A stretch of DNA of 64,000 nucleotides from Patescibacteria group bacterium (GTDB lineage: Bacteria; Patescibacteriota; Patescibacteriia; 2-12-FULL-57-11): assembly GCA_004297205.1 (NCBI GenBank), contig SCUL01000002.1:786893-850892 (forward strand), given 5' to 3'. The number at the start of each line of letters is the position of its first letter. Positions within the stretch are counted from its first letter, which is position 1. A program made the translations under genes and the position numbers. This document shows positions 1 to 64,000 of this stretch, in pieces. The notes below the pieces were generated by a model. The model made no database searches and had not been told where the DNA came from. It saw only the letters and a program-made list of their open reading frames with translations.

Positions 1-1110
1 TCTGCTGGAAGCGACGGTCGAGCGCGGCGTCGTTCTCGATGTGTTTCTTGTATTCCTGGAACGTCGTGGCGCCGATGCAGCGGATGTCGCCGCGCGCCAG
101 CGAGGGCTTCAGAATGTTTGCCGCATCAAGCGAACCGGACGCGGAGCCCGCGCCGGTGATGGTGTGGACTTCATCGAGGAAGAGGATGATCTCGGGATGG
201 GTTTTGACCTCGTCGATGATCTGCTTGAGGCGTCCCTCGAATTCGCCGCGGTACATGGTGCCGGCGACGACGAGTGCCAGGTCGAGTGCGAGCACGCGCT
301 TCTTGCGCAAGGCGTCCGGCACGTCGCCGGCCACGATGCGGCGCGCCAACCCCTCGACGATGGCGGTTTTGCCGACGCCGGGTTCGCCCAAGAGCAGGGG
401 ATTGTTCTTGGTGCGGCGCGAAAGGATTTCCACGACGCGCTGGATTTCCGTTTCGCGGCCGACGACCGGATCGATGCGTTTCTGGACGTCGGGGCCGGTC
501 AGGTCGACGGTGAAGTAGTCGAGCGCCGGGGTTTTTGAGCCTTTCTTGCCGCGGCCGGGAACCGTTTCGGCCGGGCGCGGTTCGTCCTCACGGGGACGCG
601 GACGCTCCACGGCCTGCGTCAGCCCTTCTGCAAGCTCCGGAAATTTCGAGGTCGAGTTCAGGACGGTCGCGATCTGCGACTTCAGCGCCTCGACATCCAC
701 CTGTTGGCTGCCGAGCAGTTCGCCGAGACTGCCGTCGTCGGACGCCAGCATGCCGTGCAACAGGTGCTCGGTGCCGACGTACTTGTGTTCATGCTGGTTG
801 GCGGTATGGACCGCCTTCTCGATGGCGCGCTTTGTTTCCTCACCCAGCTGGGGCGGCGCCGGTTTCGCGTCGGGCGCCGTCGCGGCGGCGGTGCGCGCGG
901 CGATGCGCTCGCGCAGGACCTCGGGGGAGAGTTTCACGCGGCCCAGGATTTCCGCGCCGATCGAGCCGCGCTCCGTGAGCAGGCTCCAGAGCATGTGGTC
1001 GATGCCGATCGTTTCCGCGGAAAGCTCGTGCGCCAAGTTATAGGCGCGGACCAGGACGCTTTTGAGATGCGAGGTGAATTTTTCGAGCAGTTCCGGGTCC
1101 ATACGGCTTG
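1..1110 (-). CDS. Clp-family AAA+ chaperone ATPase (ClpC/ClpB-like), N-terminal portion; gene continues past the window start
   Basis: Reverse-strand translation from ATG at 1110 gives [42 protein letters not shown]..., two Clp_N repeats, then Walker [16 protein letters not shown] and ...[14 protein letters not shown]; not in the ORF track because it has no stop inside the window. Confidence 0.8.
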
Positions 1111-1242
1111 AGCGCGGGAAAGAGGCCGGTGAAAAACTTCAGATGCAAGGCGCGGGGAAGCGAGGCGCGAGCCGTACTTACTGCGTACGGTGAGCGCCGA
1201 GCGGGGCCCCGCAACGCAGCAGATGAAGAATTTTCAACGGCC

Positions 1243-1797
1243 TCAGAACTTCACTTGCGGCGCGGCGCGCTCTGCTTCATTGTTCAGTTCGAAGAACTCG
1301 CGTTTCGTGAAGCCGAACATGCCGGCGATGAGGTTCGTGGGAAACACCTGGAGCGCGGTGTTGTAGTCGCGGACGTTGCCGTTGTAGAAGCGGCGCGCGG
1401 CCTGGATCTTGTCCTCGGCGTCGCGCAGTTCGTTCTGGAGCTGCAGGAAGTTGGTCGAGGCTTTGAGCTCGGGATAGGCTTCGGCCACGGCGAAGAGCGA
1501 CTTGAGCGCGCCGGTCAGCATGTTTTCCGCTTTGGCGTGTTCCTCAAGCGTCTGCGCGCCCATGGCCATGTTGCGGGCCTTGGTGACGTTCTCGAAGACG
1601 GACGATTCGTGCTTGGCGTAGCCGCGCACCGTCTCCATCACGTTCGGGATGAGGTCGTAGCGGCGCTTCAGCTGCACGTCGATGTCCGACCACGCCTCGT
1701 CGACGCGGTTGCGCCGCGTGATGAGGTTGTTGTAGGTGAGGACGAACCAGGCGGCGAGCGCCACGGCGAGGCCCAGGAGAATCCAAACAAAATACAT
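1243..1797 (-). CDS. lemA: LemA family membrane protein
   Basis: 184 aa with an N-terminal TM helix and the characteristic LemA body (NNLITRRNRVDEAWSDIDVQLKRRYDLIPN...AEAYPELKAS...FYNGNVRDYNT). Confidence 0.85.
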   Translation of the reverse strand: MYFVWILLGLAVALAAWFVLTYNNLITRRNRVDEAWSDIDVQLKRRYDLIPNVMETVRGYAKHESSVFENVTKARNMAMGAQTLEEHAKAENMLTGALKSLFAVAEAYPELKASTNFLQLQNELRDAEDKIQAARRFYNGNVRDYNTALQVFPTNLIAGMFGFTKREFFELNNEAERAAPQVKF

Positions 1798-1861
1798 AGG
1801 GTTGCGAGCGGTGAATCTTCCTCTATACTATAGACGCCTTTAGAGCCACCTGACAAGCGTT

Positions 1862-3217
1862 ATGGGCATCCCCAAACACGTCTTCAAATCCTACGACATC
1901 CGCGGCCTCTCGCCGGGTGAAATCGACGCCGATGCGGCGCGTCTCCTGGGCCGCGCCGTCGTCGCGTACGGCGGTGCGAAGACCGTGCTCGTGGGCCGCG
2001 ACATGCGCGCCACGACGCCCGAGCTCGCCGCGGCGCTCATCGCCGGCATCATGGAACAAGGCGCGGACGTGGTCGACATGGGGCTGACCACGACGCCGAT
2101 GTTCTACTTTGCCACGGCCACGGCCGAAGCCGACGCCGGGGTCATGGTCACGGCTTCGCACAACCCGGCCCAATACAACGGCTTCAAGCTCTGCCGCGGC
2201 GACGCCGGCCCGATCGGCGCGGGCAGCGGCATGGAGGAGATCCGCGATGCCGTGCTGGCCGGAAATTTTTCGGACGCGGCGCGTCAGGGGAGCGTGCGCG
2301 AGATCGCGCTGCGCGATGCGTACATCGACAAAGTACTGTCGCTCGTGCCGGACGCCGCGCAGGCCGACATGACCGTCGCCGTTGATACGGGAAACGGCAT
2401 GGCCGGCCATGTTGTGCCCGCGCTGTTCGCCAAGCTGCCCGACGTCCGTCTCGAGGCCATGTACCTGGAGCTGGACGGCACGTTCCCGAACCATGAAGCG
2501 AATCCCATCAAGGAAGAAACGCTCGCGGATCTCAAAGCGGCGGTGAAAAAACACGGTGCGGCGCTCGGCATCGCCTACGACGGCGACGCCGACCGTGTCG
2601 GCTTCGTGGACGACCAGGGCGAGACGATTCCGGGCGATCTCGTTGCAGCGCTGGTCGCTCCTGAGCTGCTGCGCCAGAACCCGGGCGGCACGGTGCTGTC
2701 CGACGTGCGCTGCAGCCGGGTTGTGCCTGAGGAAGTGGAAAGGGCCGGCGGTGTCCACGTCATGAGCCGGGTGGGGCACGCCCACATCAAACGCCAGATG
2801 AAGGAGCTCGGCGCCGTCTTTGCCGGGGAGCTCTCCAGCCACTTCTACTTCCGCGACTTCTACGGCGTGGAATGCGCGGACGGCGTGGCGCTGATCCTGA
2901 TCGACCTGATCCGTCGCAGCGGCAAGCCGCTCTCGGAGCTGGTCCGGCCGTTGCGCCGCTACGCCCAGTCCGGCGAAATCAATTTCGAGATCGAAGACAA
3001 GGCCGGCGCCATCGCCCGTATCCGCGCCGCCTATGCTCCGGGCGCCGCGCAGATCATCGAACTCGACGGCATCCGCATCGAACACGACGACTGGTGGTGC
3101 TCGGTGCGCGCCTCGAATACCGAACCCGTGCTGCGCCTGAACGTCGAGGGCAAGAGTCGGGAAAAGATGGAGCAGATGCGCGATGCCATCGCGGCCTTGA
3201 TCCGCGGCGAGCAGTAA
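1862..3217 (+). CDS. phosphomannomutase/phosphoglucomutase (alpha-D-phosphohexomutase family)
   Basis: 451 aa; active-site serine loop TASHNPAQYNGFK; metal-binding DGDADR; typical length. Confidence 0.85.
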   Translation: MGIPKHVFKSYDIRGLSPGEIDADAARLLGRAVVAYGGAKTVLVGRDMRATTPELAAALIAGIMEQGADVVDMGLTTTPMFYFATATAEADAGVMVTASHNPAQYNGFKLCRGDAGPIGAGSGMEEIRDAVLAGNFSDAARQGSVREIALRDAYIDKVLSLVPDAAQADMTVAVDTGNGMAGHVVPALFAKLPDVRLEAMYLELDGTFPNHEANPIKEETLADLKAAVKKHGAALGIAYDGDADRVGFVDDQGETIPGDLVAALVAPELLRQNPGGTVLSDVRCSRVVPEEVERAGGVHVMSRVGHAHIKRQMKELGAVFAGELSSHFYFRDFYGVECADGVALILIDLIRRSGKPLSELVRPLRRYAQSGEINFEIEDKAGAIARIRAAYAPGAAQIIELDGIRIEHDDWWCSVRASNTEPVLRLNVEGKSREKMEQMRDAIAALIRGEQ

Positions 3218-3225
3218 CACGTCCT

Positions 3226-5670
3226 GTGCGACCCAAAGCCACCGCACTCCACTTTCTGGGATACACGTTTGATGCCGCCTCGGCGACGGCCACCTTTGCG
3301 TACCAGATCCGCTTCTCCAACCGCGCGCCGCTCGACTTTACGGAGACGATCACGCTGCCGTCCGCCCGTACGGAGCTGAACGCCGATCAGCTCGCGCGGT
3401 TCCTGGAGCCGCTGCATCTCATCCTCGGCATCAGCTATTACAAGATCTACTGCCCGCCGAAGATCGTGCTGCCGTTCCGGCTTTCCCGGGCGCAGGCTGA
3501 TTTTTGGAACACGGTCTACCGCAAGGGGCTCGGGGAATTCCTGTACGTGAACAAGCTGTCCTCGTCCGCGCTGGCGCGTTTTCCGCACGGGGTCGTCGCT
3601 CCCACCCCGGCGCGCGTGGCGACGACAGATGCGGCGCTCCTGGGTATCGGCGGCGGCAAGGATTCGATCGTGGCCGCCGAGCTGCTCAAGGAACTGCCGG
3701 AGCCTCTCCGGGTGTCGTCGTTTTTGGTGGAGACCCAGCGGCGCGATCCGATCGCCCGGCGCGTCATGGGCGCGATCGGGTTTCCCGCGTACGTCGTCCG
3801 CCGCACGCTTGACCCGAAACTGTTCCAGCTGCACGAAGGCGCGTACAACGGCCACATTCCCGTGTCGGCGGTGTTCGCGTTCATCGGGCTGTTCGCCGCC
3901 GCGTCCACCGGCCGCAGATACGTCATCGTCGGCAACGAGGTGAGCAGCAACGCCGGGAACCTCACCTGGCGGGGCGAGATGATCAACCACCAGTGGAGCA
4001 AGTCCGCGGAGTTCGAAGCGCTGCTTCAGGACTACACGCGGCGTTTCATCTCCCCGGACGTCACGTATTTCTCCCTGCTGCGCCAGTTCTACGAGATCCG
4101 CGTCGTCGAACAGTTCAGCAAACACCCGCGCTACTTTCGGCTGTTTACGAGCTGCAACCGCAGCTTCCGCGTGCACAAGGAGCGGCCCGGGACGCTTTGG
4201 TGCGGCGCCTGCCCGAAATGCGCCTACGTCTTCCTGATTCTTGCGCCGTTCCTGCCCAAGAAGACACTGATCGGCATCTTCGGCAAGGACCTGCTCGCCG
4301 ACGCCGCGCTGCTCCCGCTCTACGCGGACGTGCTCGGCTTTGGCACGGCCAAACCGTTCGACTGCGTCGGGACGTTTGAGGAAGCGCAGGCTGCGCTGTT
4401 CCTCGCCGCCAAGACGTTTCCGCGGGCCGCGGCGGTGAATGCGTACCTGCGCAAGGTGGCCAAGCCCGCGGAGAAGGTCCGCCAGGTGTTCCGCACGGTG
4501 CCGGCGCCGACCCTGCCCACGCCGTTCCGCTTTGCCGGGATGCGCAGCGTCGTCCTGCTTGGCTACGGCAAGGAGGGGAAGGTGAGCGAGCGGTACCTGA
4601 AAAAGTTCTATCCGCAGCTCACGATCGGGGTGCTGGATGAAGCGCGCGATCCGCGGTACCTGGAAAAGCAGCACGCCTTTGATCTGGCCGTGAAGACGCC
4701 GGGGATCCCGAAGCGCCTGGTAACGATCCCGTACGTCACGGCCACGAACCTCTTTTTCAGCCGCGTGAAGAACACCACGGTCGGCGTGACCGGCACCAAA
4801 GGCAAGAGCACCACCACGGCGCTCATCCACGACATGCTCGCGGCCGGCGGGCGGAAGGTGCGCCAGGTGGGCAACAACGGGCGGCCGATGCTCGAGGTGC
4901 TCCTCGGCCGGATCGACCCCGACGAGATCTTCGTCGTGGAACTCTCGAGCTACATGCTCGACGACATTCTGTATTCCCCGCGGGTGGCGCTGCTCCTCAA
5001 CCTGTTTCCGGAGCACATGAACTACCACGGCGGTGTGGCGCCGTATTACGCCGCCAAGCAGCACATCTTCACCTTCCAAAAGCCGGGCGACGTGGCGCTC
5101 CGCCCGCCGTTTCCCCGCGTCCCTGCGTTGCTCCGGACGCATACGCGGCTTGCCGGGGAGCACAACCGCAAGAACATCCTGGCTGCAGCCGCAGCGGCGC
5201 GTGTCTTCAAGGTTCCGGAAGCGGCGATGCGCCGGGCCGTGCGCGGCTTCACGCCGCTGCCGCACCGGCTGGAGAACGTCGGCACGTACCGCGGGATCAC
5301 GTTCTACGACGACGCCATTTCCACCACGCCGGAGTCGACCATCGCAGCGCTGCGGGCGATCCCCAACGTGCGCACCATCTTCCTGGGTGGCCTCGACCGC
5401 GGCTATGACTTCCGCGCGTTGGAAAAGGAGCTGCGCCGCCGCAAGGTGAAGAACGTGGTGCTGTTCCCGGACAGCGGGAAGCGTATCCTGCGTTCGCGCA
5501 AAGGCTTCACCGTGCTCGAGACGCGCAGCATGAAGGCGGCGGTTGCGTTCGCGTACGCGCATACGCCCGCCGGAGCGGTCTGCCTGCTGTCGACGGCCTC
5601 GCCCAGCTACTCCGTCTGGAAGAACTTCGAGGAGAAGGGTGATATGTTCAAGAGGTACGTGAGAGGGTAG
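3226..5670 (+). CDS. murD: Two-domain fusion: N-terminal PP-loop (QueC-like) ATP-pyrophosphatase-type domain plus C-terminal complete MurD-type UDP-N-acetylmuramoyl-L-alanine--glutamate ligase
   Basis: Continuous ORF; probable GTG start at 3226 just after the pgm stop, and no in-frame ATG for the first ~180 codons. N-terminal part has the PP-loop GIGGGKDS and a Cys cluster SC-x17-CGACPKC (QueC-like CxxCxxC). C-terminal part aligns along its length with E. coli MurD: VGVTGTKGKSTTTALI (P-loop), GNNGRPML, VVELSSYMLDDI, LLNLFPEHMNYHG, LAGEHNRKNILAAA, FTPLPHRLE, YDDAISTTPESTIAAL, LLSTASPSYSVWKNFEEKGDMF. Confidence 0.75.
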   Translation: MRPKATALHFLGYTFDAASATATFAYQIRFSNRAPLDFTETITLPSARTELNADQLARFLEPLHLILGISYYKIYCPPKIVLPFRLSRAQADFWNTVYRKGLGEFLYVNKLSSSALARFPHGVVAPTPARVATTDAALLGIGGGKDSIVAAELLKELPEPLRVSSFLVETQRRDPIARRVMGAIGFPAYVVRRTLDPKLFQLHEGAYNGHIPVSAVFAFIGLFAAASTGRRYVIVGNEVSSNAGNLTWRGEMINHQWSKSAEFEALLQDYTRRFISPDVTYFSLLRQFYEIRVVEQFSKHPRYFRLFTSCNRSFRVHKERPGTLWCGACPKCAYVFLILAPFLPKKTLIGIFGKDLLADAALLPLYADVLGFGTAKPFDCVGTFEEAQAALFLAAKTFPRAAAVNAYLRKVAKPAEKVRQVFRTVPAPTLPTPFRFAGMRSVVLLGYGKEGKVSERYLKKFYPQLTIGVLDEARDPRYLEKQHAFDLAVKTPGIPKRLVTIPYVTATNLFFSRVKNTTVGVTGTKGKSTTTALIHDMLAAGGRKVRQVGNNGRPMLEVLLGRIDPDEIFVVELSSYMLDDILYSPRVALLLNLFPEHMNYHGGVAPYYAAKQHIFTFQKPGDVALRPPFPRVPALLRTHTRLAGEHNRKNILAAAAAARVFKVPEAAMRRAVRGFTPLPHRLENVGTYRGITFYDDAISTTPESTIAALRAIPNVRTIFLGGLDRGYDFRALEKELRRRKVKNVVLFPDSGKRILRSRKGFTVLETRSMKAAVAFAYAHTPAGAVCLLSTASPSYSVWKNFEEKGDMFKRYVRG

Positions 5671-5679
5671 AGTAGCCCC

Positions 5680-6777
5680 ATGTTTTTCACTGCGATCATC
5701 TTCCTCGTCGTCCTCTCCGTGCTCGTCTTCGTGCACGAATTCGGGCACTTCATCACCGCCAAGAAGCTCGGCGTGCGCGTCGATGAATTCGGCTTCGGAT
5801 TCCCGCCGCGGGCTTTTTTCGTGAAGCGCGGCGGCACGGTGTATTCCCTCAACTGGATTCCGTTGGGCGGCTTCGTGAAGATCAAAGGCGAGATGGCGGA
5901 GGAGGCCACCGGCCGCGACAGCTTTGCCACGCAGAGCGCGCCGCGCCGGTTGGTCATTCTCGCCGCGGGCGTCGTCATGAACATGCTGCTCGCGTGGTTC
6001 CTCTTTTCCGTGGGCACCATGATCGGGCTGACCGAGACGGTCGACGCCGTGCATCCCTCGGCCACGGTCCGGAATCGCGCCGTGACCGTGACCGACGTTC
6101 TTCCGGATTCTCCCGCGGCGGCAACCGGCATCGGCTACGGCGACAACATCATCGCGGTGAACGGCGCGTCCATCACCGAAGTTGCCGCGCTCCAGGAAAT
6201 GCTGCGCGGCGCTTCCGGGGAAGTGGTGCTGACACTGAAGCGCGGCCAGGCCTCGCGCGAGGTGCGCGTCACGCCGGTCCTGCTGGAGCAAACCGGCAAA
6301 CCGGGCATCGGCGTCGGGCTCCTCGAAACCGGCAAGGTGTCCTACCCGTTCTGGTACGCGCCCGTCCGCGGCGCGCAGGTCACCGTGATGAACACGCTGG
6401 CCGTGTTCCAGGCCTTCGGCGGACTTATCGTCGGACTCGTTTCCGGCAAAGGGGTGAGCGCCGATGTGGCCGGCCCGGTCGGGATTGCCGTCGCCACCGG
6501 CGAAGTGGCGCGGCTCGGCTTCATTTATCTTCTGCAGTTCACGGCGCTGCTTTCGATCAACCTCGCCGTCATCAACATCCTGCCGCTGCCCGCGCTCGAC
6601 GGCGGTCGCGTGCTGTTTCTGATCATCGAAAAGATCCGCCGCAAGCCGGTTGACCGCCGGATCGAGGGGATTGTGCACCAGATTGGATTTGCCATGCTCC
6701 TCCTCCTGGCGCTTCTCGTCACCATCCAGGACGTCCGCCGTTTCGGGGGGCAGATCATTGATGGATTGATGCGGTGA
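5680..6777 (+). CDS. rseP: RIP zinc metalloprotease RseP (site-2 protease, M50 family with PDZ domain)
   Basis: HEFGHF zinc motif in the first TM helix, a central PDZ-like region, and a C-terminal LDGG motif (NILPLPALDGGRVLF). Confidence 0.85.
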   Translation: MFFTAIIFLVVLSVLVFVHEFGHFITAKKLGVRVDEFGFGFPPRAFFVKRGGTVYSLNWIPLGGFVKIKGEMAEEATGRDSFATQSAPRRLVILAAGVVMNMLLAWFLFSVGTMIGLTETVDAVHPSATVRNRAVTVTDVLPDSPAAATGIGYGDNIIAVNGASITEVAALQEMLRGASGEVVLTLKRGQASREVRVTPVLLEQTGKPGIGVGLLETGKVSYPFWYAPVRGAQVTVMNTLAVFQAFGGLIVGLVSGKGVSADVAGPVGIAVATGEVARLGFIYLLQFTALLSINLAVINILPLPALDGGRVLFLIIEKIRRKPVDRRIEGIVHQIGFAMLLLLALLVTIQDVRRFGGQIIDGLMR

Positions 6778-6872
6778 CGACCCTCCCGTCCCTCCCTTGA
6801 CAAGGGAGGGATTGCACGAGAATTCCCCTCCTTGTCAAGGAGGGGATGGGGTGGTCCACCAACGGGTCGCCG

Positions 6873-6899
6873 GTTGACACGACCGGCGTTTTCGTATAC
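6873..6899 (+). promoter_or_regulatory. sigma70-like promoter (TTGACA-N15-TATACC) for the hypothetical gene at 6968; the -35 sits inside the inverted repeat CGCCGGTTGACACGACCGGCG
   Basis: Hexamer match and spacing read directly; followed by the strong SD GAGAGGAGGA 5 nt before the ATG at 6968. Confidence 0.4.
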
Positions 6900-6967
6900 C
6901 AAGAGACCGTCATGTCGGCTCCGGGACGGTCCCTGGAATGGCGTGATGCAACGAGAGGAGGATTGTC

Positions 6968-7534
6968 ATGGCGAAGCATATCGTCACCGGCGATCAGTAT
7001 CGGACGATTGACAGGCGGATGCGCGAGATCAAGCGGATGCTCGACCAAAAGAACGGCAGCCCGCTCGATCCGGAGGAGGTGGCCGAGCACCTGCAGAGGA
7101 TCATCGATCAGCCGTCATCCATCATCGACTGCTCCCTGCAGCCGATGATCCCCGAGGGCTGGTCCATCCGCGAAGAGGACCAGATCAAGAGCCGCTTCCA
7201 GGGCGAGCTGATCTGGAGTCCGGAGAAGATCGGTCTCCACCTCGACGAGGCTCAGAAGACGGGCTCGATCGTCGGGAACGAGCTGCGGAAGAAGCTCGAG
7301 GGCCAGCCGGTGCTCCCGGCCAAGGTCCTCGACTACCTGCTCGCCCACCCGGCGCTCATCCCGCCGGACTGGAAGGGGAAGTACGTCTATTTCTGGGGCA
7401 GCGTCTACCGCCGCTCGGACGGCAACGCCTCGGTCCGTTGCCTCTACTGGGGCGACAGGGGCTGGTATTGGCTCAGCTACCGGCTTGGCCACTACTGGGG
7501 CCACCGGGACCCCGGTGCGGTCCTCGCGGGTTAG
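6968..7534 (+). CDS. hypothetical protein with a W/Y/G-rich C-terminus
   Basis: 188-aa ORF with strong SD GAGGAGGA and an upstream promoter-like element; C-terminal ...YWGDRGWYWLSYRLGHYWGHRDPG; no recognisable domain. Confidence 0.5.
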   Translation: MAKHIVTGDQYRTIDRRMREIKRMLDQKNGSPLDPEEVAEHLQRIIDQPSSIIDCSLQPMIPEGWSIREEDQIKSRFQGELIWSPEKIGLHLDEAQKTGSIVGNELRKKLEGQPVLPAKVLDYLLAHPALIPPDWKGKYVYFWGSVYRRSDGNASVRCLYWGDRGWYWLSYRLGHYWGHRDPGAVLAG

Positions 7535-7536
7535 GA

Positions 7537-7594
7537 CCTTGGTGCGTGGTCCCTTGGTCGATGAGACCTTGGAAGCATGGCCCTTGGATACGCG
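7537..7594 (+). repeat. four tandem degenerate 15-bp repeats with a conserved CCTTGG core (period exactly 15 bp) at the start of the pheS upstream region
   Basis: CCTTGG at 7537, 7552, 7567 and 7582; the units are gaCCTTGGtgcgtgg / tcCCTTGGtcgatga / gaCCTTGGaagcatg / gcCCTTGGatacgcg. Confidence 0.6.
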
Positions 7595-7656
7595 GCCTCA
7601 TCTCCACTTCGACTGTCCGCAGTCGGGGCGCGAGATGGGGCTCTTTTTATCTTGTC

Positions 7657-7734
7657 ATTCCCACGGAAGTGGGAATCCAGAACGACCGGTTGTCTGGATC
7701 CCCGCGTCCGCGGGGATGACAAAACCAAAGGTTT
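7657..7734 (+). promoter_or_regulatory. structured 5' leader upstream of pheS with three perfect hairpins: ATTCCCAC-ggaa-GTGGGAAT, ATCCCCGCG-tc-CGCGGGGAT and AAACC-aaa-GGTTT
   Basis: Inverted repeats read directly; none is followed by a U-run; no Phe-rich leader peptide and no T-box consensus found. Confidence 0.4.
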
Positions 7735-7752
7735 TCCCTAAACTACTCCCGT

Positions 7753-8817
7753 ATGTCCCTGCGCGACGCGCTCGACAAAGTCCGTACTGCGGCCATTAAA
7801 GACGTGCTTGCCGCCGGCTCCGCCGCGGAGCTCACGCGCGTCCGCGTCCATTACCTCGGCCGCAAAGGCGAGCTGACGCTGCGTCTCAAGGAACTGGCCG
7901 ACCTGCCGGAGAAGGAACGCAAGGCCGCCGGAGAAGCCGGCAACCAGGTCAAAGTCGCCATTGAAAAGGAGCTGTCCCGCCGGGAAGCGGATTTTGCCTC
8001 GACCGCGTCCGCGAAGATCGGCGAGACCGAGTGGATCGACGTGACCGCGCCGGGCACGCCGGTGCCGGAGGGACACCTCCACCTCACGACCCAGGCCATC
8101 CGCGAAATCACCGCCCTCTTCCGGCGGCTCGGCTTTACGCGCGTCCGCTACCCCGAAGCCGACTACGATTGGTACGCCTTTGAGGCGTTGAACATGCCGC
8201 CGGACCATCCGGCCCGTGACGAGTGGGAGACGTTCTTCGTCGACCTGCCGCCGGGGGAGAAGGGCAAGGTCGTGCTCACTCCGCATACCTCGAACGGCCA
8301 GATCCACGAGCTCGAACGCAAGGAGCTGCCGATCCGCATGATCAACATCTCCAAGTGCTACCGCCGCCAGTCGGATGTTTCGCACGTGCCGATGTTCCAC
8401 CAGTTCGAGGGGCTCGTGATCGACAAAGGGATCAGCGTGACGCACTTGAAAGGCGTGCTCGACCACTTCGCCAAGGCGTATTTCGGCGCGGATCGGCGCA
8501 CGCGCCTGCGGCCGTTCCACTTCCGGTTCACGGAACCGTCCTTTGAAGTCGACATCTCCTGCGACATCTGCGGCGGAACGGGCCTCCTCGCGGGCGGGGC
8601 CGTCTGCCGGTTGTGCAAGCAGGGCTGGGTCGAGCTCGGCGGCGCGGGCATGGTGCATCCGAACGTCCTCAAAGCGACCGGCGTCGACCCCGAGCAGTGG
8701 GGCGGCTTCGCCTTCGGCTGGGGCGTGGAGCGCACCTTCATGATGAAAGCCGGCGTGAAGATCGACGACCTCCGCGTCCTCTACAAGAACGACCTGCATT
8801 TCTTGCATCAGTTCTAG
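7753..8817 (+). CDS. pheS: phenylalanine--tRNA ligase alpha subunit
   Basis: 354 aa; class II aaRS core with FRxE/GLxxDK-type motifs (RPFHFRFTEPSFEVD, GAGMVHPNVL) and a Cys-rich insertion CDICGGTG...CRLCKQG. Confidence 0.9.
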   Translation: MSLRDALDKVRTAAIKDVLAAGSAAELTRVRVHYLGRKGELTLRLKELADLPEKERKAAGEAGNQVKVAIEKELSRREADFASTASAKIGETEWIDVTAPGTPVPEGHLHLTTQAIREITALFRRLGFTRVRYPEADYDWYAFEALNMPPDHPARDEWETFFVDLPPGEKGKVVLTPHTSNGQIHELERKELPIRMINISKCYRRQSDVSHVPMFHQFEGLVIDKGISVTHLKGVLDHFAKAYFGADRRTRLRPFHFRFTEPSFEVDISCDICGGTGLLAGGAVCRLCKQGWVELGGAGMVHPNVLKATGVDPEQWGGFAFGWGVERTFMMKAGVKIDDLRVLYKNDLHFLHQF

Positions 8818-8818
8818 T

Positions 8819-9151
8819 ATGTATCCCGTATTGATTCTGCTCGCCCAGGCCTTCTACAGCGTCTCCGACCTGCTGAAGAAGATGGCCTTCCGCGACCTGG
8901 AGTTCTCCCCGGCGCTGCTCACCAACCCGCGCTTCGTCGGCGTGACCTTGATCGCCGTGCTCGGTTTCCTGGTCCAGCTGTACGTGCTCTCCCGCTACGA
9001 CCTGTCGCGCACCGCCATCTTCATGGGCATCTTCGCGCTGATCCTGTCGCCGCTTCTGGCCGTGCTCGTCCTGCATGAGAAACTCTCGCCCTTGAACTGG
9101 CTCGGGGTCGGACTCGCGATCGTGGCGGTCGCGCTGGTCAACGCCAAATAG
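8819..9151 (+). CDS. small 4-TM membrane protein, EamA/DMT-like half-transporter fold
   Basis: 110 aa, four hydrophobic helices, inserted between pheS and pheT; start 1 nt after the pheS stop. Confidence 0.55.
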   Translation: MYPVLILLAQAFYSVSDLLKKMAFRDLEFSPALLTNPRFVGVTLIAVLGFLVQLYVLSRYDLSRTAIFMGIFALILSPLLAVLVLHEKLSPLNWLGVGLAIVAVALVNAK

Positions 9152-9152
9152 C

Positions 9153-11582
9153 ATGAACATCCAGCTGTCCTACCAGTGGCTCCAGGAGTACGCCAAAACG
9201 GATCTCGCACCCGAGGAGTTCGCGCGCCGCCTGTCGTTGTCCGGCCCGGCCGTGGAGCGCATCCACCGGCCGGCCGACCACTTGAACCACGTCGTCGTCG
9301 GCCGCATCGCCGAGATCCGCCCGCATCCCAACGCCAACCGCCTGGCCGTGACCATCGTCGACGTCGGCAAGGAGCTTTTGGAAATCGTCTGCGGCGGCAC
9401 CAACTTGTCCATCGGCCAGAAAGTCGCCGTTGCCAAAGTCGGGAGCGTGGTGCGCTGGCACGGAGAAGGCGAGCCGATCGTGCTGGGTGAAGCCGAGATC
9501 CGCGGCGTGAAAAGTTTCGGCATGATTGCCGCCTCCGACGAAATCAGTCTGGCCGACTTTTTCCCGGCAAAGGGCGAAAAAGAGATTCTTGACCTGTCAT
9601 TCTTGGAGAAAGTCCCGGCAGGTACGCCACTGGCCGAGGCGCTGGGACTCGCCGACGTCGTGTTCGACGTGGAAGTCACCACCAACCGTCCGGACGCGAT
9701 GTCCGCGATCGGCATGGCGCGCGAAGCGGCGGCCATCTGCGGCGCCAAGTTCCAGCAGAAACGCGTCGCCGAGCGTTCCAAGATGCCGTCGCTGCCGTCC
9801 AAGGACAAGCTCGGCCTGACCGTCGAGGTCAAAGAGAAGACGCTCTGTCCGCGTTATGAAGCCGTGGTCGTCGACGGCGTCCACGTCGGTCCGTCGCCGT
9901 GGTGGTTGCGCCGCCGTTTGGCGCAGGCCGGCATCCGTTCCGTCAACAACATCGTCGACATCACCAATTACGTGATGCTCGAGCTCGGCCAGCCGATGCA
10001 CGCCTTCGACTACCATGCGCTCCAGGAACGCACCATCGTCGTGCGCGCGGCCAAACCGAAGGAGACGATCACCACGCTCGACGGCAACACCTACACCTTC
10101 GCCGGCGGCGAGCTCGTGATCGCCGACAAGGCCCGGCCGGTGGCCATCGCCGGCGTCATGGGCGGGCAAGCCACCGGGGTGAGCAGCACCATGACCGCCG
10201 TCGTCTTCGAGGCGGCGACGTTCGACGCCGTCTCGGTACGCCGCACGGCGCGCGCCTTGAACGTGCACTCGGATGCTTCCCTCCGTTTTGAAAAAGGACT
10301 GTCCACGGAAGGCACGGCCGCCGCGCTGGCCCGGGCCGTGCAGCTCGCCCGGGAGATCGCCGGCGGCAGCCCGGCCTCCGGCGTCAAAGACGTCCGTGCC
10401 GCCGCTTACGCCCCCAAGACCTACAAGTTCCGTCCGGCCAAAGCCGCGGAGCTGATCGGCGCGCCGGTGCCCGCGGCCAAGCAGTTTTCCATGTTGTCGG
10501 CGCTCGGCTGCGCCATGAAAGGCCGCGGCGCCGTGGTCGACGTGACGATTCCCTGGTGGCGTGATTCTGACATCGAAGGGGAGCGCGATCTGGTGGAGGA
10601 AGTCGCCCGCATCTGGGGCTACCACAACCTGCCGTCGCTTCTGCCCGCCGGCGTGCCGCCGATCCGGCCGGAAGATCCGCTGCTGGCCTTTGAAGACTCC
10701 GTCCGCGACGTGCTTGCCGGCGCCGGATGGACCGAAGCCATCAGCAACTCCATGGTCGCCGACGACGCGCATGAGAAGGCCGGCATCGAAGGCGACGCGG
10801 TGCGCCTGGCCAATCCGCTGACCGCGGACCTGGCCGTGCTGCGCACGCATCTGCTGCCGTCGCTCCTCCATATCGTCGCCCAGAACCAGGAGGCGGTTCC
10901 GTCCTCGGCGGTCTTTGAGATCGGCAACGTTTACTTGCCGGAGCGCGGCGGTCTGCCGCGTGAAACGTCGCGCGTCATCGTCGCCTCGTGGGGCGCTTCG
11001 CCGGACGGCGAACAGTTCCTGCGCGTGAAAGGCGCCGTCACGCGCCTGGCGGAAGCGCTTGCCGCGGGCTGGTCCTGGGGCGTGCCGGGGAGCTGCAGCA
11101 TGCTGCCGGCGAAAAGCGCGCATTCGGGGCGGCGCATCGACCTGAAGATCGGGGAAGCCGCCGCGGGGACGCTGGCCGAAGTGCATCCGGCCACGCTGGC
11201 CCGCTTCGGGATCGAAACGCGCGTCGCCGTGGCCGTGCTCGACCCCCGGACGTTCGTGACGCATCCGGCGCGCCCGGCCTACCTGCCGCCGCCGCACTTC
11301 CCGGGCGTGAAACGCGACCTGGCCTTCTTCGCGGCGGAGCGCGCCACGCACGCCGCGCTCCTGGCCGCCATCCGCGGCGCGCATCCGCTCGTCGCCGAAG
11401 TCGAACTCTTCGATGTCTTCCGCGGCAAGGGCGTGCCGGACGATAAAAAGAGCATGGCCTACCACATCGTCTATCGCGCCGCGGACCGCACCTTGACCGC
11501 GGCCGAGGCGGAAGAAGCGCACGCCGCAGTGGTCGCCGCGCTTACCCACAACAAGGTTTTCGCCGCTTCCATCCGCGAGTGA
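9153..11582 (+). CDS. pheT: phenylalanine--tRNA ligase beta subunit
   Basis: 809 aa, canonical PheT N-terminus MNIQLSYQWLQEY..., tRNA-binding and B3/4 domains; start codon overlaps the stop of the preceding gene. Confidence 0.9.
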   Translation: MNIQLSYQWLQEYAKTDLAPEEFARRLSLSGPAVERIHRPADHLNHVVVGRIAEIRPHPNANRLAVTIVDVGKELLEIVCGGTNLSIGQKVAVAKVGSVVRWHGEGEPIVLGEAEIRGVKSFGMIAASDEISLADFFPAKGEKEILDLSFLEKVPAGTPLAEALGLADVVFDVEVTTNRPDAMSAIGMAREAAAICGAKFQQKRVAERSKMPSLPSKDKLGLTVEVKEKTLCPRYEAVVVDGVHVGPSPWWLRRRLAQAGIRSVNNIVDITNYVMLELGQPMHAFDYHALQERTIVVRAAKPKETITTLDGNTYTFAGGELVIADKARPVAIAGVMGGQATGVSSTMTAVVFEAATFDAVSVRRTARALNVHSDASLRFEKGLSTEGTAAALARAVQLAREIAGGSPASGVKDVRAAAYAPKTYKFRPAKAAELIGAPVPAAKQFSMLSALGCAMKGRGAVVDVTIPWWRDSDIEGERDLVEEVARIWGYHNLPSLLPAGVPPIRPEDPLLAFEDSVRDVLAGAGWTEAISNSMVADDAHEKAGIEGDAVRLANPLTADLAVLRTHLLPSLLHIVAQNQEAVPSSAVFEIGNVYLPERGGLPRETSRVIVASWGASPDGEQFLRVKGAVTRLAEALAAGWSWGVPGSCSMLPAKSAHSGRRIDLKIGEAAAGTLAEVHPATLARFGIETRVAVAVLDPRTFVTHPARPAYLPPPHFPGVKRDLAFFAAERATHAALLAAIRGAHPLVAEVELFDVFRGKGVPDDKKSMAYHIVYRAADRTLTAAEAEEAHAAVVAALTHNKVFAASIRE

Positions 11583-11622
11583 TATACTGGCGGAGGAGAA
11601 GGCACCCCCGCGTCCCGCACCT

Positions 11623-11910
11623 ATGATCATCGAAACCTCACAAGACGTGCTGTGGCTGTCCATCGCCTTCGCGGTGGTGCTTGTGGCGGTGTTCCTGGCC
11701 TGGATGATGTACTACATCATCATGATGCTCCGGGACATCCGGGAGATGGTGCATGACACGCGCGACCGCTTCGACCGCATCGAAAAATTCGTCATGGCGA
11801 TCGGGGAAAAGGCGGAAGCGCTGTTTGCCATCGGGCCGATGCTCGGGGAGGGGATCAAGACCGCGGTCGGCTACATCATGGAGCGGCGGGAAGAAAAGCG
11901 ACGCCGGTAA
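11623..11910 (+). CDS. hypothetical small membrane protein
   Basis: 95 aa with one N-terminal TM helix and a charged C-terminus; lies between the pheT stop and a hairpin terminator. Confidence 0.45.
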   Translation: MIIETSQDVLWLSIAFAVVLVAVFLAWMMYYIIMMLRDIREMVHDTRDRFDRIEKFVMAIGEKAEALFAIGPMLGEGIKTAVGYIMERREEKRRR

Positions 11911-11915
11911 ATTTC

Positions 11916-11969
11916 AAAAAAAGAGCCCCGCCACCCTTCAGAACGAAGGCGTTGGCGGGGTTTTCGTTT
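11916..11969. terminator. bidirectional intrinsic terminator between convergent genes (A7 - GCCCCGCCA...TGGCGGGG - TTTTCGTTT)
   Basis: 8-bp GC stem with an inner CCCTTC/GAAGG pairing, flanked by an A-run upstream and a T-run downstream. Confidence 0.6.
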
Positions 11970-12562
11970 CAGACGAGCGGCTGTCCGCAGCCGTGGCAAT
12001 GGTTGCCGACGTAGTCGTTGCGGACGAGTTTGGCGCCGCAGTGCCGGCAGAACCGGACGCCGGGAGCGCGCACCGTGCTGCGTTCCGCGTCCCCGGGGAT
12101 GGGCGCCGGAAGCGGCAGGCGGCCGCCCAGGGAGGCGATCCGCATCTCGTCGATCGCGTATTCGACCTCGTCCGCCCAGGTCCGGACGACCGGCTCGGGA
12201 GTCTCCGCGAGCAGCTCCAGCCGCGGACGCGGGTCCTCGCTCTCGGTGGAGACGAGCCAGGCCACGTGCCCGAAGCGTCCGGCCGCAACGGGTTCCACGC
12301 GGACCGTGCAGCCCGGGATCAAGACCTGCAGCGTTCTGTCCAGGGCCTGCTGAAGCTCTGACAGCAGGCGCAGCTCGGGACGGCTGAGCTCCAGCGGCGA
12401 GACCGCATGGCGCTTCGGTCCGAGGACGAGCACGTGCCGCAGGCAGGCGCGCGGCGGACTGTGGAACGCGAACCAGGCGTCGTTGTCGATGAGGATGCCG
12501 CCCGGAGTCGGCATCCCGTGCAGGATGTCGCACAACAGGCAGGGAGCGAAGTCGTGTCCCAT
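11969..12562 (-). CDS. HIT-family-like protein with a C-terminal zinc ribbon
   Basis: 197 aa; HIT-like segment ...LRHVLVLGPKRH...GHVAWLV... (histidine triad degenerate) and C-terminal CRHCG...CHGCG. Confidence 0.5.
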   Translation of the reverse strand: MGHDFAPCLLCDILHGMPTPGGILIDNDAWFAFHSPPRACLRHVLVLGPKRHAVSPLELSRPELRLLSELQQALDRTLQVLIPGCTVRVEPVAAGRFGHVAWLVSTESEDPRPRLELLAETPEPVVRTWADEVEYAIDEMRIASLGGRLPLPAPIPGDAERSTVRAPGVRFCRHCGAKLVRNDYVGNHCHGCGQPLV

Positions 12563-12645
12563 GGCACCTCGCCGCTACCCTGGGCGGAAACCGGCGGTTT
12601 GTCAATATTGCCGGAGCGGACGGCGGGCCGTAAGATGCCGGCACC

Positions 12646-15600
12646 ATGCGCTTCGTCCATCTCCACGTCCACTCCCATTACTCGCTCCTGGACGGTCTGG
12701 GACAGATTCCGGCATTGGTGGCCCGGGCCAAGGAGTTGGGCATGGACGCGCTCGCGATCACCGACCACGGAGCCATGTACGGGGCGATCGAGTTCTACGA
12801 GGAATGCGTCAAGCAGCAGATCAAGCCGATCATCGGCATGGAGGCCTACGTGGCGCCGCGCGGCATGCGGGACAAGACGGCGCGGGTCGACGACCGCGCC
12901 TACCACCTGACGCTGCTCGCCGAGAACCTGGCCGGCTACCGCAACCTCATCAAGATCACCACCGCCGCGCACCTCGACGGTTTCTATTACAAGCCGCGCG
13001 TCGACCTGGAGTTCCTGCGCACCCACGCCGAGGGCGTCATCGCACTGTCCGGCTGCCTGAACGGGCAGATTCCCCGCGCCCTCGAGGTCAAAGACGATGC
13101 CAAGGCCGAGGAACTGCTCAAGACCTACCAGGAGATCTTCGGCCGCGACAACTTTTTTCTGGAAGTGCAGGACCACGAGGAGATTCCCGAACAGGTGGAG
13201 CGGAACGCCCAGCTCATTCTGCTGGCCGACCGGCTCGGCGTGCCGCTCGTCGCCACCAAGGACTGCCACTATATCCACGCCGACGACCGCGAAGCGCAGG
13301 ACGTCCTGCTCGCCATCGGCACCGGAAAAACGCTCGAGGACCCGACGCGCTTTTCGATGCGCGACGCCGACTACTCGCTGACCTCGCCCGAGGACATGGC
13401 GCGGGCCTTCGCGCATCGGCCGGACGCCATCGAGAATACCGGAAAGATCGCCGACCGCTGCTCCGTCACCATCGAGCTGGGCAAATGGGTCTTCCCCGAG
13501 TTTCCGATTCCGGACGGACTGACCGCCGACGAATTCCTGCGCCGGGAAGCCGAGGCCGGTCTGCGCGGGAAGGGACAGATGATCCCGGAATACCAGAAGC
13601 GGCTCGACTACGAGCTCGACATCATCAAGACGAAAGGCTACGCCACGTACTTCCTCGTCGTCGCCGACTATACCAAGTGGGCGCGCGCCCAGGGCATCAT
13701 CTCCACGACCCGCGGCTCGGCCGCCGGCTCCGTCGTTTCCTACGGCATCGGCGTCACCACCGTCGATCCGCTCGCGTACAAATTGCCGTTCGAGCGCTTC
13801 TTGAATCCTTTCCGCCCCTCGCCGCCCGATATCGACATGGATTTTGCCGACAACAAGCGCGACCGGGTGCTCGACTACGTGAAAAACAAGTACGGCGCCG
13901 ACCGCGTCGCCCAGATTTGCACCTTCGGCACCATGGCAGCGCGCGGTTCGGTGCGCGACGTGGCCCGCGCGCTCGGATACCCGTACGGATTGGGTGACCG
14001 CGTCGCCAAAATGATCCCCATGGGCTCGCAGGGTTTCCACATGACCATCGCCCGCGCGCTCAAGGAGACGCCGGAGCTCCAGCAGGTCTACGACAGCGAG
14101 CCGGACGTGAAACGCGTCATCGACCTGGCCCAAAAAATCGAAGGCTGCGCCCGCCACACCTCGGTTCACGCCGCGGGAGTGGTCATTGCGCCGGGGCCGC
14201 TCACGGATTGGATGCCGCTTCAGAAGGAAGCCGGCGGCGAGAACGTCATCACGCAGTACGAAATGCACGCCTCGGAGCAGTCCGGCATCTTGAAGATGGA
14301 TTTCCTCGGCATCCGCAACCTGTCCATTCTCGACACGGCCGTGGAAATCGTGGAGAAGACCAAGGGCGTGAAGGTCGACCTCTTGAACCTGCCGCTCGAT
14401 GACAAGAAGACGTACGACCTGCTTGCCCGCGGGCAGACCACGGGCCTGTTCCAGCTCGGCGGCGACGGCATGACCAAATACATCATCGAACTGCAGCCGG
14501 CCACGATCTTCGACCTCATGGCCATGGTCGCGCTCTACCGCCCGGGTCCGATCGAGTCCATCCCCGAATACATCCGCCGCAAGCGCAATCCGCGGCTGGT
14601 GCGCGTGCTCGACCCGCGCATGAAGGAGATTTTGTCCATGAGCTACGGGATCATCACCTATCAGGACGACGTGCTCCTGATCGCCATCCATCTGGCGGGC
14701 TACGACTGGGCCGAGGCCGACAAGCTGCGCAAAGCCATGGGCAAGAAGATTCCTAAGGAAATGGCGGCACAGAAGGAGAAGTTCCTGGCCGGCTGCGTGA
14801 AGGGCGGCATGACGGAGGACAAGGCCATCGATCTCTGGAAGCTGATCGAACCGTTCGCCGCCTACGGTTTCAACAAGGCCCACGCCGCCTCTTACGCCAT
14901 CGTGGCCTACCAGACGGCCTACATGAAGGCCAACTACCCGGCCGAATACATGGCCGCGGTCATGACCAATGAATCCGGCGACATGCCGACCGTGGCTTCG
15001 GCCATCAACGAGTGCGCCAAGATGGGCATCAAGGTGCTGCCGCCGGACGTGAACTCTTCCCTCGCCACCTTCACCTACATCGACGACACGCAGGTCCGCT
15101 TCGGTCTGAACGCCATCAAGAACCTTGGAGGTGACACCGTGGCCGCGCTCATCGCCGAGCGCAAGGCGAACGGGCCGTTCACGGATTTGACCGATCTGGC
15201 CCGGCGTCTGCCGACCAAGGTCATGAACCGCAAAGCCGTGGAAGCGCTGGCCAAGTCCGGCGCGCTCGACGCGCTCGGCGAACGCAACGCCATTCTCGGC
15301 AACGTCGAGGAGCTGGTGCGCTTCAACAAGGAGGCCGCGGCGCATGCCGTGAGCCAGCAGGCCTCGCTGTTTACCGCGGGCGGCGGGCTGGGCGCGGAAA
15401 CCGTCCGCCTCAAAGCCGTAGAGCCGGCCACCAAGCGCGACATTCTTTCCTGGGAGAAGGAATTGCTCGGCATGTACGTCTCCGAGCACCCCTTCCGCGA
15501 TGTTGCCGCCGCGGCGGGGGACCTGTTGCCGATCGCGAAGCTCGGTGAGATGAAAAAGGGCGCGTTCGCCGTGATCGGCGGCATGCTTCAGGCGCCCAAG

Positions 15601-16167
15601 CACATCACCACCAAGAACGGCGAGTCGATGGTGTTCGTCCGCGTCGAGGACGAGACGTCCGGCGTCGAAATCGTGGTCTTCCCGCGCGTCTATGCCGCGC
15701 AGCCGGAGTTGTGGACGGAAGACGCGGCGATCGTGGTGTCGGGCAAGATTTCCGACAAGGACGATGAGTTGCGGTTTTTGGCGAACCAGGCGGTCGTGGT
15801 CAGCGCGCAGACGGTGCGCCAGGGTATCGCAGCGCTTCGGAGCGGCGCCATGATGGCCGCGCAGGCGCCGCGGCCGCCCGCGGCCGCCGCCCCGCCGCAG
15901 ACGGGCGCCGATGCCGCACCGCGCACCATGCCCAGCATGCCGAGCGTGACCATCAACCTGCCGGACGCGCCGACACCGGAGCTCGCGCAGGAATTGAAAT
16001 CGGTGTTCGAACAATGTCCGGGCGGACTGGTCGTCTTTTTGGAAATCGGAAAAGGGGAGCGACCCAAACGCATTGAAACGCAGTTTCGGATCGGTTGGAG
16101 TCCGCAGGTCGCAGGCCGCATTTGCGCGCTTCCCGGCATCGGCGGCGCGCGCGTCGTCGGCGCATAG
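12646..16167 (+). CDS. dnaE: DNA polymerase III alpha subunit (DnaE type)
   Basis: 1173 aa; N-terminal PHP domain HLHVHSHYSLLDG...ITDHG, polymerase core, OB-fold; typical length. Confidence 0.9.
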   Translation: MRFVHLHVHSHYSLLDGLGQIPALVARAKELGMDALAITDHGAMYGAIEFYEECVKQQIKPIIGMEAYVAPRGMRDKTARVDDRAYHLTLLAENLAGYRNLIKITTAAHLDGFYYKPRVDLEFLRTHAEGVIALSGCLNGQIPRALEVKDDAKAEELLKTYQEIFGRDNFFLEVQDHEEIPEQVERNAQLILLADRLGVPLVATKDCHYIHADDREAQDVLLAIGTGKTLEDPTRFSMRDADYSLTSPEDMARAFAHRPDAIENTGKIADRCSVTIELGKWVFPEFPIPDGLTADEFLRREAEAGLRGKGQMIPEYQKRLDYELDIIKTKGYATYFLVVADYTKWARAQGIISTTRGSAAGSVVSYGIGVTTVDPLAYKLPFERFLNPFRPSPPDIDMDFADNKRDRVLDYVKNKYGADRVAQICTFGTMAARGSVRDVARALGYPYGLGDRVAKMIPMGSQGFHMTIARALKETPELQQVYDSEPDVKRVIDLAQKIEGCARHTSVHAAGVVIAPGPLTDWMPLQKEAGGENVITQYEMHASEQSGILKMDFLGIRNLSILDTAVEIVEKTKGVKVDLLNLPLDDKKTYDLLARGQTTGLFQLGGDGMTKYIIELQPATIFDLMAMVALYRPGPIESIPEYIRRKRNPRLVRVLDPRMKEILSMSYGIITYQDDVLLIAIHLAGYDWAEADKLRKAMGKKIPKEMAAQKEKFLAGCVKGGMTEDKAIDLWKLIEPFAAYGFNKAHAASYAIVAYQTAYMKANYPAEYMAAVMTNESGDMPTVASAINECAKMGIKVLPPDVNSSLATFTYIDDTQVRFGLNAIKNLGGDTVAALIAERKANGPFTDLTDLARRLPTKVMNRKAVEALAKSGALDALGERNAILGNVEELVRFNKEAAAHAVSQQASLFTAGGGLGAETVRLKAVEPATKRDILSWEKELLGMYVSEHPFRDVAAAAGDLLPIAKLGEMKKGAFAVIGGMLQAPKHITTKNGESMVFVRVEDETSGVEIVVFPRVYAAQPELWTEDAAIVVSGKISDKDDELRFLANQAVVVSAQTVRQGIAALRSGAMMAAQAPRPPAAAAPPQTGADAAPRTMPSMPSVTINLPDAPTPELAQELKSVFEQCPGGLVVFLEIGKGERPKRIETQFRIGWSPQVAGRICALPGIGGARVVGA

Positions 16168-16217
16168 CGTGTTCCCGGCGGCGCGGTGTGGTATAGTGAT
16201 GGGGACTTGAGGAGGAT

Positions 16218-17687
16218 ATGCCCCCGAAAAAGAAACCCGCAGCCAAGAAACGCGTTGCGCCGCGTCGCAAGAAGGGCGACCTGGAGCCGTCCGCCGAACT
16301 CGCGGCAGCCGTGACGCCGCCCGCACCGCCGTGGGCCGTCCCGCCGCCGAGCGATTTTATTGCGCCGCCGTCCGTGGTCCCGGAAGAGCACATGGTATCG
16401 CTGGACGTCGACACCGTGCACGACGCGCCGACGACGCTCGCCATCAAAGGCCACGGCGAGGCGGCGGATCTCCCGATCGACCACAACGAGCCGGTCCGCC
16501 ACATCGCCGTCGGCCGCCCCACGCCGTCGCCTGCAGCACGCTCGACCGCCGTGCCGCGCGCCGCGCGTCCGGCCGTCCACCTTTCCGTCTACCGCAAGCT
16601 GGCCACCACCTTCATCGGGTTGGCCGTGCTCTTGCTCGGTTTCGTGTTGTACCTGTCCTTCACCCGCGCCGCGGTCACCGTGGTGCGCAGCGCCCTGCCG
16701 ATCTCCACCACCTTCACGGCCAAGGTCGCGCCGGAACCGCAGGACGCCTCGACCGTGCCCGGCGCGGTGCTCGAAACCGTGGCCGAAGGAACCAAGACCG
16801 TGGCCGCGAGTGGGGAGAAGACCATCGTCGAAGGCAAGGCCTGCGGCGCGGTCACCATCGTCAACACCCAGGCCAAAGCGCAGCCGTTGGTGGCGACGAC
16901 GCGCCTGCTCTCGCCGGAAGGCGTGCTGTTCCGACTGGAGAGAAACGTGACTGTCCCTGCCAACGGTCGCCTGGAAACGCGCGCCTGCGCCGATCAGCCG
17001 GGCAAGGCCGGCGACATCGACCCGACGCGCTTCACCATCCCGGGACTTGCCGCGGCGCTCCAGGAGAAGACCTACGCCGTATCCACGGCCAGCATGACCG
17101 GCGGGGCCGTCGAAGTGTCGGTGATCACGCAGCAGGAAGTCGACGCCGCAGTGGCCGCCTACGCCAGAGAAGTCGCCGGTCAGGCCGCGGAGACGCTCAA
17201 AAAGCTCCTGTCCCGACCGGAAGTCGGCAGCGGCGTGTTCTTCAAAGAACAGGTGGTACGCCGCGAGACGACCGCCAAGGTGGGGGAGTCGCAGCCGACC
17301 TTCGACGTGACCGTGGCGGTGCACGTGGAAGCCGTTTTCTATGACAAGCAGACGCTGCTCCGCGTCGCCGAAGCATCGCTCCGTGCCGCCGCGCCGGCCG
17401 ACAAGGAAGTGCGCGGCATCACCGCCGACGGGCTCACCGTGGAACTCGTCGCCAGCGACACCGCCGCCAAATCCGCGACGCTCTCCGTGACCGTGCCGGG
17501 CGAGGCGGTGCTCAAAGAGACCCACGAGGCCTTCGATCCGGAAAAGTTGACCGGCCTGTCCGTCGAAGACGTGCAACGGGACCTGGGGTCGCTCGACGGC
17601 GTGGAATCCGTCACCGTGAAGATCACCCCGGCCTTCCTGAAGCGCCTGCCGAATTTGGCGGATCATATCGATATCACGTTCGAGTAA
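16218..17687 (+). CDS. hypothetical membrane-anchored protein (basic N-terminus MPPKKKPAAKK, Pro-rich linker, one TM helix, large extracytoplasmic domain)
   Basis: 489 aa; TM LATTFIGLAVLLLGFVLYLSF; no recognisable catalytic motif. Confidence 0.55.
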   Translation: MPPKKKPAAKKRVAPRRKKGDLEPSAELAAAVTPPAPPWAVPPPSDFIAPPSVVPEEHMVSLDVDTVHDAPTTLAIKGHGEAADLPIDHNEPVRHIAVGRPTPSPAARSTAVPRAARPAVHLSVYRKLATTFIGLAVLLLGFVLYLSFTRAAVTVVRSALPISTTFTAKVAPEPQDASTVPGAVLETVAEGTKTVAASGEKTIVEGKACGAVTIVNTQAKAQPLVATTRLLSPEGVLFRLERNVTVPANGRLETRACADQPGKAGDIDPTRFTIPGLAAALQEKTYAVSTASMTGGAVEVSVITQQEVDAAVAAYAREVAGQAAETLKKLLSRPEVGSGVFFKEQVVRRETTAKVGESQPTFDVTVAVHVEAVFYDKQTLLRVAEASLRAAAPADKEVRGITADGLTVELVASDTAAKSATLSVTVPGEAVLKETHEAFDPEKLTGLSVEDVQRDLGSLDGVESVTVKITPAFLKRLPNLADHIDITFE

Positions 17688-17700
17688 AGAACCGGCGTAG

Positions 17701-17731
17701 GGGCGGGCCGATGTGCCCGCCCTTTGCGTTT
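17701..17731 (+). terminator. intrinsic terminator GGGCGGGC-cgatgt-GCCCGCCC followed by TTTGCGTTT
   Basis: Perfect 8-bp GC stem plus T-rich tract directly after the stop of the 16218..17687 gene; overlaps the upstream ATG at 17724, which supports thrS starting at 17763. Confidence 0.6.
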
Positions 17732-17762
17732 CGCAAGGAAATGCGGCACGATAGATGCCGTT

Positions 17763-19565
17763 ATGCCCGCCCAGAAACAACAGTTCCCCATCGACACCGT
17801 CCGCCATTCGACCGCCCACCTTCTGGCCGCCGCGGTCAGCGATCTCTACCCCGGCACCAAGCTCGGCGTCGGCCCGGTCATCGAAAACGGCTTTTTTTAC
17901 GATCTCCAGACGCCCCAGCCGATCACGGTCAATGACCTGCCGAAGATCGAAAAGCGCATGCGCAAAATCGCCGAGCGCAGCGAAGCCTACGCGCGCGAGA
18001 ATATGCCGCTTGACCAGGCCATCTCCTTCTTCAAGGACATGGGCCAGAATTTCAAGGTGGAACTGCTGACCGACCTCAAGGAGAAGGGGACGACCAAGAT
18101 CAACGCGGAAGAGCAGCAGGACGTCGACGCGGCACGTCCTGACGTGGCCTCGGTCTACCGCACCGGGAAGTTCGTGGACCTGTGCCGCGGGCCGCACGTG
18201 GCCACCACGCGCGACCTCGGCGCCTTCAAGCTGACCAAGGTCTCCGGCGCCTATTGGCGCGGCAACGACAAAAATCCGCAGCTGACCCGCATCTACGGGT
18301 TGGCCTTTGCCACGCAGGAAGAATTGGACGCGCACCTGAAGATGATGGAAGAGGCGGAGAAGCGCGACCACCGAAAACTCGGCAAGGAGCTTGAGCTCTT
18401 CACCGTCATCAACGAAATCGGCCTGGGGCTGCCGCTCTTCTACCCCAAGGGCGCGCTGCTGCGCCGGCTGGTGGAGAACTACATCATCTCCGAGCAGGAG
18501 AAGCGCGGCTACGTGCCGATTTGGATTCCGCACATCACGAAGGGCGAGCTCTACAAGATTTCGGGCCACCTCGACAAGTACGACGCCATGTACTCGCCCA
18601 TGAAAGTGGACGAGGACGACTACTACTTGAAGCCGATGAACTGCCCGCACTTCATGATGCTCTACCGGCAGACCCCGCATTCCTATCGGGAGCTGCCGAT
18701 GCGCTGGACGTGCACCACCACCAACTACCGCTACGAAAAGCACGGGGAACTCTCCGGGCTGACCCGCGTCCGCTCGCTGACCCAGGACGACTGCCACGTC
18801 TTCTGCATGCCGGACCAGATCGAGAAGGAGATCTCGGTCATGCTCGAGATGATCGGGAAAACCTACAAGGTATTCGGTTTCAAGGAGTTCTGGGTGCGTA
18901 TCTCCTTGCGCGATCCGGCCAACCCCAAGAACTACCTGGGCAGCGACGAGGTCTGGAACATGGCCGAAGGCGCGTTGCGCAAAGTCGTAAAAAAGACCGG
19001 CTGGAACCATAAGGAAGCCACGGGCGAGGCCGCCTTCTATGGTCCCAAGCTCGACTTCATGATGAGGGACGCCATCGGCCGCGAATGGCAGCTCTCCACG
19101 GTCCAGCTCGACTTCAACCTGCCGGAGCGTTTCGGGCTTGAATACGCCGGTGAGGACGGGGAGAAGCACCGCCCGGTCGTCATCCACCGCGCCATCCTCG
19201 GCTCGACGGAGCGTTTCCTCGGCATCATGATCGAGCACTACGCCGGCGCATTCCCGACGTGGCTGGCACCCGTCCAGGTGCAGATCGTGCCGGTCGGCAA
19301 AGCACACATCCGCCCGGGCAAGAAACTGGAGAAGCTGCTCACGGACGCCGGAATGCGCGCCCACTGCGACGACGCCAACGAATCCGTCGGCTACAAGATC
19401 CGCAAAGCGGAAAAAGCCAAGGTGCCGTATATGCTTGTGGTCGGCGACAAGGAGAAATCCCTCAAGAAACTCACTGTTCGCCGCCGCGGTGAAGAAAAGC
19501 AGAAGAGCATGGCGCTCAGTGCCTTCGTGAAGAAGGTCCAGAAAGAGATCGCCGGCTACAAGTAA
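17763..19565 (+). CDS. thrS: threonine--tRNA ligase, short form lacking the N-terminal TGS domain
   Basis: ~600 aa starting MPAQKQQFPIDTVRHSTAHLLAAAV (second-domain HxxxH motif); class II catalytic core and C-terminal anticodon-binding domain present. Confidence 0.85.
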   Translation: MPAQKQQFPIDTVRHSTAHLLAAAVSDLYPGTKLGVGPVIENGFFYDLQTPQPITVNDLPKIEKRMRKIAERSEAYARENMPLDQAISFFKDMGQNFKVELLTDLKEKGTTKINAEEQQDVDAARPDVASVYRTGKFVDLCRGPHVATTRDLGAFKLTKVSGAYWRGNDKNPQLTRIYGLAFATQEELDAHLKMMEEAEKRDHRKLGKELELFTVINEIGLGLPLFYPKGALLRRLVENYIISEQEKRGYVPIWIPHITKGELYKISGHLDKYDAMYSPMKVDEDDYYLKPMNCPHFMMLYRQTPHSYRELPMRWTCTTTNYRYEKHGELSGLTRVRSLTQDDCHVFCMPDQIEKEISVMLEMIGKTYKVFGFKEFWVRISLRDPANPKNYLGSDEVWNMAEGALRKVVKKTGWNHKEATGEAAFYGPKLDFMMRDAIGREWQLSTVQLDFNLPERFGLEYAGEDGEKHRPVVIHRAILGSTERFLGIMIEHYAGAFPTWLAPVQVQIVPVGKAHIRPGKKLEKLLTDAGMRAHCDDANESVGYKIRKAEKAKVPYMLVVGDKEKSLKKLTVRRRGEEKQKSMALSAFVKKVQKEIAGYK

Positions 19566-19586
19566 GAGACCCCCTCGGCCACGCAG

Positions 19587-19645
19587 CTCCCCCTTCGCAA
19601 GGGGGAGCATTACAAAACCCCCGCCATGGCGGGGGTTTTGTTTCG
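19587..19645. terminator. two adjacent hairpins between convergent thrS and the 640-aa gene: CTCCCCCTT-cgc-AAGGGGGAG, then AAAACCCCCGCC-atg-GCGGGGGTTTT followed by GTTTCG
   Basis: Perfect palindromes flanked by A/T runs on both sides, so usable on either strand. Confidence 0.65.
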
Positions 19646-19647
19646 CA

Positions 19648-21570
19648 TTATCGAGGTGGCTTGCTGCGCCCGATGCCGATGTAGCTGCTGGAGCTGCTCT
19701 TGCCTGCGCCGGCGCGGAAGATGCTGGCGCGATCACCCGTCGCCGGGGTCTCCATGATGTCGCGTACCATCTTGTCCATCTTCTGGAATTGGATGACTTC
19801 CTGGGAGGTCATGGTTTCTTTCGGCCTCGGCCCGCCGCCGAACAGCCGGCGGAAGAAACCGACCTTGGGCTGCGGCTTCATGGCCTCGGCCAGCCGCGCG
19901 TTGTCTTTCATCAACAGTTCCCAGTACATGGCGGAGAACTTGTCCATGTCCGCGCGCTCTTCGAAGGAGCGCTTGGGATCGCGTACGGCGGCGAGGCTGA
20001 ACGCCTCCATGAAATCGGTCTTGTTGGAGAAGTCGCGGGCGCTTTTGGCTTCGATGTTGCCGATCTCGGCCGCGGCCCGGTTCACGTCCATGTCAGGATA
20101 CAGCTCTTGGGCGCGTTCGCGGCGGGCGAGTTCCTCCGGTTTTTCTCCCTGTGCGAACCAAGCTTCCTCTTCACCCGGCTTCAGCTCGTTGCGCTCGCGG
20201 CGCAGCCGATCCTGTTCGGCGCGGACCTTGGCTTGGAGTTCGTCGATGCGCGCATTGACTCGTTCAACGGAACCCCGGCCAATTTCAGCGGCTTTGGCGG
20301 TTGCTTCGGCTCGGAAACGCGCTCTGAACTCTTCGTCGGTTTCCGCGACGGGTTCCACGGGCAGGTTCTCCGGCACGTTGGTGTCCGGCCCGGCTTCCAT
20401 GGCGCCGACCAACTCGTTGGCCTGGCGACGGGCGGTTTCCTCCGCGGTCGGCGGGGGAGGCAGGTTGCGCAACTCCTCGAGCGCGGCGGCTGTTTCGGTC
20501 GGCGCCTTACCGAGTTTGACTTTCTGTTCGTCCAGCCATGTGCGGAACTCCGCGGCGCTTTTTGCTTTCTCGCCCGCCTTGCTGCGGGCTTCGCTCTCGG
20601 CCAGGCCGGCGGCGATGATGGCGGCCATCTCCTGCTTCGCGCGGCGGCGCTCTTCGAGGCGGGCGCGGAATTCGGCCGCTGCCGTTTCTGCCGCCTCGAT
20701 GTTTGCTTTCTCTTTGACGGCCTTCCTGGTGCGCTCGATCAACTCGCGCTGCTTGGCCGCGGCGCGTTCAGCGCCCGCCGTTTCGTCTGAGACGTAGCGG
20801 TCCCACATCTTGCGGGCCTTGGAAATGTCTTTGACGCGGCTCTGGAAAGCATCCGCGCTCATGTCGCCCCGGCCGTAGCGGTCGAGTGCGTCCTCCACGG
20901 TTTGTACGGCACCGCGGATCAGCGACTCGCCGGCCTTGGGCAGCGCACCCGATTCGAGCGCCTGGCTGTAGGTATTTCGGAGGTCAACCAGCACCGCACG
21001 ATCCGTTTCCGCGGCCTCAAAACTTTCCCGTGCAGCCTCCCGGCCCTTGATGCGTGCCGCGCTGCTGCGCTTGAGGGTGCCCTTGGCAAGCAAACGGTCT
21101 TCTTTCTCCCACGGGACGTCTCCCTTGAGCGCGTGGACGCGCTGGCGCAGGCTGTCGATGCCGTTCGCCAGCGCGGCGCGGGCCTCTGGGTCGGTTTCCG
21201 TCTCCAACTGCTCGGCCGTCAGGTCGTACTGTTTCTGGAGGTCCTTGAGTTGCGTCTTCAGGTCGGACGGTTGTTCGCGCAGCCTTTCTGGAACGCGGAC
21301 GGTCTGGGTGGTCTCGCGCGGCATTTCCATGCGCGCGTAGTCCTCGGCGTGTTCGTCGATGAAGGCTTGGAGCGGGGCGATCTCCTCATCAATTTTTTTG
21401 AGTTCGGCAGCGGAAGCGCCTTCGCCTTCGAGCCGGGCGCGTTCGGCCTGCAACTCGAACATCCGGGCCGAGACGTCGCCAAGATAGGCCTCGTTGATTT
21501 CGGTGCTTTCCACTTTCTTCGGCTCCTGCTCCGCGGCGTTGCGCCGCATGTCCCGTGCCCCTTCAGCCAT
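19648..21570 (-). CDS. large hypothetical protein, highly charged (E/R/A/K-rich), predicted all-alpha/coiled-coil, no TM segment
   Basis: 640 aa; high GC3 codon bias; upstream on the minus strand a TATACT hexamer and SD-less leader; no domain recognised. Confidence 0.55.
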   Translation of the reverse strand: MAEGARDMRRNAAEQEPKKVESTEINEAYLGDVSARMFELQAERARLEGEGASAAELKKIDEEIAPLQAFIDEHAEDYARMEMPRETTQTVRVPERLREQPSDLKTQLKDLQKQYDLTAEQLETETDPEARAALANGIDSLRQRVHALKGDVPWEKEDRLLAKGTLKRSSAARIKGREAARESFEAAETDRAVLVDLRNTYSQALESGALPKAGESLIRGAVQTVEDALDRYGRGDMSADAFQSRVKDISKARKMWDRYVSDETAGAERAAAKQRELIERTRKAVKEKANIEAAETAAAEFRARLEERRRAKQEMAAIIAAGLAESEARSKAGEKAKSAAEFRTWLDEQKVKLGKAPTETAAALEELRNLPPPPTAEETARRQANELVGAMEAGPDTNVPENLPVEPVAETDEEFRARFRAEATAKAAEIGRGSVERVNARIDELQAKVRAEQDRLRRERNELKPGEEEAWFAQGEKPEELARRERAQELYPDMDVNRAAAEIGNIEAKSARDFSNKTDFMEAFSLAAVRDPKRSFEERADMDKFSAMYWELLMKDNARLAEAMKPQPKVGFFRRLFGGGPRPKETMTSQEVIQFQKMDKMVRDIMETPATGDRASIFRAGAGKSSSSSYIGIGRSKPPR

Positions 21571-21630
21571 AAAAAGCGTGGTAAAAGTCAGCGAAAGTAT
21601 ACCATATGATAAAAAAAAGAGCGTCCCCAG

Positions 21631-22089
21631 TCAGGAGGACGTCACCAGCGAGAATATCCGCTTGTGCCCGGCGCGCCGCGCGTAGGTCTCCTCCCGGCCG
21701 TCCGGCCAGCGGAGATGGACGCAATCCACGCAGTCGCTGCCGCCGCTGCGGCGTCGGATGCGTTCCTCGCCGGCCAGCGCGAGCGGGCTGACCGGTTCGA
21801 GCTTCAGGATACGGATGGTCTGCTGTCCGACCCTGCGCGCCGGGACGCCGCCGATGCGGCCCTCGACGCGGTAGGGGATGCCGACCTGCCGCCCCGCGGT
21901 CCGCCTCGTCCCAGGGGTGGTGCCCTGGAGACGGACGACGAGCTTCTGCAGCATCTCGTCCGGCGGCGGCGGCCGCAGGTCCCACGGGTCGCGGGCCTTG
22001 AGAAACAGGCAACGCGTCCATTCCAAGAACTTCACTTCGATGTCGAGCGATGCGTAGCCGCTGACCGGCGACGCCTGTGGTTCGGCCAT
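21631..22089 (-). CDS. hypothetical protein
   Basis: 152 aa; strong GC3 bias; preceded on the minus strand by TTGACA-N17-TATGCT and SD GGAGGGAGGAG; the overlapping same-strand ORF 21563..22021 is R/P/G-rich and judged spurious. Confidence 0.45.
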   Translation of the reverse strand: MAEPQASPVSGYASLDIEVKFLEWTRCLFLKARDPWDLRPPPPDEMLQKLVVRLQGTTPGTRRTAGRQVGIPYRVEGRIGGVPARRVGQQTIRILKLEPVSPLALAGEERIRRRSGGSDCVDCVHLRWPDGREETYARRAGHKRIFSLVTSS

Positions 22090-22118
22090 GGCTTTTCTTC
22101 TCCTCCCTCCGAACGCAG

Positions 22119-22148
22119 CAGCATACGCGCGACGTTCCGGCGTGTCAA
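22119..22148 (-). promoter_or_regulatory. sigma70-like promoter TTGACA-N17-TATGCT driving the minus-strand gene 21631..22089
   Basis: Reverse complement of 22119..22148 reads CTTGACAcgccggaacgtcgcgcgTATGCT, then the SD and ATG. Confidence 0.5.
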
Positions 22149-22162
22149 GCGCAGCGGTTTGA

Positions 22163-22191
22163 TTGACGAAAGGCCGATTTTTTGCTATGAT
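22163..22191 (+). promoter_or_regulatory. sigma70-like promoter TTGACG-N17-TATGAT driving the plus-strand gene at 22240 (divergent with the promoter above)
   Basis: TTGACG at 22163-22168, 17-bp spacer, TATGAT at 22186-22191; SD GGAGAAGGA lies before the ATG at 22240. Confidence 0.5.
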
Positions 22192-22239
22192 ACACCCTGT
22201 TCATAACAGATTGCGCCTATGCCCCCGCGTGGAGAAGGA

Positions 22240-22920
22240 ATGGGCTCGCCCATGAGCGAAGTGGAAAGCGAATTGGCCGATGTGCACAAGATGGAGAAGG
22301 AACGCGCCGAGGCGGTCCGTTCTCCGGAAGAGCGCGTCGCGGATGTTGTGGCGTTGTGGGGTCGGTCGGACCGCGAGCGCATGAATCCGGACGATCTGGC
22401 CAAGTCCCTTGTCCAGATGGATCGACTGGTCCGTGATATTGAATTGCTTTCCGAGTCGTCTCCCGAACAAGGCGCGACTTTGGCGCTTGCGGACAAGATC
22501 GCGAAAGACGTCGAGGGACGCGCGCAGAAGCGCGAAGTGAGCGAGCAGCGGGAGTGGATGCTGCGGCTGCAGACCGCCAAGGACATCCATGACCTCGCCG
22601 AGGGCATCAACGACGCCGAGCAGCTCACCTTCGAGGCCGTCCTCGAATCACAGAAGGCGCCGGAGCAGATCGGTCTTCAGATGCGCCTGGACATCGCCCG
22701 CTCCGCACAGCGCAGCTACGAGGCGCTGGCCGGACAGGTCTATGAGATGATCAAAGAGGGCAAGAACCTGCCTCAGGGCCATCGCACCCAGCTCATCGAG
22801 CAGGGCAAGCGCTTGGTCGGGCTCATCAAGCATGAGCAGCAGATCTCCGAGCTGGCGGAACGCAATTTCCTCGACAACCTCGAAGCGCAGGTCGCCAAAG
22901 CCGAACGTGAAGCCGCCTAA
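22240..22920 (+). CDS. hypothetical coiled-coil protein
   Basis: 226 aa acidic/helical; start chosen at the ATG with SD GGAGAAGGA (the track ORF begins at 22219). Confidence 0.5.
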   Translation: MGSPMSEVESELADVHKMEKERAEAVRSPEERVADVVALWGRSDRERMNPDDLAKSLVQMDRLVRDIELLSESSPEQGATLALADKIAKDVEGRAQKREVSEQREWMLRLQTAKDIHDLAEGINDAEQLTFEAVLESQKAPEQIGLQMRLDIARSAQRSYEALAGQVYEMIKEGKNLPQGHRTQLIEQGKRLVGLIKHEQQISELAERNFLDNLEAQVAKAEREAA

Positions 22921-22931
22921 TCAGGCAACGT

Positions 22932-22959
22932 AAAACCCCCCGCCATGGCGGGGGGTTTT
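22932..22959. terminator. palindromic terminator element AAAACCCCCCGCC-atg-GCGGGGGGTTTT, a second copy of the element at 19614
   Basis: Lies between convergent genes 22240..22920(+) and 22985..23344(-); near-identical to 19614..19639 apart from one extra C:G pair. Confidence 0.6.
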
Positions 22960-22984
22960 CTGATAAAAAACGAGCTGCCGGGGG

Positions 22985-23344
22985 TCAGGCAGCGACGCGG
23001 TAGATGGCGCGCGGTCCGCGCTCGAGCGTGGCCTCGGCGTTCGGCAGGCGGAGGATCACCTTGGTGATCGTGACGTCCCGCTTGGGGCCGAACCAACGCT
23101 CCTCCATGCGGGCCTGCATGCGGTCCGCGAGGACCAGGGTGCAGGTAACCTGGCCGGGGCCGACCATCCGGACCCGGTCGGTGCGGTAGCGGATGCCGTT
23201 CGGGAAGCCCTCGGTGACGATCAGGACTTCGGCAGTGGCGAGCCACTGCAGGTCGGGGGACTCTCCCCGCGGCGCGGCGAGGTAGAAGCACCTCTGTCCG
23301 AGCTGCAGGAAGACGTGTCCCACGTATTGCGGATTGATCAGCAC
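22985..23344 (-). CDS. hypothetical protein
   Basis: 119 aa; strong GC3 bias; no motif recognised. Confidence 0.45.
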   Translation of the reverse strand: MLINPQYVGHVFLQLGQRCFYLAAPRGESPDLQWLATAEVLIVTEGFPNGIRYRTDRVRMVGPGQVTCTLVLADRMQARMEERWFGPKRDVTITKVILRLPNAEATLERGPRAIYRVAA

Positions 23345-23367
23345 GATCCCTCCTTCTGGAGGGGAAC

Positions 23368-25146
23368 CTAGCTGGCTTTGTCGGCCCTGTCAAGGGCCGG
23401 GGACACGGCGGATTCTGCCGGCGGAAGGACGGTGACGCGGACCATCGGGTAGCGTTCCTGGTCGGCCATCTGGCGCAGCGCGCCTTCGGGATCTTTGGCG
23501 GCGGCCAGCGTGGCGTCGGCGCGCAGCTGGGCGTGCTCGGCCGGCAAGATTACGAATGCGTCGCCGAACTCGGCGGCGAAGGATTCACGTGCCGTCTGGT
23601 TGGCGCGCACCGGGCGCTCCAGGCCGCGCAGTTTCAGCGTCTCCTGGCCACGGCGGTTCATGGCGTCGTGCAGCGGCTCCAGATGCCCGTTACGCAGGCG
23701 ATAGACGAGGATGCCGTTGCCCAAGCGCCCGGAGATGCTGGCGGCGCGGGTTTCCAGGAGGCGCAGCCGTTCCTCCTCTGGGAGACGTTCTTTCAGGCGT
23801 TCGGCCAAGGTGTAGCGGGCGGGCCGGGACAGGCCGCGGAAGGCATCCGATGCCATGACGGCAGCCACGGACTCCTGCCGCTCGCGCAGCGCATCCTCGA
23901 GCGCCCCGATCGTGGCGCGTTCCTCGTCTCGAAGATCCGGTTCGCGCAGCCGGGCCAACAGGCCGGGGTCGCGGATGATCTGCTCTTTGGCCGCGGCTTC
24001 TGCCAGCAGCGCGCGTTCATCGGAAGCCAGCGGCGGCTCGCCCGTCTGGAGGATCTTCTCGACCCGGGCTTCGGCATTCTGCATGTTGCTGCGCAGCTCC
24101 TGGAGCAGACCGCGGACGGCAGCGAGTTCTTCCCGCTGCTGCGTGAGTTCTTCGACCACGGACCGGGCGTTTCCCCAGTCATGCTGGGAGGCTTTATGTT
24201 TGTAGAAATCGGTTTTCTCCGCCGCAGAATAAATCGGGAGACGAGCAATGCGTTGATAGACGTACCCTTCCGTTTTTTTGCCTTGGCGATGTTCCTTCTT
24301 GGACAGCCGGCGCATCTCCGTCACCGCATCCGGCGCCTGTTCTTTCTCGAACCGGGCCAGAAAGTCGGCCGCGCCGCGTTTGAGCGACATCAACAGGTCG
24401 TCTTGGCCGCCTTCCAGGAATTTCGCTGCTTCACCGCCTTTGAGGTAGCGGCCGGCGCGGTCCAAGAGCGGTTTCAAGCGTTCTTTGGACGTTTCGTAGT
24501 CCTTGCGCAGGCGCCGCTCTTCGTCGACGTACTTCCCCAGATAGCTTTTCCACTCCATTTCATCCGCGTTGAGGGTTTTTCTTCCGACCAGGGCTTCCGC
24601 CGTGTCCTTGTCCGCGCCGACGATTTCTTCCTCGGAGATCCGTTCCGGGATGACGGCCAGGGCCACGGAAGCGGGGAGTTCGAGCGCGGTTTCCCGGTCT
24701 CCGCGGGCGCGCAGATCGACGTCCCGCAGGAGGAGGTCCCTCTCGGCCAGGGCGTTTTCGCTGGCCGAGGCCAGCAGGTCTTCCGCGCGAGTTCGCCGCG
24801 GCCGGAAGATTTCGGCGCCGGCGTCCCCCGTGGAAACCGCTTCCCGGTCCATGGCCAGCGTTTTCAAGTCGTACTCGGCCACGGCAAAGATGTCGTTGGC
24901 AACATGCGCCGCCGCTTCTTCCGGGGCGTCCCGTCCGTCAACAAAGACAACGAGTCCGGTTTCCGGGTCGGTCCTGACCGCGAATTCCGGCGTGCCGGAG
25001 GCGCGATCCTCGATCTCGAAATAGCGCAGGGGATGACGCTTCGTTTCCACGCCGGACTCGCGGCGCTTGCCGACCGGCGTGCGCCTGTCGCTGCCTTCAG
25101 CTCGGGTTTCAGGAAAGATGTCTGCAAGCGGTCGGGCGCGTTCCAT
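23368..25146 (-). CDS. large hypothetical protein, charged/low-complexity; paralog of 25684..27807
   Basis: 593 aa from the internal ATG (MERARPLADIF...); the N-terminal block PETGLVVFVDGRDAPEEAAAHVANDIF resembles DSGTFIFVAGENAEPTAVEGIVDSAL of the downstream paralog. Confidence 0.55.
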   Translation of the reverse strand: MERARPLADIFPETRAEGSDRRTPVGKRRESGVETKRHPLRYFEIEDRASGTPEFAVRTDPETGLVVFVDGRDAPEEAAAHVANDIFAVAEYDLKTLAMDREAVSTGDAGAEIFRPRRTRAEDLLASASENALAERDLLLRDVDLRARGDRETALELPASVALAVIPERISEEEIVGADKDTAEALVGRKTLNADEMEWKSYLGKYVDEERRLRKDYETSKERLKPLLDRAGRYLKGGEAAKFLEGGQDDLLMSLKRGAADFLARFEKEQAPDAVTEMRRLSKKEHRQGKKTEGYVYQRIARLPIYSAAEKTDFYKHKASQHDWGNARSVVEELTQQREELAAVRGLLQELRSNMQNAEARVEKILQTGEPPLASDERALLAEAAAKEQIIRDPGLLARLREPDLRDEERATIGALEDALRERQESVAAVMASDAFRGLSRPARYTLAERLKERLPEEERLRLLETRAASISGRLGNGILVYRLRNGHLEPLHDAMNRRGQETLKLRGLERPVRANQTARESFAAEFGDAFVILPAEHAQLRADATLAAAKDPEGALRQMADQERYPMVRVTVLPPAESAVSPALDRADKAS

Positions 25147-25275
25147 ACCGCACAATTCTAGCAGGAACAGGCCATCTTGACAGGCGGGCGCAGAACGGCT
25201 AGGGTTGCCGGTCGGCAAGGAAGTGTGGAAATGGCCCGACTGCGCTACCATGTGCGCATGGAAAGGGGACGTCTC

Positions 25276-25659
25276 ATGTCGTTTTTCGCGCGACTTGTCG
25301 GCGCCGACAGCGGCATCGACGAGCACCCTTCGTGGCTTCTGCAGTGCCTGCACTACGCGCGCATCCGCAAGAACCCCGACGGATCGCTCCTCCTCATCGT
25401 CGAGGCCGACGACAAGATCGGCATGCACGGCACCTTCGCGCGGCTCCAGCCGCGCCTCGTCACCGCCGCCGGGGTCGAGATTCCGCTCACGGTCGTCGAG
25501 TACCTGCGCGACTGCGGCTTCCCGGTGCGCTGTACCGCGCGTCCGGCCGACGCCGTCACGTTCGACGCCGACGGCAAGGTCTCCGTCCAGAAGCTCCGCC
25601 TGAGCTTCAATGGCGTGACCAAGGACCTCGAGGTCACCAACGCGAAAGAGGGCTCCTGA
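25276..25659 (+). CDS. hypothetical protein
   Basis: 128 aa starting MSFFARLV... 7 nt after SD AAAGGGGA; divergent from the 593-aa gene; TTGACA at ~25166 upstream. Confidence 0.45.
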   Translation: MSFFARLVGADSGIDEHPSWLLQCLHYARIRKNPDGSLLLIVEADDKIGMHGTFARLQPRLVTAAGVEIPLTVVEYLRDCGFPVRCTARPADAVTFDADGKVSVQKLRLSFNGVTKDLEVTNAKEGS

Positions 25660-25683
25660 CGTGCAGGTCGCCCTCGTTTTTTA

Positions 25684-27807
25684 TTACGTGGGAATCCGCA
25701 GTACCAGGTGGGGACGCTCCGAGGTATTTTTGAGCCGCTCGGAGTTGGTTTTTGCGCTGCGGTTGGGGTCGCCTTTGAGTTCGGCCAGGATTTTTTCGAT
25801 GCCCTCGGTGCCGACGCGCTCCTGCTGGCCCAGCACGAATTCTTCGGCTGAGGAGGGAACGATGACAATCTGGTCGCCGGCCTGGACGCCGATATCGACG
25901 GCGGCATTGGCCTGCTGACTGACTGTCCGCTTGGTGGTGGAGAGGATGCGCTGCGCTTCCTTGTCTTCCTGATTGACCTCCAGATCCTCCGAAGTTTTTC
26001 CGGCTTTCGCGCCGGTATCCACCTTCGTGACTTTGCCGTCGCGGCCGACCTTGAGGACGGTCAGGGCTTCACCGGGCTTGCCGCGGAGCATCAGACGGCG
26101 GGCCTGGAGCAGTTCGGTGGCCTGCTTCGACTCAATGACGCCCAGGTTCTTCAACCGTTGCACGACCACGAACCGGCCCTCGCGCGACAAGCCCGTGAAG
26201 CGCGGGTCCTTCAGGAGCGCCATAGGATTCTCCTCAGCCCGCTTCATTTCGTAGGTCAGGTCGTCGGCCGTCTTGCTTTCCCCCTCGGAGAGCGACGGTT
26301 CGATCAGACGGTCGGCTTTTTCCGGGTCCTTGGGGGCGGCCGATTCGAAGCTGCGCAGCAGCAATTCCAGATTCGTCTCCGGCGGGTACGACAGCGCCTG
26401 GTAGAGCGCCAGTCGCTCCGCGGGGGATTCCAACAGTCGCTGGACCGACGGGGAGTTCAGGAACGTCATAGCTGCCTGGGTGGCGGCGTTTCGTTCCGTA
26501 GCGGTCTTGGGGTCCCGGATTTTTTTGAAGAAGGAGTTGAGTTTTTCCGCGCTGCCCTTGACCGCGGCCGCCGCCTCGGGGGAGAGTTCGGGCGCGGAAA
26601 AATTCTTGGCCGTTTCCGGCGTCAGCATGATTTCCACTTTCAGCCGTTCGAGGAGGATAGGCAGTGTTTCCGTGGCGAGCTTGGCGAGTTCTGGATCGTT
26701 TTTCAGTTCGCGGTAGGTTTCCTCGAACTGTTCGTCCGTTTGCGTCAACCGGGCCTGCCGTGTTTCTTCCAGCTTGCGGGCCAAGATCTTGGCGACTTCC
26801 ATGTTGTTCATCAGCTGCTGATGTTCCGGACCGACCGCAGTCAGCGCCTCTTGCGCCTCGTACACCTTGCTGATGTAGGCGCGTTGCTCCGGATTGAGCG
26901 ATTCATCGCCGTCGAGATCGGATTTCGTCGGCCACTTGATGAGCGGATCGCCGCCCAACCAATTTTTGACTTCGGCGCGGATGGCGTCGTATTTGGTTTT
27001 GGCGTCCTCAACGTTCTGTGTGGAGGCGCGTTCCTGCTCTTCCAATCCGCGCGTGCCTTTGTTCACGAGTTCCCCGATCACGGCTTTCAGTTCGGCCTTG
27101 GATTTGTCATCGCCGTAGAATTCCTGCGGCGTGATCTCCTCGTTAAACACCTGGCCGACGACGAAAGGGGGGACTTCGATGGCCGAGGCCTTGTCGCCGC
27201 GCGCCAGCTTGTGGGCGTTCTCGCGGACCACGGCGTCGAGCGCGCCGCGTGAAGCCGCGGACATGAGCCGCGTGTCGATCGACGAGGCGCGGGCGCGGGA
27301 CGTTTCCCCGTGGGCCAGGCTGACCGCCTTCTGCTCCGGCCCCGAAGATTCCTTCAAGCGTTCCAATGCGGAGTCAACGATGCCTTCGACGGCCGTCGGT
27401 TCGGCGTTTTCCCCGGCGACGAAAATGAAGGTCCCACTGTCCGGGTTGACGTCCAGGCCGGCCTTCCCGCGTTTGCCGGCCACATTGCTGGCGGCTTCGA
27501 ACACCGGACCTTTCGGTTCCTGCTCACGTACGGTTTCGGGAGCCGTGGGGGCGATCTCGGGCTTGGCGCCGGGGCGGGAGGTCCGTTTCCGTTCCACGTC
27601 GGATTCCGCCGGCTGTTCGGCAACGTCGATCTCCTTCAAGCTGCTGTCCGCCAGATAGGTCTGCCCGGTCACGTCGATGCGCGGCGGCGGGGGCGGTACG
27701 TAGTCCTTCGGAACCGCCCTTTCCGGGGGCACGGGCGGTACGGGAGATTCGCGGCGCAGCGGCCGCTTCGTCGAACCGCCTTTTTCCGTCATGGTTCCGC
27801 GTTCCAT
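25684..27807 (-). CDS. large hypothetical protein with a Pro-rich N-terminus and a long charged helical body; paralog of 23368..25146
   Basis: ~708 aa; start uncertain (ATGs at 27807 and 27792; the track ORF extends to 27894 and would overlap miaA). Confidence 0.55.
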   Translation of the reverse strand: MERGTMTEKGGSTKRPLRRESPVPPVPPERAVPKDYVPPPPPRIDVTGQTYLADSSLKEIDVAEQPAESDVERKRTSRPGAKPEIAPTAPETVREQEPKGPVFEAASNVAGKRGKAGLDVNPDSGTFIFVAGENAEPTAVEGIVDSALERLKESSGPEQKAVSLAHGETSRARASSIDTRLMSAASRGALDAVVRENAHKLARGDKASAIEVPPFVVGQVFNEEITPQEFYGDDKSKAELKAVIGELVNKGTRGLEEQERASTQNVEDAKTKYDAIRAEVKNWLGGDPLIKWPTKSDLDGDESLNPEQRAYISKVYEAQEALTAVGPEHQQLMNNMEVAKILARKLEETRQARLTQTDEQFEETYRELKNDPELAKLATETLPILLERLKVEIMLTPETAKNFSAPELSPEAAAAVKGSAEKLNSFFKKIRDPKTATERNAATQAAMTFLNSPSVQRLLESPAERLALYQALSYPPETNLELLLRSFESAAPKDPEKADRLIEPSLSEGESKTADDLTYEMKRAEENPMALLKDPRFTGLSREGRFVVVQRLKNLGVIESKQATELLQARRLMLRGKPGEALTVLKVGRDGKVTKVDTGAKAGKTSEDLEVNQEDKEAQRILSTTKRTVSQQANAAVDIGVQAGDQIVIVPSSAEEFVLGQQERVGTEGIEKILAELKGDPNRSAKTNSERLKNTSERPHLVLRIPT

Positions 27808-27856
27808 AGGATCGCAGCCATTGTAGCCAATGGGGCTCATCAGGTATAGAGGAGGC

Positions 27857-28753
27857 ATGGCCGCGGAACAACTGATCGCCGTCGTCGGCCCCACCGCCTC
27901 CGGAAAGACCGCGCTTGCGGTCCGCTTGGCGCTGGCATTCGACGGCGAACTCGTGTCCGCGGATTCCCGCCAGGTCTACCACGGCATGGACATCGGCACC
28001 GGCAAGGAGCGCGATCCGCTGCCCGGGCCGGACGGCGTTCCAACGCTTCTCGGCGTGCCGCAGCACTTGATCGACCTCGTGGAGTCGGATGAAGCGTTCT
28101 CGCTGGCCGACTGGCAGAAGCGCGCCTTCGCCGTCATCGCAGACGTCCTCGGGCGCGGCAAGCTGCCGATCCTCGTCGGCGGGACCGGGCTTTATGTGAA
28201 AGCCGTGGTCGATGCCCTCGATTTGCCGGACGCGCCGCCGGATCTGGGGCTGCGACGCCGCCTCGAAGGGAAAACGTCGTCCGAGTTGCTCTGGGAGCTG
28301 CGCGACCTTGATCCGGACAAAGCCAAGACCATCGACCGTTTCAACAAGCGGCGGCTGATTCGCGCCATCGAGATCGCCCGGGCCGCCGTGGCGGGGGAGG
28401 AGCATGCCGTCGGCAAGGAGTGGCCGCACTACGACGTGTTGCAGATCGGCATCGACCTGCCGCGGGAGGAGTTGTACCGCCGGATCGATGCCCGCGTTGA
28501 CGAACAGATGGCGCGCGGCCTGGCCGGCGAGGTGGCCGGTCTCGTGAAGCGTTACGGGAAAGAATTGCCGGCGCTCTCCGGCATCGGCTATCAGGAGCTG
28601 GTGGACTCGGCGCCGGACGCGGTGCAGCGCATCAAATTCGACACCCATGCCTACGCCCGCCGCCAGATGACCTGGTTCCGCAAGGACAAGCGCATCCATT
28701 GGGTCGCCGACCAGGAAGAGGCCGTGGCATTGGCCCAAGTATTTTTGGCGTAG
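27857..28753 (+). CDS. miaA: tRNA dimethylallyltransferase
   Basis: P-loop VVGPTASGKTALAVRLA, DSRQVYHGMDIGTGK motif; start at the ATG after SD AGAGGAGG. Confidence 0.85.
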   Translation: MAAEQLIAVVGPTASGKTALAVRLALAFDGELVSADSRQVYHGMDIGTGKERDPLPGPDGVPTLLGVPQHLIDLVESDEAFSLADWQKRAFAVIADVLGRGKLPILVGGTGLYVKAVVDALDLPDAPPDLGLRRRLEGKTSSELLWELRDLDPDKAKTIDRFNKRRLIRAIEIARAAVAGEEHAVGKEWPHYDVLQIGIDLPREELYRRIDARVDEQMARGLAGEVAGLVKRYGKELPALSGIGYQELVDSAPDAVQRIKFDTHAYARRQMTWFRKDKRIHWVADQEEAVALAQVFLA

Positions 28754-28774
28754 TGGCGCAGCATGCTGCGCCAC
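28753..28774 (+). terminator. perfect 22-bp palindrome GTGGCGCAGCATGCTGCGCCAC immediately after the miaA stop
   Basis: 10-bp stem with a 2-nt loop; no strong U-run (common in high-GC genomes). Confidence 0.45.
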
Positions 28775-28781
28775 TACAAGC

Positions 28782-28810
28782 TTGACACGCAGGCGCGGCG
28801 CAGGTATCTT
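28782..28810 (+). promoter_or_regulatory. sigma70-like promoter TTGACA-N17-TATCTT upstream of the gene at 28838
   Basis: Hexamers and spacing read directly; followed by SD GGAGGA and the ATG. Confidence 0.5.
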
Positions 28811-28837
28811 GGCACGGCTGTCCACGGAGGAAACGAG

Positions 28838-29239
28838 ATGGCAGAGTCGATCGAGATCGAGAAGGGCCGCACCCCGCGCAACCGCGATCGGACGTCGGTC
28901 CTGCAGCGGAAGGTGGAGCGCAAGGCCGCCCGGGACAAGGTCCTGAGCGACGCGCTGCACAGCCGGATCACCGGCGTGCTCGAGCGGCTCGTCGGCCGCG
29001 GGGACATCAAGTGGTTCGTCGAGCTGGGCAAGCGCCCCGCCGATCCGCGGGTCACGGTCACGTTCCGCATCGGGCGGAAGGGCACGGTGAAGCCGATCGA
29101 GCGCGACTTCGTGGTCGCGACCGACATGCACATGGCGCGCATCGTGCTGATGGAGATCCGCTGCGCGGTGATCTCCGTCCCGCCCGAGATGCGCGACGAG
29201 CGCATCGCCGAGCGCATCCTCGCGCTCTTCAAGAACTGA
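28838..29239 (+). CDS. hypothetical protein
   Basis: 133 aa from the ATG with SD GGAGGAAACGAG; basic N-terminus; no motif recognised. Confidence 0.45.
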   Translation: MAESIEIEKGRTPRNRDRTSVLQRKVERKAARDKVLSDALHSRITGVLERLVGRGDIKWFVELGKRPADPRVTVTFRIGRKGTVKPIERDFVVATDMHMARIVLMEIRCAVISVPPEMRDERIAERILALFKN

Positions 29240-29282
29240 CCCCGCCGGGGCGGGGTCATCCTGAGCGATCCCGCTGAGCGGG

Positions 29283-29315
29283 AAAGTCGAAGGATCCAAA
29301 AAGGACCCACGCGGG
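29283..29315. terminator. hairpin AGGACCC-acgcg-GGGTCCT followed by CTCTTTTTTAT, between convergent genes
   Basis: Preceded by CCAAAAAGG, so functional in both directions (for gatB on the other strand). Confidence 0.55.
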
Positions 29316-29327
29316 GTCCTCTCTTTT

Positions 29328-30875
29328 TTATCCGGCCAATTCTTCGGCGAACAGTTTCTCCGTGGTCGTGGGATGGGCGCGGCCCTCGGTGGCTTTCATG
29401 GCCATGCCCACCAGCATTTTCAGCACCTGGGTTTTGCCGGCGCGGTATTGCGCGGCCGCGTCGGGGTTCTTGGCGATGATGTCGCGCACCACGGGGCGCA
29501 GCTCCTCCGGTTCGACGATTTGTCCGAGTCCGCGGTCCTCCATGATGTGGCTGGGATCTTTTCCGGTCTCCAGCATCTCGGCCAGGATGGCCTGTGCGGC
29601 GGTCGAGTTCACCTTCTGCGCCCAGATGAGCGAGAGGAATTCGGCGAAGTCCTCGGGGGAAATCTTCAGTTCGCCCCAGGCCAGGTTGCGTTCGGCCATC
29701 AGTCCGCCGAGCTTCGAGAGCAGCCAGCCGGACAGGAGCTTGGCGAGTTTTTCCTTGTGCTTTTCCCAAACTTCGGCGGCGCTGCCTTCGATTTCCGGCA
29801 GGGAAGAGAGCCAATCACCGAGTTCGGAGGCGACCTGTTCGACGTACGTCGCCAAGTCCGGCTCGGCCGCCATCTGGCGGGCGTCCGCGGGGGCGAATCC
29901 GTATTCGTCCATGAAACGGCGGCGCTTGGCGGCCGGAAGTTCCGGCAGCCCGCCTTCCCGTTTCACGATGTCAGCAAGCAAGAGCGGCGGCAGGTCCGGC
30001 TCCGGGAAGTACCGGTAATCGGCTTCGCCCTCTTTGGTACGCTGCGGCTCGGTCACGCCTTTGGCGTCGTTCCAGCCGCGCGTCTCGCGCAACGCAGGCG
30101 GCGTTCCTTCTTCAAAGAGCTTCGTCTGGCGCTGGATCTCGTACTCGAGCGCGCGCTCCACGGCGCGGAACGAGTTCAGGTTCTTGATTTCGGTCTTCGG
30201 GTTGAGCGTCAGGTCGATGATCGAGCCGTCGTCGTTGCTGCGGCGCAGGGAAATGTTGGCGTCGCAGCGCATGTGGCCGCGCTCCATGTCGGCGTCGGAC
30301 ACCTCGAGCGTGCGCAGGATGGCGCGGAATTCCTGGAGGAAGGCTTTTGCTTCGGCCGGGGAACGCAGGTCCGGCTTGGTAACGGTTTCAAGCAGTGGTG
30401 TGCCGGCGCGGTTGTAGTCCACGAGCGTCGCGCCTGCGGCATCGAGACCCGCGCGGTCGCCGGCGTGTACGTTTTTGGCGGCGTCCTCCTCGAGGTGGGC
30501 TCGTTCAATGCCGATCTCGGCCGAAGCGCGTCCAGCGCCGGCGGGAAAATCAATCGCGAGTTTTCCGTCGCGGCAGATCGGTTCGTCGTATTGCGAAATC
30601 TGATAGCCCTTCGGCAGGTCCGGGTAGAAGTAATGTTTGCGGTCGAACTTGGCCTGGTCGGGAATCGCGCAGCCGAGCGCGAGGCCGGCTTTGACGCCGA
30701 GGCGGACGGCCTGCGCGTTGGCAACAGGCAAGGTGCCCGGATGGCCCATGCAGATCGGACAGATGGCGGTGTTCGGCGCGGCGTCCTCGCCCGGGATCGG
30801 GCAGGCGCAGAACATTTTGCTCTTCGTGGCGAGCTGGACGTGGATTTCCAGTCCGATCACCGGCTCGTAGCGCAT
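29328..30875 (-). CDS. gatB: aspartyl/glutamyl-tRNA(Asn/Gln) amidotransferase subunit B
   Basis: 515 aa; canonical GatB N-terminus MRYEPVIGLEIHVQLATKSKMFCAC. Confidence 0.9.
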   Translation of the reverse strand: MRYEPVIGLEIHVQLATKSKMFCACPIPGEDAAPNTAICPICMGHPGTLPVANAQAVRLGVKAGLALGCAIPDQAKFDRKHYFYPDLPKGYQISQYDEPICRDGKLAIDFPAGAGRASAEIGIERAHLEEDAAKNVHAGDRAGLDAAGATLVDYNRAGTPLLETVTKPDLRSPAEAKAFLQEFRAILRTLEVSDADMERGHMRCDANISLRRSNDDGSIIDLTLNPKTEIKNLNSFRAVERALEYEIQRQTKLFEEGTPPALRETRGWNDAKGVTEPQRTKEGEADYRYFPEPDLPPLLLADIVKREGGLPELPAAKRRRFMDEYGFAPADARQMAAEPDLATYVEQVASELGDWLSSLPEIEGSAAEVWEKHKEKLAKLLSGWLLSKLGGLMAERNLAWGELKISPEDFAEFLSLIWAQKVNSTAAQAILAEMLETGKDPSHIMEDRGLGQIVEPEELRPVVRDIIAKNPDAAAQYRAGKTQVLKMLVGMAMKATEGRAHPTTTEKLFAEELAG

Positions 30876-30876
30876 A

Positions 30877-31638
30877 TTAGGCGCGCGGACCGGACTCGGC
30901 CTTGAGGTTCAGGTAGAGGAGTGTGGTCACGGCCAGGAAGAACGGCGCCATCAGCGCGCCCACGGCGTCGGTGGCGATGCCGGCCGCGATCGTCAGCCAG
31001 AGCGGGGCATCCGCGGCGAGGCGCACGGTAAAGCTGCCGGCCGCGCCGTTCAGGAGGAAGACCACGAGCGCGGTCAGCACCCAGGTCACGAGCAGCCAGA
31101 AGACGTAGGGCGCGACCAGCCGCCAGAAGACCGGACCGAAGCGGCCGGTGACGAGCGATTTGCTCATCCCGAAGGCGCTGATCCAGCTGGCGCGGTCCAG
31201 GACGATGGCCTGCAGGATGAAGGCGAACCACACGGCCATGATGATCATGGGGACGACCAGCACTACGAGCCCGGCCAGCAACAGGATGCCGAGCGCGAGC
31301 GAGGCCAGGAAGACCGGGATTGCCAGCGGCAGTGCCGCGGCGAGCAGCGCGCCCAGCGGCGGCACCGGTTCTCCGGTGATCCCCGCAGCCACGGCGCGCG
31401 TCAGCGCGATCGTCTGGAGGATGGAAAGCACGACGAGCGGCAGGTAGACGGCAGCCGCGAGGACCATTTCATGCCACTGACCGAGACCGAGGTTTTGCCC
31501 GCGCAACATCTCAAAGGCCACGGTTCCGGCGATCGAGGGCACCAGGAAAATGCCGACGATCGGCAAAAAACGTCCGAGGTTGCGGCGGACGACTTCCCAG
31601 GAGCGGTCGATGATGTCTGCAGCGCCGAGCAAGGCCAT
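30877..31638 (-). CDS. hypothetical polytopic membrane protein
   Basis: 253 aa with ~6 TM helices; its stop abuts the gatB start. Confidence 0.55.
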   Translation of the reverse strand: MALLGAADIIDRSWEVVRRNLGRFLPIVGIFLVPSIAGTVAFEMLRGQNLGLGQWHEMVLAAAVYLPLVVLSILQTIALTRAVAAGITGEPVPPLGALLAAALPLAIPVFLASLALGILLLAGLVVLVVPMIIMAVWFAFILQAIVLDRASWISAFGMSKSLVTGRFGPVFWRLVAPYVFWLLVTWVLTALVVFLLNGAAGSFTVRLAADAPLWLTIAAGIATDAVGALMAPFFLAVTTLLYLNLKAESGPRA

Positions 31639-31641
31639 AGG

Positions 31642-32358
31642 TTATGTCAGAAACGATGTCACGAGTGCCACGGAAGCGGCGCGCACCGCCGCCATGTCCG
31701 GTTCGGTGGAAAGCTCCGCAATGCGCGTGCCCCCGGCCGTAAAGACTTCCCGGAACCAGGCGGCGGCATAGCGTTCGGCCAGGGCCTCCAAATCGGCCCG
31801 CCGTTCAAAGCGCGAATCGTCATGTTTGCCGGCGCGCGCGGCCAGCCGGGAGAGCGCCGTATCCACGGACAGTGTAGCAAGGACGAGCAGGTCCGGGGAG
31901 TGCTCGAGCGCAAGCGCATTTCCGGGGATCGCCAGCACCTCTTCCAGGGAAACGTCCTCGCGGCCCGCTTGGTAGGCGATGGAGGAAGAGACGCCGCGGT
32001 CTTGGATCACGATCTTGCCGGCAGCGCGGGACGGGAGGACCACTTTCCGGTAATGGATTTCCCGGTCGAGCCCGAAGGCCTGGGCCGTGCTGCGGTTGCT
32101 GAAGGCGCTGTCGGTGCGGATGATCTCGGCGCGGATCGCTTTGCCGACCCAGACCGTGGACGGCTCGGCGGTGCAGACCACGTCGGCCGCGGCGATCTCC
32201 TCGGATGTCGGGTAGTCGCCGCGTTCCCGCCAGATGGACGGCACGTCGAGGACGCGCTTGCCGCCCGCGCTGAAAAAATCGCGCAGGGCGTCGCGGATCG
32301 TGCTTTTGCCCGAGCCGTCGATGCCGTCGATGATGACGTGGAATCCTTTAGCCGGCAT
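31642..32358 (-). CDS. tmk: thymidylate kinase
   Basis: HVIIDGIDGSGKST P-loop, Tmk DRY/lid-like regions; start placed at ATG MPAKGFH (the track ORF extends upstream into dut). Confidence 0.75.
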   Translation of the reverse strand: MPAKGFHVIIDGIDGSGKSTIRDALRDFFSAGGKRVLDVPSIWRERGDYPTSEEIAAADVVCTAEPSTVWVGKAIRAEIIRTDSAFSNRSTAQAFGLDREIHYRKVVLPSRAAGKIVIQDRGVSSSIAYQAGREDVSLEEVLAIPGNALALEHSPDLLVLATLSVDTALSRLAARAGKHDDSRFERRADLEALAERYAAAWFREVFTAGGTRIAELSTEPDMAAVRAASVALVTSFLT

Positions 32359-32782
32359 AGCCTCCGGTGGTGCCGAATCCGCCGCGACTCGCGCCGTCCA
32401 TGCGGTCGACTTCATCCCATTCGGCGCGGCCGATGGCCACGAAGATGGCTTGGCCGACGCGCTCCCCGCGTTCGACCGTGGTCGGTGCGGGCGTGAAATT
32501 CACGACTTGCAGTTTCAGTTCGTCCTCCGGGCCACAGTAATCCTGGTCGATGATGCCGAGCGGCAGGATCAATCCTTTCTTGCGCGCCGCGGAGGAACGT
32601 GAGGAGAGCAGCAGCGCGTAGCCTTCCGGGATTTTGACGACGACGTTCACGGGCAGGAGCGCAAAGGAGTGCGGCGCGATCGTGGTCGTCTCCCGCGTCA
32701 CCAAATCAAACGCCACGGCGCCCGCGGTTTCGTAGCGGGGGAGCGGCAGCGTCTTATCGATCCTTGAGACTCGGACCTGCAT
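32348..32782 (-). CDS. dut: dUTP diphosphatase
   Basis: All five dUTPase motifs: GAVAFDL, SRSSAARKKGL, GIIDQDYCG, GERVGQAIF, SRGGFGTTGGY. Confidence 0.8.
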   Translation of the reverse strand: MQVRVSRIDKTLPLPRYETAGAVAFDLVTRETTTIAPHSFALLPVNVVVKIPEGYALLLSSRSSAARKKGLILPLGIIDQDYCGPEDELKLQVVNFTPAPTTVERGERVGQAIFVAIGRAEWDEVDRMDGASRGGFGTTGGYAG

Positions 32783-33332
32783 ACCCGAACGCGGCCACCG
32801 CTTTCTCCACCTGGGCGTGCAGTTCCTCGAACGTGCCGTTGTTATCGACGGTGATCTCGGCTTCGCGGGCCACCTCGGCGATGGAGGTCTCGGTCGGCGC
32901 CTGTTCTTCCGTCATGAACTGCTCGAACGTCATGTCGGCCTCGCCGACTTTTTCGGCGCGCTTCACGGAGCGTTCCCAGCGCAGCTTGGCGTCGGCGGTC
33001 ACGTAGAGCAGGTGGAAACCGGAGATTTTGCGGAGCTCTTCGATGTCGGCGACGCGCCGGATGCCGTCGACGACGACGAGCGGCGACGTGTCCTTGGCCA
33101 CGTCCTCCGCCATGACGCGCGCGAACAGCGGTTCGCCGAAGGCGGCGCGCAGGTTCACGGAAATCTTGATGTAGTTCTCGCGCGTCAGCGGGATGTGGAG
33201 ACGCGTCAGCACGTCTTTGAGGATGCCGCCGAAGGAGTAGCAGCGCGCGCCGTGTTTCTCGATGAGGTGCTTGGCGATGGTGCCTTTGCCGCCGGCTTTT
33301 TCGCCGACGAGTCCGAGGATGAGGGTGGGCAT
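32754..33332 (-). CDS. phage-T4-gp1-like deoxynucleoside monophosphate kinase (P-loop)
   Basis: GLVGEKAGGKGTIAKHLI...FGGILKDVL, DGIRRV, ...PTETSIAEVAREAEITVDNNGTFEELHAQV; pattern resembles T4 dNMP kinase (SGVKRSGKDT...GPIKDAL...DTRQ...THITE...ITNDGSLEELF) by eye. Confidence 0.6.
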   Translation of the reverse strand: MPTLILGLVGEKAGGKGTIAKHLIEKHGARCYSFGGILKDVLTRLHIPLTRENYIKISVNLRAAFGEPLFARVMAEDVAKDTSPLVVVDGIRRVADIEELRKISGFHLLYVTADAKLRWERSVKRAEKVGEADMTFEQFMTEEQAPTETSIAEVAREAEITVDNNGTFEELHAQVEKAVAAFGYAGPSLKDR

Positions 33333-33333
33333 G

Positions 33334-33804
33334 TCAGGGTGTTTGGGGATGTTGGCGGAGAAGGACGCCCGCTTCGCGCATCAGTCCGCTGGCCGTCGCG
33401 GCCAGCGGGTATTCAGCCGTGTAGATGACTTCTTTGATGCCGGCGTTGATGATCATCTTCGCGCACAGCAGGCAGGGGGAGAAGGTGGAGTAGAGCACCG
33501 CGTCTTTGAGCGAGATGCCGTGGTAGGCGGCCTGGACGATGGCGTTCTCCTCGCCGTGCGAGCAGGTGCACTCCTCGAGTTTCGTCCCCGCCGACGCGTC
33601 GGTCCGCACCGCGCAGCGCGGGCAGCCGCCCTCGAAGCAGTTCTTGGTGTTGCGCGGCGTGCCGTTGTAGCCGGTCGAGATGATCCGCCGGTCGCGGACG
33701 ACAATGGCGGCCACCTGCCGCGTCAGGCAGTTGCTGCGGCGCGCCACTTCGCCCGCGATGTTCATGAAATAGTCGTCCCAGCCGGGACGCGCCGCATGGT
33801 CCAT
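33334..33804 (-). CDS. dCMP deaminase (cytidine/deoxycytidylate deaminase family)
   Basis: WDDYFM N-terminus, zinc ligands SHGEENAI and PCLLCAKMI. Confidence 0.75.
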   Translation of the reverse strand: MDHAARPGWDDYFMNIAGEVARRSNCLTRQVAAIVVRDRRIISTGYNGTPRNTKNCFEGGCPRCAVRTDASAGTKLEECTCSHGEENAIVQAAYHGISLKDAVLYSTFSPCLLCAKMIINAGIKEVIYTAEYPLAATASGLMREAGVLLRQHPQTP

Positions 33805-33870
33805 AGGTCCGAAATATCGTCCGCACCGTACCAAAAACCCGCCGGATGCGTCCAGCGGGTTTTTGCTTGA

Positions 33871-34554
33871 TTATGCGTAGGAGACTTTGATGCCCGGGCC
33901 CATCGTCGCGGCCGCCACCACCAGGAGGAGGTAGACGCCTTTGCTCGAGGGGGGCTTGAGGCGCTTCAGCGCTTCGATCGCGGCGCCGGCGTTCTCCAGG
34001 AGCTGCGCTTCGGAGAACGAGGCCTTGCCGATCGCGAAGTGGACGTTGCCGCCGTCGTCCGTCTTGAAGGCGAGTTTCCCCTTCTTGAGTTCGCCGACCA
34101 TTTTCTTGACGTCGGTGCCGACCGTTTCGGTTTTGGGGTTCGGCATGAGTCCCTTCGGACCGAGAATCTTCGCCACCTTGGCGAGCTTCGGCATCATGTC
34201 GGGCGTGGCCACGGCGATGTCGAAGTCGATTTTTCCGGTCTTGGCGATCTCGTCGATCAGCTCTTCGCCGCCGACGACGTCCGCGCCCGCTTCCTTGGCT
34301 TCCTTTTCTTTGGCGGACGAGACGATGGCCATGACCTTTTTGGACTTGCCGCCCGTGCCGTGCGGCAGGGACAGCGTGCCGCGGACCTGCTGCTCGCCCT
34401 TCTTGGGGTCGATGCCGAGGCGCACGTGCAGCTCGATCGTGGCGTCGAACTTGGTGTTGGCCGTCTTTTTGACGAGCGCGAAGGCCTCTTCTGGGGAGTA
34501 GGTTTTCTTTGGATCGATGAGCTTCTTGGCCTCCTGATAGCGCTTGCTGCGCAT
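33871..34554 (-). CDS. rplA: 50S ribosomal protein L1
   Basis: MRSKRYQEAKKLIDPKKTY...VRGTLSLPHGTGG...GPKGLMPNPK..., collinear with bacterial L1. Confidence 0.9.
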   Translation of the reverse strand: MRSKRYQEAKKLIDPKKTYSPEEAFALVKKTANTKFDATIELHVRLGIDPKKGEQQVRGTLSLPHGTGGKSKKVMAIVSSAKEKEAKEAGADVVGGEELIDEIAKTGKIDFDIAVATPDMMPKLAKVAKILGPKGLMPNPKTETVGTDVKKMVGELKKGKLAFKTDDGGNVHFAIGKASFSEAQLLENAGAAIEALKRLKPPSSKGVYLLLVVAAATMGPGIKVSYA

Positions 34555-34638
34555 AGTCTTGCTGTTACGTGGTTCAAGTGGCCCTGAGGCCTCCCACATG
34601 TGAATACGGCGGGACTCTACCGGGGGGAACCGGAAAAG

Positions 34639-34667
34639 GCAAGACCCCCGCACTGGCGGGGGTCTTG
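34639..34667 (-). promoter_or_regulatory. GC-rich hairpin CAAGACCCCCGC-actg-GCGGGGGTCTTG between the inserted gene and rplA; terminator and/or possible L1 autoregulatory structure
   Basis: 12-bp perfect stem; on the minus-strand transcript it is followed by CCTTTTCC and lies ~85 nt upstream of the rplA start. Confidence 0.4.
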
Positions 34668-34675
34668 GCGGTTCG

Positions 34676-35563
34676 TCACTGCGGCACCGAGACGGTGCGG
34701 GTGGCGATTTCGGTGCGCGGCCGCTCGCAGAATGGCACCGTGCCGCTGCCGCGATAGACCTTGTATTCGAGCATCGTCGGATCCGTCCAGCGGATTCTGA
34801 CGGATTCGGGCGGTCCGATTTCCGGTACGCATTCGGTCAGGCTTTCCCCGGCCGGCAGCCGGACGGCGACCGTCTGCTTGTCGTTCACGAAGTCGTAGAC
34901 CCACAGCTCGCGTTGCTCCTCGCCGGACGGACCGGTGTACCACATGCGACGTTGGTTCGGGGACAACAGGCTGCCCGCGATGTAGTGGTCGGGCGGGTTG
35001 ATGAGCGGGATGAAGGCGCGCAGCGCGGGGTCGAAGGCGATCGGCTGCGTCGCACCGGGCGCATCACAGCCGCCGGCGCAGCCGAAGGCGAAGATGGTGC
35101 GGGTGCTGCCGCTCGGCCGCGCCACGATGACGAGGGCGGAGTCCCCCGCCTTGAGCGCTGGGAGCAGGTCCGAGGCGTGTTCCACGAGCGTGAGATCGCC
35201 GGACTCCGACCGCCAGATCACTTTCTGGTCGACGATGACGACGTTGTCGGCGTCCATGGCGTTCACGAGTTCCACCTGGCCGCCCACAGGCAGGCCCGGT
35301 TCTTCGGCCGGTTCTTCCGCAGGCGTATTGGTATTCGCATTGGCGTTGCCGCCCGCGGCCGGAGCGTTCGCGTTGCTGTTTGCAGACGGGGCGCGTCCCA
35401 GGAGCTTCTTGCCCTGCGGGGAAGCGAGCAGGATGACGACCGTGCCGGCGAACAACACGAGCATCACGCCGAGCGCGATGAGGTAGCCGGTGCTGCCGTC
35501 CTGCTTTTTGGACGGGGCGGGGACGGACAGGTCTTCGGGCGCGGATTTTTTCTTCGGGGGCAT
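34676..35563 (-). CDS. hypothetical membrane-anchored protein (MPPKKK N-terminus, one TM helix, Ala/Asn/Glu-rich linker, extracytoplasmic domain) inserted between rplK and rplA
   Basis: ~295 aa from ATG MPPKKKSAPE; TM YLIALGVMLVLFAGTVVILL; high GC3. Confidence 0.55.
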   Translation of the reverse strand: MPPKKKSAPEDLSVPAPSKKQDGSTGYLIALGVMLVLFAGTVVILLASPQGKKLLGRAPSANSNANAPAAGGNANANTNTPAEEPAEEPGLPVGGQVELVNAMDADNVVIVDQKVIWRSESGDLTLVEHASDLLPALKAGDSALVIVARPSGSTRTIFAFGCAGGCDAPGATQPIAFDPALRAFIPLINPPDHYIAGSLLSPNQRRMWYTGPSGEEQRELWVYDFVNDKQTVAVRLPAGESLTECVPEIGPPESVRIRWTDPTMLEYKVYRGSGTVPFCERPRTEIATRTVSVPQ

Positions 35564-35573
35564 AGGTGCGGCG

Positions 35574-35615
35574 ATGGTAAAAGAAAAGACGAGTGGAGTA
35601 TACCACACGTCTTTT
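35574..35615 (-). terminator. intrinsic terminator after rplK (AAAAGACG...CGTCTTTT + CTTTTCTTTT) with a TATACT hexamer in the loop
   Basis: 8-bp stem, inner GTGG/CCAC pairing and a U-run, read on the minus-strand transcript. Confidence 0.55.
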
Positions 35616-35622
35616 CCCTCGT

Positions 35623-36048
35623 TTACTCCTTGACCTCGAGACCCATCTGGCGGGCCGTGCCGGCGACGGTGCGGGCGGCGGCGGCCAGATCGTCGGTGTT
35701 CAGGTCCGGGAGCTTCTTCTGCGCGATCTCGCGCACCTGGGCCATCGTGACCTTGCCGACCTTGTCGGTGTGGGGTTTGCCCGAGCCCTTCTGGATGCCG
35801 GCGGCCTTTTTGAGGAGTTCGGCGGCGGGCGGGGTTTTGGTGACGAAGGTGTAGGTGCGGTCCTCGTAGACCGTGATCACGACCGGCGTCACTTCGCCCA
35901 TGCGGTCCTTCGTCGCGGCGTTGAACTTCTGGCAGAATTCCGAGATGTTTAAGCCGTGCTGCCCCAAGGCAGGACCGACCGGCGGCGCGGGGTTTGCCTG
36001 CCCGCCCGGAATCTGGAGTTTGATGAGTGTTTTGACCTTCTTAGCCAT
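35623..36048 (-). CDS. rplK: 50S ribosomal protein L11
   Basis: [32 protein letters not shown]... canonical L11. Confidence 0.9.
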
Positions 36049-36065
36049 AGCAACCGGTTCTTACC

Positions 36066-36611
36066 TTAAATCTTCTTGACCTGCAAGAAGTCCAGCTCCA
36101 CGGGGGTTTCGCGGCCGAACATCGACACCAGCACTTTGACCTTGCCGCGGGCCTCGTCGATGTCGTTGACCTTGCCTTCGAAGTTCTTGAAGGGGCCGTC
36201 GTTGATGCGGACCGGGTCGCCCACGGAGATGTCGATCTTGTACTGCGGCTCGTCCACGCCCATGCGTTTCTGGAGCGACTTGATTTCGGCCTCGTCGATC
36301 GGCGTCGGGGTGGTGCCGGTGCCGATGAAGCCGGTCACGTTCGGCGTGTTGCGCACCACGTACCAGGAGTCGTCCTCGACGACCATCTCCACGAGCACGT
36401 AGCCCGGGAAGATTTTCTCTTCGATCACCTTGCGTTTCCCGTTCTTGATCTTGATTTTCTTTTCCTTGGGCACCAGCACGTTGAAGATCTTGTGCTGCAT
36501 GTCCATCGACTCGATGCGGGTGCGCAGGTTCTGCGACACGTTCTCCTCGTAGCCGGAGTAGGTATGGATGGCGTACCAGCGCCGGCCGTGCTTGATGACT
36601 TGTTTGGGCAT
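36066..36611 (-). CDS. nusG: transcription termination/antitermination factor NusG
   Basis: NGN domain WYAIHTYSGYE, KOW domain GDPVRINDGPFKNFEGKV. Confidence 0.9.
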   Translation of the reverse strand: MPKQVIKHGRRWYAIHTYSGYEENVSQNLRTRIESMDMQHKIFNVLVPKEKKIKIKNGKRKVIEEKIFPGYVLVEMVVEDDSWYVVRNTPNVTGFIGTGTTPTPIDEAEIKSLQKRMGVDEPQYKIDISVGDPVRINDGPFKNFEGKVNDIDEARGKVKVLVSMFGRETPVELDFLQVKKI

Positions 36612-36615
36612 AGCG

Positions 36616-36822
36616 CTACGCGGCGACGAGCGAGAGCAGCGCGCCGAGTCCGAGGTTGAGGAGGCTGTCGACGCCCGCGAAAATCGCGGCCACGCCGGCC
36701 GTCACGCCCACCACGATGAGGGTGTGGGTCATGACGTCCTTGCGGCTCGGCCAGGTTACCTTGCGCAGCTCGGCGATCGAGCTCGTGACGTACGCGCCCA
36801 CCGGATTCTGGGCCAGATTCAT
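36616..36822 (-). CDS. secE: preprotein translocase subunit SecE
   Basis: 68 aa from the internal ATG (MNLAQNPVGAYVTSSIAELRKVTWPSR...), single C-terminal TM helix; conserved position upstream of nusG. Confidence 0.7.
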   Translation of the reverse strand: MNLAQNPVGAYVTSSIAELRKVTWPSRKDVMTHTLIVVGVTAGVAAIFAGVDSLLNLGLGALLSLVAA

Positions 36823-36866
36823 ACCGTCTTTTCTAAAATAAACCCCCGGGCGGGGGATCGACAGGG

Positions 36867-36917
36867 AGCATACCACGGCATTTGCGGGTTGACAAGACCG
36901 CCTCGCCGGGCTATTTT
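36867..36917. promoter_or_regulatory. back-to-back divergent promoters sharing a palindromic TTGACAA core: plus strand TTGACA(36889)-N17-TATTTT for the gene at 36945; minus strand TTGTCA-N17-TATGCT for secE-nusG-rplK
   Basis: Both hexamer pairs with 17-bp spacers read directly; the plus-strand one is followed by SD GAAGGAGGG and a GTG start. Confidence 0.5.
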
Positions 36918-36944
36918 CGTTGCGCCCTGCGAAGGAGGGAACAC

Positions 36945-37616
36945 GTGAGATGTCCTGACGGTGAGAGAGACGGATCAGGGGATGCCGACGTGCTGCCGGC
37001 GGTGCCGCAGACGCCGTTCATCCGGGTCATGCCATACGCCCGCATCCGGGAAGAGGCCATGACTGCGCAGAGTGCCGGCTATTTCGATCCCGCGGTGCTC
37101 GGGTTCGTGCCGAGCGGGCTCTCGAAGGACGGGGCGAGCAGCGCCCGCTGGGCGGTCGTCGAGGGGCCGATGTTGCCGATCGTCGACGCCGACGACGCCG
37201 CGGGATTGGCCCGCGGCCTGGCCGGGGCTGCGGCGCCGCTGTTCCGGAGCACGTACTGCCGCGTCGTCGTCACCGCGACGCGCGCCTCCCGGCTCGAGCG
37301 GCACCTTGCGGACGTGCTGGAGCGCTGCGGCGTCGAACGCCGCACGTACCTGGAGCGTCCGGGGGACCGCAGGGAGCTCGTGGTGGTCCCCAAGTACTAC
37401 CAAGGGGAGTATCCGCCCGAGCCGTTCCTGCTCGCGGCACGCCTGATCACGGCGCTGCGCGACCGGCTCGAGAACGCCACCCTCACCGGCGAAGAAACGG
37501 TGGATGGCGCGCTCTACGGCTGCGAAGCGATGATTGCGGTACAGTCCGATCCGCCGGGCCTCTGCGGCCGCCGGCATCCGGACGTGATCGCGGTCGGCGT
37601 CGCCTACAGCTTCTAG
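36945..37616 (+). CDS. hypothetical protein
   Basis: 223 aa from GTG with SD AAGGAGGG 6 nt upstream; no motif recognised. Confidence 0.45.
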   Translation: MRCPDGERDGSGDADVLPAVPQTPFIRVMPYARIREEAMTAQSAGYFDPAVLGFVPSGLSKDGASSARWAVVEGPMLPIVDADDAAGLARGLAGAAAPLFRSTYCRVVVTATRASRLERHLADVLERCGVERRTYLERPGDRRELVVVPKYYQGEYPPEPFLLAARLITALRDRLENATLTGEETVDGALYGCEAMIAVQSDPPGLCGRRHPDVIAVGVAYSF

Positions 37617-37630
37617 AAAGCAAACGGCAC

Positions 37631-37667
37631 CCGTCGCGGGTGCCGCAGCGTTCGCAGGACTCGTCCT
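37631..37667. terminator. two hairpins (GGCACCCG-tcg-CGGGTGCC and GCAGGAC-tc-GTCCTGC) between convergent genes
   Basis: Perfect inverted repeats directly after the stop at 37616. Confidence 0.5.
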
Positions 37668-37700
37668 GCACGGGATCCATCGGGGGTCCTTCTTTTTTAT

Positions 37701-37799
37701 CTACGCGGGGAGCAGCTTCCACCAGACCGCCGCCCCGGCGGCGACGATGCCGGTGAGCGCGATCAGTGCTGCAATCGCGATTCTGATCTCCTTGCTCAT
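37701..37799 (-). CDS. possible small hydrophobic peptide (32 aa, MSKEIRIAIAALIALTGIVAAGAAVWWKLLPA)
   Basis: Below the track size cut-off; high GC3; its start overlaps (ATGA) the stop of an upstream 24-codon ORF that begins just after the duplicated gyrB tail. Confidence 0.25.
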   Translation of the reverse strand: MSKEIRIAIAALIALTGIVAAGAAVWWKLLPA

Positions 37800-37833
37800 A
37801 GCGCGGTGAGTATGGCGAGTCGCGCGCCGACGT

Positions 37834-37864
37834 TCAGATATCGAGGTTCTTCACGGCCTTCGGC
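37834..37864 (-). repeat. duplicated copy of the gyrB 3' end (encodes PKAVKNLDI-stop) ~35 bp downstream of the real gyrB stop
   Basis: 27/31 nt identical to 37898..37928; in the gyrB reading frame the differences are all synonymous third-position changes plus TAA->TGA. Confidence 0.6.
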
Positions 37865-37897
37865 CGCCATGTGGCGGCACTCCGGCCTCTATGACTC

Positions 37898-40282
<2,385 letters not shown>

Positions 40283-40858
40283 TTAGGCGGAAACCGGCGC
40301 GATTTCGAGCTGGCGCATCGCTGCGCGCAGCGACTGGTGGAATCCTTCGAGCGGGACGCCGTCGTTCTGCACGTTGTAGGCGGCCATCCCCATGAGCAGC
40401 AAGATGCCCCGCTCCGTCGGGCTCTCCTCCCAGGCGCGGAACTGCGCGAAGGTCATCTGCCGCTCGTCCGGCTTCTCCGCCCGGCCGAGGCAGCGCATCC
40501 AACGCAGCTCGGCGTTGGCGCAGATCGCGACCAGCCGGAAGCCGGGGAGATCGACGAGCGCGTTGACTTGCCGGATGAAGCGGAAGCCCTCCGTCACGAC
40601 GAGCCGGGCGGGATCCGCCTCCACCCGCTCGCGCATGGCGCGGGCCAGCGGATCCTCGTTGGACCCGGAACCGCTCAGCTCGGCCCCGAGCGCGACCAGG
40701 GCCTCCCGCGTGTGCGGGATGTTCCGCTTCGTCGCCTCCTCGCGGACGAGGTCGCCGAAGGCATGGCGGCCGGCGCCGAACTCCCGCTCCAGGAATGTCG
40801 CCGCCGTGGTTTTGCCGGCGCCGGGCAATCCGACCAGTCCGATGATGACTTTGGGCAT
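40283..40858 (-). CDS. T4-gp1-like dNMP kinase, paralog of 32754..33332
   Basis: GLVGLPGAGKTTAATFL...FGDLVREEA, ...VTEGFRFIRQVNAL..., ...AICANAELRWMRCLGRAEKPDERQMTFAQFRAWEESPTE, collinear with the other copy. Confidence 0.6.
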   Translation of the reverse strand: MPKVIIGLVGLPGAGKTTAATFLEREFGAGRHAFGDLVREEATKRNIPHTREALVALGAELSGSGSNEDPLARAMRERVEADPARLVVTEGFRFIRQVNALVDLPGFRLVAICANAELRWMRCLGRAEKPDERQMTFAQFRAWEESPTERGILLLMGMAAYNVQNDGVPLEGFHQSLRAAMRQLEIAPVSA

Positions 40859-40926
40859 ATCTCCTCCCGCGTCAGATGTAGCGTACGGGGACGCGCCGGT
40901 CAATGCCGCATGATATACTGCGTGCG

Positions 40927-41793
40927 ATGGCCTTCATCCCCAACAACACGACGCCCGACAACCTCAGCGAGCAACAGTTTCAGGCGGCCAGCTGGTACGT
41001 CGAGCACAAGCTGCAGCTCAAGGCGGCACTGACCGTCTTTTTGGTGGTCTGGTGCGCGGCTTTCGGCGGCTACGCCATCTGGGGAATGGTGAAGCTGTTC
41101 CTGATCGAATATCCGGGCTATCGCCAGATGCAGCGCGATGCCGGCGTGAACTACGTGAATTTTGCGGCACTCGAGAACGCCCGCCCGATCGACGTGCGCA
41201 CGGTGCAGGTGTTCGCCGCCGGTGCCGGCAAGGCCGACGCCGTGGCCACCGTCCGCAACCCCAACGCCCGCTTCGCCGCGACCTTCCGCTACCAGTTCGT
41301 GGGCGAAGGCGCGACGCCGTCGGAACTCGAGGGTTTCCTCCTGCCCGGCGAAGAAAAACCGCTGCTCTCCCTCGGCATCCCGACGCAAACGTCTTTCCGC
41401 AGCGCGCGGCTCGAAATCCGCGACGTGCAATGGGCACGGCTCGACGCCCACGAGATTCCCGATTGGGCGGCCTACCGCACGGCGCGCATGGCGCTCTCCG
41501 GCGAGGAGGTCGTCTTCACGCCCGCGCAAACCCAGGGCCAGGTGTCGCGCGTCACCTTCACTGTCAAGAACGCTTCGGCCTACTCGTATTGGAACGTCCG
41601 TTTCATCGTCCTCTTGTACCGGGGCCAGTCCATCGCGGCCGTGAACGCCATCGACCTCTCCAGCCTGCGGACGGGGGAGAGCCGTCCGGCATCCGTCACC
41701 TGGTTTGAAAACGTTCCCTCCGTCACGAAAACCGAGATCCGTCCGGAAGTGAACATTTTGGACCAGTCTGCATTCATTGCGCCGGCGGGTTGA
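40927..41793 (+). CDS. hypothetical membrane-anchored protein (one TM helix, extracytoplasmic domain)
   Basis: ~288 aa; alternative ATG at 40903; TATACT at 40914-40919 lies 7 nt before the 40927 ATG, suggesting a leaderless transcript. Confidence 0.45.
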   Translation: MAFIPNNTTPDNLSEQQFQAASWYVEHKLQLKAALTVFLVVWCAAFGGYAIWGMVKLFLIEYPGYRQMQRDAGVNYVNFAALENARPIDVRTVQVFAAGAGKADAVATVRNPNARFAATFRYQFVGEGATPSELEGFLLPGEEKPLLSLGIPTQTSFRSARLEIRDVQWARLDAHEIPDWAAYRTARMALSGEEVVFTPAQTQGQVSRVTFTVKNASAYSYWNVRFIVLLYRGQSIAAVNAIDLSSLRTGESRPASVTWFENVPSVTKTEIRPEVNILDQSAFIAPAG

Positions 41794-41883
41794 GCGCGCG
41801 CGACCCATTGACGCCGCGGGCTTTTTTTGATACATCGCAGATACGACATTCGCTGATAAGCAGAACAGCGGTGGAGGTAGAAG

Positions 41884-42843
41884 GTGAAACTGTCGGAACC
41901 CTATCAGGAGATCGTGGATTCCTGCCGTATCGGCAGCACGGACCTGGTGGAGTTTCCCGCACCAGGTTCACGCAACCGCATCTTTGCAAAGCTCGAGTAT
42001 CAGAACCACACGGGTAGTCATTACGATCGGGTCTACCCCTGGCTGCTCGACCAGCTCGAGCGGGAGGGGAAGATCCACCCCGCCCACTCGATACTCGTAG
42101 AGACGACCTCGGGTAACGCGGGGATATCATGCGGCTTCGTCGCTCAGCGTCGCGGCTATCGCACCATCATCTTCACGCCAGCCGGAGCCCGTCCGCGTTG
42201 CAACCAGTTGATGCGCGGATACGGGGTCGACGTCCGAGAGGTCTCCGGCGCCGACTACGTCGCCGATGCTCGGGACGCGATGGTCACACTCCTGCGTGAA
42301 CACGTCGATGCGCGCAGCGGAGGGTTCCGGATGTACTATTCGCCGAACCACTCCCAGCTGGAGATATCATGCAAGGCGCTTGTGCCGATCGTCACCGAGG
42401 CGCTGGCGCAGGCCGGAGGGTCGTTCGATTGCTTTATCGGCGCCGCCGGGAATGGGTCGACGCTCCGGGGAATGGGGGATGCGTTGCGTCGCGACAACCC
42501 GAAGATCCGAATGTTCGGCTTCGATCCGGCCGCGGCCCCGAACGCCTACCAGATCAAGTACGGGAGGATTCCAGGGCACACGCCGCGCGTTCACCAGCTG
42601 TTTGGGGTCGGTGTCTGGGATGTCGAGTTCCCGCACCTGACCTACGCCGTGCGACAGCTGCTCGAAGACGTGATGATCGTCGAGGACGAACAGTGGCGTC
42701 AGACACAGCTGGAGCTGAGGGCGATCGGGTACGACGTGGGCAACACGTCCGCGGCCGCGTACCACCTCGCTCGCGACTTTTGCCGCCGTCACGACAACCA
42801 GCGTATCCTCATCGTCTTCTACGATGCCGCCGACCACTACTGA
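41884..42843 (+). CDS. tryptophan-synthase-beta/cysteine-synthase-fold (PLP fold type II) protein in which the canonical PLP lysine is replaced by Tyr
   Basis: AKLEYQNHTGSHYDR aligns by eye with CysK AKVESRNPSFSVKCR (K->Y); Gly-rich loop GAAGNGSTLRG; 319 aa. Confidence 0.6.
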   Translation: MKLSEPYQEIVDSCRIGSTDLVEFPAPGSRNRIFAKLEYQNHTGSHYDRVYPWLLDQLEREGKIHPAHSILVETTSGNAGISCGFVAQRRGYRTIIFTPAGARPRCNQLMRGYGVDVREVSGADYVADARDAMVTLLREHVDARSGGFRMYYSPNHSQLEISCKALVPIVTEALAQAGGSFDCFIGAAGNGSTLRGMGDALRRDNPKIRMFGFDPAAAPNAYQIKYGRIPGHTPRVHQLFGVGVWDVEFPHLTYAVRQLLEDVMIVEDEQWRQTQLELRAIGYDVGNTSAAAYHLARDFCRRHDNQRILIVFYDAADHY

Positions 42844-42851
42844 GGTCGGCA

Positions 42852-42880
42852 CCCCACGTCCGCACGTGGGTCGTTTTTTA
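42852..42880 (+). terminator. intrinsic terminator CCCACGT-ccgc-ACGTGGG + TCGTTTTTTAT
   Basis: Perfect 7-bp stem plus T-run right after the stop at 42843. Confidence 0.65.
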
Positions 42881-42935
42881 TCTTGCTTTTTTGACCCTTT
42901 GCCCAGGGATCATTTCTGGTCTACCGTGCCGGCGT

Positions 42936-44072
42936 ATGATCCGCCGGACCATCCGCGCCGTCCGCGATTTTGACTGGGTGCTGTTTGCAGCCATGGTTTC
43001 GCTCGTGGCCGTGGGCATGGCGGCGATCGCCAGCGTCACCTTGTCGCAAGCCACGCCCGACTTCGGCGGCCTCCTCAAACAGGGTGCCGCCTTCGTGCTG
43101 GGGTTGGTTCTCGTGTTCGTGGTGGGGGCCATGAACTACCGGGCCTTCGAACCGGCCGCGCGCATCTTTTATCTGCTCGGCGCGGCGTTGCTGGTCGCCG
43201 TGCTGTTCGTGGGGCAGACGGTGCGCGGCACCACCGGTTGGTTCGCCATCGCCGGCTGGAGCTTCCAACCGGTCGAAGCGGCCAAGATCGTGCTCGTCCT
43301 TTTTCTGGCGCGCTACTTTTCTCACCATGCCTACCAACGCGATCTGCGGTCGCTGGTCGGCAGCGGCATCGGCGCGCTGCTGCTCGTGGGGTTGACCCTG
43401 CTGCAGCCGGACTTCGGCTCAGCCATGGTGCTGCTTGCGGTGTGGGTCGCCCTGCTGCTTTTGTCCGGCACGCGCCGCAGTTACGTGGTGACGCTGCTGG
43501 GACTCGCGGTCGTGAGCGCGGTGGTCGCTTGGATGTTCGTCCTGAAACCCTACCAGCACGAGCGCATCCTGACCTTCCTCGATCCCAGCCGCGATCCGCT
43601 CGGCAGGGGATACAACCTGACGCAATCCGTGATCGCGGTCGGCTCCGGCGGCCTGTTCGGCCGCGGACTCGGCTTCGGCTCGCAGAGCCAGCTGCGGTTC
43701 CTGCCCGAAGCGCAGACCGATTTCATCTTCGCGGTGGTGGCGGAGGAGATGGGCTTCATCGCCGTCACGGCGGTGCTCGCGCTCTACGCGCTTCTCGTTT
43801 GGCGGGCCGTCCGTCTGGCGCGCCTCGCGACCGACACCTTCACCGCCCATGTCGCCGCCGGCATCGCCATCCTGTTCACCATCCAGATCGCCATCAACGT
43901 CGGGATGAACATGGGGCTCATGCCGGTCACCGGCATCGCCCTGCCCTTCATCTCTTATGGCGGGTCCTCCCTGCTGTTTTCCATGATCATGGTGGGGATT
44001 CTCCAGAGCATCGCGGTGCGCCAGCGTTCGGCGGCGCTGACCACCATTGACGTGCTGGAGCGCGGATGGTAA
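42936..44072 (+). CDS. SEDS-family peptidoglycan glycosyltransferase (RodA/FtsW)
   Basis: 378 aa from ATG MIRRTIRAVRDFDWVLF; ~10 TM helices; conserved SEDS motifs (QPSEFAK-like FQPVEAAKI; ...PEAQTDFIFAV...; GLMPVTGIALPFISYGGSS). Confidence 0.8.
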   Translation: MIRRTIRAVRDFDWVLFAAMVSLVAVGMAAIASVTLSQATPDFGGLLKQGAAFVLGLVLVFVVGAMNYRAFEPAARIFYLLGAALLVAVLFVGQTVRGTTGWFAIAGWSFQPVEAAKIVLVLFLARYFSHHAYQRDLRSLVGSGIGALLLVGLTLLQPDFGSAMVLLAVWVALLLLSGTRRSYVVTLLGLAVVSAVVAWMFVLKPYQHERILTFLDPSRDPLGRGYNLTQSVIAVGSGGLFGRGLGFGSQSQLRFLPEAQTDFIFAVVAEEMGFIAVTAVLALYALLVWRAVRLARLATDTFTAHVAAGIAILFTIQIAINVGMNMGLMPVTGIALPFISYGGSSLLFSMIMVGILQSIAVRQRSAALTTIDVLERGW

Positions 44073-44115
44073 GGTCGGGCGCGATGGGCTACGCTTGAAG
44101 GGCTTATTTGCGCCC

Positions 44116-44451
44116 ATGCCCAAGCGCCGCAACCATCCGCAGCACGCCTCTCCGGACGGGGTGACCCACCTCGCCGAGTGTCCGTTGTGCGCCGCGAGCT
44201 ACGATCCGCACCGGGCCCGCGTGCTCGGCAAAAACGGCGAGGAGCGCCTGCTCCACGTCGCCTGCGGCGGCTGCGGCAACGCCATGCTGGCGCTCGTCGT
44301 GGTGACGTCCGCCGGCGTCTCGTCGGTGGGACTCATCACGGATCTGTCCTTCGAAGACGCACAGCGCTTCCGCGAAGCGTCGCCGGTCTCCGCGGACCAC
44401 GTGCTGGCGGCCCACGTGCTTCCGGCCGACATCATTTCCAGACTCCTGTAA
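44116..44451 (+). CDS. hypothetical zinc-ribbon protein
   Basis: 111 aa from the internal ATG; CPLC ... CGGCG Cys pairs. Confidence 0.4.
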   Translation: MPKRRNHPQHASPDGVTHLAECPLCAASYDPHRARVLGKNGEERLLHVACGGCGNAMLALVVVTSAGVSSVGLITDLSFEDAQRFREASPVSADHVLAAHVLPADIISRLL

Positions 44452-44458
44452 TACCGTT

Positions 44459-45181
44459 ATGCAGCAGACGATCACGCTTTCCGCAAAAACCCGCACCGTC
44501 ACCGGCAAACCGGTGAAACTTCTGCGCGCCAAGGGCGTGCTGCCGGCCGTGATCTACGGCTTCGGCACCGATCCGCGCAATTTGGAAATCGACGCCCGCG
44601 CCTTCGCCAAGGCGTTCGAGGCCGCCGGGGAATCCACGCTCGTCGACGTCGTCGTCGACGGCGGCGCCCCGGTCAAGGCGCTCATCCAGGACATCCAGCA
44701 GGACCCGATGACCAGCCGCATCAGCCACGCGGACCTGCGCGCCGTGAACATGAAGGAGAAGACCACCGCCGACATCCCGCTCGAACTCGTCGGCGAAGCG
44801 CCGGTCGCCAAGGGCCAGGCCGTGGTCATCACCAAGGTCCACGAATCGCTCGAAGTGGAGGGTCTGCCGGGCGACCTGGTCTCCCAGATCATCGTCGACC
44901 TCTCCGGTCTCACCGAGATCGGCCAGACCATCCGCGTCCGCGACCTGAAACTCCCGGCCGGCCTCACGGCCGTGGCCGACGCCGACGACGTCGTCGTGAC
45001 GGTCGCCGCCGCACTGACCGAGGAACAGATCAAAGCCATGGAAACCGCGCAGGTCGGCGACGTCTCGCAGATCGAGGTCGTCGAAGGCAAGAAGAAGGAA
45101 GGCGAGGAGGGCGTCGAGGAAGGCGCGGCGGCTCCAGCGGCGGAAGCCAAAGAGGCCAAGAAGGAAGCCAAGAAAGAATAA
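44459..45181 (+). CDS. rplY: 50S ribosomal protein L25 / general stress protein Ctc (long form with acidic Lys-rich tail)
   Basis: MQQTITLSAKTRTVTGKPVKLLRAKGVLPAVIYG... canonical L25 N-domain plus Ctc C-domain. Confidence 0.85.
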   Translation: MQQTITLSAKTRTVTGKPVKLLRAKGVLPAVIYGFGTDPRNLEIDARAFAKAFEAAGESTLVDVVVDGGAPVKALIQDIQQDPMTSRISHADLRAVNMKEKTTADIPLELVGEAPVAKGQAVVITKVHESLEVEGLPGDLVSQIIVDLSGLTEIGQTIRVRDLKLPAGLTAVADADDVVVTVAAALTEEQIKAMETAQVGDVSQIEVVEGKKKEGEEGVEEGAAAPAAEAKEAKKEAKKE

Positions 45182-45185
45182 GAGC

Positions 45186-46274
45186 GTGCGGATCCCCACG
45201 AAACAACAGATCATTGCCTGGGCGCGGACCAACCCCCGCCTGGCCATCGGCGCCGGCGCAGTCTGCGCCGGCGTTCTTGTAGCGGCGCTCGCCAGCATCG
45301 GCATCCTCTTGTTCGCGCCCAAGCCGGATTTGACGCCCTTTGACGCATCACCCGCGCCCGTCGCGGAAGAACCGACCGGCCGCAACTGGCTCGACGGCAC
45401 GCCGGACGACGGCGAGCCGCTGCGCCCCTTCGCGGTGATGATCGAAAACCACGGCGACAGCCGGCCGCAGTCGGGACTCTCCGCCGCCAAGCTCGTGTTC
45501 GAGGCGCCGGTCGAAGGCGGCATCACCCGCTTCCTCGCCGTCTACGCCGCGAGCGGCACGGTCCGCGAAATCGGCCCGGTCAGGAGCGCGCGTCCCTATT
45601 ATTTGGATTGGGTGCTCGAGCTGGGCGCGGACTACGTGCACGTCGGCGGCTCCCCCGAGGCCTTCACCAAGCTCGCCCGGCTGCGCCTGCACGACATCGA
45701 CGAGTTCGCCTACGGCACCGCGGCGTTCTGGCGTTCGTCCCGTCGGTACGCGCCGCACAACACCTACACGTCGGTGGAGCTTTTGAACGGCGTGCGCGAG
45801 GAGCGCGCCTGGGCGGCGACGTCCACGGCCGCTCCCTGGCGCTACGTCGATCCGCAGGCGCCGGAAGAGCGGCCGACCTCGACGCCGAACCTCGTGATCG
45901 ACTTTTCTTCGCCGACCTATCGCGTCGAGTGGCGCTACCAACACGACGACAATGCCTGGCGCCGTTTCCAGGCCGGCGCGCCGCACGCCGACGTCGACGG
46001 CACGCCGATCCTGGCGGCGAACGTCGCCGTCATCCGCACCGAGACGCAGGTGCTCGACGCAGTCGGCCGCCTCAAGTTGCGCACCGTCGGCTCCGGCAAG
46101 GCTTGGGTCTTCCGTGACGGCCGCATGATCACCGGCCGCTGGAAAAAACTGGCCGCGGAGGAGCGCATCCGCTTCGAGACGGTCGACGGCAAGGAAATTC
46201 CCTTCGTTCCCGGACCAACATGGATTGAAGTCACGACCGCGGACATGCCGACCCGCTTTGGCGCGCCGCTCTGA
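45186..46274 (+). CDS. DUF3048 (YerB-like) domain membrane-anchored protein
   Basis: N-terminal TM helix; signature VMIENHGDSRPQSGLSAA..., ...GGITRFLAVY... Confidence 0.7.
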   Translation: MRIPTKQQIIAWARTNPRLAIGAGAVCAGVLVAALASIGILLFAPKPDLTPFDASPAPVAEEPTGRNWLDGTPDDGEPLRPFAVMIENHGDSRPQSGLSAAKLVFEAPVEGGITRFLAVYAASGTVREIGPVRSARPYYLDWVLELGADYVHVGGSPEAFTKLARLRLHDIDEFAYGTAAFWRSSRRYAPHNTYTSVELLNGVREERAWAATSTAAPWRYVDPQAPEERPTSTPNLVIDFSSPTYRVEWRYQHDDNAWRRFQAGAPHADVDGTPILAANVAVIRTETQVLDAVGRLKLRTVGSGKAWVFRDGRMITGRWKKLAAEERIRFETVDGKEIPFVPGPTWIEVTTADMPTRFGAPL

Positions 46275-46304
46275 GCATTGACGGGCCGGCCGCCGCTCTC
46301 TTTT

Positions 46305-47195
46305 TTATGGACGGATCAGCGCGACGCGCCAGCGTCCCGAGAGATCTTTTTTGAAATCAATGCGGCCCTTCGGGAAGAAGCGCTTCACCACGGCCGGCAA
46401 CTTTTTCTTTTGGGAAGGATCGATCTCGATGATGATCGGACAGCGCCACACCCGTGCGACGATTTGGACAAACAGGGCGCGGTAGGCATCGAGGCCGTCG
46501 CGGCCGCCGTCGAGGGCGGAGCGCGGTTCGTAGCGTTTCACGTCCGGCGGCGCACTGCGCCAGATGGCAGTAGGAAGATAGGGAAGATTCGCGACGATCA
46601 GATCCGGCGCGAGTCGCGGCGGAAGCAGGTTCGCTTTCACGAACCGTACGCGGCGCGTCAGGTCGAGGAGTCGGGCGTTTTTTCGAGCGAGCCGCAGCGC
46701 AGCGGGGGAGATGTCGGTGGCGATGACGCGCGCCGTCGGCAGGTGCTTCGCGAGCGTGAGCGCGATGGCACCCGAGCCGGTGCCGATGTCGATGATCGTT
46801 GCGCCATGTCCATCCACGCCGCGGGTCCTGCCGCTCGGCCATTCCGCCGTGCTCCTTCGTGCGCGCGGCGGGAGCCCTGGCCCCGCGTCACCCGCGGCTG
46901 TCATTGCACGTACTGTTTCCACCAGCAGCTCCGTCTCGGGGCGCGGAATCAGCACGCCCGGCGCGACCGCGAGCGTCAGATCGTAAAAATGTTTGTGGCC
47001 GAGGAGGAGCGCGACCGGTTCATGTTTCCGGCGGCGCGCCGCGAGCGCGCGAAACCGGCGGAGTGCCGCCGGTCGGATGCGTCCCTCGGGATGCGCGAGG
47101 AGATGTTCGCGGGTTGTCCGCAGTGCGTGCGCCAGCAACAGTTCCGCGTCGAGCGGATCGATCCCACGTGTCCGTAATGCCTCGCCGACGGTCAT
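46305..47195 (-). CDS. prmC: release factor glutamine N5-methyltransferase PrmC/HemK
   Basis: SAM motif IIDIGTGSGAIAL, substrate motif NLPY (NPPY variant), directly downstream of prfA. Confidence 0.8.
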   Translation of the reverse strand: MTVGEALRTRGIDPLDAELLLAHALRTTREHLLAHPEGRIRPAALRRFRALAARRRKHEPVALLLGHKHFYDLTLAVAPGVLIPRPETELLVETVRAMTAAGDAGPGLPPRARRSTAEWPSGRTRGVDGHGATIIDIGTGSGAIALTLAKHLPTARVIATDISPAALRLARKNARLLDLTRRVRFVKANLLPPRLAPDLIVANLPYLPTAIWRSAPPDVKRYEPRSALDGGRDGLDAYRALFVQIVARVWRCPIIIEIDPSQKKKLPAVVKRFFPKGRIDFKKDLSGRWRVALIRP

Positions 47196-47599
47196 GCCTG
47201 TCCGCCGGGCGTCGTCACTTCTCGGGAAAACGCCTTCATCGCCTCCACGAGTTCTTCGTGGCGGTCGGCTGCGGCTTCGGCCGCCTCCGTCATGCGGTCA
47301 AACTCCTGTCGGACCGCAGCTTTGGTTTTGATCAGCGCGTCATGGCGTGCCTGCAGGAGGTCGTCCTTCTCGCCGCGTGCGGCCAGCGCCGCGATCGCAT
47401 CGCCGATCTGTTCCAGCCGATCGTCCATGCCTTCATACGCCGTTTGCATGTCTTCGATGGCGTTGTTCGCCTTGTCGTACGCCAGCTCAACGGCCAGGAG
47501 TTCCGATCGCAGGCCTTCGCTGAGCTTCTTCAAGTCACCGCGCTCCGACGGCTTCTCTTTGTTGAAATACGATTCCGGCGGATGGAGGAGTTCGGACAT
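47192..47599 (-). CDS. hypothetical acidic coiled-coil protein inserted between prfA and prmC
   Basis: 135 aa; 4-nt overlap with the prmC start; high GC3. Confidence 0.5.
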   Translation of the reverse strand: MSELLHPPESYFNKEKPSERGDLKKLSEGLRSELLAVELAYDKANNAIEDMQTAYEGMDDRLEQIGDAIAALAARGEKDDLLQARHDALIKTKAAVRQEFDRMTEAAEAAADRHEELVEAMKAFSREVTTPGGQA

Positions 47600-47604
47600 A
47601 ACGT

Positions 47605-48693
47605 TTAGGTGTCGTCCTCATCGGACGCTGTATCCATCGTGCCAGCACGCTCCGCCGTACGCAACGCGGCCACGATCTCCGCGATATCGCCGTCGAGGAT
47701 TCCGGGCAGGTTGTGCCAGTTCTGTTTGATGCGGTGGTCGGTCAGGCGGTCCTGCGGGAAGTTGTAGGTGCGGATTTTTTCGGAGCGCTCGCCGGTGCCG
47801 ATCTGGCCGCGGCGCGCCTCGGTCCGTTCCTTGCGGCGCTTCTCTTCCGCAAGCGCGAACAGCCGGGCGCGGAGAATGCCCATGGCGCGCTCCCGGTTCT
47901 GCTGCTGGCTGCGCTCGTCCTGGCAGGTGACGATGAGGCCGGTCGGCAGGTGCGTGATGCGCACCGCCGAGTAGGTGGTGTTGACGCTCTGGCCGCCGTG
48001 GCCGCCGGCGGTCATGGTGTCGAGGCGGATCTCTTTGGGATCAATGACCAGTTCCACTTCTTCGACCTTCGGAAGTACCGCGACCGTCACGGTCGAGGTA
48101 TGGACGCGGCCGGCCTTTTCCGTTTCCGGAACGCGCTGCACGCGGTGCACGCCGCTCTCGTACTTCAGGTGGCGGTAGGCGTTCTGTCCGGAGATTTCGA
48201 AAATGACTTCTTTAAAGCCGCCGAGTTCGGTTTTGCTCGAGGAGACGAGCGTCGTTTTCCAGCCCTGGCGTTCGGCGTAGCGCGCGTAGACGCGGAAGAG
48301 TTCGGCCGCGAACAGCGCCGCTTCGTCCCCGCCGGTGCCGGCGCGGATTTCCATGATGATGTCCTTTTCGTCGAGCGGGTCCGGGGGGACGAGCGCGTCT
48401 TCGAGTTCCTGCCCGAGCGCCGCGACGCGCGTCTCCAGTTTCGGGATCTCGGCGGCGGCCATGCCGGCGAATTCCGCGTCGGCGTCGCTTGCGGCCGCGC
48501 GCGTCTCAGCCAGCTCTTTTTCGACCGCGGCAAACTCATCGGCCAGGTCGAGGGTCCGCTTCAGCCGGGCATATTCCGTACTCGCCGCCTTCAGCCGTTG
48601 GGCATCGCCAAGCACGGCCGGATCGGCGAGATCGGCTTCGAGCGCCGCGAAGCGGGCGCGGAGTTTGGCGATGTCGGCGGCGTGGTCGTTCAT
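47605..48693 (-). CDS. prfA: peptide chain release factor 1
   Basis: GGQ motif [12 protein letters not shown], PxT-type region; start at [14 protein letters not shown] (the track ORF starts at an upstream TTG). Confidence 0.9.
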
Positions 48694-48726
48694 GAGAGGA
48701 TTATGACAGCGTGTTCGAGAAATCAA

Positions 48727-48762
48727 AAACGGCCCAGGTGCGACCCGGGGCCGTTTTTGAAT
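48727..48762. terminator. hairpin AAAAACGGCCC-...-GGGCCGTTTTT between rpmE and prfA (A-run/T-run symmetric)
   Basis: Stem ACGGCCC/GGGCCGT with flanking A5 and T5. Confidence 0.55.
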
Positions 48763-49059
48763 CTACGCTTCGGTTTTTTCGGATTCGGCGCGGGCGGCCG
48801 CCTTTTTGGCGACGCGCTTCGCAACCTTGGCCTTTTTGCCGCCGCGGATCGTGGTGGCCTGCTTGGCCACGCGCTCAGCGAGCTTCTCTACGCGGCGGGC
48901 CGTGTCCACCAGTTTCTGTTTGCCTGTGTAGAACGGATGGCACTGGGAACACAATTCGACCCGGATTTCCGAAACGGTGGAACCGGTCTCAAAGGTGTTG
49001 CCGCAGGCGCAGATCACCTTGGCTTTGGGGTGGTATTCCGGGTGGAGTTCTTTCTTCAT
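48763..49059 (-). CDS. rpmE: 50S ribosomal protein L31 with a Lys/Ala-rich C-terminal extension
   Basis: [27 protein letters not shown]...[10 protein letters not shown], then [23 protein letters not shown]. Confidence 0.8.
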
Positions 49060-49127
49060 ACGTTGGCGGGATAGTAGCAAAGCCCCGTGGAATAGGCAAG
49101 TCTCGGGGTCTTTGGCATGATGCTGCC

Positions 49128-50150
49128 ATGAAAACCGCGCTTTTCGACTATCTTCTGCCGCCGGAGCGCATCGCCCAGAAGCCAGTCCGGCCTCGCGACC
49201 ATTCGCGTTTGCTGGTCCTCGACCCGGTCGTTGGGACCATGAAGCACCGCCGATTCTTCGAGATCGGCGACTTTCTGAATCCGGGCGATCTGCTCGTGGT
49301 CAACGACACCAAAGTCTTCAAGGCACGGCTGACGGCCCGGCGGGCCACCGGCGGAAAAGTTGAAGTGTTTCTGTTGCGCGCGCTCACGGACGGCAAAGCG
49401 GCGAGCGAATGGGAATGTTTGCTGAAACCTGGGAAGAAAGTGCGCGCGGGCGGTGCGCTCGTCGTGGGTCGCGTGCCGTTCACGGTGCTGCGAAAAAACG
49501 AGGACGGCGTCGTTGTCATCCACGCCCCGCTTTCGGCGGACAACGTCATCGACTTCGCCAACCACCATGGCGCCATCCCGGTGCCGCCCTACGTCTGCCG
49601 TGCGCCGAAGACGCTTGCTGATTACCAGACGGTGTACGCCAAGAAAGAGGGGAGCGTGGCCGCACCGACGGCCGGCTTCCACTTCACGCCGCAGCTCATT
49701 GCACGTTTGAAGAAGCGGGGGATCCGTTTCGCCTCGGTCACGCTGCACGTCGGCATCGGCACGTTCCGGCCGGTCAGCGCGACGACACTCGAGGAGCACG
49801 AGATGCATGCCGAATGGGGCGAGATTCCGGCGGCGACCCGCCGCGCAATCATCCAAACAAGGAAAAAGAGCGGGCGGGTCATCGCCGTAGGGACGACGAC
49901 GGTGCGTGCCCTCGAAGGGTTGGGCCGGGAACCCTCGGGTTGGGTGGACATCTTCATCCGTCCCGGTTACCGCTTCCGCGTCGTCGACGCGCTCATCACC
50001 AACTTCCATTTGCCGCGCTCCACCTTGCTCGCGCTCGTCTCGGCTCTGGCGGGCCGCGCCTTCGTTTTGGCCGCCTATGCCGAAGCCGTCAAAAAGAAAT
50101 ACCGCTTTTACTCTTTCGGCGACGCCATGTTCGTGACGCGGCGCGTTTGA
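49128..50150 (+). CDS. queA: S-adenosylmethionine:tRNA ribosyltransferase-isomerase
   Basis: [17 protein letters not shown]...LLVLD..., ...IPVPPY..., GTTTVRALE; 340 aa from the internal ATG. Confidence 0.85.
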
Positions 50151-50210
50151 CGCCGGCCGCTGCCGCGGATAAGGTTTGCCGGGTCAATCGTGGCCCGAGA
50201 GGAGAGAAGC

Positions 50211-51218
50211 ATGGATTTCGATCGGTTGCCGGAGCTCGGGCACGTCCTGAGCGTCGATCAGTTCGACCGGCCGTTCCTGGATAAGATCTGCGACGTCACG
50301 CAGGAGATCCGCGAGTTGCGCGACAAGCCGGACGGCAAGCGGCTGCTCAAGGAGCAGTTCGCGGACCGCACGGCCATGCTCTACTTCACGCAGCCGAGCT
50401 CGCGGACGTACACGTCGTTCGCGGTGGCCTGCCAGGAGCTCGGCGTCAGCATCGTGGACGTCCGTGATCCCCACACCTCCTCCGAGGTGAAGGAGGAGAG
50501 CCTGCTCGACTCGATCCGGACGTTCTCGTCGTACGTCGACGTGCTCATCATGCGGTCGCCCGTGGAGGGATTGGCGCGTGACGCCGCCGCGTACTTGGAC
50601 GCGACGCCACGCCCCCGGCCGATCGTGAACGCGGGCAACGCCAAGGACGAGCACCCCACCCAGGCGCTGCTCGACATTTACACGATGCGCCGGTCGTTCA
50701 AGGACCGGGGCGGCGTGGACGGGAAGACTGTCGCCTTCGTCGGGGACCTGGCGCGCAGCCGGGTGGTGCGCTCGCTGGCCAAGCTCATGTACCACTACTA
50801 CGACATGCAGCTCTTGCTGGTGTCGCCGCCGGAGTTCCGCATGAAGCCGGACATCCTCGCGCACCTCGACCAGCACCGGGTGCGATACGAGGAGACCGCC
50901 GACTTCAACGGCGCGGTGCGCCAGGCGGACGTGGTGTACATGACGCGCGTCCAGGACGAGCACGACGCGGCGGACGGCACGCGCTCCCCGCGGTCGTTCC
51001 CGGAGTTCCACTTCACGCAGGAGCATCTGGGGATTCTGCGGCCGGAGGCCATTGTCATGCATCCTGGTCCGCGGCGGGACGAGCTCGACCCGGCGACCGA
51101 CGACGACCCGCGCAGCAAGTACTGGCGCCAGATGCGCAACGGCAAGCATCTGCGTGAGGCGGTCATCGCCTGCATCCTTGCCACGCTGCAGCGCAAGCGC
51201 AACGAACGGCGGCGCTAG
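50211..51218 (+). CDS. pyrB: aspartate carbamoyltransferase-family protein (pyrB-like)
   Basis: SD GAGAGGAGAGAAGC before the ATG; carbamoyl-phosphate motif appears as SSRTYTSF (variant of STRTR); HPTQAL and HPGP motifs present. Confidence 0.65.
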   Translation: MDFDRLPELGHVLSVDQFDRPFLDKICDVTQEIRELRDKPDGKRLLKEQFADRTAMLYFTQPSSRTYTSFAVACQELGVSIVDVRDPHTSSEVKEESLLDSIRTFSSYVDVLIMRSPVEGLARDAAAYLDATPRPRPIVNAGNAKDEHPTQALLDIYTMRRSFKDRGGVDGKTVAFVGDLARSRVVRSLAKLMYHYYDMQLLLVSPPEFRMKPDILAHLDQHRVRYEETADFNGAVRQADVVYMTRVQDEHDAADGTRSPRSFPEFHFTQEHLGILRPEAIVMHPGPRRDELDPATDDDPRSKYWRQMRNGKHLREAVIACILATLQRKRNERRR

Positions 51219-51223
51219 CGCCG

Positions 51224-51285
51224 CGAGACTGGTCTCCCGGTCTTCTTTTTTTTGCAAAAAAATATGCGCACCGGTTCAGGGTGCG
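51224..51285. terminator. bidirectional terminator region: GAGAC-tg-GTCTC + T9, then A7 + GCGCACC-ggttcag-GGTGCGC
   Basis: Hairpins and homopolymer runs read directly between convergent pyrB and the Cys-rich minus-strand gene. Confidence 0.5.
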
Positions 51286-51599
51286 CTCGCGGCTGTCTCC
51301 TTGGCCGCGCAGCTCGGACAACGCTCGCGGCGCAGGCGGCACAGTTCGCGCCGCGTCTTCCGGCGATGCTGCCAGACGTAGTCCGCTCCGGTGCACTGGC
51401 CGATCTTGTCGCAGGTCGGACAGATCAGATCCGGCCGCGGCATGCAGACGTTGCAGATGATCCCGGCCAGCGTCCGGCGCTCCTCCGCGTCGACCCGGCG
51501 CTCGATCCAGTGGTGCGGGCCGCGCACCGATTGGTTGTGGACGGCCACGCACCCGCACGCCACGCAGTAGGCGTAGGCGTTGCCGTTCGATCCGCTCAT
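51276..51599 (-). CDS. hypothetical Cys-rich small protein (four CxxC pairs; probable double zinc ribbon)
   Basis: 107 aa, very high GC3, strong SD GAAGGAGGATGC-ATG; CVAC, CNVC, CPTC, CPSC. Confidence 0.5.
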   Translation of the reverse strand: MSGSNGNAYAYCVACGCVAVHNQSVRGPHHWIERRVDAEERRTLAGIICNVCMPRPDLICPTCDKIGQCTGADYVWQHRRKTRRELCRLRRERCPSCAAKETAASAP

Positions 51600-51715
51600 G
51601 CATCCTCCTTCGGGCTGGGCGGCAGGTTACGCCGCTTGCCCGCAGTCGTCCAGGCGGATAGGATGCCGCCCGGCCATCAGGCCGTGTTCACGAACAACAT
51701 ACAGAAAGGAACACC

Positions 51716-52699
51716 GTGCGTCTCTTCGTCGAACGCCTCGATCGCTGGGTCGAATTCGGGCACGTTGGCAACGCTTCCGGCGCGCGCAACTTCTTTGGCC
51801 AGGGCTACCCGTTCCACCACCTGGCCCGGCCGGTCGGGCTCAACTTCAGGGGGAGCTACCTCGTGGCGAAGACGGCCCCGCTCGAGCCGCGCAAGGGGAA
51901 CATGGCGACGAAGAAGGACGGCATGACGCCGCGGGACCTCTTCCCGGATTGCGTCATTGCCCTGCCCCGCACCGCCGCGGGACTCAACGCCGTCGGACTG
52001 ACCTGTCCGGGGCTGCGCGTCCTGCTCTCCCTCGACCGCTGGCAGCGCTGGCCCGAGCCGTTCTTCCTCTCGCTCATGGCGGTCGGCGCCACGCGCGAGG
52101 AGCGGCTGAACGAGTACCGCGCCATCGTCTCGCTGCTGACCCCGCAGCTGCCGAAGTTCCAGGCGCCGCTCGGGCTCGAGGTCAACATCACCTGTCCGAA
52201 CGTCGGCCTGCACCTCGACGCGCTGCTCGGCGAGGTCGAGGACATCCTGCGCATCCTGTCCGTGCTCGGCCTGCCGATCCTCATCAAGATCAACGTCCTC
52301 CTCCCGGTGGAGGCGGCGCTCGAGATGGAGCGGCTGGAGCACCTCGCGGGCATCGTGCAAGGCAACTCCTTGCCCTGGGACGCGGTGCCGGCGGAGCTGC
52401 GTCTGCAGCTCTTCGGCACCACCGTCTCGCCGCTCGCCAAGTACGGCGGCGGCGGGCTGAGCGGCCGGCCGCTGCTCCCGCTGGTCAACGTTTGGATCGG
52501 CCAGGCCCGGAAAGCGGGTTTCGCCAAGCCCATCGTCGGTTGCGGCGGGATCATGTCCGCCGCGGACGCCGAGTGGATGCTCGCGCGGGGCGCGACGGCG
52601 GTCCAGCTCGGCACGGTCTGCATGGTGCGGCCGTGGCGGGTGCGCGGCATCATCAACCACGTCAATTGGTGGTTCGAGGAGAAGGAGAGACTGGCATGA
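51716..52699 (+). CDS. pyrD: dihydroorotate dehydrogenase-family TIM-barrel oxidoreductase (pyrD-like)
   Basis: GTG start after SD AAAGGA; motifs NASGARNFFGQG, LEPRKGN, LEVNITCPN, GGGLSGRPL, IVGCGGI. Confidence 0.7.
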   Translation: MRLFVERLDRWVEFGHVGNASGARNFFGQGYPFHHLARPVGLNFRGSYLVAKTAPLEPRKGNMATKKDGMTPRDLFPDCVIALPRTAAGLNAVGLTCPGLRVLLSLDRWQRWPEPFFLSLMAVGATREERLNEYRAIVSLLTPQLPKFQAPLGLEVNITCPNVGLHLDALLGEVEDILRILSVLGLPILIKINVLLPVEAALEMERLEHLAGIVQGNSLPWDAVPAELRLQLFGTTVSPLAKYGGGGLSGRPLLPLVNVWIGQARKAGFAKPIVGCGGIMSAADAEWMLARGATAVQLGTVCMVRPWRVRGIINHVNWWFEEKERLA

Positions 52700-53724
52700 A
52701 GACGATCACGATCCGCAGGCCGGACGACGGGCATGTGCACTTCCGACAGGATGGCGTGCTGCCCGGGCTGCTGCTCGAGCATGCCGACATCTGCGGCATC
52801 GCCGTGGACATGCCGAACCCGAAGCCGCCGATCCGCACCGGACGGGACATTCTGGCCCGCCGCGCCGTGTTCGCCGAGGTGGTCGCGGACCGGCGGCCGT
52901 GGTTCCGTCCGCGCTTCTGCGCCTACCAGACGCCGGAGACGACCGCCGAGACCGTCGACGACGTTATGGACGCCGGCGCTGACGGGTTCAAGACCTACCC
53001 CACGGACCAGGAGCGTAAGCCGGGCACGACGAACGCCGAGTGGGGGATGTATCCGCCGGAGCATCTCGATCCGAAGCGTGCGCCGTTCTTCGAGCGGCTC
53101 GTCGAACGTCGAGGGATCTGGCGTGTCCACGCCGAGCATCCTGACTACAAGCAGGAGGACCGCGAGAAGGCCTTCCTGCCGATCCTCGACACGCTCCTGC
53201 AGCGCCACCCGGAGCTGCGCGTGGTGTTCGAGCACATCTCGAGCGCCGAGGGCGTGGCCTTCGTGAAGGCGCATCCGCAGATGATGGCCACGGTCACGCC
53301 GCACCACATGCTGCTGACCTGGTCGGACGGCTACGGCAACCACGACCACTGCTGCATGCCGGCCATCAAGACCGAGACCGACCGCATCGCGGTGTTCGAG
53401 TTCGCGCGTGACTCTGCCCAGGCCGCCTACGGCTCGGACAGCGCCCCGCACCCGCGCGCCGCCAAGGCGCAGGTCAAGGGCGCGAACGGCATCTTCGTGC
53501 CGCCGCGCGTCGGCATCCCGGCGGTCGTCGCGCTGTTCGAGCGCGAGGGCTGTCCGGAGAAGCTCGAGCCGTTCTTCTCCGAACGCTACGCCGACTGGCT
53601 CGGCGTGCCGCGCAACGAGGACGCGATCACCTTGGTGCGCGAGCCCTGGACGGTGCCTGAGGAGATGGCCGGTTTCCGGCCGCTCTTCGCCGGCCAGACG
53701 CTCGACTGGCGCATCCGCGAGTGA
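52696..53724 (+). CDS. pyrC: dihydroorotase, E. coli PyrC type (class II)
   Basis: ITIRRPDDGHVHFRQ, IAVDMPN, VVFEHIS, GSDSAPH collinear with E. coli PyrC; ATGA overlap with the pyrD stop. Confidence 0.8.
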   Translation: MKTITIRRPDDGHVHFRQDGVLPGLLLEHADICGIAVDMPNPKPPIRTGRDILARRAVFAEVVADRRPWFRPRFCAYQTPETTAETVDDVMDAGADGFKTYPTDQERKPGTTNAEWGMYPPEHLDPKRAPFFERLVERRGIWRVHAEHPDYKQEDREKAFLPILDTLLQRHPELRVVFEHISSAEGVAFVKAHPQMMATVTPHHMLLTWSDGYGNHDHCCMPAIKTETDRIAVFEFARDSAQAAYGSDSAPHPRAAKAQVKGANGIFVPPRVGIPAVVALFEREGCPEKLEPFFSERYADWLGVPRNEDAITLVREPWTVPEEMAGFRPLFAGQTLDWRIRE

Positions 53725-53729
53725 GCGAC

Positions 53730-53767
53730 GGGCGGGAACCCCTCGGGGAACCCGCCCCTTTTTTTAT
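53730..53767 (+). terminator. strong intrinsic terminator GGGCGGGAACCCC-tcg-GGGGAACCCGCCC + CTTTTTTTAT after pyrC
   Basis: Long GC stem plus T7 run. Confidence 0.75.
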
Positions 53768-53769
53768 CA

Positions 53770-53798
53770 TTGACACGCCGGGGTTCCTCCTTTATACT
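53770..53798 (+). promoter_or_regulatory. near-consensus sigma70 promoter TTGACA-N17-TATACT for rpsB-tsf
   Basis: TTGACA 53770-53775, 17-bp spacer, TATACT 53793-53798; ~85-nt leader before the rpsB ATG. Confidence 0.6.
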
Positions 53799-53888
53799 CG
53801 CGCCATAAGTTATATCTCACACCCCGTCCGTTCACGCCCGGCGGGGGAGGGCTCAGCCACTTTTGGCGGGCACCCAGGCGTTTTTTGT

Positions 53889-54683
53889 ATGGCAAATATT
53901 CCGAGCCTCATGGAGCTGCTGAAGACCGGCATGCACTTCGGCCACCAGGAATCCCGCTGGCACCCGAAGATGAAGCCGTTCATTTTCGGCGCGCGCGGCG
54001 GCATCCACATCATCAACCTGGAAATCACCCAGGAGAAGCTCAAGGCCGCGCTCGAGTACGTGAAGGGCGTCGCGGCCCGCGGCGGCACGGTCATGTTCGT
54101 CGGCACCAAGCGCCAGGCGCAGGAGATCGTGAAGCGCGAGGCGCTCCGGGCCGGCGTGCCCTACGTCAGCGAACGCTGGCTGGGCGGAACGCTCACCAAC
54201 TTCCCGATGATCCACGCCACCATCAAGCGCTACCGTGACTTGATGAAGCGGCGCGCCTCCGGCGACATCGCCGAGAAGTACACCAAGAAGGAGCAGCTCA
54301 TGATCGACCGCGAGATCGTGGAAATGGAAGAGCGCGTCGGCGGCATCAGCGAGCTCGACAAGCTCCCGGATGCGGTGTTCATCCTGGACCTGAAGTACGA
54401 GAAGACGGCCTACACGGAAGCCATCACCAAGCGGGTTCCGGTCATCGCGCTTGTCGACTCCAACGTCAATCCGGAAGACGTGGCCTGGCCCATCCCGGGC
54501 AACGACGACGCGGTCCGCGCCATCGACATGGTGTTCCGCCTCCTGGCCGACGCCGTGCTCGAAGGCAAGGCCAACCCGGTCGCGCCGCCGGCCCCGCCGG
54601 TGCGCGTCGCGGTCGCCGCGCCTGCGCCGATTGCGGCTCCGGCTCCGGTCGCCGCTCCGGCAACGGACAAGGCCGTCTCCTAA
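53889..54683 (+). CDS. rpsB: 30S ribosomal protein S2
   Basis: MANIPSLMELLKTGMHFGHQESRWHPKM... canonical S2; Pro/Ala-rich C-terminal tail. Confidence 0.9.
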   Translation: MANIPSLMELLKTGMHFGHQESRWHPKMKPFIFGARGGIHIINLEITQEKLKAALEYVKGVAARGGTVMFVGTKRQAQEIVKREALRAGVPYVSERWLGGTLTNFPMIHATIKRYRDLMKRRASGDIAEKYTKKEQLMIDREIVEMEERVGGISELDKLPDAVFILDLKYEKTAYTEAITKRVPVIALVDSNVNPEDVAWPIPGNDDAVRAIDMVFRLLADAVLEGKANPVAPPAPPVRVAVAAPAPIAAPAPVAAPATDKAVS

Positions 54684-54720
54684 TCCGCATCAGACCATCA
54701 ACCATCGAACCGTTCCTTCT

Positions 54721-55332
54721 ATGGCAGACGCAAAACAGGTCATGGAGCTGCGGGCGCTGACCAACGCCGGCGTCATGGACGCCAAGACCGCGCTCGACGA
54801 AGCGGGCGGCGACGTCCAGAAAGCCGCCGAGCTGCTCCGCAAGAAAGGCATCGCCAAGGCCGACAAGAAGAGCGACCGCGCCACGGCCGAGGGCGTCATC
54901 CACGCGTACGTGCACGCCAACGGCAAAGTCGGCGCCATGGTCGAAGTGCTGTGCGAAACGGACTTCGTGGCGCGCAACGAACAGTTCCAACAGTTCGTGC
55001 ATGACCTGGCCATGCACGTCGTGGCGGCCAACCCGCTCTACGTCCGCGCCGAGGACGTCCCGGCGGAAGTCCTCGAAAAGGAGAAACAGGTTTTCATCGA
55101 GGAAGTCGCGGCCGCCGGCAAGCCGCCCGAGATCGTCGAGAAGATCGTCTCCGGCAAGATCGAGAAGTACCTGACCGACGTCTGCCTCATGAAGCAGCCG
55201 TTCGTGAAGGACGAAGACGTCACCGTCGAAGAGCTGACCAAGTCGGTGACGGCCAAGGTGGGGGAGAACATCAAAGTGAAGCGCTTCGTGCGCATGTCGC
55301 TCGAAGCGGAACAGAAGCCGGTCGAGGAATAA
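54721..55332 (+). CDS. tsf: elongation factor Ts (short form)
   Basis: MADAKQVMELRALTNAGVMDAKTALDEAGGDVQKAAELLRKKG (UBA-like N-terminus), ~203 aa. Confidence 0.9.
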   Translation: MADAKQVMELRALTNAGVMDAKTALDEAGGDVQKAAELLRKKGIAKADKKSDRATAEGVIHAYVHANGKVGAMVEVLCETDFVARNEQFQQFVHDLAMHVVAANPLYVRAEDVPAEVLEKEKQVFIEEVAAAGKPPEIVEKIVSGKIEKYLTDVCLMKQPFVKDEDVTVEELTKSVTAKVGENIKVKRFVRMSLEAEQKPVEE

Positions 55333-55339
55333 AGGAAAT

Positions 55340-55369
55340 GCCGCCTGCGGGCGGCGTTTTCTTTTGTTT
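55340..55369 (+). terminator. intrinsic terminator GCCGCC-tgcg-GGCGGC + GTTTTCTTTTGTTT after tsf
   Basis: 6-bp GC stem plus long T-rich tract. Confidence 0.65.
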
Positions 55370-55385
55370 GGTATACTTGCGGCGT

Positions 55386-55559
55386 ATGCCTCACTGGCTG
55401 ACACGGACGTTCGTCGCAGCGACGGCCGCGCTGTACCTGGCGATCTGGGTCGGCATCGCCGTGCAGAACGCCATGATCACCGGGATGCTGCGCGACGTCG
55501 ACCGCGTGGAAGAGCGGCTGATGCGCACGCACTTCCTCCTTTATCCCCTCGTGCCGTAA
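55386..55559 (+). CDS. hypothetical small single-TM protein
   Basis: 57 aa from ATG MPHWLTRTF...; high GC3; TATACT 8 nt upstream of the ATG. Confidence 0.35.
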   Translation: MPHWLTRTFVAATAALYLAIWVGIAVQNAMITGMLRDVDRVEERLMRTHFLLYPLVP

Positions 55560-55563
55560 CCGT

Positions 55564-55749
55564 ATGTCGAACCGCGCGTTGTCCTTGGCCGTCGTCGTGC
55601 TGATGATCCTCGGCATCCTGACCTCCGCCGTCGTCGTCATGCAGAACCAGCAGCTCCTCATCCTCGCCGACCGCGTCCAGGCGCTGTCCGACCAGGCCGA
55701 GCGGACCTTTGACATCGTCCAGAAGCGCGCTTTGGAGGAAAGATCCTGA
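55564..55749 (+). CDS. hypothetical small single-TM protein
   Basis: 61 aa MSNRALSLAVVVLMILGILTSAVVVMQ...; strong GC3 bias. Confidence 0.4.
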   Translation: MSNRALSLAVVVLMILGILTSAVVVMQNQQLLILADRVQALSDQAERTFDIVQKRALEERS

Positions 55750-55754
55750 CCCAT

Positions 55755-56786
55755 ATGCCCAAAAAGATCCGCATCGCCATCAACGGTTTCGGCCGCATCG
55801 GACGGACCGCCTTCAAAGCGGCGCTCAGCCGCCCGGACATCATGCGGAAGATCGAGGTCGTCGCCGTGAACGACCTGATGGAGCCGGCCACCCTGGCGCA
55901 CCTGCTGGCCTATGACTCCGTCTTCCGCCGCACCGCCGCCAAGATCCGGGCGACGAAGACGCACCTGATCGTGAACGGACAGAAGATCCTCGTGACCGCG
56001 GAGAAGGATCCGGCGACGCTGCCCTGGAAAAAGCTCGACGTCGACGTGGTGCTGGAATGCACCGGCCGTTTCACGTCGCGCGAACTCGCCTCCGGGCACG
56101 TCCGGGCGGGCGCGCGGCACGTCATCGTTTCGGCGCCTGCCAAGGAAACGCCCACCTATCTCATGGGCGTGAACGTCGACGCGCGTACTGCCAGGCAGAA
56201 GGTGCTCAACAACGCCTCCTGCACCACCAACTGCGTGGGACCCGTGACCGCAGTCATCGAGTCGCGCTTCGGCATCCGCAAAGCCGCCATGACGACGATC
56301 CACGCCGTGACCGCGGAACAGAATCTCGTGGACGGCCCGCCGCCCGGCGGCAAGAAAGGCGACCTGCGGCGCGCCCGCTCGGCCCTCGTCAACATGATTC
56401 CGACCACCACCGGGGCCGCCGTGGCGGCCACCGAAGCGCTGCCACGGCTCAAGGGGAAGTTCGACGGCATGGCCATCCGCGTGCCGGTCCTGGACGTTTC
56501 TTTGTCCGACTTCACCTTCCTCCTCAAAAAGAAGACGACCGTCGAGCAGGTCAACGCGGCCTTCGTGAAAGCCTCGCAACATTATCTGATGAAGGGCATC
56601 CTCGGCGTCTCGGACGTCCCGCTCGTCTCTTCCGACTACATCGGCTCCACCTATTCGGCGGTCGTGGACCTGCCGTACACCAAAGTGATCGACGGCGATC
56701 TGCTCAAGGTGCTGGCCTGGTACGACAATGAATGGGGCTACTCGCACCGCCTGATCGAAATGGCGGTACGGGTGGGGAAAAAATAA
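55755..56786 (+). CDS. gap: glyceraldehyde-3-phosphate dehydrogenase
   Basis: INGFGRIGR NAD motif and catalytic ASCTTNC. Confidence 0.9.
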   Translation: MPKKIRIAINGFGRIGRTAFKAALSRPDIMRKIEVVAVNDLMEPATLAHLLAYDSVFRRTAAKIRATKTHLIVNGQKILVTAEKDPATLPWKKLDVDVVLECTGRFTSRELASGHVRAGARHVIVSAPAKETPTYLMGVNVDARTARQKVLNNASCTTNCVGPVTAVIESRFGIRKAAMTTIHAVTAEQNLVDGPPPGGKKGDLRRARSALVNMIPTTTGAAVAATEALPRLKGKFDGMAIRVPVLDVSLSDFTFLLKKKTTVEQVNAAFVKASQHYLMKGILGVSDVPLVSSDYIGSTYSAVVDLPYTKVIDGDLLKVLAWYDNEWGYSHRLIEMAVRVGKK

Positions 56787-56847
56787 CACGCGTAGGGGCG
56801 GCATCCATGACGCCCCGTCAGGGCGCGATGAATCACGCCCCCACAGC

Positions 56848-58152
56848 ATGTCCATGCATAAACGTTTTCGTGTTCTGATTTTGGGCGCCGGATTCGGAGG
56901 CCTTGCCGCGGCGCGACGGCTCCGCGGAAGTCCGGATGTCGAGGTGACGCTCATCGACCGCAACGCGACGCACTCTTATTATCCGATGCTCTACGAGGTG
57001 GCGACCGGCTTCAGGCACGGCCGCGACATGGTCGGGGAGGCGGCGTTGTCCCGCGGTGCCTCGATTTCTTATGAGCGCATCCTGGCGCGCTGGGGCTGCG
57101 GGTTCGTGCAGGCTGCGGTGGCCGCGGTCGATCCGGGCAAGAAGGTCGTCCGCACCGACGACGGCGACGAGCATCCCTACGACCATCTCGTGGTTTCCTT
57201 CGGTTTCACATCGGATTTTTTCGGCATCGCCGGCCTCGAGGAGCGGGCCTTTACGCTGTCCTCACTCGAAGACGCGCTGGCCATCCGGCGGCGCGTCATG
57301 GACTACCTGGACCGCAAGAAGCGCGGTCAGGAAGTCTCCCTGCGCATATTGGTCGGCGGCGGCGGCGCCACGGGCGTCGAAACCGCGGCCGAGCTGGCCA
57401 ACTTTTTCCACGGGCGGCAGAAGGCCGGGGATCTGCATTCCGGCGACTGGAACATCCGGCTGGTGGAAGCGTCGCCGCGGTTGTTGTCCATGTTGCCGAC
57501 GGAGGCATCGGCGGCGGTGTTGAAACGGTTGGAGAAGCTCGGCGTCAAAGTCATGCTCGACACCTGCATCAAACGCGTCGAAGACCGCCACGTCGTCCTG
57601 GCGCCGCGGCCGCTCCGGCCCGGCGAATCGCTCGACGCCCTGGTCTGCGAATTCCGGGCCGAGGCGGAACGTTCCTTTGAAGCGGAGGTCATCTTGTGGT
57701 GCGGCGGCATTCGGGGGAGCGCTTCCACCGCCATGCTCGGTCTCGCCGTCGACCGCAAGGGACGCATCCCCGTCGATCCGACGATGGCCGCCCAGGCTCC
57801 GGACGTCTTTGCGGTCGGCGACTGCGCGGCGCTGACCGATCCGGAGAGCGGCAAACCCGTGCCGAACCTGGCGCAGTCGGCGATCGAGATGGGGGAGCTT
57901 GCCGGGGAGAACATCATTCGGCGCATCCACGGCCTGCCGTTGCGTTCCTTCCGCTTCCACGCCTATCCCACGGTCATCCCGCTCGGCGGAAAGAACGCGC
58001 TGGCGCATATCGGCACATGGACTGCGGCCGGCCTCGTCGGCTTCGCGGTGCGTCAGGCGGCATCGTTCGGGTATTGGCTGAAGATCCTGCCGTTCCACGT
58101 CGCCCTGCGCGACTTCGTCCGCAGCACCTTCTCCTACATGAGCAATGATTAG
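56848..58152 (+). CDS. ndh: type II NADH dehydrogenase (NDH-2; FAD-dependent pyridine nucleotide-disulfide oxidoreductase)
   Basis: Two Rossmann GxGxxG motifs (ILGAGFGGLAAA; LVGGGGATGVETAAEL), ~434 aa. Confidence 0.8.
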   Translation: MSMHKRFRVLILGAGFGGLAAARRLRGSPDVEVTLIDRNATHSYYPMLYEVATGFRHGRDMVGEAALSRGASISYERILARWGCGFVQAAVAAVDPGKKVVRTDDGDEHPYDHLVVSFGFTSDFFGIAGLEERAFTLSSLEDALAIRRRVMDYLDRKKRGQEVSLRILVGGGGATGVETAAELANFFHGRQKAGDLHSGDWNIRLVEASPRLLSMLPTEASAAVLKRLEKLGVKVMLDTCIKRVEDRHVVLAPRPLRPGESLDALVCEFRAEAERSFEAEVILWCGGIRGSASTAMLGLAVDRKGRIPVDPTMAAQAPDVFAVGDCAALTDPESGKPVPNLAQSAIEMGELAGENIIRRIHGLPLRSFRFHAYPTVIPLGGKNALAHIGTWTAAGLVGFAVRQAASFGYWLKILPFHVALRDFVRSTFSYMSND

Positions 58153-58170
58153 CGGGTGTATACTGCTGCC

Positions 58171-59343
58171 ATGAAGCTGAAGTCCTTGCGTACCGTGAAG
58201 ATCCGCAAAGGCATGCGCGTCCTGCTGCGCGCCGACTTCAACGTGGCGGTCGAGGGCGGCCGCATCCGCGACGACTGGCGGATGACGCGGACCATCCCGA
58301 CGATTGCGCGCCTGCTGCGCCAGGGCGCGCGGCTCGTGGTGCTCTCGCATCTTGGTCGGCCGGAGGGGAAGCGGGTGGCGTCCGCCTCGCTCGCGCCCGT
58401 GGCCCGGCATCTGAGCGAGTTGCTGCGCACGCCGGTGGCCTTCTCCCGCGATTGCGTCGGTCCCGCCGCCGCCCGCATCGTGGCCGCGCTCGGTCCGGGG
58501 CAGGTCGCGCTCCTGGAGAACCTGCGGTTCCATACGGAAGAGGAGAAGAACGGCGCAGCTTTCTCCAAGGCGCTCGCCGCGCACGGCGACCTCTTCGTGA
58601 ATGATGCCTTCTCCGCGTCGCATCGCGCCCACGCCTCGATCATCGGCATCCCGCGGCATCTGCCGTCCGTGGCCGGTCTGCTTTTGGAAGAGGAAGTCGA
58701 GCAACTTTCCGTCCTGCTCGGAAAACCGAAGCGCCCCTTCGTGGTGCTCATGGGCGGCGCCAAGATCGACACCAAAATCGGCGTCATGAAGGCGCTTCTC
58801 GCGCACTGCGACCGGATGTTCGTCGGCGGCGCGTTGTCCGTGACGTTGCTGGCCGCCACGGGGAAGCCGAGCGGAAAAACCAAACCGTCGCGCGCCGAGC
58901 TTGCCGTGGCCAAGCGCCTGGTGCGCAACCGCAAACTGCGTCTGCCGCTCGACGTCGTCGTGGCTTCCGGACCGAACGGGCAGCCGCACGTGCGCGCGGT
59001 GGATGAGATCGGCGCCCGGGAAACGGTCTACGACATCGGGCCGCAGACCATCCGCGCCTTCGCCGCAGGGATCCGCGCCGCAAAAACGGTCGTCTGGAAC
59101 GGACCGATGGGCTTGTTCGAGAAAAAACCGTTTTCGCACGGGACGCTGGCGCTCGGCCGCTTCGTCGCCGTCCGTTCCGGCGGCCGAGCCTACGGCGTGG
59201 TCGGCGGCGGCGAAACCATCGAGGCGCTCCACCGCACCAAGATGGCCGAGCACGTCGACTGGGTGTCGACCGGCGGGGGAGCGATGCTCGAGTTCCTGGA
59301 AAAGAAAACGCTCCCCGGCCTGAAGCCGCTCAGGAAAGCGTAA
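58171..59343 (+). CDS. pgk: phosphoglycerate kinase
   Basis: RADFNV, SHLGRP and GGGA motifs; start at ATG MKLKSL (the track GTG start is upstream); TATACT 6 nt before the ATG. Confidence 0.9.
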   Translation: MKLKSLRTVKIRKGMRVLLRADFNVAVEGGRIRDDWRMTRTIPTIARLLRQGARLVVLSHLGRPEGKRVASASLAPVARHLSELLRTPVAFSRDCVGPAAARIVAALGPGQVALLENLRFHTEEEKNGAAFSKALAAHGDLFVNDAFSASHRAHASIIGIPRHLPSVAGLLLEEEVEQLSVLLGKPKRPFVVLMGGAKIDTKIGVMKALLAHCDRMFVGGALSVTLLAATGKPSGKTKPSRAELAVAKRLVRNRKLRLPLDVVVASGPNGQPHVRAVDEIGARETVYDIGPQTIRAFAAGIRAAKTVVWNGPMGLFEKKPFSHGTLALGRFVAVRSGGRAYGVVGGGETIEALHRTKMAEHVDWVSTGGGAMLEFLEKKTLPGLKPLRKA

Positions 59344-59364
59344 TTCCCTCAACGAACACCGCGT

Positions 59365-59607
59365 ATGGAACAGCAACAGACGGCAGCCGAGAAACGGTCG
59401 CTCCGGCGCGAGATGGTCGAGCGCATGTCGGAGCTTTCCGCGACCGGGTTCGGGCTCGTTGCGGCGCTCGCCTGGAACGACGCCATCCAGCAACTGTTCA
59501 AAGAGCTTTTCGGCACCGCGTCAACGGTGGCTGCGAAATTCTTCTACGCCGTCGGCATCACCATCGTGGTCGTTCTTATTACGCGTTATCTCGTCATAAA
59601 AAAGTAA
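59365..59607 (+). CDS. hypothetical small protein with a C-terminal TM helix
   Basis: 80 aa; no recognisable motif. Confidence 0.4.
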   Translation: MEQQQTAAEKRSLRREMVERMSELSATGFGLVAALAWNDAIQQLFKELFGTASTVAAKFFYAVGITIVVVLITRYLVIKK

Positions 59608-59620
59608 CCCCAGGAGGATT

Positions 59621-60412
59621 ATGTTCTTCAAGAAAGGCGGCATGAAAAACGGTTCGTCGGAGTTCCACAGCTGGTGCGCCCCGCTCTATGTGCTGGCAGG
59701 TTTCCTCCTGCTGGCCTTGGTTTTCTTCGTGAGCGTGAAGACCAACCAGGCGTATGAAGAAACTAAGCGCATCGGCCGTGCGGACGTGCCGCAGCCGACC
59801 ATCGCCATCAACGGCGAGGGGAGGGTGACCGCGGTGCCGGACGTGGCCCGCATCTCGGTCGGTTTGATCACGGAAGGCCGCGACATCGCGACCATCCAGC
59901 GCCAGAACACGGAGAAGATGAACAACCTGATCGCCGCGGTGAAAACGCTCGGCGTCGCCGACAAGGACATCCAGACCACGAACTACAGCATCTATCCGAA
60001 GTACGACTACACGGACGGCCGCAGCATCCTCTCCGGCTACACCGTGAACCAGAACGCCACGGTCAAAGTGCGCGATCTGAGCAAGGTCGGCGCGATCTTC
60101 GCCAAGGTCGGTGAAATCGGCGCCAACCAGGTCAGCGGTCCGGACTTCACCATCGACGACCCCACGGCGCTGCGCGACCAGGCCCGGCTCGACGCCATCG
60201 CCGACGCGCAGATGAAGGCCGAAGCGCTGGCCCGTTCGCTCGGGGTGCGGCTCGGCCGCGTGGTCGGCTTCAGCGAATCCGGCAGCGGCGCGCCGGTTCC
60301 GTTCTACGATCTCGCCCGCGGCCTGGGCGGCGCCGAATCCGCTCCGCCGAAGATCGAAGCCGGCGAATTGGACATCACCTCGGACGTCTCGCTGGTCTTC
60401 GAAATTCTCTAA
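59621..60412 (+). CDS. SIMPL-domain (DUF541, BP26/OMP28-like) protein
   Basis: SD AGGAGGA before the ATG; N-terminal TM/signal anchor; SIMPL-like body (...ITEGRDIATIQRQNTEKMNNLIAAVKTLGVADKDIQTTNYSIYPKYDY...). Confidence 0.7.
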   Translation: MFFKKGGMKNGSSEFHSWCAPLYVLAGFLLLALVFFVSVKTNQAYEETKRIGRADVPQPTIAINGEGRVTAVPDVARISVGLITEGRDIATIQRQNTEKMNNLIAAVKTLGVADKDIQTTNYSIYPKYDYTDGRSILSGYTVNQNATVKVRDLSKVGAIFAKVGEIGANQVSGPDFTIDDPTALRDQARLDAIADAQMKAEALARSLGVRLGRVVGFSESGSGAPVPFYDLARGLGGAESAPPKIEAGELDITSDVSLVFEIL

Positions 60413-61675
<1,263 letters not shown>

Positions 61676-61684
61676 ACAACACAG

Positions 61685-61713
61685 CAAAAACCGCGGCTCC
61701 GGTCGCGGTTTTG
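61685..61713 (+). terminator. intrinsic terminator ACCGCG-gctccggt-CGCGGT + TTTTGG after eno
   Basis: Stem plus T-run, preceded by an A-run. Confidence 0.6.
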
Positions 61714-61756
61714 GCTTGTCCTGCCCCGCGCCGCTGTGCCACAATGCGCAGCGACT

Positions 61757-63340
61757 ATGGCTGAAGGAAACAGACCCCGTCCGGTTGTTCTGATGGTCCT
61801 CGATGGCTGGGGCGTTGCGCCGCCGTCTCCCGGCAACGCCCTCAAAGTGGCGTCGACGCCGGTCATGGACCATCTCATCAAGACGTACCCGGCCATGACG
61901 CTGCAGGCCTCCTCCAGCGAGGTCGGTCTTTCCTGGGGCGAGATGGGCAACTCCGAAGTCGGCCATCTGAACATCGGCGCCGGCCGCGTGTATTATCAGA
62001 CCCTGCCGCGCATCAACAAGGACATCGACGACGGTTCGTTTCAGAAGAACCCGGTGTTTCTGGCTGCCGCGGAACACGTCAAAAAAACCGGCGGCACGCT
62101 CCACCTCGTGGGCCTCACCTCCGCCGGCGGCGTGCACAGTTCGCTCGGTCATCTGCACGCTCTCCTCGAGTTCTGCGCCAAGCGGAAAGTGAATCCCGTG
62201 CTCCATGCCATCCTCGACGGCCGCGATACGACGTTCAACGCCGGCATCGACTTCGTGCGCCAGACGCTCGACAAGATGAAGCAACTCAAGATCGGCAAGA
62301 TCGCCTCGCTCAGCGGCCGTTTCTACGCCATGGACCGCGACAACCGCTGGGACCGCACCGAGAAGGCGTATCGCGCCATGGCCGAGGGCACGGCCGACGC
62401 CACGACCGACGATCCCATCAAAGCGATCGAGGCGTCGTACGCCGGCAAGGTCTACGACGAAGAATTCATTCCGACGGTCGTGACCTCGCGCGGCAAGCCG
62501 GTGACCACGTTCAAGGAGGGCGACGCCGTGCTGTTCTTCAACTTCCGTCCGGACCGCGCCCGCCAGCTGACGCAGGCCTACGTGCTGCCGTCGTTCGCCA
62601 AATTCGAACGTGTCTTTCCGAAGGACGCCTTCTTTGCAACCATGACGGAATACGAAAAAGACCTGCCGGTGCAGGTGGCCTACCCGCCCGACATCATCCG
62701 CAACCCGCTCGCCAAAGTCGTGTCCGATGCGGGACTCAAACAGTTGCACATCGCCGAGACGGAAAAGTACGCCCACGTCACGTTCTTCCTGAACGGAACG
62801 ATCGAAGAACCGTTTTCGGGCGAAGACCGCGTCATCATCCCGTCGCCGCGCGTTTCCTCCTACGACCAGAAGCCGGAGATGTCCGCGGCCGAGATCGCCG
62901 CGCGCGTCGTCAAGGAGATCGGTTCGGACACGTACGACATCATCATGTTGAATTTCGCCAATGCCGACATGGTCGGCCACACCGGCAACCTGGACGCGAC
63001 GAAAAAGGGCGCGGAGGCGGTCGACGCCGCGGTCGGCAAGATCGTCGAGGCGGCGCTCGCCAAGGACGGCGCCGTCTTCATCACCGCCGACCACGGCAAC
63101 GCGGAAGAAGTCGCGAATCTCCAGACCGGCGCGATCGACAAGGAGCATTCCACGAACCCGGTGCCGTTTCTCGTCGTCGGCCGCCAGTGGGAAGGGCAGA
63201 CCGGCGGCGTGGCCGAGGCGGTGGGCGGCGATCTGTCGCTGGTGCCGCCGGTGGGCATGCTGGCCGACGTGACGCCCACGATTTTGGCGGTGATGGGCAT
63301 TTCGCAGCCGGCTGACATGACGGGGAGGCCTTTGATCTGA
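61757..63340 (+). CDS. gpmI: 2,3-bisphosphoglycerate-independent phosphoglycerate mutase
   Basis: VVLMVLDGWG N-terminus, metal-binding and phosphoserine regions, ~527 aa. Confidence 0.9.
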   Translation: MAEGNRPRPVVLMVLDGWGVAPPSPGNALKVASTPVMDHLIKTYPAMTLQASSSEVGLSWGEMGNSEVGHLNIGAGRVYYQTLPRINKDIDDGSFQKNPVFLAAAEHVKKTGGTLHLVGLTSAGGVHSSLGHLHALLEFCAKRKVNPVLHAILDGRDTTFNAGIDFVRQTLDKMKQLKIGKIASLSGRFYAMDRDNRWDRTEKAYRAMAEGTADATTDDPIKAIEASYAGKVYDEEFIPTVVTSRGKPVTTFKEGDAVLFFNFRPDRARQLTQAYVLPSFAKFERVFPKDAFFATMTEYEKDLPVQVAYPPDIIRNPLAKVVSDAGLKQLHIAETEKYAHVTFFLNGTIEEPFSGEDRVIIPSPRVSSYDQKPEMSAAEIAARVVKEIGSDTYDIIMLNFANADMVGHTGNLDATKKGAEAVDAAVGKIVEAALAKDGAVFITADHGNAEEVANLQTGAIDKEHSTNPVPFLVVGRQWEGQTGGVAEAVGGDLSLVPPVGMLADVTPTILAVMGISQPADMTGRPLI

Positions 63341-63343
63341 GCT

Positions 63344-64000
63344 GTGCCCGAACTTCCTGAAGTCGAAACCGTGGCCCGCCAACTTGCGCGGGCCATTGTC
63401 GGAAAAACGGTGGCGCGCGTCGTCGTGTTCGCGCCGAAAAGCGTGCGCGGCCGCCCTCTTACGCCGCTCGTCGGCCGCGCCGTCACCGGCGTCGACCGTC
63501 GCGCCAAGCTCATCCGCATCGCCTGCGGGGAGTGGACGCTCCTGGTGCATCTCAAAATGACCGGTCGCCTGCTGCGCCTGCCCGCCGGCCATCCGACCGG
63601 TCCCTACACGCGCGCCGTCTTCACCTTCACGGACGGCACGCAGCTCTTTTTCGACGACATCCGCCGTTTCGGCTACCTGATGCTTTTACCGTCCGCGGAT
63701 GCCGAGGCGCATTTCGTCCGCGAAGGATACGGTCCGGAGCCGCTGGCTCCCGACTTCGATGCGAACGCGCTCGCGGCCTGTCTGGCGCGGCGGCCGCGGG
63801 CCCGCATCAAAGCCGCGCTGCTGGACCAGACCTGCATTGCCGGCATCGGCAACATTTATGCGGATGAAACGCTGTTCGCGGCCGGCATCCGACCGACGCG
63901 CCCGGCCGGACGCATCACCCGCGCCGAGCGTGCCGCCCTGTGGACAGCCATCCGCGACATCCTGACCCGATCCATCGCCGCGCGCGGTTCCTCGTCCGTG
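63344..64000 (+). CDS. mutM: formamidopyrimidine-DNA glycosylase (Fpg/MutM), 3' end cut by the window
   Basis: GTG start then PELPEVETVARQL (catalytic Pro2, Glu3), HLKMTGR; gene runs off the window end. Confidence 0.8.
   Translation, partial: MPELPEVETVARQLARAIVGKTVARVVVFAPKSVRGRPLTPLVGRAVTGVDRRAKLIRIACGEWTLLVHLKMTGRLLRLPAGHPTGPYTRAVFTFTDGTQLFFDDIRRFGYLMLLPSADAEAHFVREGYGPEPLAPDFDANALAACLARRPRARIKAALLDQTCIAGIGNIYADETLFAAGIRPTRPAGRITRAERAALWTAIRDILTRSIAARGSSSV

Follow-up and report, generated by a model that had tools for sequence, protein, structure and literature searches.

In textbooks, PLP enzymes are recognised by their internal aldimine, in which the cofactor is bound to a lysine of the active site. 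To our knowledge, exceptions are few and are either dead domains or sugar dehydratases of the ColD/E1 type. A gene in the 64-kb stretch of a Patescibacteria genome analysed here (hereafter, the window) raises the question of whether there is a further kind: it was described in a first-pass annotation, made from the letters alone, as a protein of the cysteine synthase fold with tyrosine at the position of the PLP-binding lysine, and was taken to be either a catalytically divergent or non-PLP member of its family or the product of a shifted alignment. We ask whether the lysine is really gone, what remains of the cofactor pocket around it, and what a protein so built may do in the organisms that carry it.

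A cysteine synthase fold with tyrosine at the lysine position

The open reading frame at 41884-42843 on the forward strand, whose limits agree exactly with those first described, begins with GTG and encodes 319 amino acids. A ribosome-binding site, GGAGG (41873-41877, forward strand, read from the sequence), lies 6 nt 5' of the GTG, and this start is consistent with the N-termini of the orthologues P0002-P0004. A word-indexed search returned the identical protein, P0001, annotated as "pyridoxal-phosphate dependent enzyme." On the 3' side, a terminator scan called an intrinsic terminator with a 7-bp stem and a T-run (42853-42880, stem 42853-42870, forward strand), and the next gene, FtsW/RodA, begins at 42936. 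A GC-rich stretch followed by T7 (41794-41829, forward strand), seen by eye and not called by the scan, may be the terminator of the upstream gene; if it is real, the Lys-less gene looks monocistronic. Its neighbours in the window are housekeeping genes (gyrB, FtsW/RodA, and L25), and the window contains no tRNA or Rfam match.

The protein belongs to the fold-type-II PLP superfamily (PALP). The profile check that had been proposed for it gave 144 bits on Pfam PALP (PF00291) against a cutoff of 35 (E 7.8e-42, residues 16-313), and an AlphaFold2 model, for which 49 sequences were aligned, reached a mean pLDDT of 97.1 and a pTM of 0.93. The best Foldseek matches of the model in the PDB were CysK/OASS, beta-cyanoalanine synthase, CBS, and SbnA (TM 0.80-0.85, 20-27% identity), and Foldseek found no closer solved structure in the PDB than these CysK-type matches. 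The two-domain fold is thus shared with the CysK-CysM/CBS enzymes (PF00291), with TM 0.82-0.85 in the best CysK/OASS superpositions, and the motifs follow one another in the same order: xKxE...NPxxSxxDR, the TSGN loop, the phosphate loop, HxxxGxG, the Ser at N1, and the C-terminal Tyr. The sequence, on the other hand, has diverged to 21-27% identity with solved CysK structures.

The xKxE...DR signature of the query is AKLEYQNHTGSHYDR (residues 35-49, from A35 to R49), which ends in S45-H46-Y47-D48-R49 (42016-42030, forward strand) and has Tyr47 at the Schiff-base lysine position. The register was obtained in three ways. With phmmer, the G-S-H-Y-D-R of the query falls on the G-S-V-K-D-R of solved CysK with high posterior confidence, and Tyr47 is placed identically by hmmalign with the family profile and by hhalign in a profile-profile comparison with Lys-bearing relatives, so that the replacement of the PLP-binding lysine by tyrosine is confirmed. 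A shift of the alignment therefore cannot restore the lysine, since positions 41-52 are without any Lys in all of the Tyr-bearing relatives (172/172). The sole lysine conserved in at least 80% of these relatives is Lys36 of the xKxE motif, which is also present in canonical enzymes.

The lysine that might have come back through a proper alignment or through orthologues, the latter revealing a sequencing error, appears in neither: the three alignments agree on Tyr, and Tyr is kept in orthologues from 84% down to 30% identity. Tyr47 is encoded by TAC (42022-42024), which differs from both AAA and AAG at two bases, and another public assembly (Logan SRR8426588) shows no difference over 2,960 bp, that codon included. 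An artefact of any kind has next to no probability left, a hidden lysine being excluded by the concordant alignments and the Lys-free relatives, a sequencing or assembly error by the codon distance, the second assembly, and the orthologues, and a decaying pseudogene by the intact reading frame with its ribosome-binding site and terminator.

Kept and changed residues in the cofactor pocket

We compared the pocket with that of Salmonella CysK, in which we take the relevant sites to be K41 for the Schiff base, T68-T72 for the Asn loop, Q142 for the carboxylate, G176-T180 for the phosphate loop, and S272 for N1. The Asn loop (canonical TSGNTG, contacting the substrate carboxylate and PLP O3') is E73-T-T-S-G-N-A-G80 in the query (42100-42123, forward strand), aligned to EPTSGNTG of CysK, with T75-S76-G77-N78-A79 on the T-S-G-N-T of that enzyme. 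Across the family, G77 is conserved in 99% and E73 in 95%, and position 78 is Asn in ~61% and Ser in ~29%. The Gly-rich phosphate loop (canonical GTGGT), correctly reported as retained by the first-pass annotation, is G189-N-G-S-T193 (42448-42462, forward strand), in which G189 is conserved in 98%, N190 in 88%, and G191 in 96% of the family; Asn takes the place of Thr177 of CysK. Ser289 (42748-42750, forward strand), identified from G-N-T-S-A-A aligned to G-I-S-S-G-A, corresponds to the Ser that bonds the pyridine N1 of PLP in CysK, and its column holds Ser in ~76% and Thr in ~15% of members (about 91% together). The HxxxGxG and C-terminal Y motifs are retained as well.

Beside the Lys-to-Tyr change, the alignments give a second fixed change in the active site, from Gln to His156. 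In the motif N155-H156-S157 (42346-42354, forward strand), hhalign places His156 on the invariant Gln of N-Q-F, which is Q142 of CysK and binds the substrate carboxylate. This equivalence rests on hhalign, as hmmalign differs by one residue, giving a column that is Phe/Tyr in canonical members, and phmmer differs by three to four; whichever register is taken, the Tyr family has no conserved Gln in this segment. Within the Tyr family, 91% of members have His at position 156, against Gln in a small Lys-bearing sister clade with the signature S-H-K-D-R. His46, which replaces V40 of CysK, is conserved in 98% of Tyr-bearing relatives and is already present in that sister clade. In tryptophan synthase beta, a His likewise precedes the lysine, near the cofactor phosphate. 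The His-Tyr-His set appears, from the aligned members, to be mostly lost as a unit in a small subclade with Phe at the lysine position, where His46 is missing in 4/5 members and His156 in 4/5.

Judged by these residues, the protein is not a cysteine synthase, because an internal aldimine cannot form without the lysine. We rejected a CysK/CysM identity also on the absence of a Gln142 equivalent and on scores far below the NCBIfam cutoffs: 103.9 for cysKM (cutoff 344), 93.6 for cysK (351), and 79 for CysM (413). No NCBIfam model scored above its cutoff for the query, for the S-H-K-D-R sister clade, or for the Phe and His variants. The kept contact motifs, together with the fixed Tyr/His pair, form the pattern expected for a protein that would bind a ligand and have lost the canonical chemistry. 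A phosphorylated, PLP-like ligand, in the simplest case PLP or PMP, is probably still bound, non-covalently, because the phosphate loop, the Asn loop, and the N1 Ser are conserved, unlike what a decaying pocket would show. Of the alternatives left by the first-pass annotation, a divergent fold-type-II member has therefore held up and the shifted alignment has fallen, while the kept PLP-contact motifs favour a non-covalent cofactor over a non-PLP protein.

Relatives of the Lys-less protein and their gene neighbourhoods

A first word-indexed search collected 54 relatives, in whose alignment H46, Y47, D48, and R49 are nearly invariant, and a HMMER profile search of 1.84 billion representatives returned 1,091 proteins at E <= 1e-30. 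Residues at the lysine column were counted over 196 collected relatives, which served as the orthologue check on the tyrosine. Tyr is found in 172/196 (S-H-Y-D-R); Lys occurs in 10/196, comprising canonical S-V-K-D-R proteins resembling CBS or CysK and the small S-H-K-D-R clade; His occurs in 6/196 (S-H-H-D-R), Phe in 5/196, and the remaining 3/196 have a gap. The substitution is the hallmark of a whole monophyletic family, which goes beyond the single protein first described, and this family comprises at least 172 clusters at 50% identity. In a neighbor-joining tree, which is rough and rooted on one canonical member, the canonical VK proteins are followed by the S-H-K-D-R clade and then by one clade containing all Lys-less members, with the Phe and His variants branching inside it. 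This topology suggests that the lysine was lost only once in the history of the family.

The S-H-K-D-R clade (P0153, P0176, P0178) is the nearest Lys-bearing group. It shares His46, A79, and Y313-D314 with the query but keeps the lysine and has Gln at position 156, and it scores 210-220 bits on the CysK models versus ~104 for the query. This sister clade is also uncharacterised.

Hosts on the Patescibacteria side include Berkelbacteria, Andersenbacteria, Falkowbacteria, and Saccharibacteria, and those among the DPANN archaea include Pacearchaeota, Iainarchaeum, and Micrarchaeota. Further members come from Marinimicrobia/Fidelibacterota, Latescibacterota, Planctomycetota, Caldithrix, Arcobacter, and the cultured Magnetospirillum sulfuroxidans. 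No S-H-Y-D-R member was found on viral contigs, and a viral origin was rejected, the IMG/VR matches all being canonical Lys-bearing homologues. As a family signature we propose S-H-Y-D-R, N-H-S, and G-N-G-[ST]-[ST], all three of which are present in the query. A search of full-text literature, with most subscription journals outside its scope, found no paper on a CysK-like family with the Lys-to-Tyr change and returned precedents only. By these searches, this is a large and conserved family without a curated model or characterisation, and many of its hosts are uncultivated bacteria and archaea.

To describe the genomic context, we collected 47 loci and clustered the neighbouring ORFs, obtaining five recurrent patterns. 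Members linked to a partner gene are only ~30-37% identical to the query, and the TrmB-linked members from Patescibacteria are ~50% identical. In loci of the Marinimicrobia type, a 670-aa sigma-54-type AAA+ activator (Pfam Sigma54_activat, E 8e-23, with AAA_lid_14) starts 5-10 bp after the Lys-less gene in four loci, lies 107-389 bp away in two further loci, and is present as a fragment in one more. A FadL/Toluene_X-like outer-membrane channel lies upstream in loci of this type, and in three of them a PutP-like Na+/solute symporter follows, whose score on the PutP model, 345 bits, does not reach the cutoff. A sigma-54 activator overlaps the start of the Lys-less gene in a planctomycete, and in Latescibacterota an AAA_lid_14 protein adjoins it. 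The sigma-54 partner resembles RtcR/PspF-type AAA+ models in PADLOC, and PADLOC gave no defence-system match for the Lys-less protein or for the cassette partners described below.

At least eight loci carry a five-gene cassette consisting of an HD phosphohydrolase, a PEP-utilizer (swivelling-domain) protein, PPDK_N, the Lys-less gene, and a large protein of 550-820 aa with a DAC-like C-terminus, which starts 13-47 bp downstream in several of them. One cassette locus also contains a BcaP-like amino-acid permease and has integrases on its flanks, and another lies beside SLATT_4, TCAD9, and Cap2/JAB genes. In Magnetospirillum, the HD, PEP-utilizer, and PPDK_N genes stand alongside the Lys-less gene.

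One segment, GISGS...HxGSNDL...DPRQS...SAYE...NFWxFPI...GxxRVVNK, occurs both in the large protein of the cassette and at the N-terminal end of the sigma-54 activators, and was recovered by hmmsearch at E 2.6e-5 to 9e-4 among 537 neighbour ORFs. Outside these proteins, its matches are weak and are to GAF domains only (PDE6 GAF and cyanobacteriochrome GAF, E 0.65-0.97; Pfam GAF_2, E 0.087), and we rejected a firm GAF identity, all of the GAF matches being sub-threshold. In a 757-aa fusion protein of Arcobacter, the Lys-less domain is followed by a C-terminal extension that has the same segment in it and gives a weak GAF match in Pfam (E 0.036); searches of the PDB and of homologues gave no match for this C-terminus. 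A histidine-kinase tail in the Arcobacter fusion, which we retain as no more than a hint, lacks statistical support: in an alignment to an approximate EnvZ sequence, the G2-box region alone aligns, and not significantly.

TrmB-family regulators are encoded divergently, 93-151 bp upstream, in five loci, two of them from DPANN archaea and three from Patescibacteria. In Caldithrix, a ProC-like Rossmann protein adjoins the Lys-less gene, together with a PutP-like symporter, and in P0123 the Lys-less domain is fused to a ProC-like domain. The window contains no GAF-like segment, TrmB gene, regulator, or second PALP gene within its 64 kb. In the source genome, the Lys-less gene stands alone, and a partner would lie outside the window.

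Candidate functions of the family

The reading that best fits these data, to which we give a probability of about 0.4, is that the protein is an amino-acid-capturing sensor module. PLP or PMP would be held non-covalently in the conserved pocket without an internal aldimine, and an amino acid would be captured by direct aldimine formation. The adduct would be long-lived, there being no lysine to displace the aldimine, and the output would be the ligand-induced domain closure typical of CysK. The protein would then act as a small-molecule receptor, or input module, rather than as a high-turnover enzyme. Its closed state would be read by an adjacently encoded protein, such as the sigma-54 activator or the DAC-like protein with its GAF-like segment, and in Patescibacteria and DPANN the reader would be a TrmB-type regulator. 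The more specific proposal that PLP serves as a sensory prosthetic group, with aldimine capture and closure forming the switch that drives TrmB regulators or GAF-like outputs such as sigma-54 activators and DAC-like cyclases, is in our view rather unlikely.

Two features of the neighbourhoods argue for a sensor: the tight or overlapping spacing with three classes of signalling output, and the segment common to the partners and the Arcobacter fusion. The proposed capture step resembles the behaviour of the K41A mutant of Salmonella OASS, in which the amino acid is reportedly trapped at the external-aldimine stage while the protein is closed. As for a regulatory role of this fold, the C. elegans protein CYSL-1 is reportedly a CysK-fold protein that serves as a regulatory partner. 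CysK itself is a co-sensor of the repressor CymR (PMC4961446). In its regulatory complexes (CysK-CymR of B. subtilis, CysK-CdiA-CT), CysK is the ligand-responsive partner of a transcription factor or effector, and the relatives described here resemble it in being encoded beside transcription regulators and signalling proteins. The family differs in that those CysK proteins keep the lysine and remain enzymes, and in that their partners dock via a C-terminal Ile tail, of which nothing was seen here.

Several observations weigh against a sensor. Such very strong conservation of an active site, in bacteria and archaea alike, is what one would expect of an enzyme sooner than of a sensor domain. The gene in the window looks monocistronic and has no partner within 64 kb. 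Some loci look catabolic, with a PutP-like symporter, a FadL-like channel, and a ProC-like Rossmann protein or fusion, and the Lys-less protein would be their only enzyme. The GAF assignment of the shared segment is sub-threshold, and the kinase reading of the Arcobacter fusion is unsupported. For the protein in the window, moreover, the partner-based evidence comes from relatives that are 30-50% identical to it and carries less weight for that reason. The fold, the two substitutions, the kept motifs, the monophyly, and the neighbourhoods are observed, whereas we infer that a cofactor is bound, that an amino acid is captured as an aldimine, and that the family has a role in sensing.

The main rival, which we consider somewhat less likely than the sensor, is an enzyme with a new mechanism. 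It would be a fold-type-II PLP/PMP enzyme without internal aldimine, in which Tyr47, as a tyrosinate possibly tuned by His156, would act as the acid/base at C-alpha and His46 would help to secure the phosphate. Its substrate is expected to be an amino acid taken up from outside, e.g., proline-related or small, that is deaminated or beta-substituted. In keeping with such a role, H46, Y47, and H156 hardly vary among sequences with only 30% overall identity and are mostly lost together in the Phe subclade, as a functional triad would be. On geometric grounds, a tyrosine hydroxyl should also reach about as far from C-alpha as the lysine amine does. In the Marinimicrobia-type loci, the Lys-less gene is the sole enzyme-like gene between the FadL-like channel, the sigma-54 regulator, and the PutP-like symporter, and the ProC-like protein with its PutP-like symporter in Caldithrix and the ProC-like fusion in P0123 point the same way, as such fusions usually link pathway enzymes.

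These indications are offset by the nested subclades with Phe and His at the Tyr position, by which the hydroxyl is not universally required, and by product release, which would need hydrolysis in the absence of the lysine and would be slow. The coupling to signalling proteins and the Arcobacter fusion would also suit a sensor better. Such a Lys-less enzyme of fold-type II is not known to us, and the literature searched describes none. If the family is catalytic, it would be the first class of fold-type-II PLP/PMP enzymes to dispense with the internal aldimine and to use Tyr as the base. A precedent in principle is provided by ColD, E1, and SpnQ, in which the catalytic Lys is replaced by a His that serves as acid/base on a non-covalently bound PMP (PMC8987622). 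However, those proteins are of fold-type I, the aspartate-aminotransferase type, their replacement residue is His, and their substrates are nucleotide sugars, whereas the query is of fold-type II and carries Tyr.

It is improbable that the family has given up its cofactor altogether and uses the CysK fold as a scaffold or protein-binding module. Non-catalytic proteins with a PLP fold are typically marked by loss of the Schiff-base lysine, as are Rv3778c (PMC12910592) and the N-module of C. elegans CBS-1, in which Lys has become Glu, the phosphate-loop Gly is also lost, and no PLP is bound (PMC3316156). Asn78, whose counterpart in CysK contacts PLP O3', is moreover conserved in only ~61% of the family. 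The CBS-1 N-module, which like the query is a fold-type-II PALP module without the PLP-binding lysine, is nevertheless a single eukaryotic paralogue with a broken phosphate loop, whereas here the loop is conserved throughout a large prokaryotic family. In cofactor-less PALP domains of the CBS-1 type, loss of the lysine goes with a disrupted phosphate loop; here the loop glycines are conserved in 98% (G189) and 96% (G191) of members. The family also keeps the Asn loop, the Ser/Thr at N1, and the SxxDR motif, and it has newly fixed a His and a Tyr in the pocket; a vestigial pocket would hardly have stayed so conserved from Patescibacteria to DPANN archaea.

We also considered a Tyr-derived quinone cofactor (TPQ-like, from N-Y-D) and a His/Tyr metal site. 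Both are very unlikely given the retained PLP-contact motifs, and many of the host lineages are presumably anaerobes.

Lys-less PLP-fold proteins are not unprecedented, and the function of this family is one that we infer. Nonetheless, a large and conserved fold-type-II family free of the internal aldimine would be surprising to PLP specialists: it fixes Tyr for Lys and His for Gln, keeps the rest of the cofactor pocket, and spans bacteria as well as archaea, with the genome-reduced Patescibacteria and DPANN among its hosts. It follows that thousands of entries now called "cysteine synthase A" or "PLP-dependent enzyme" in databases are mis-assigned, with consequences for how the metabolism of candidate phyla is reconstructed. 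The family is a case either of a new PLP mechanism or of a new metabolite sensor tied to sigma-54, DAC-like, and TrmB signalling.

Genomic setting of the Lys-less gene

Two small genes lie just before the Lys-less CysK-like gene (41884-42843, plus strand). They encode a P-loop protein resembling AAA_17/adenylate kinase on the minus strand (40283-40903), with little annotation, and a 296-aa protein on the plus strand (40903-41793) that has no Pfam match. Downstream, the plus strand encodes a 134-aa Cys-rich small protein with little or no annotation (44047-44451), a protein that by eye resembles L25/Ctc and carries a long Lys/Glu/Ala-rich tail (44459-45181), and a DUF3048 protein (45186-46274; Pfam, 4e-43). 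These are followed on the minus strand by a methyltransferase that by eye is PrmC/HemK-like and has an NLPY motif (46305-47195). G+C content is 61-68% along the entire length of the window (1-64000), which is unusually high for Patescibacteria, and neither tRNA genes nor Rfam matches were found anywhere in the 64 kb.

Relatives on viral contigs and elsewhere

CysK-like genes also occur on nineteen viral contigs from IMG/VR (L048-L066), where they are canonical and Lys-bearing, with the motifs NP[ST]GS[VI]KDR and EATSGNAG; the Tyr variant was found in none of the nineteen. These viral copies look like auxiliary metabolic genes. In the Lys-bearing S-H-K-D-R sister clade, one 754-aa protein (P0176) joins PALP, SAM methyltransferase and DHBP synthase (RibB) domains, an unusual combination. 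On contig L006, which carries an orthologue of 69% identity, a cyclodipeptide synthase gene (PF16715; 2125-2757) lies in convergent orientation 475 bp downstream of the orthologue.

The Lys-less domain itself is found fused in Arcobacter, where a 757-aa protein (contig L010, 274-2547) combines it with a 420-aa orphan extension, for which no homologues were found. This extension has a weak GAF match and, by eye, motifs resembling the H-box, N-box and G2-box.

A conserved HD/PEP-utilizer/PPDK_N cassette

At several of the collected loci, the Lys-less gene belongs to a conserved cassette that also encodes an HD phosphohydrolase, PEP-utilizer and PPDK_N proteins, and a large protein whose C-terminus is DAC-like and which contains a GAF-like segment (L007, 138-9452; L045, 4305-11366; L046, 2750-11493; L019, 2564-8939; further loci L034, L038, L033 and L040). 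The large proteins share a segment of ~50 residues with the N-termini of sigma-54-type AAA+ activators encoded at five other loci (L020, 8152-10164; L018, 9037-11034; L024, 5906-7918; L025, 4429-6441; L030, 8519-10531), whose N-terminal 245 residues have no Pfam match. The shared segment is probably a divergent GAF domain, its matches being sub-threshold only.

The cassette is absent from the PADLOC models. In L046 it is flanked by integrases and a transposase, and in L007 it is adjoined by SLATT_4, TCAD9 and CBASS-like Cap2/JAB genes. The HD/PEP-utilizer/PPDK_N cassette may constitute a mobile signalling or conflict module.
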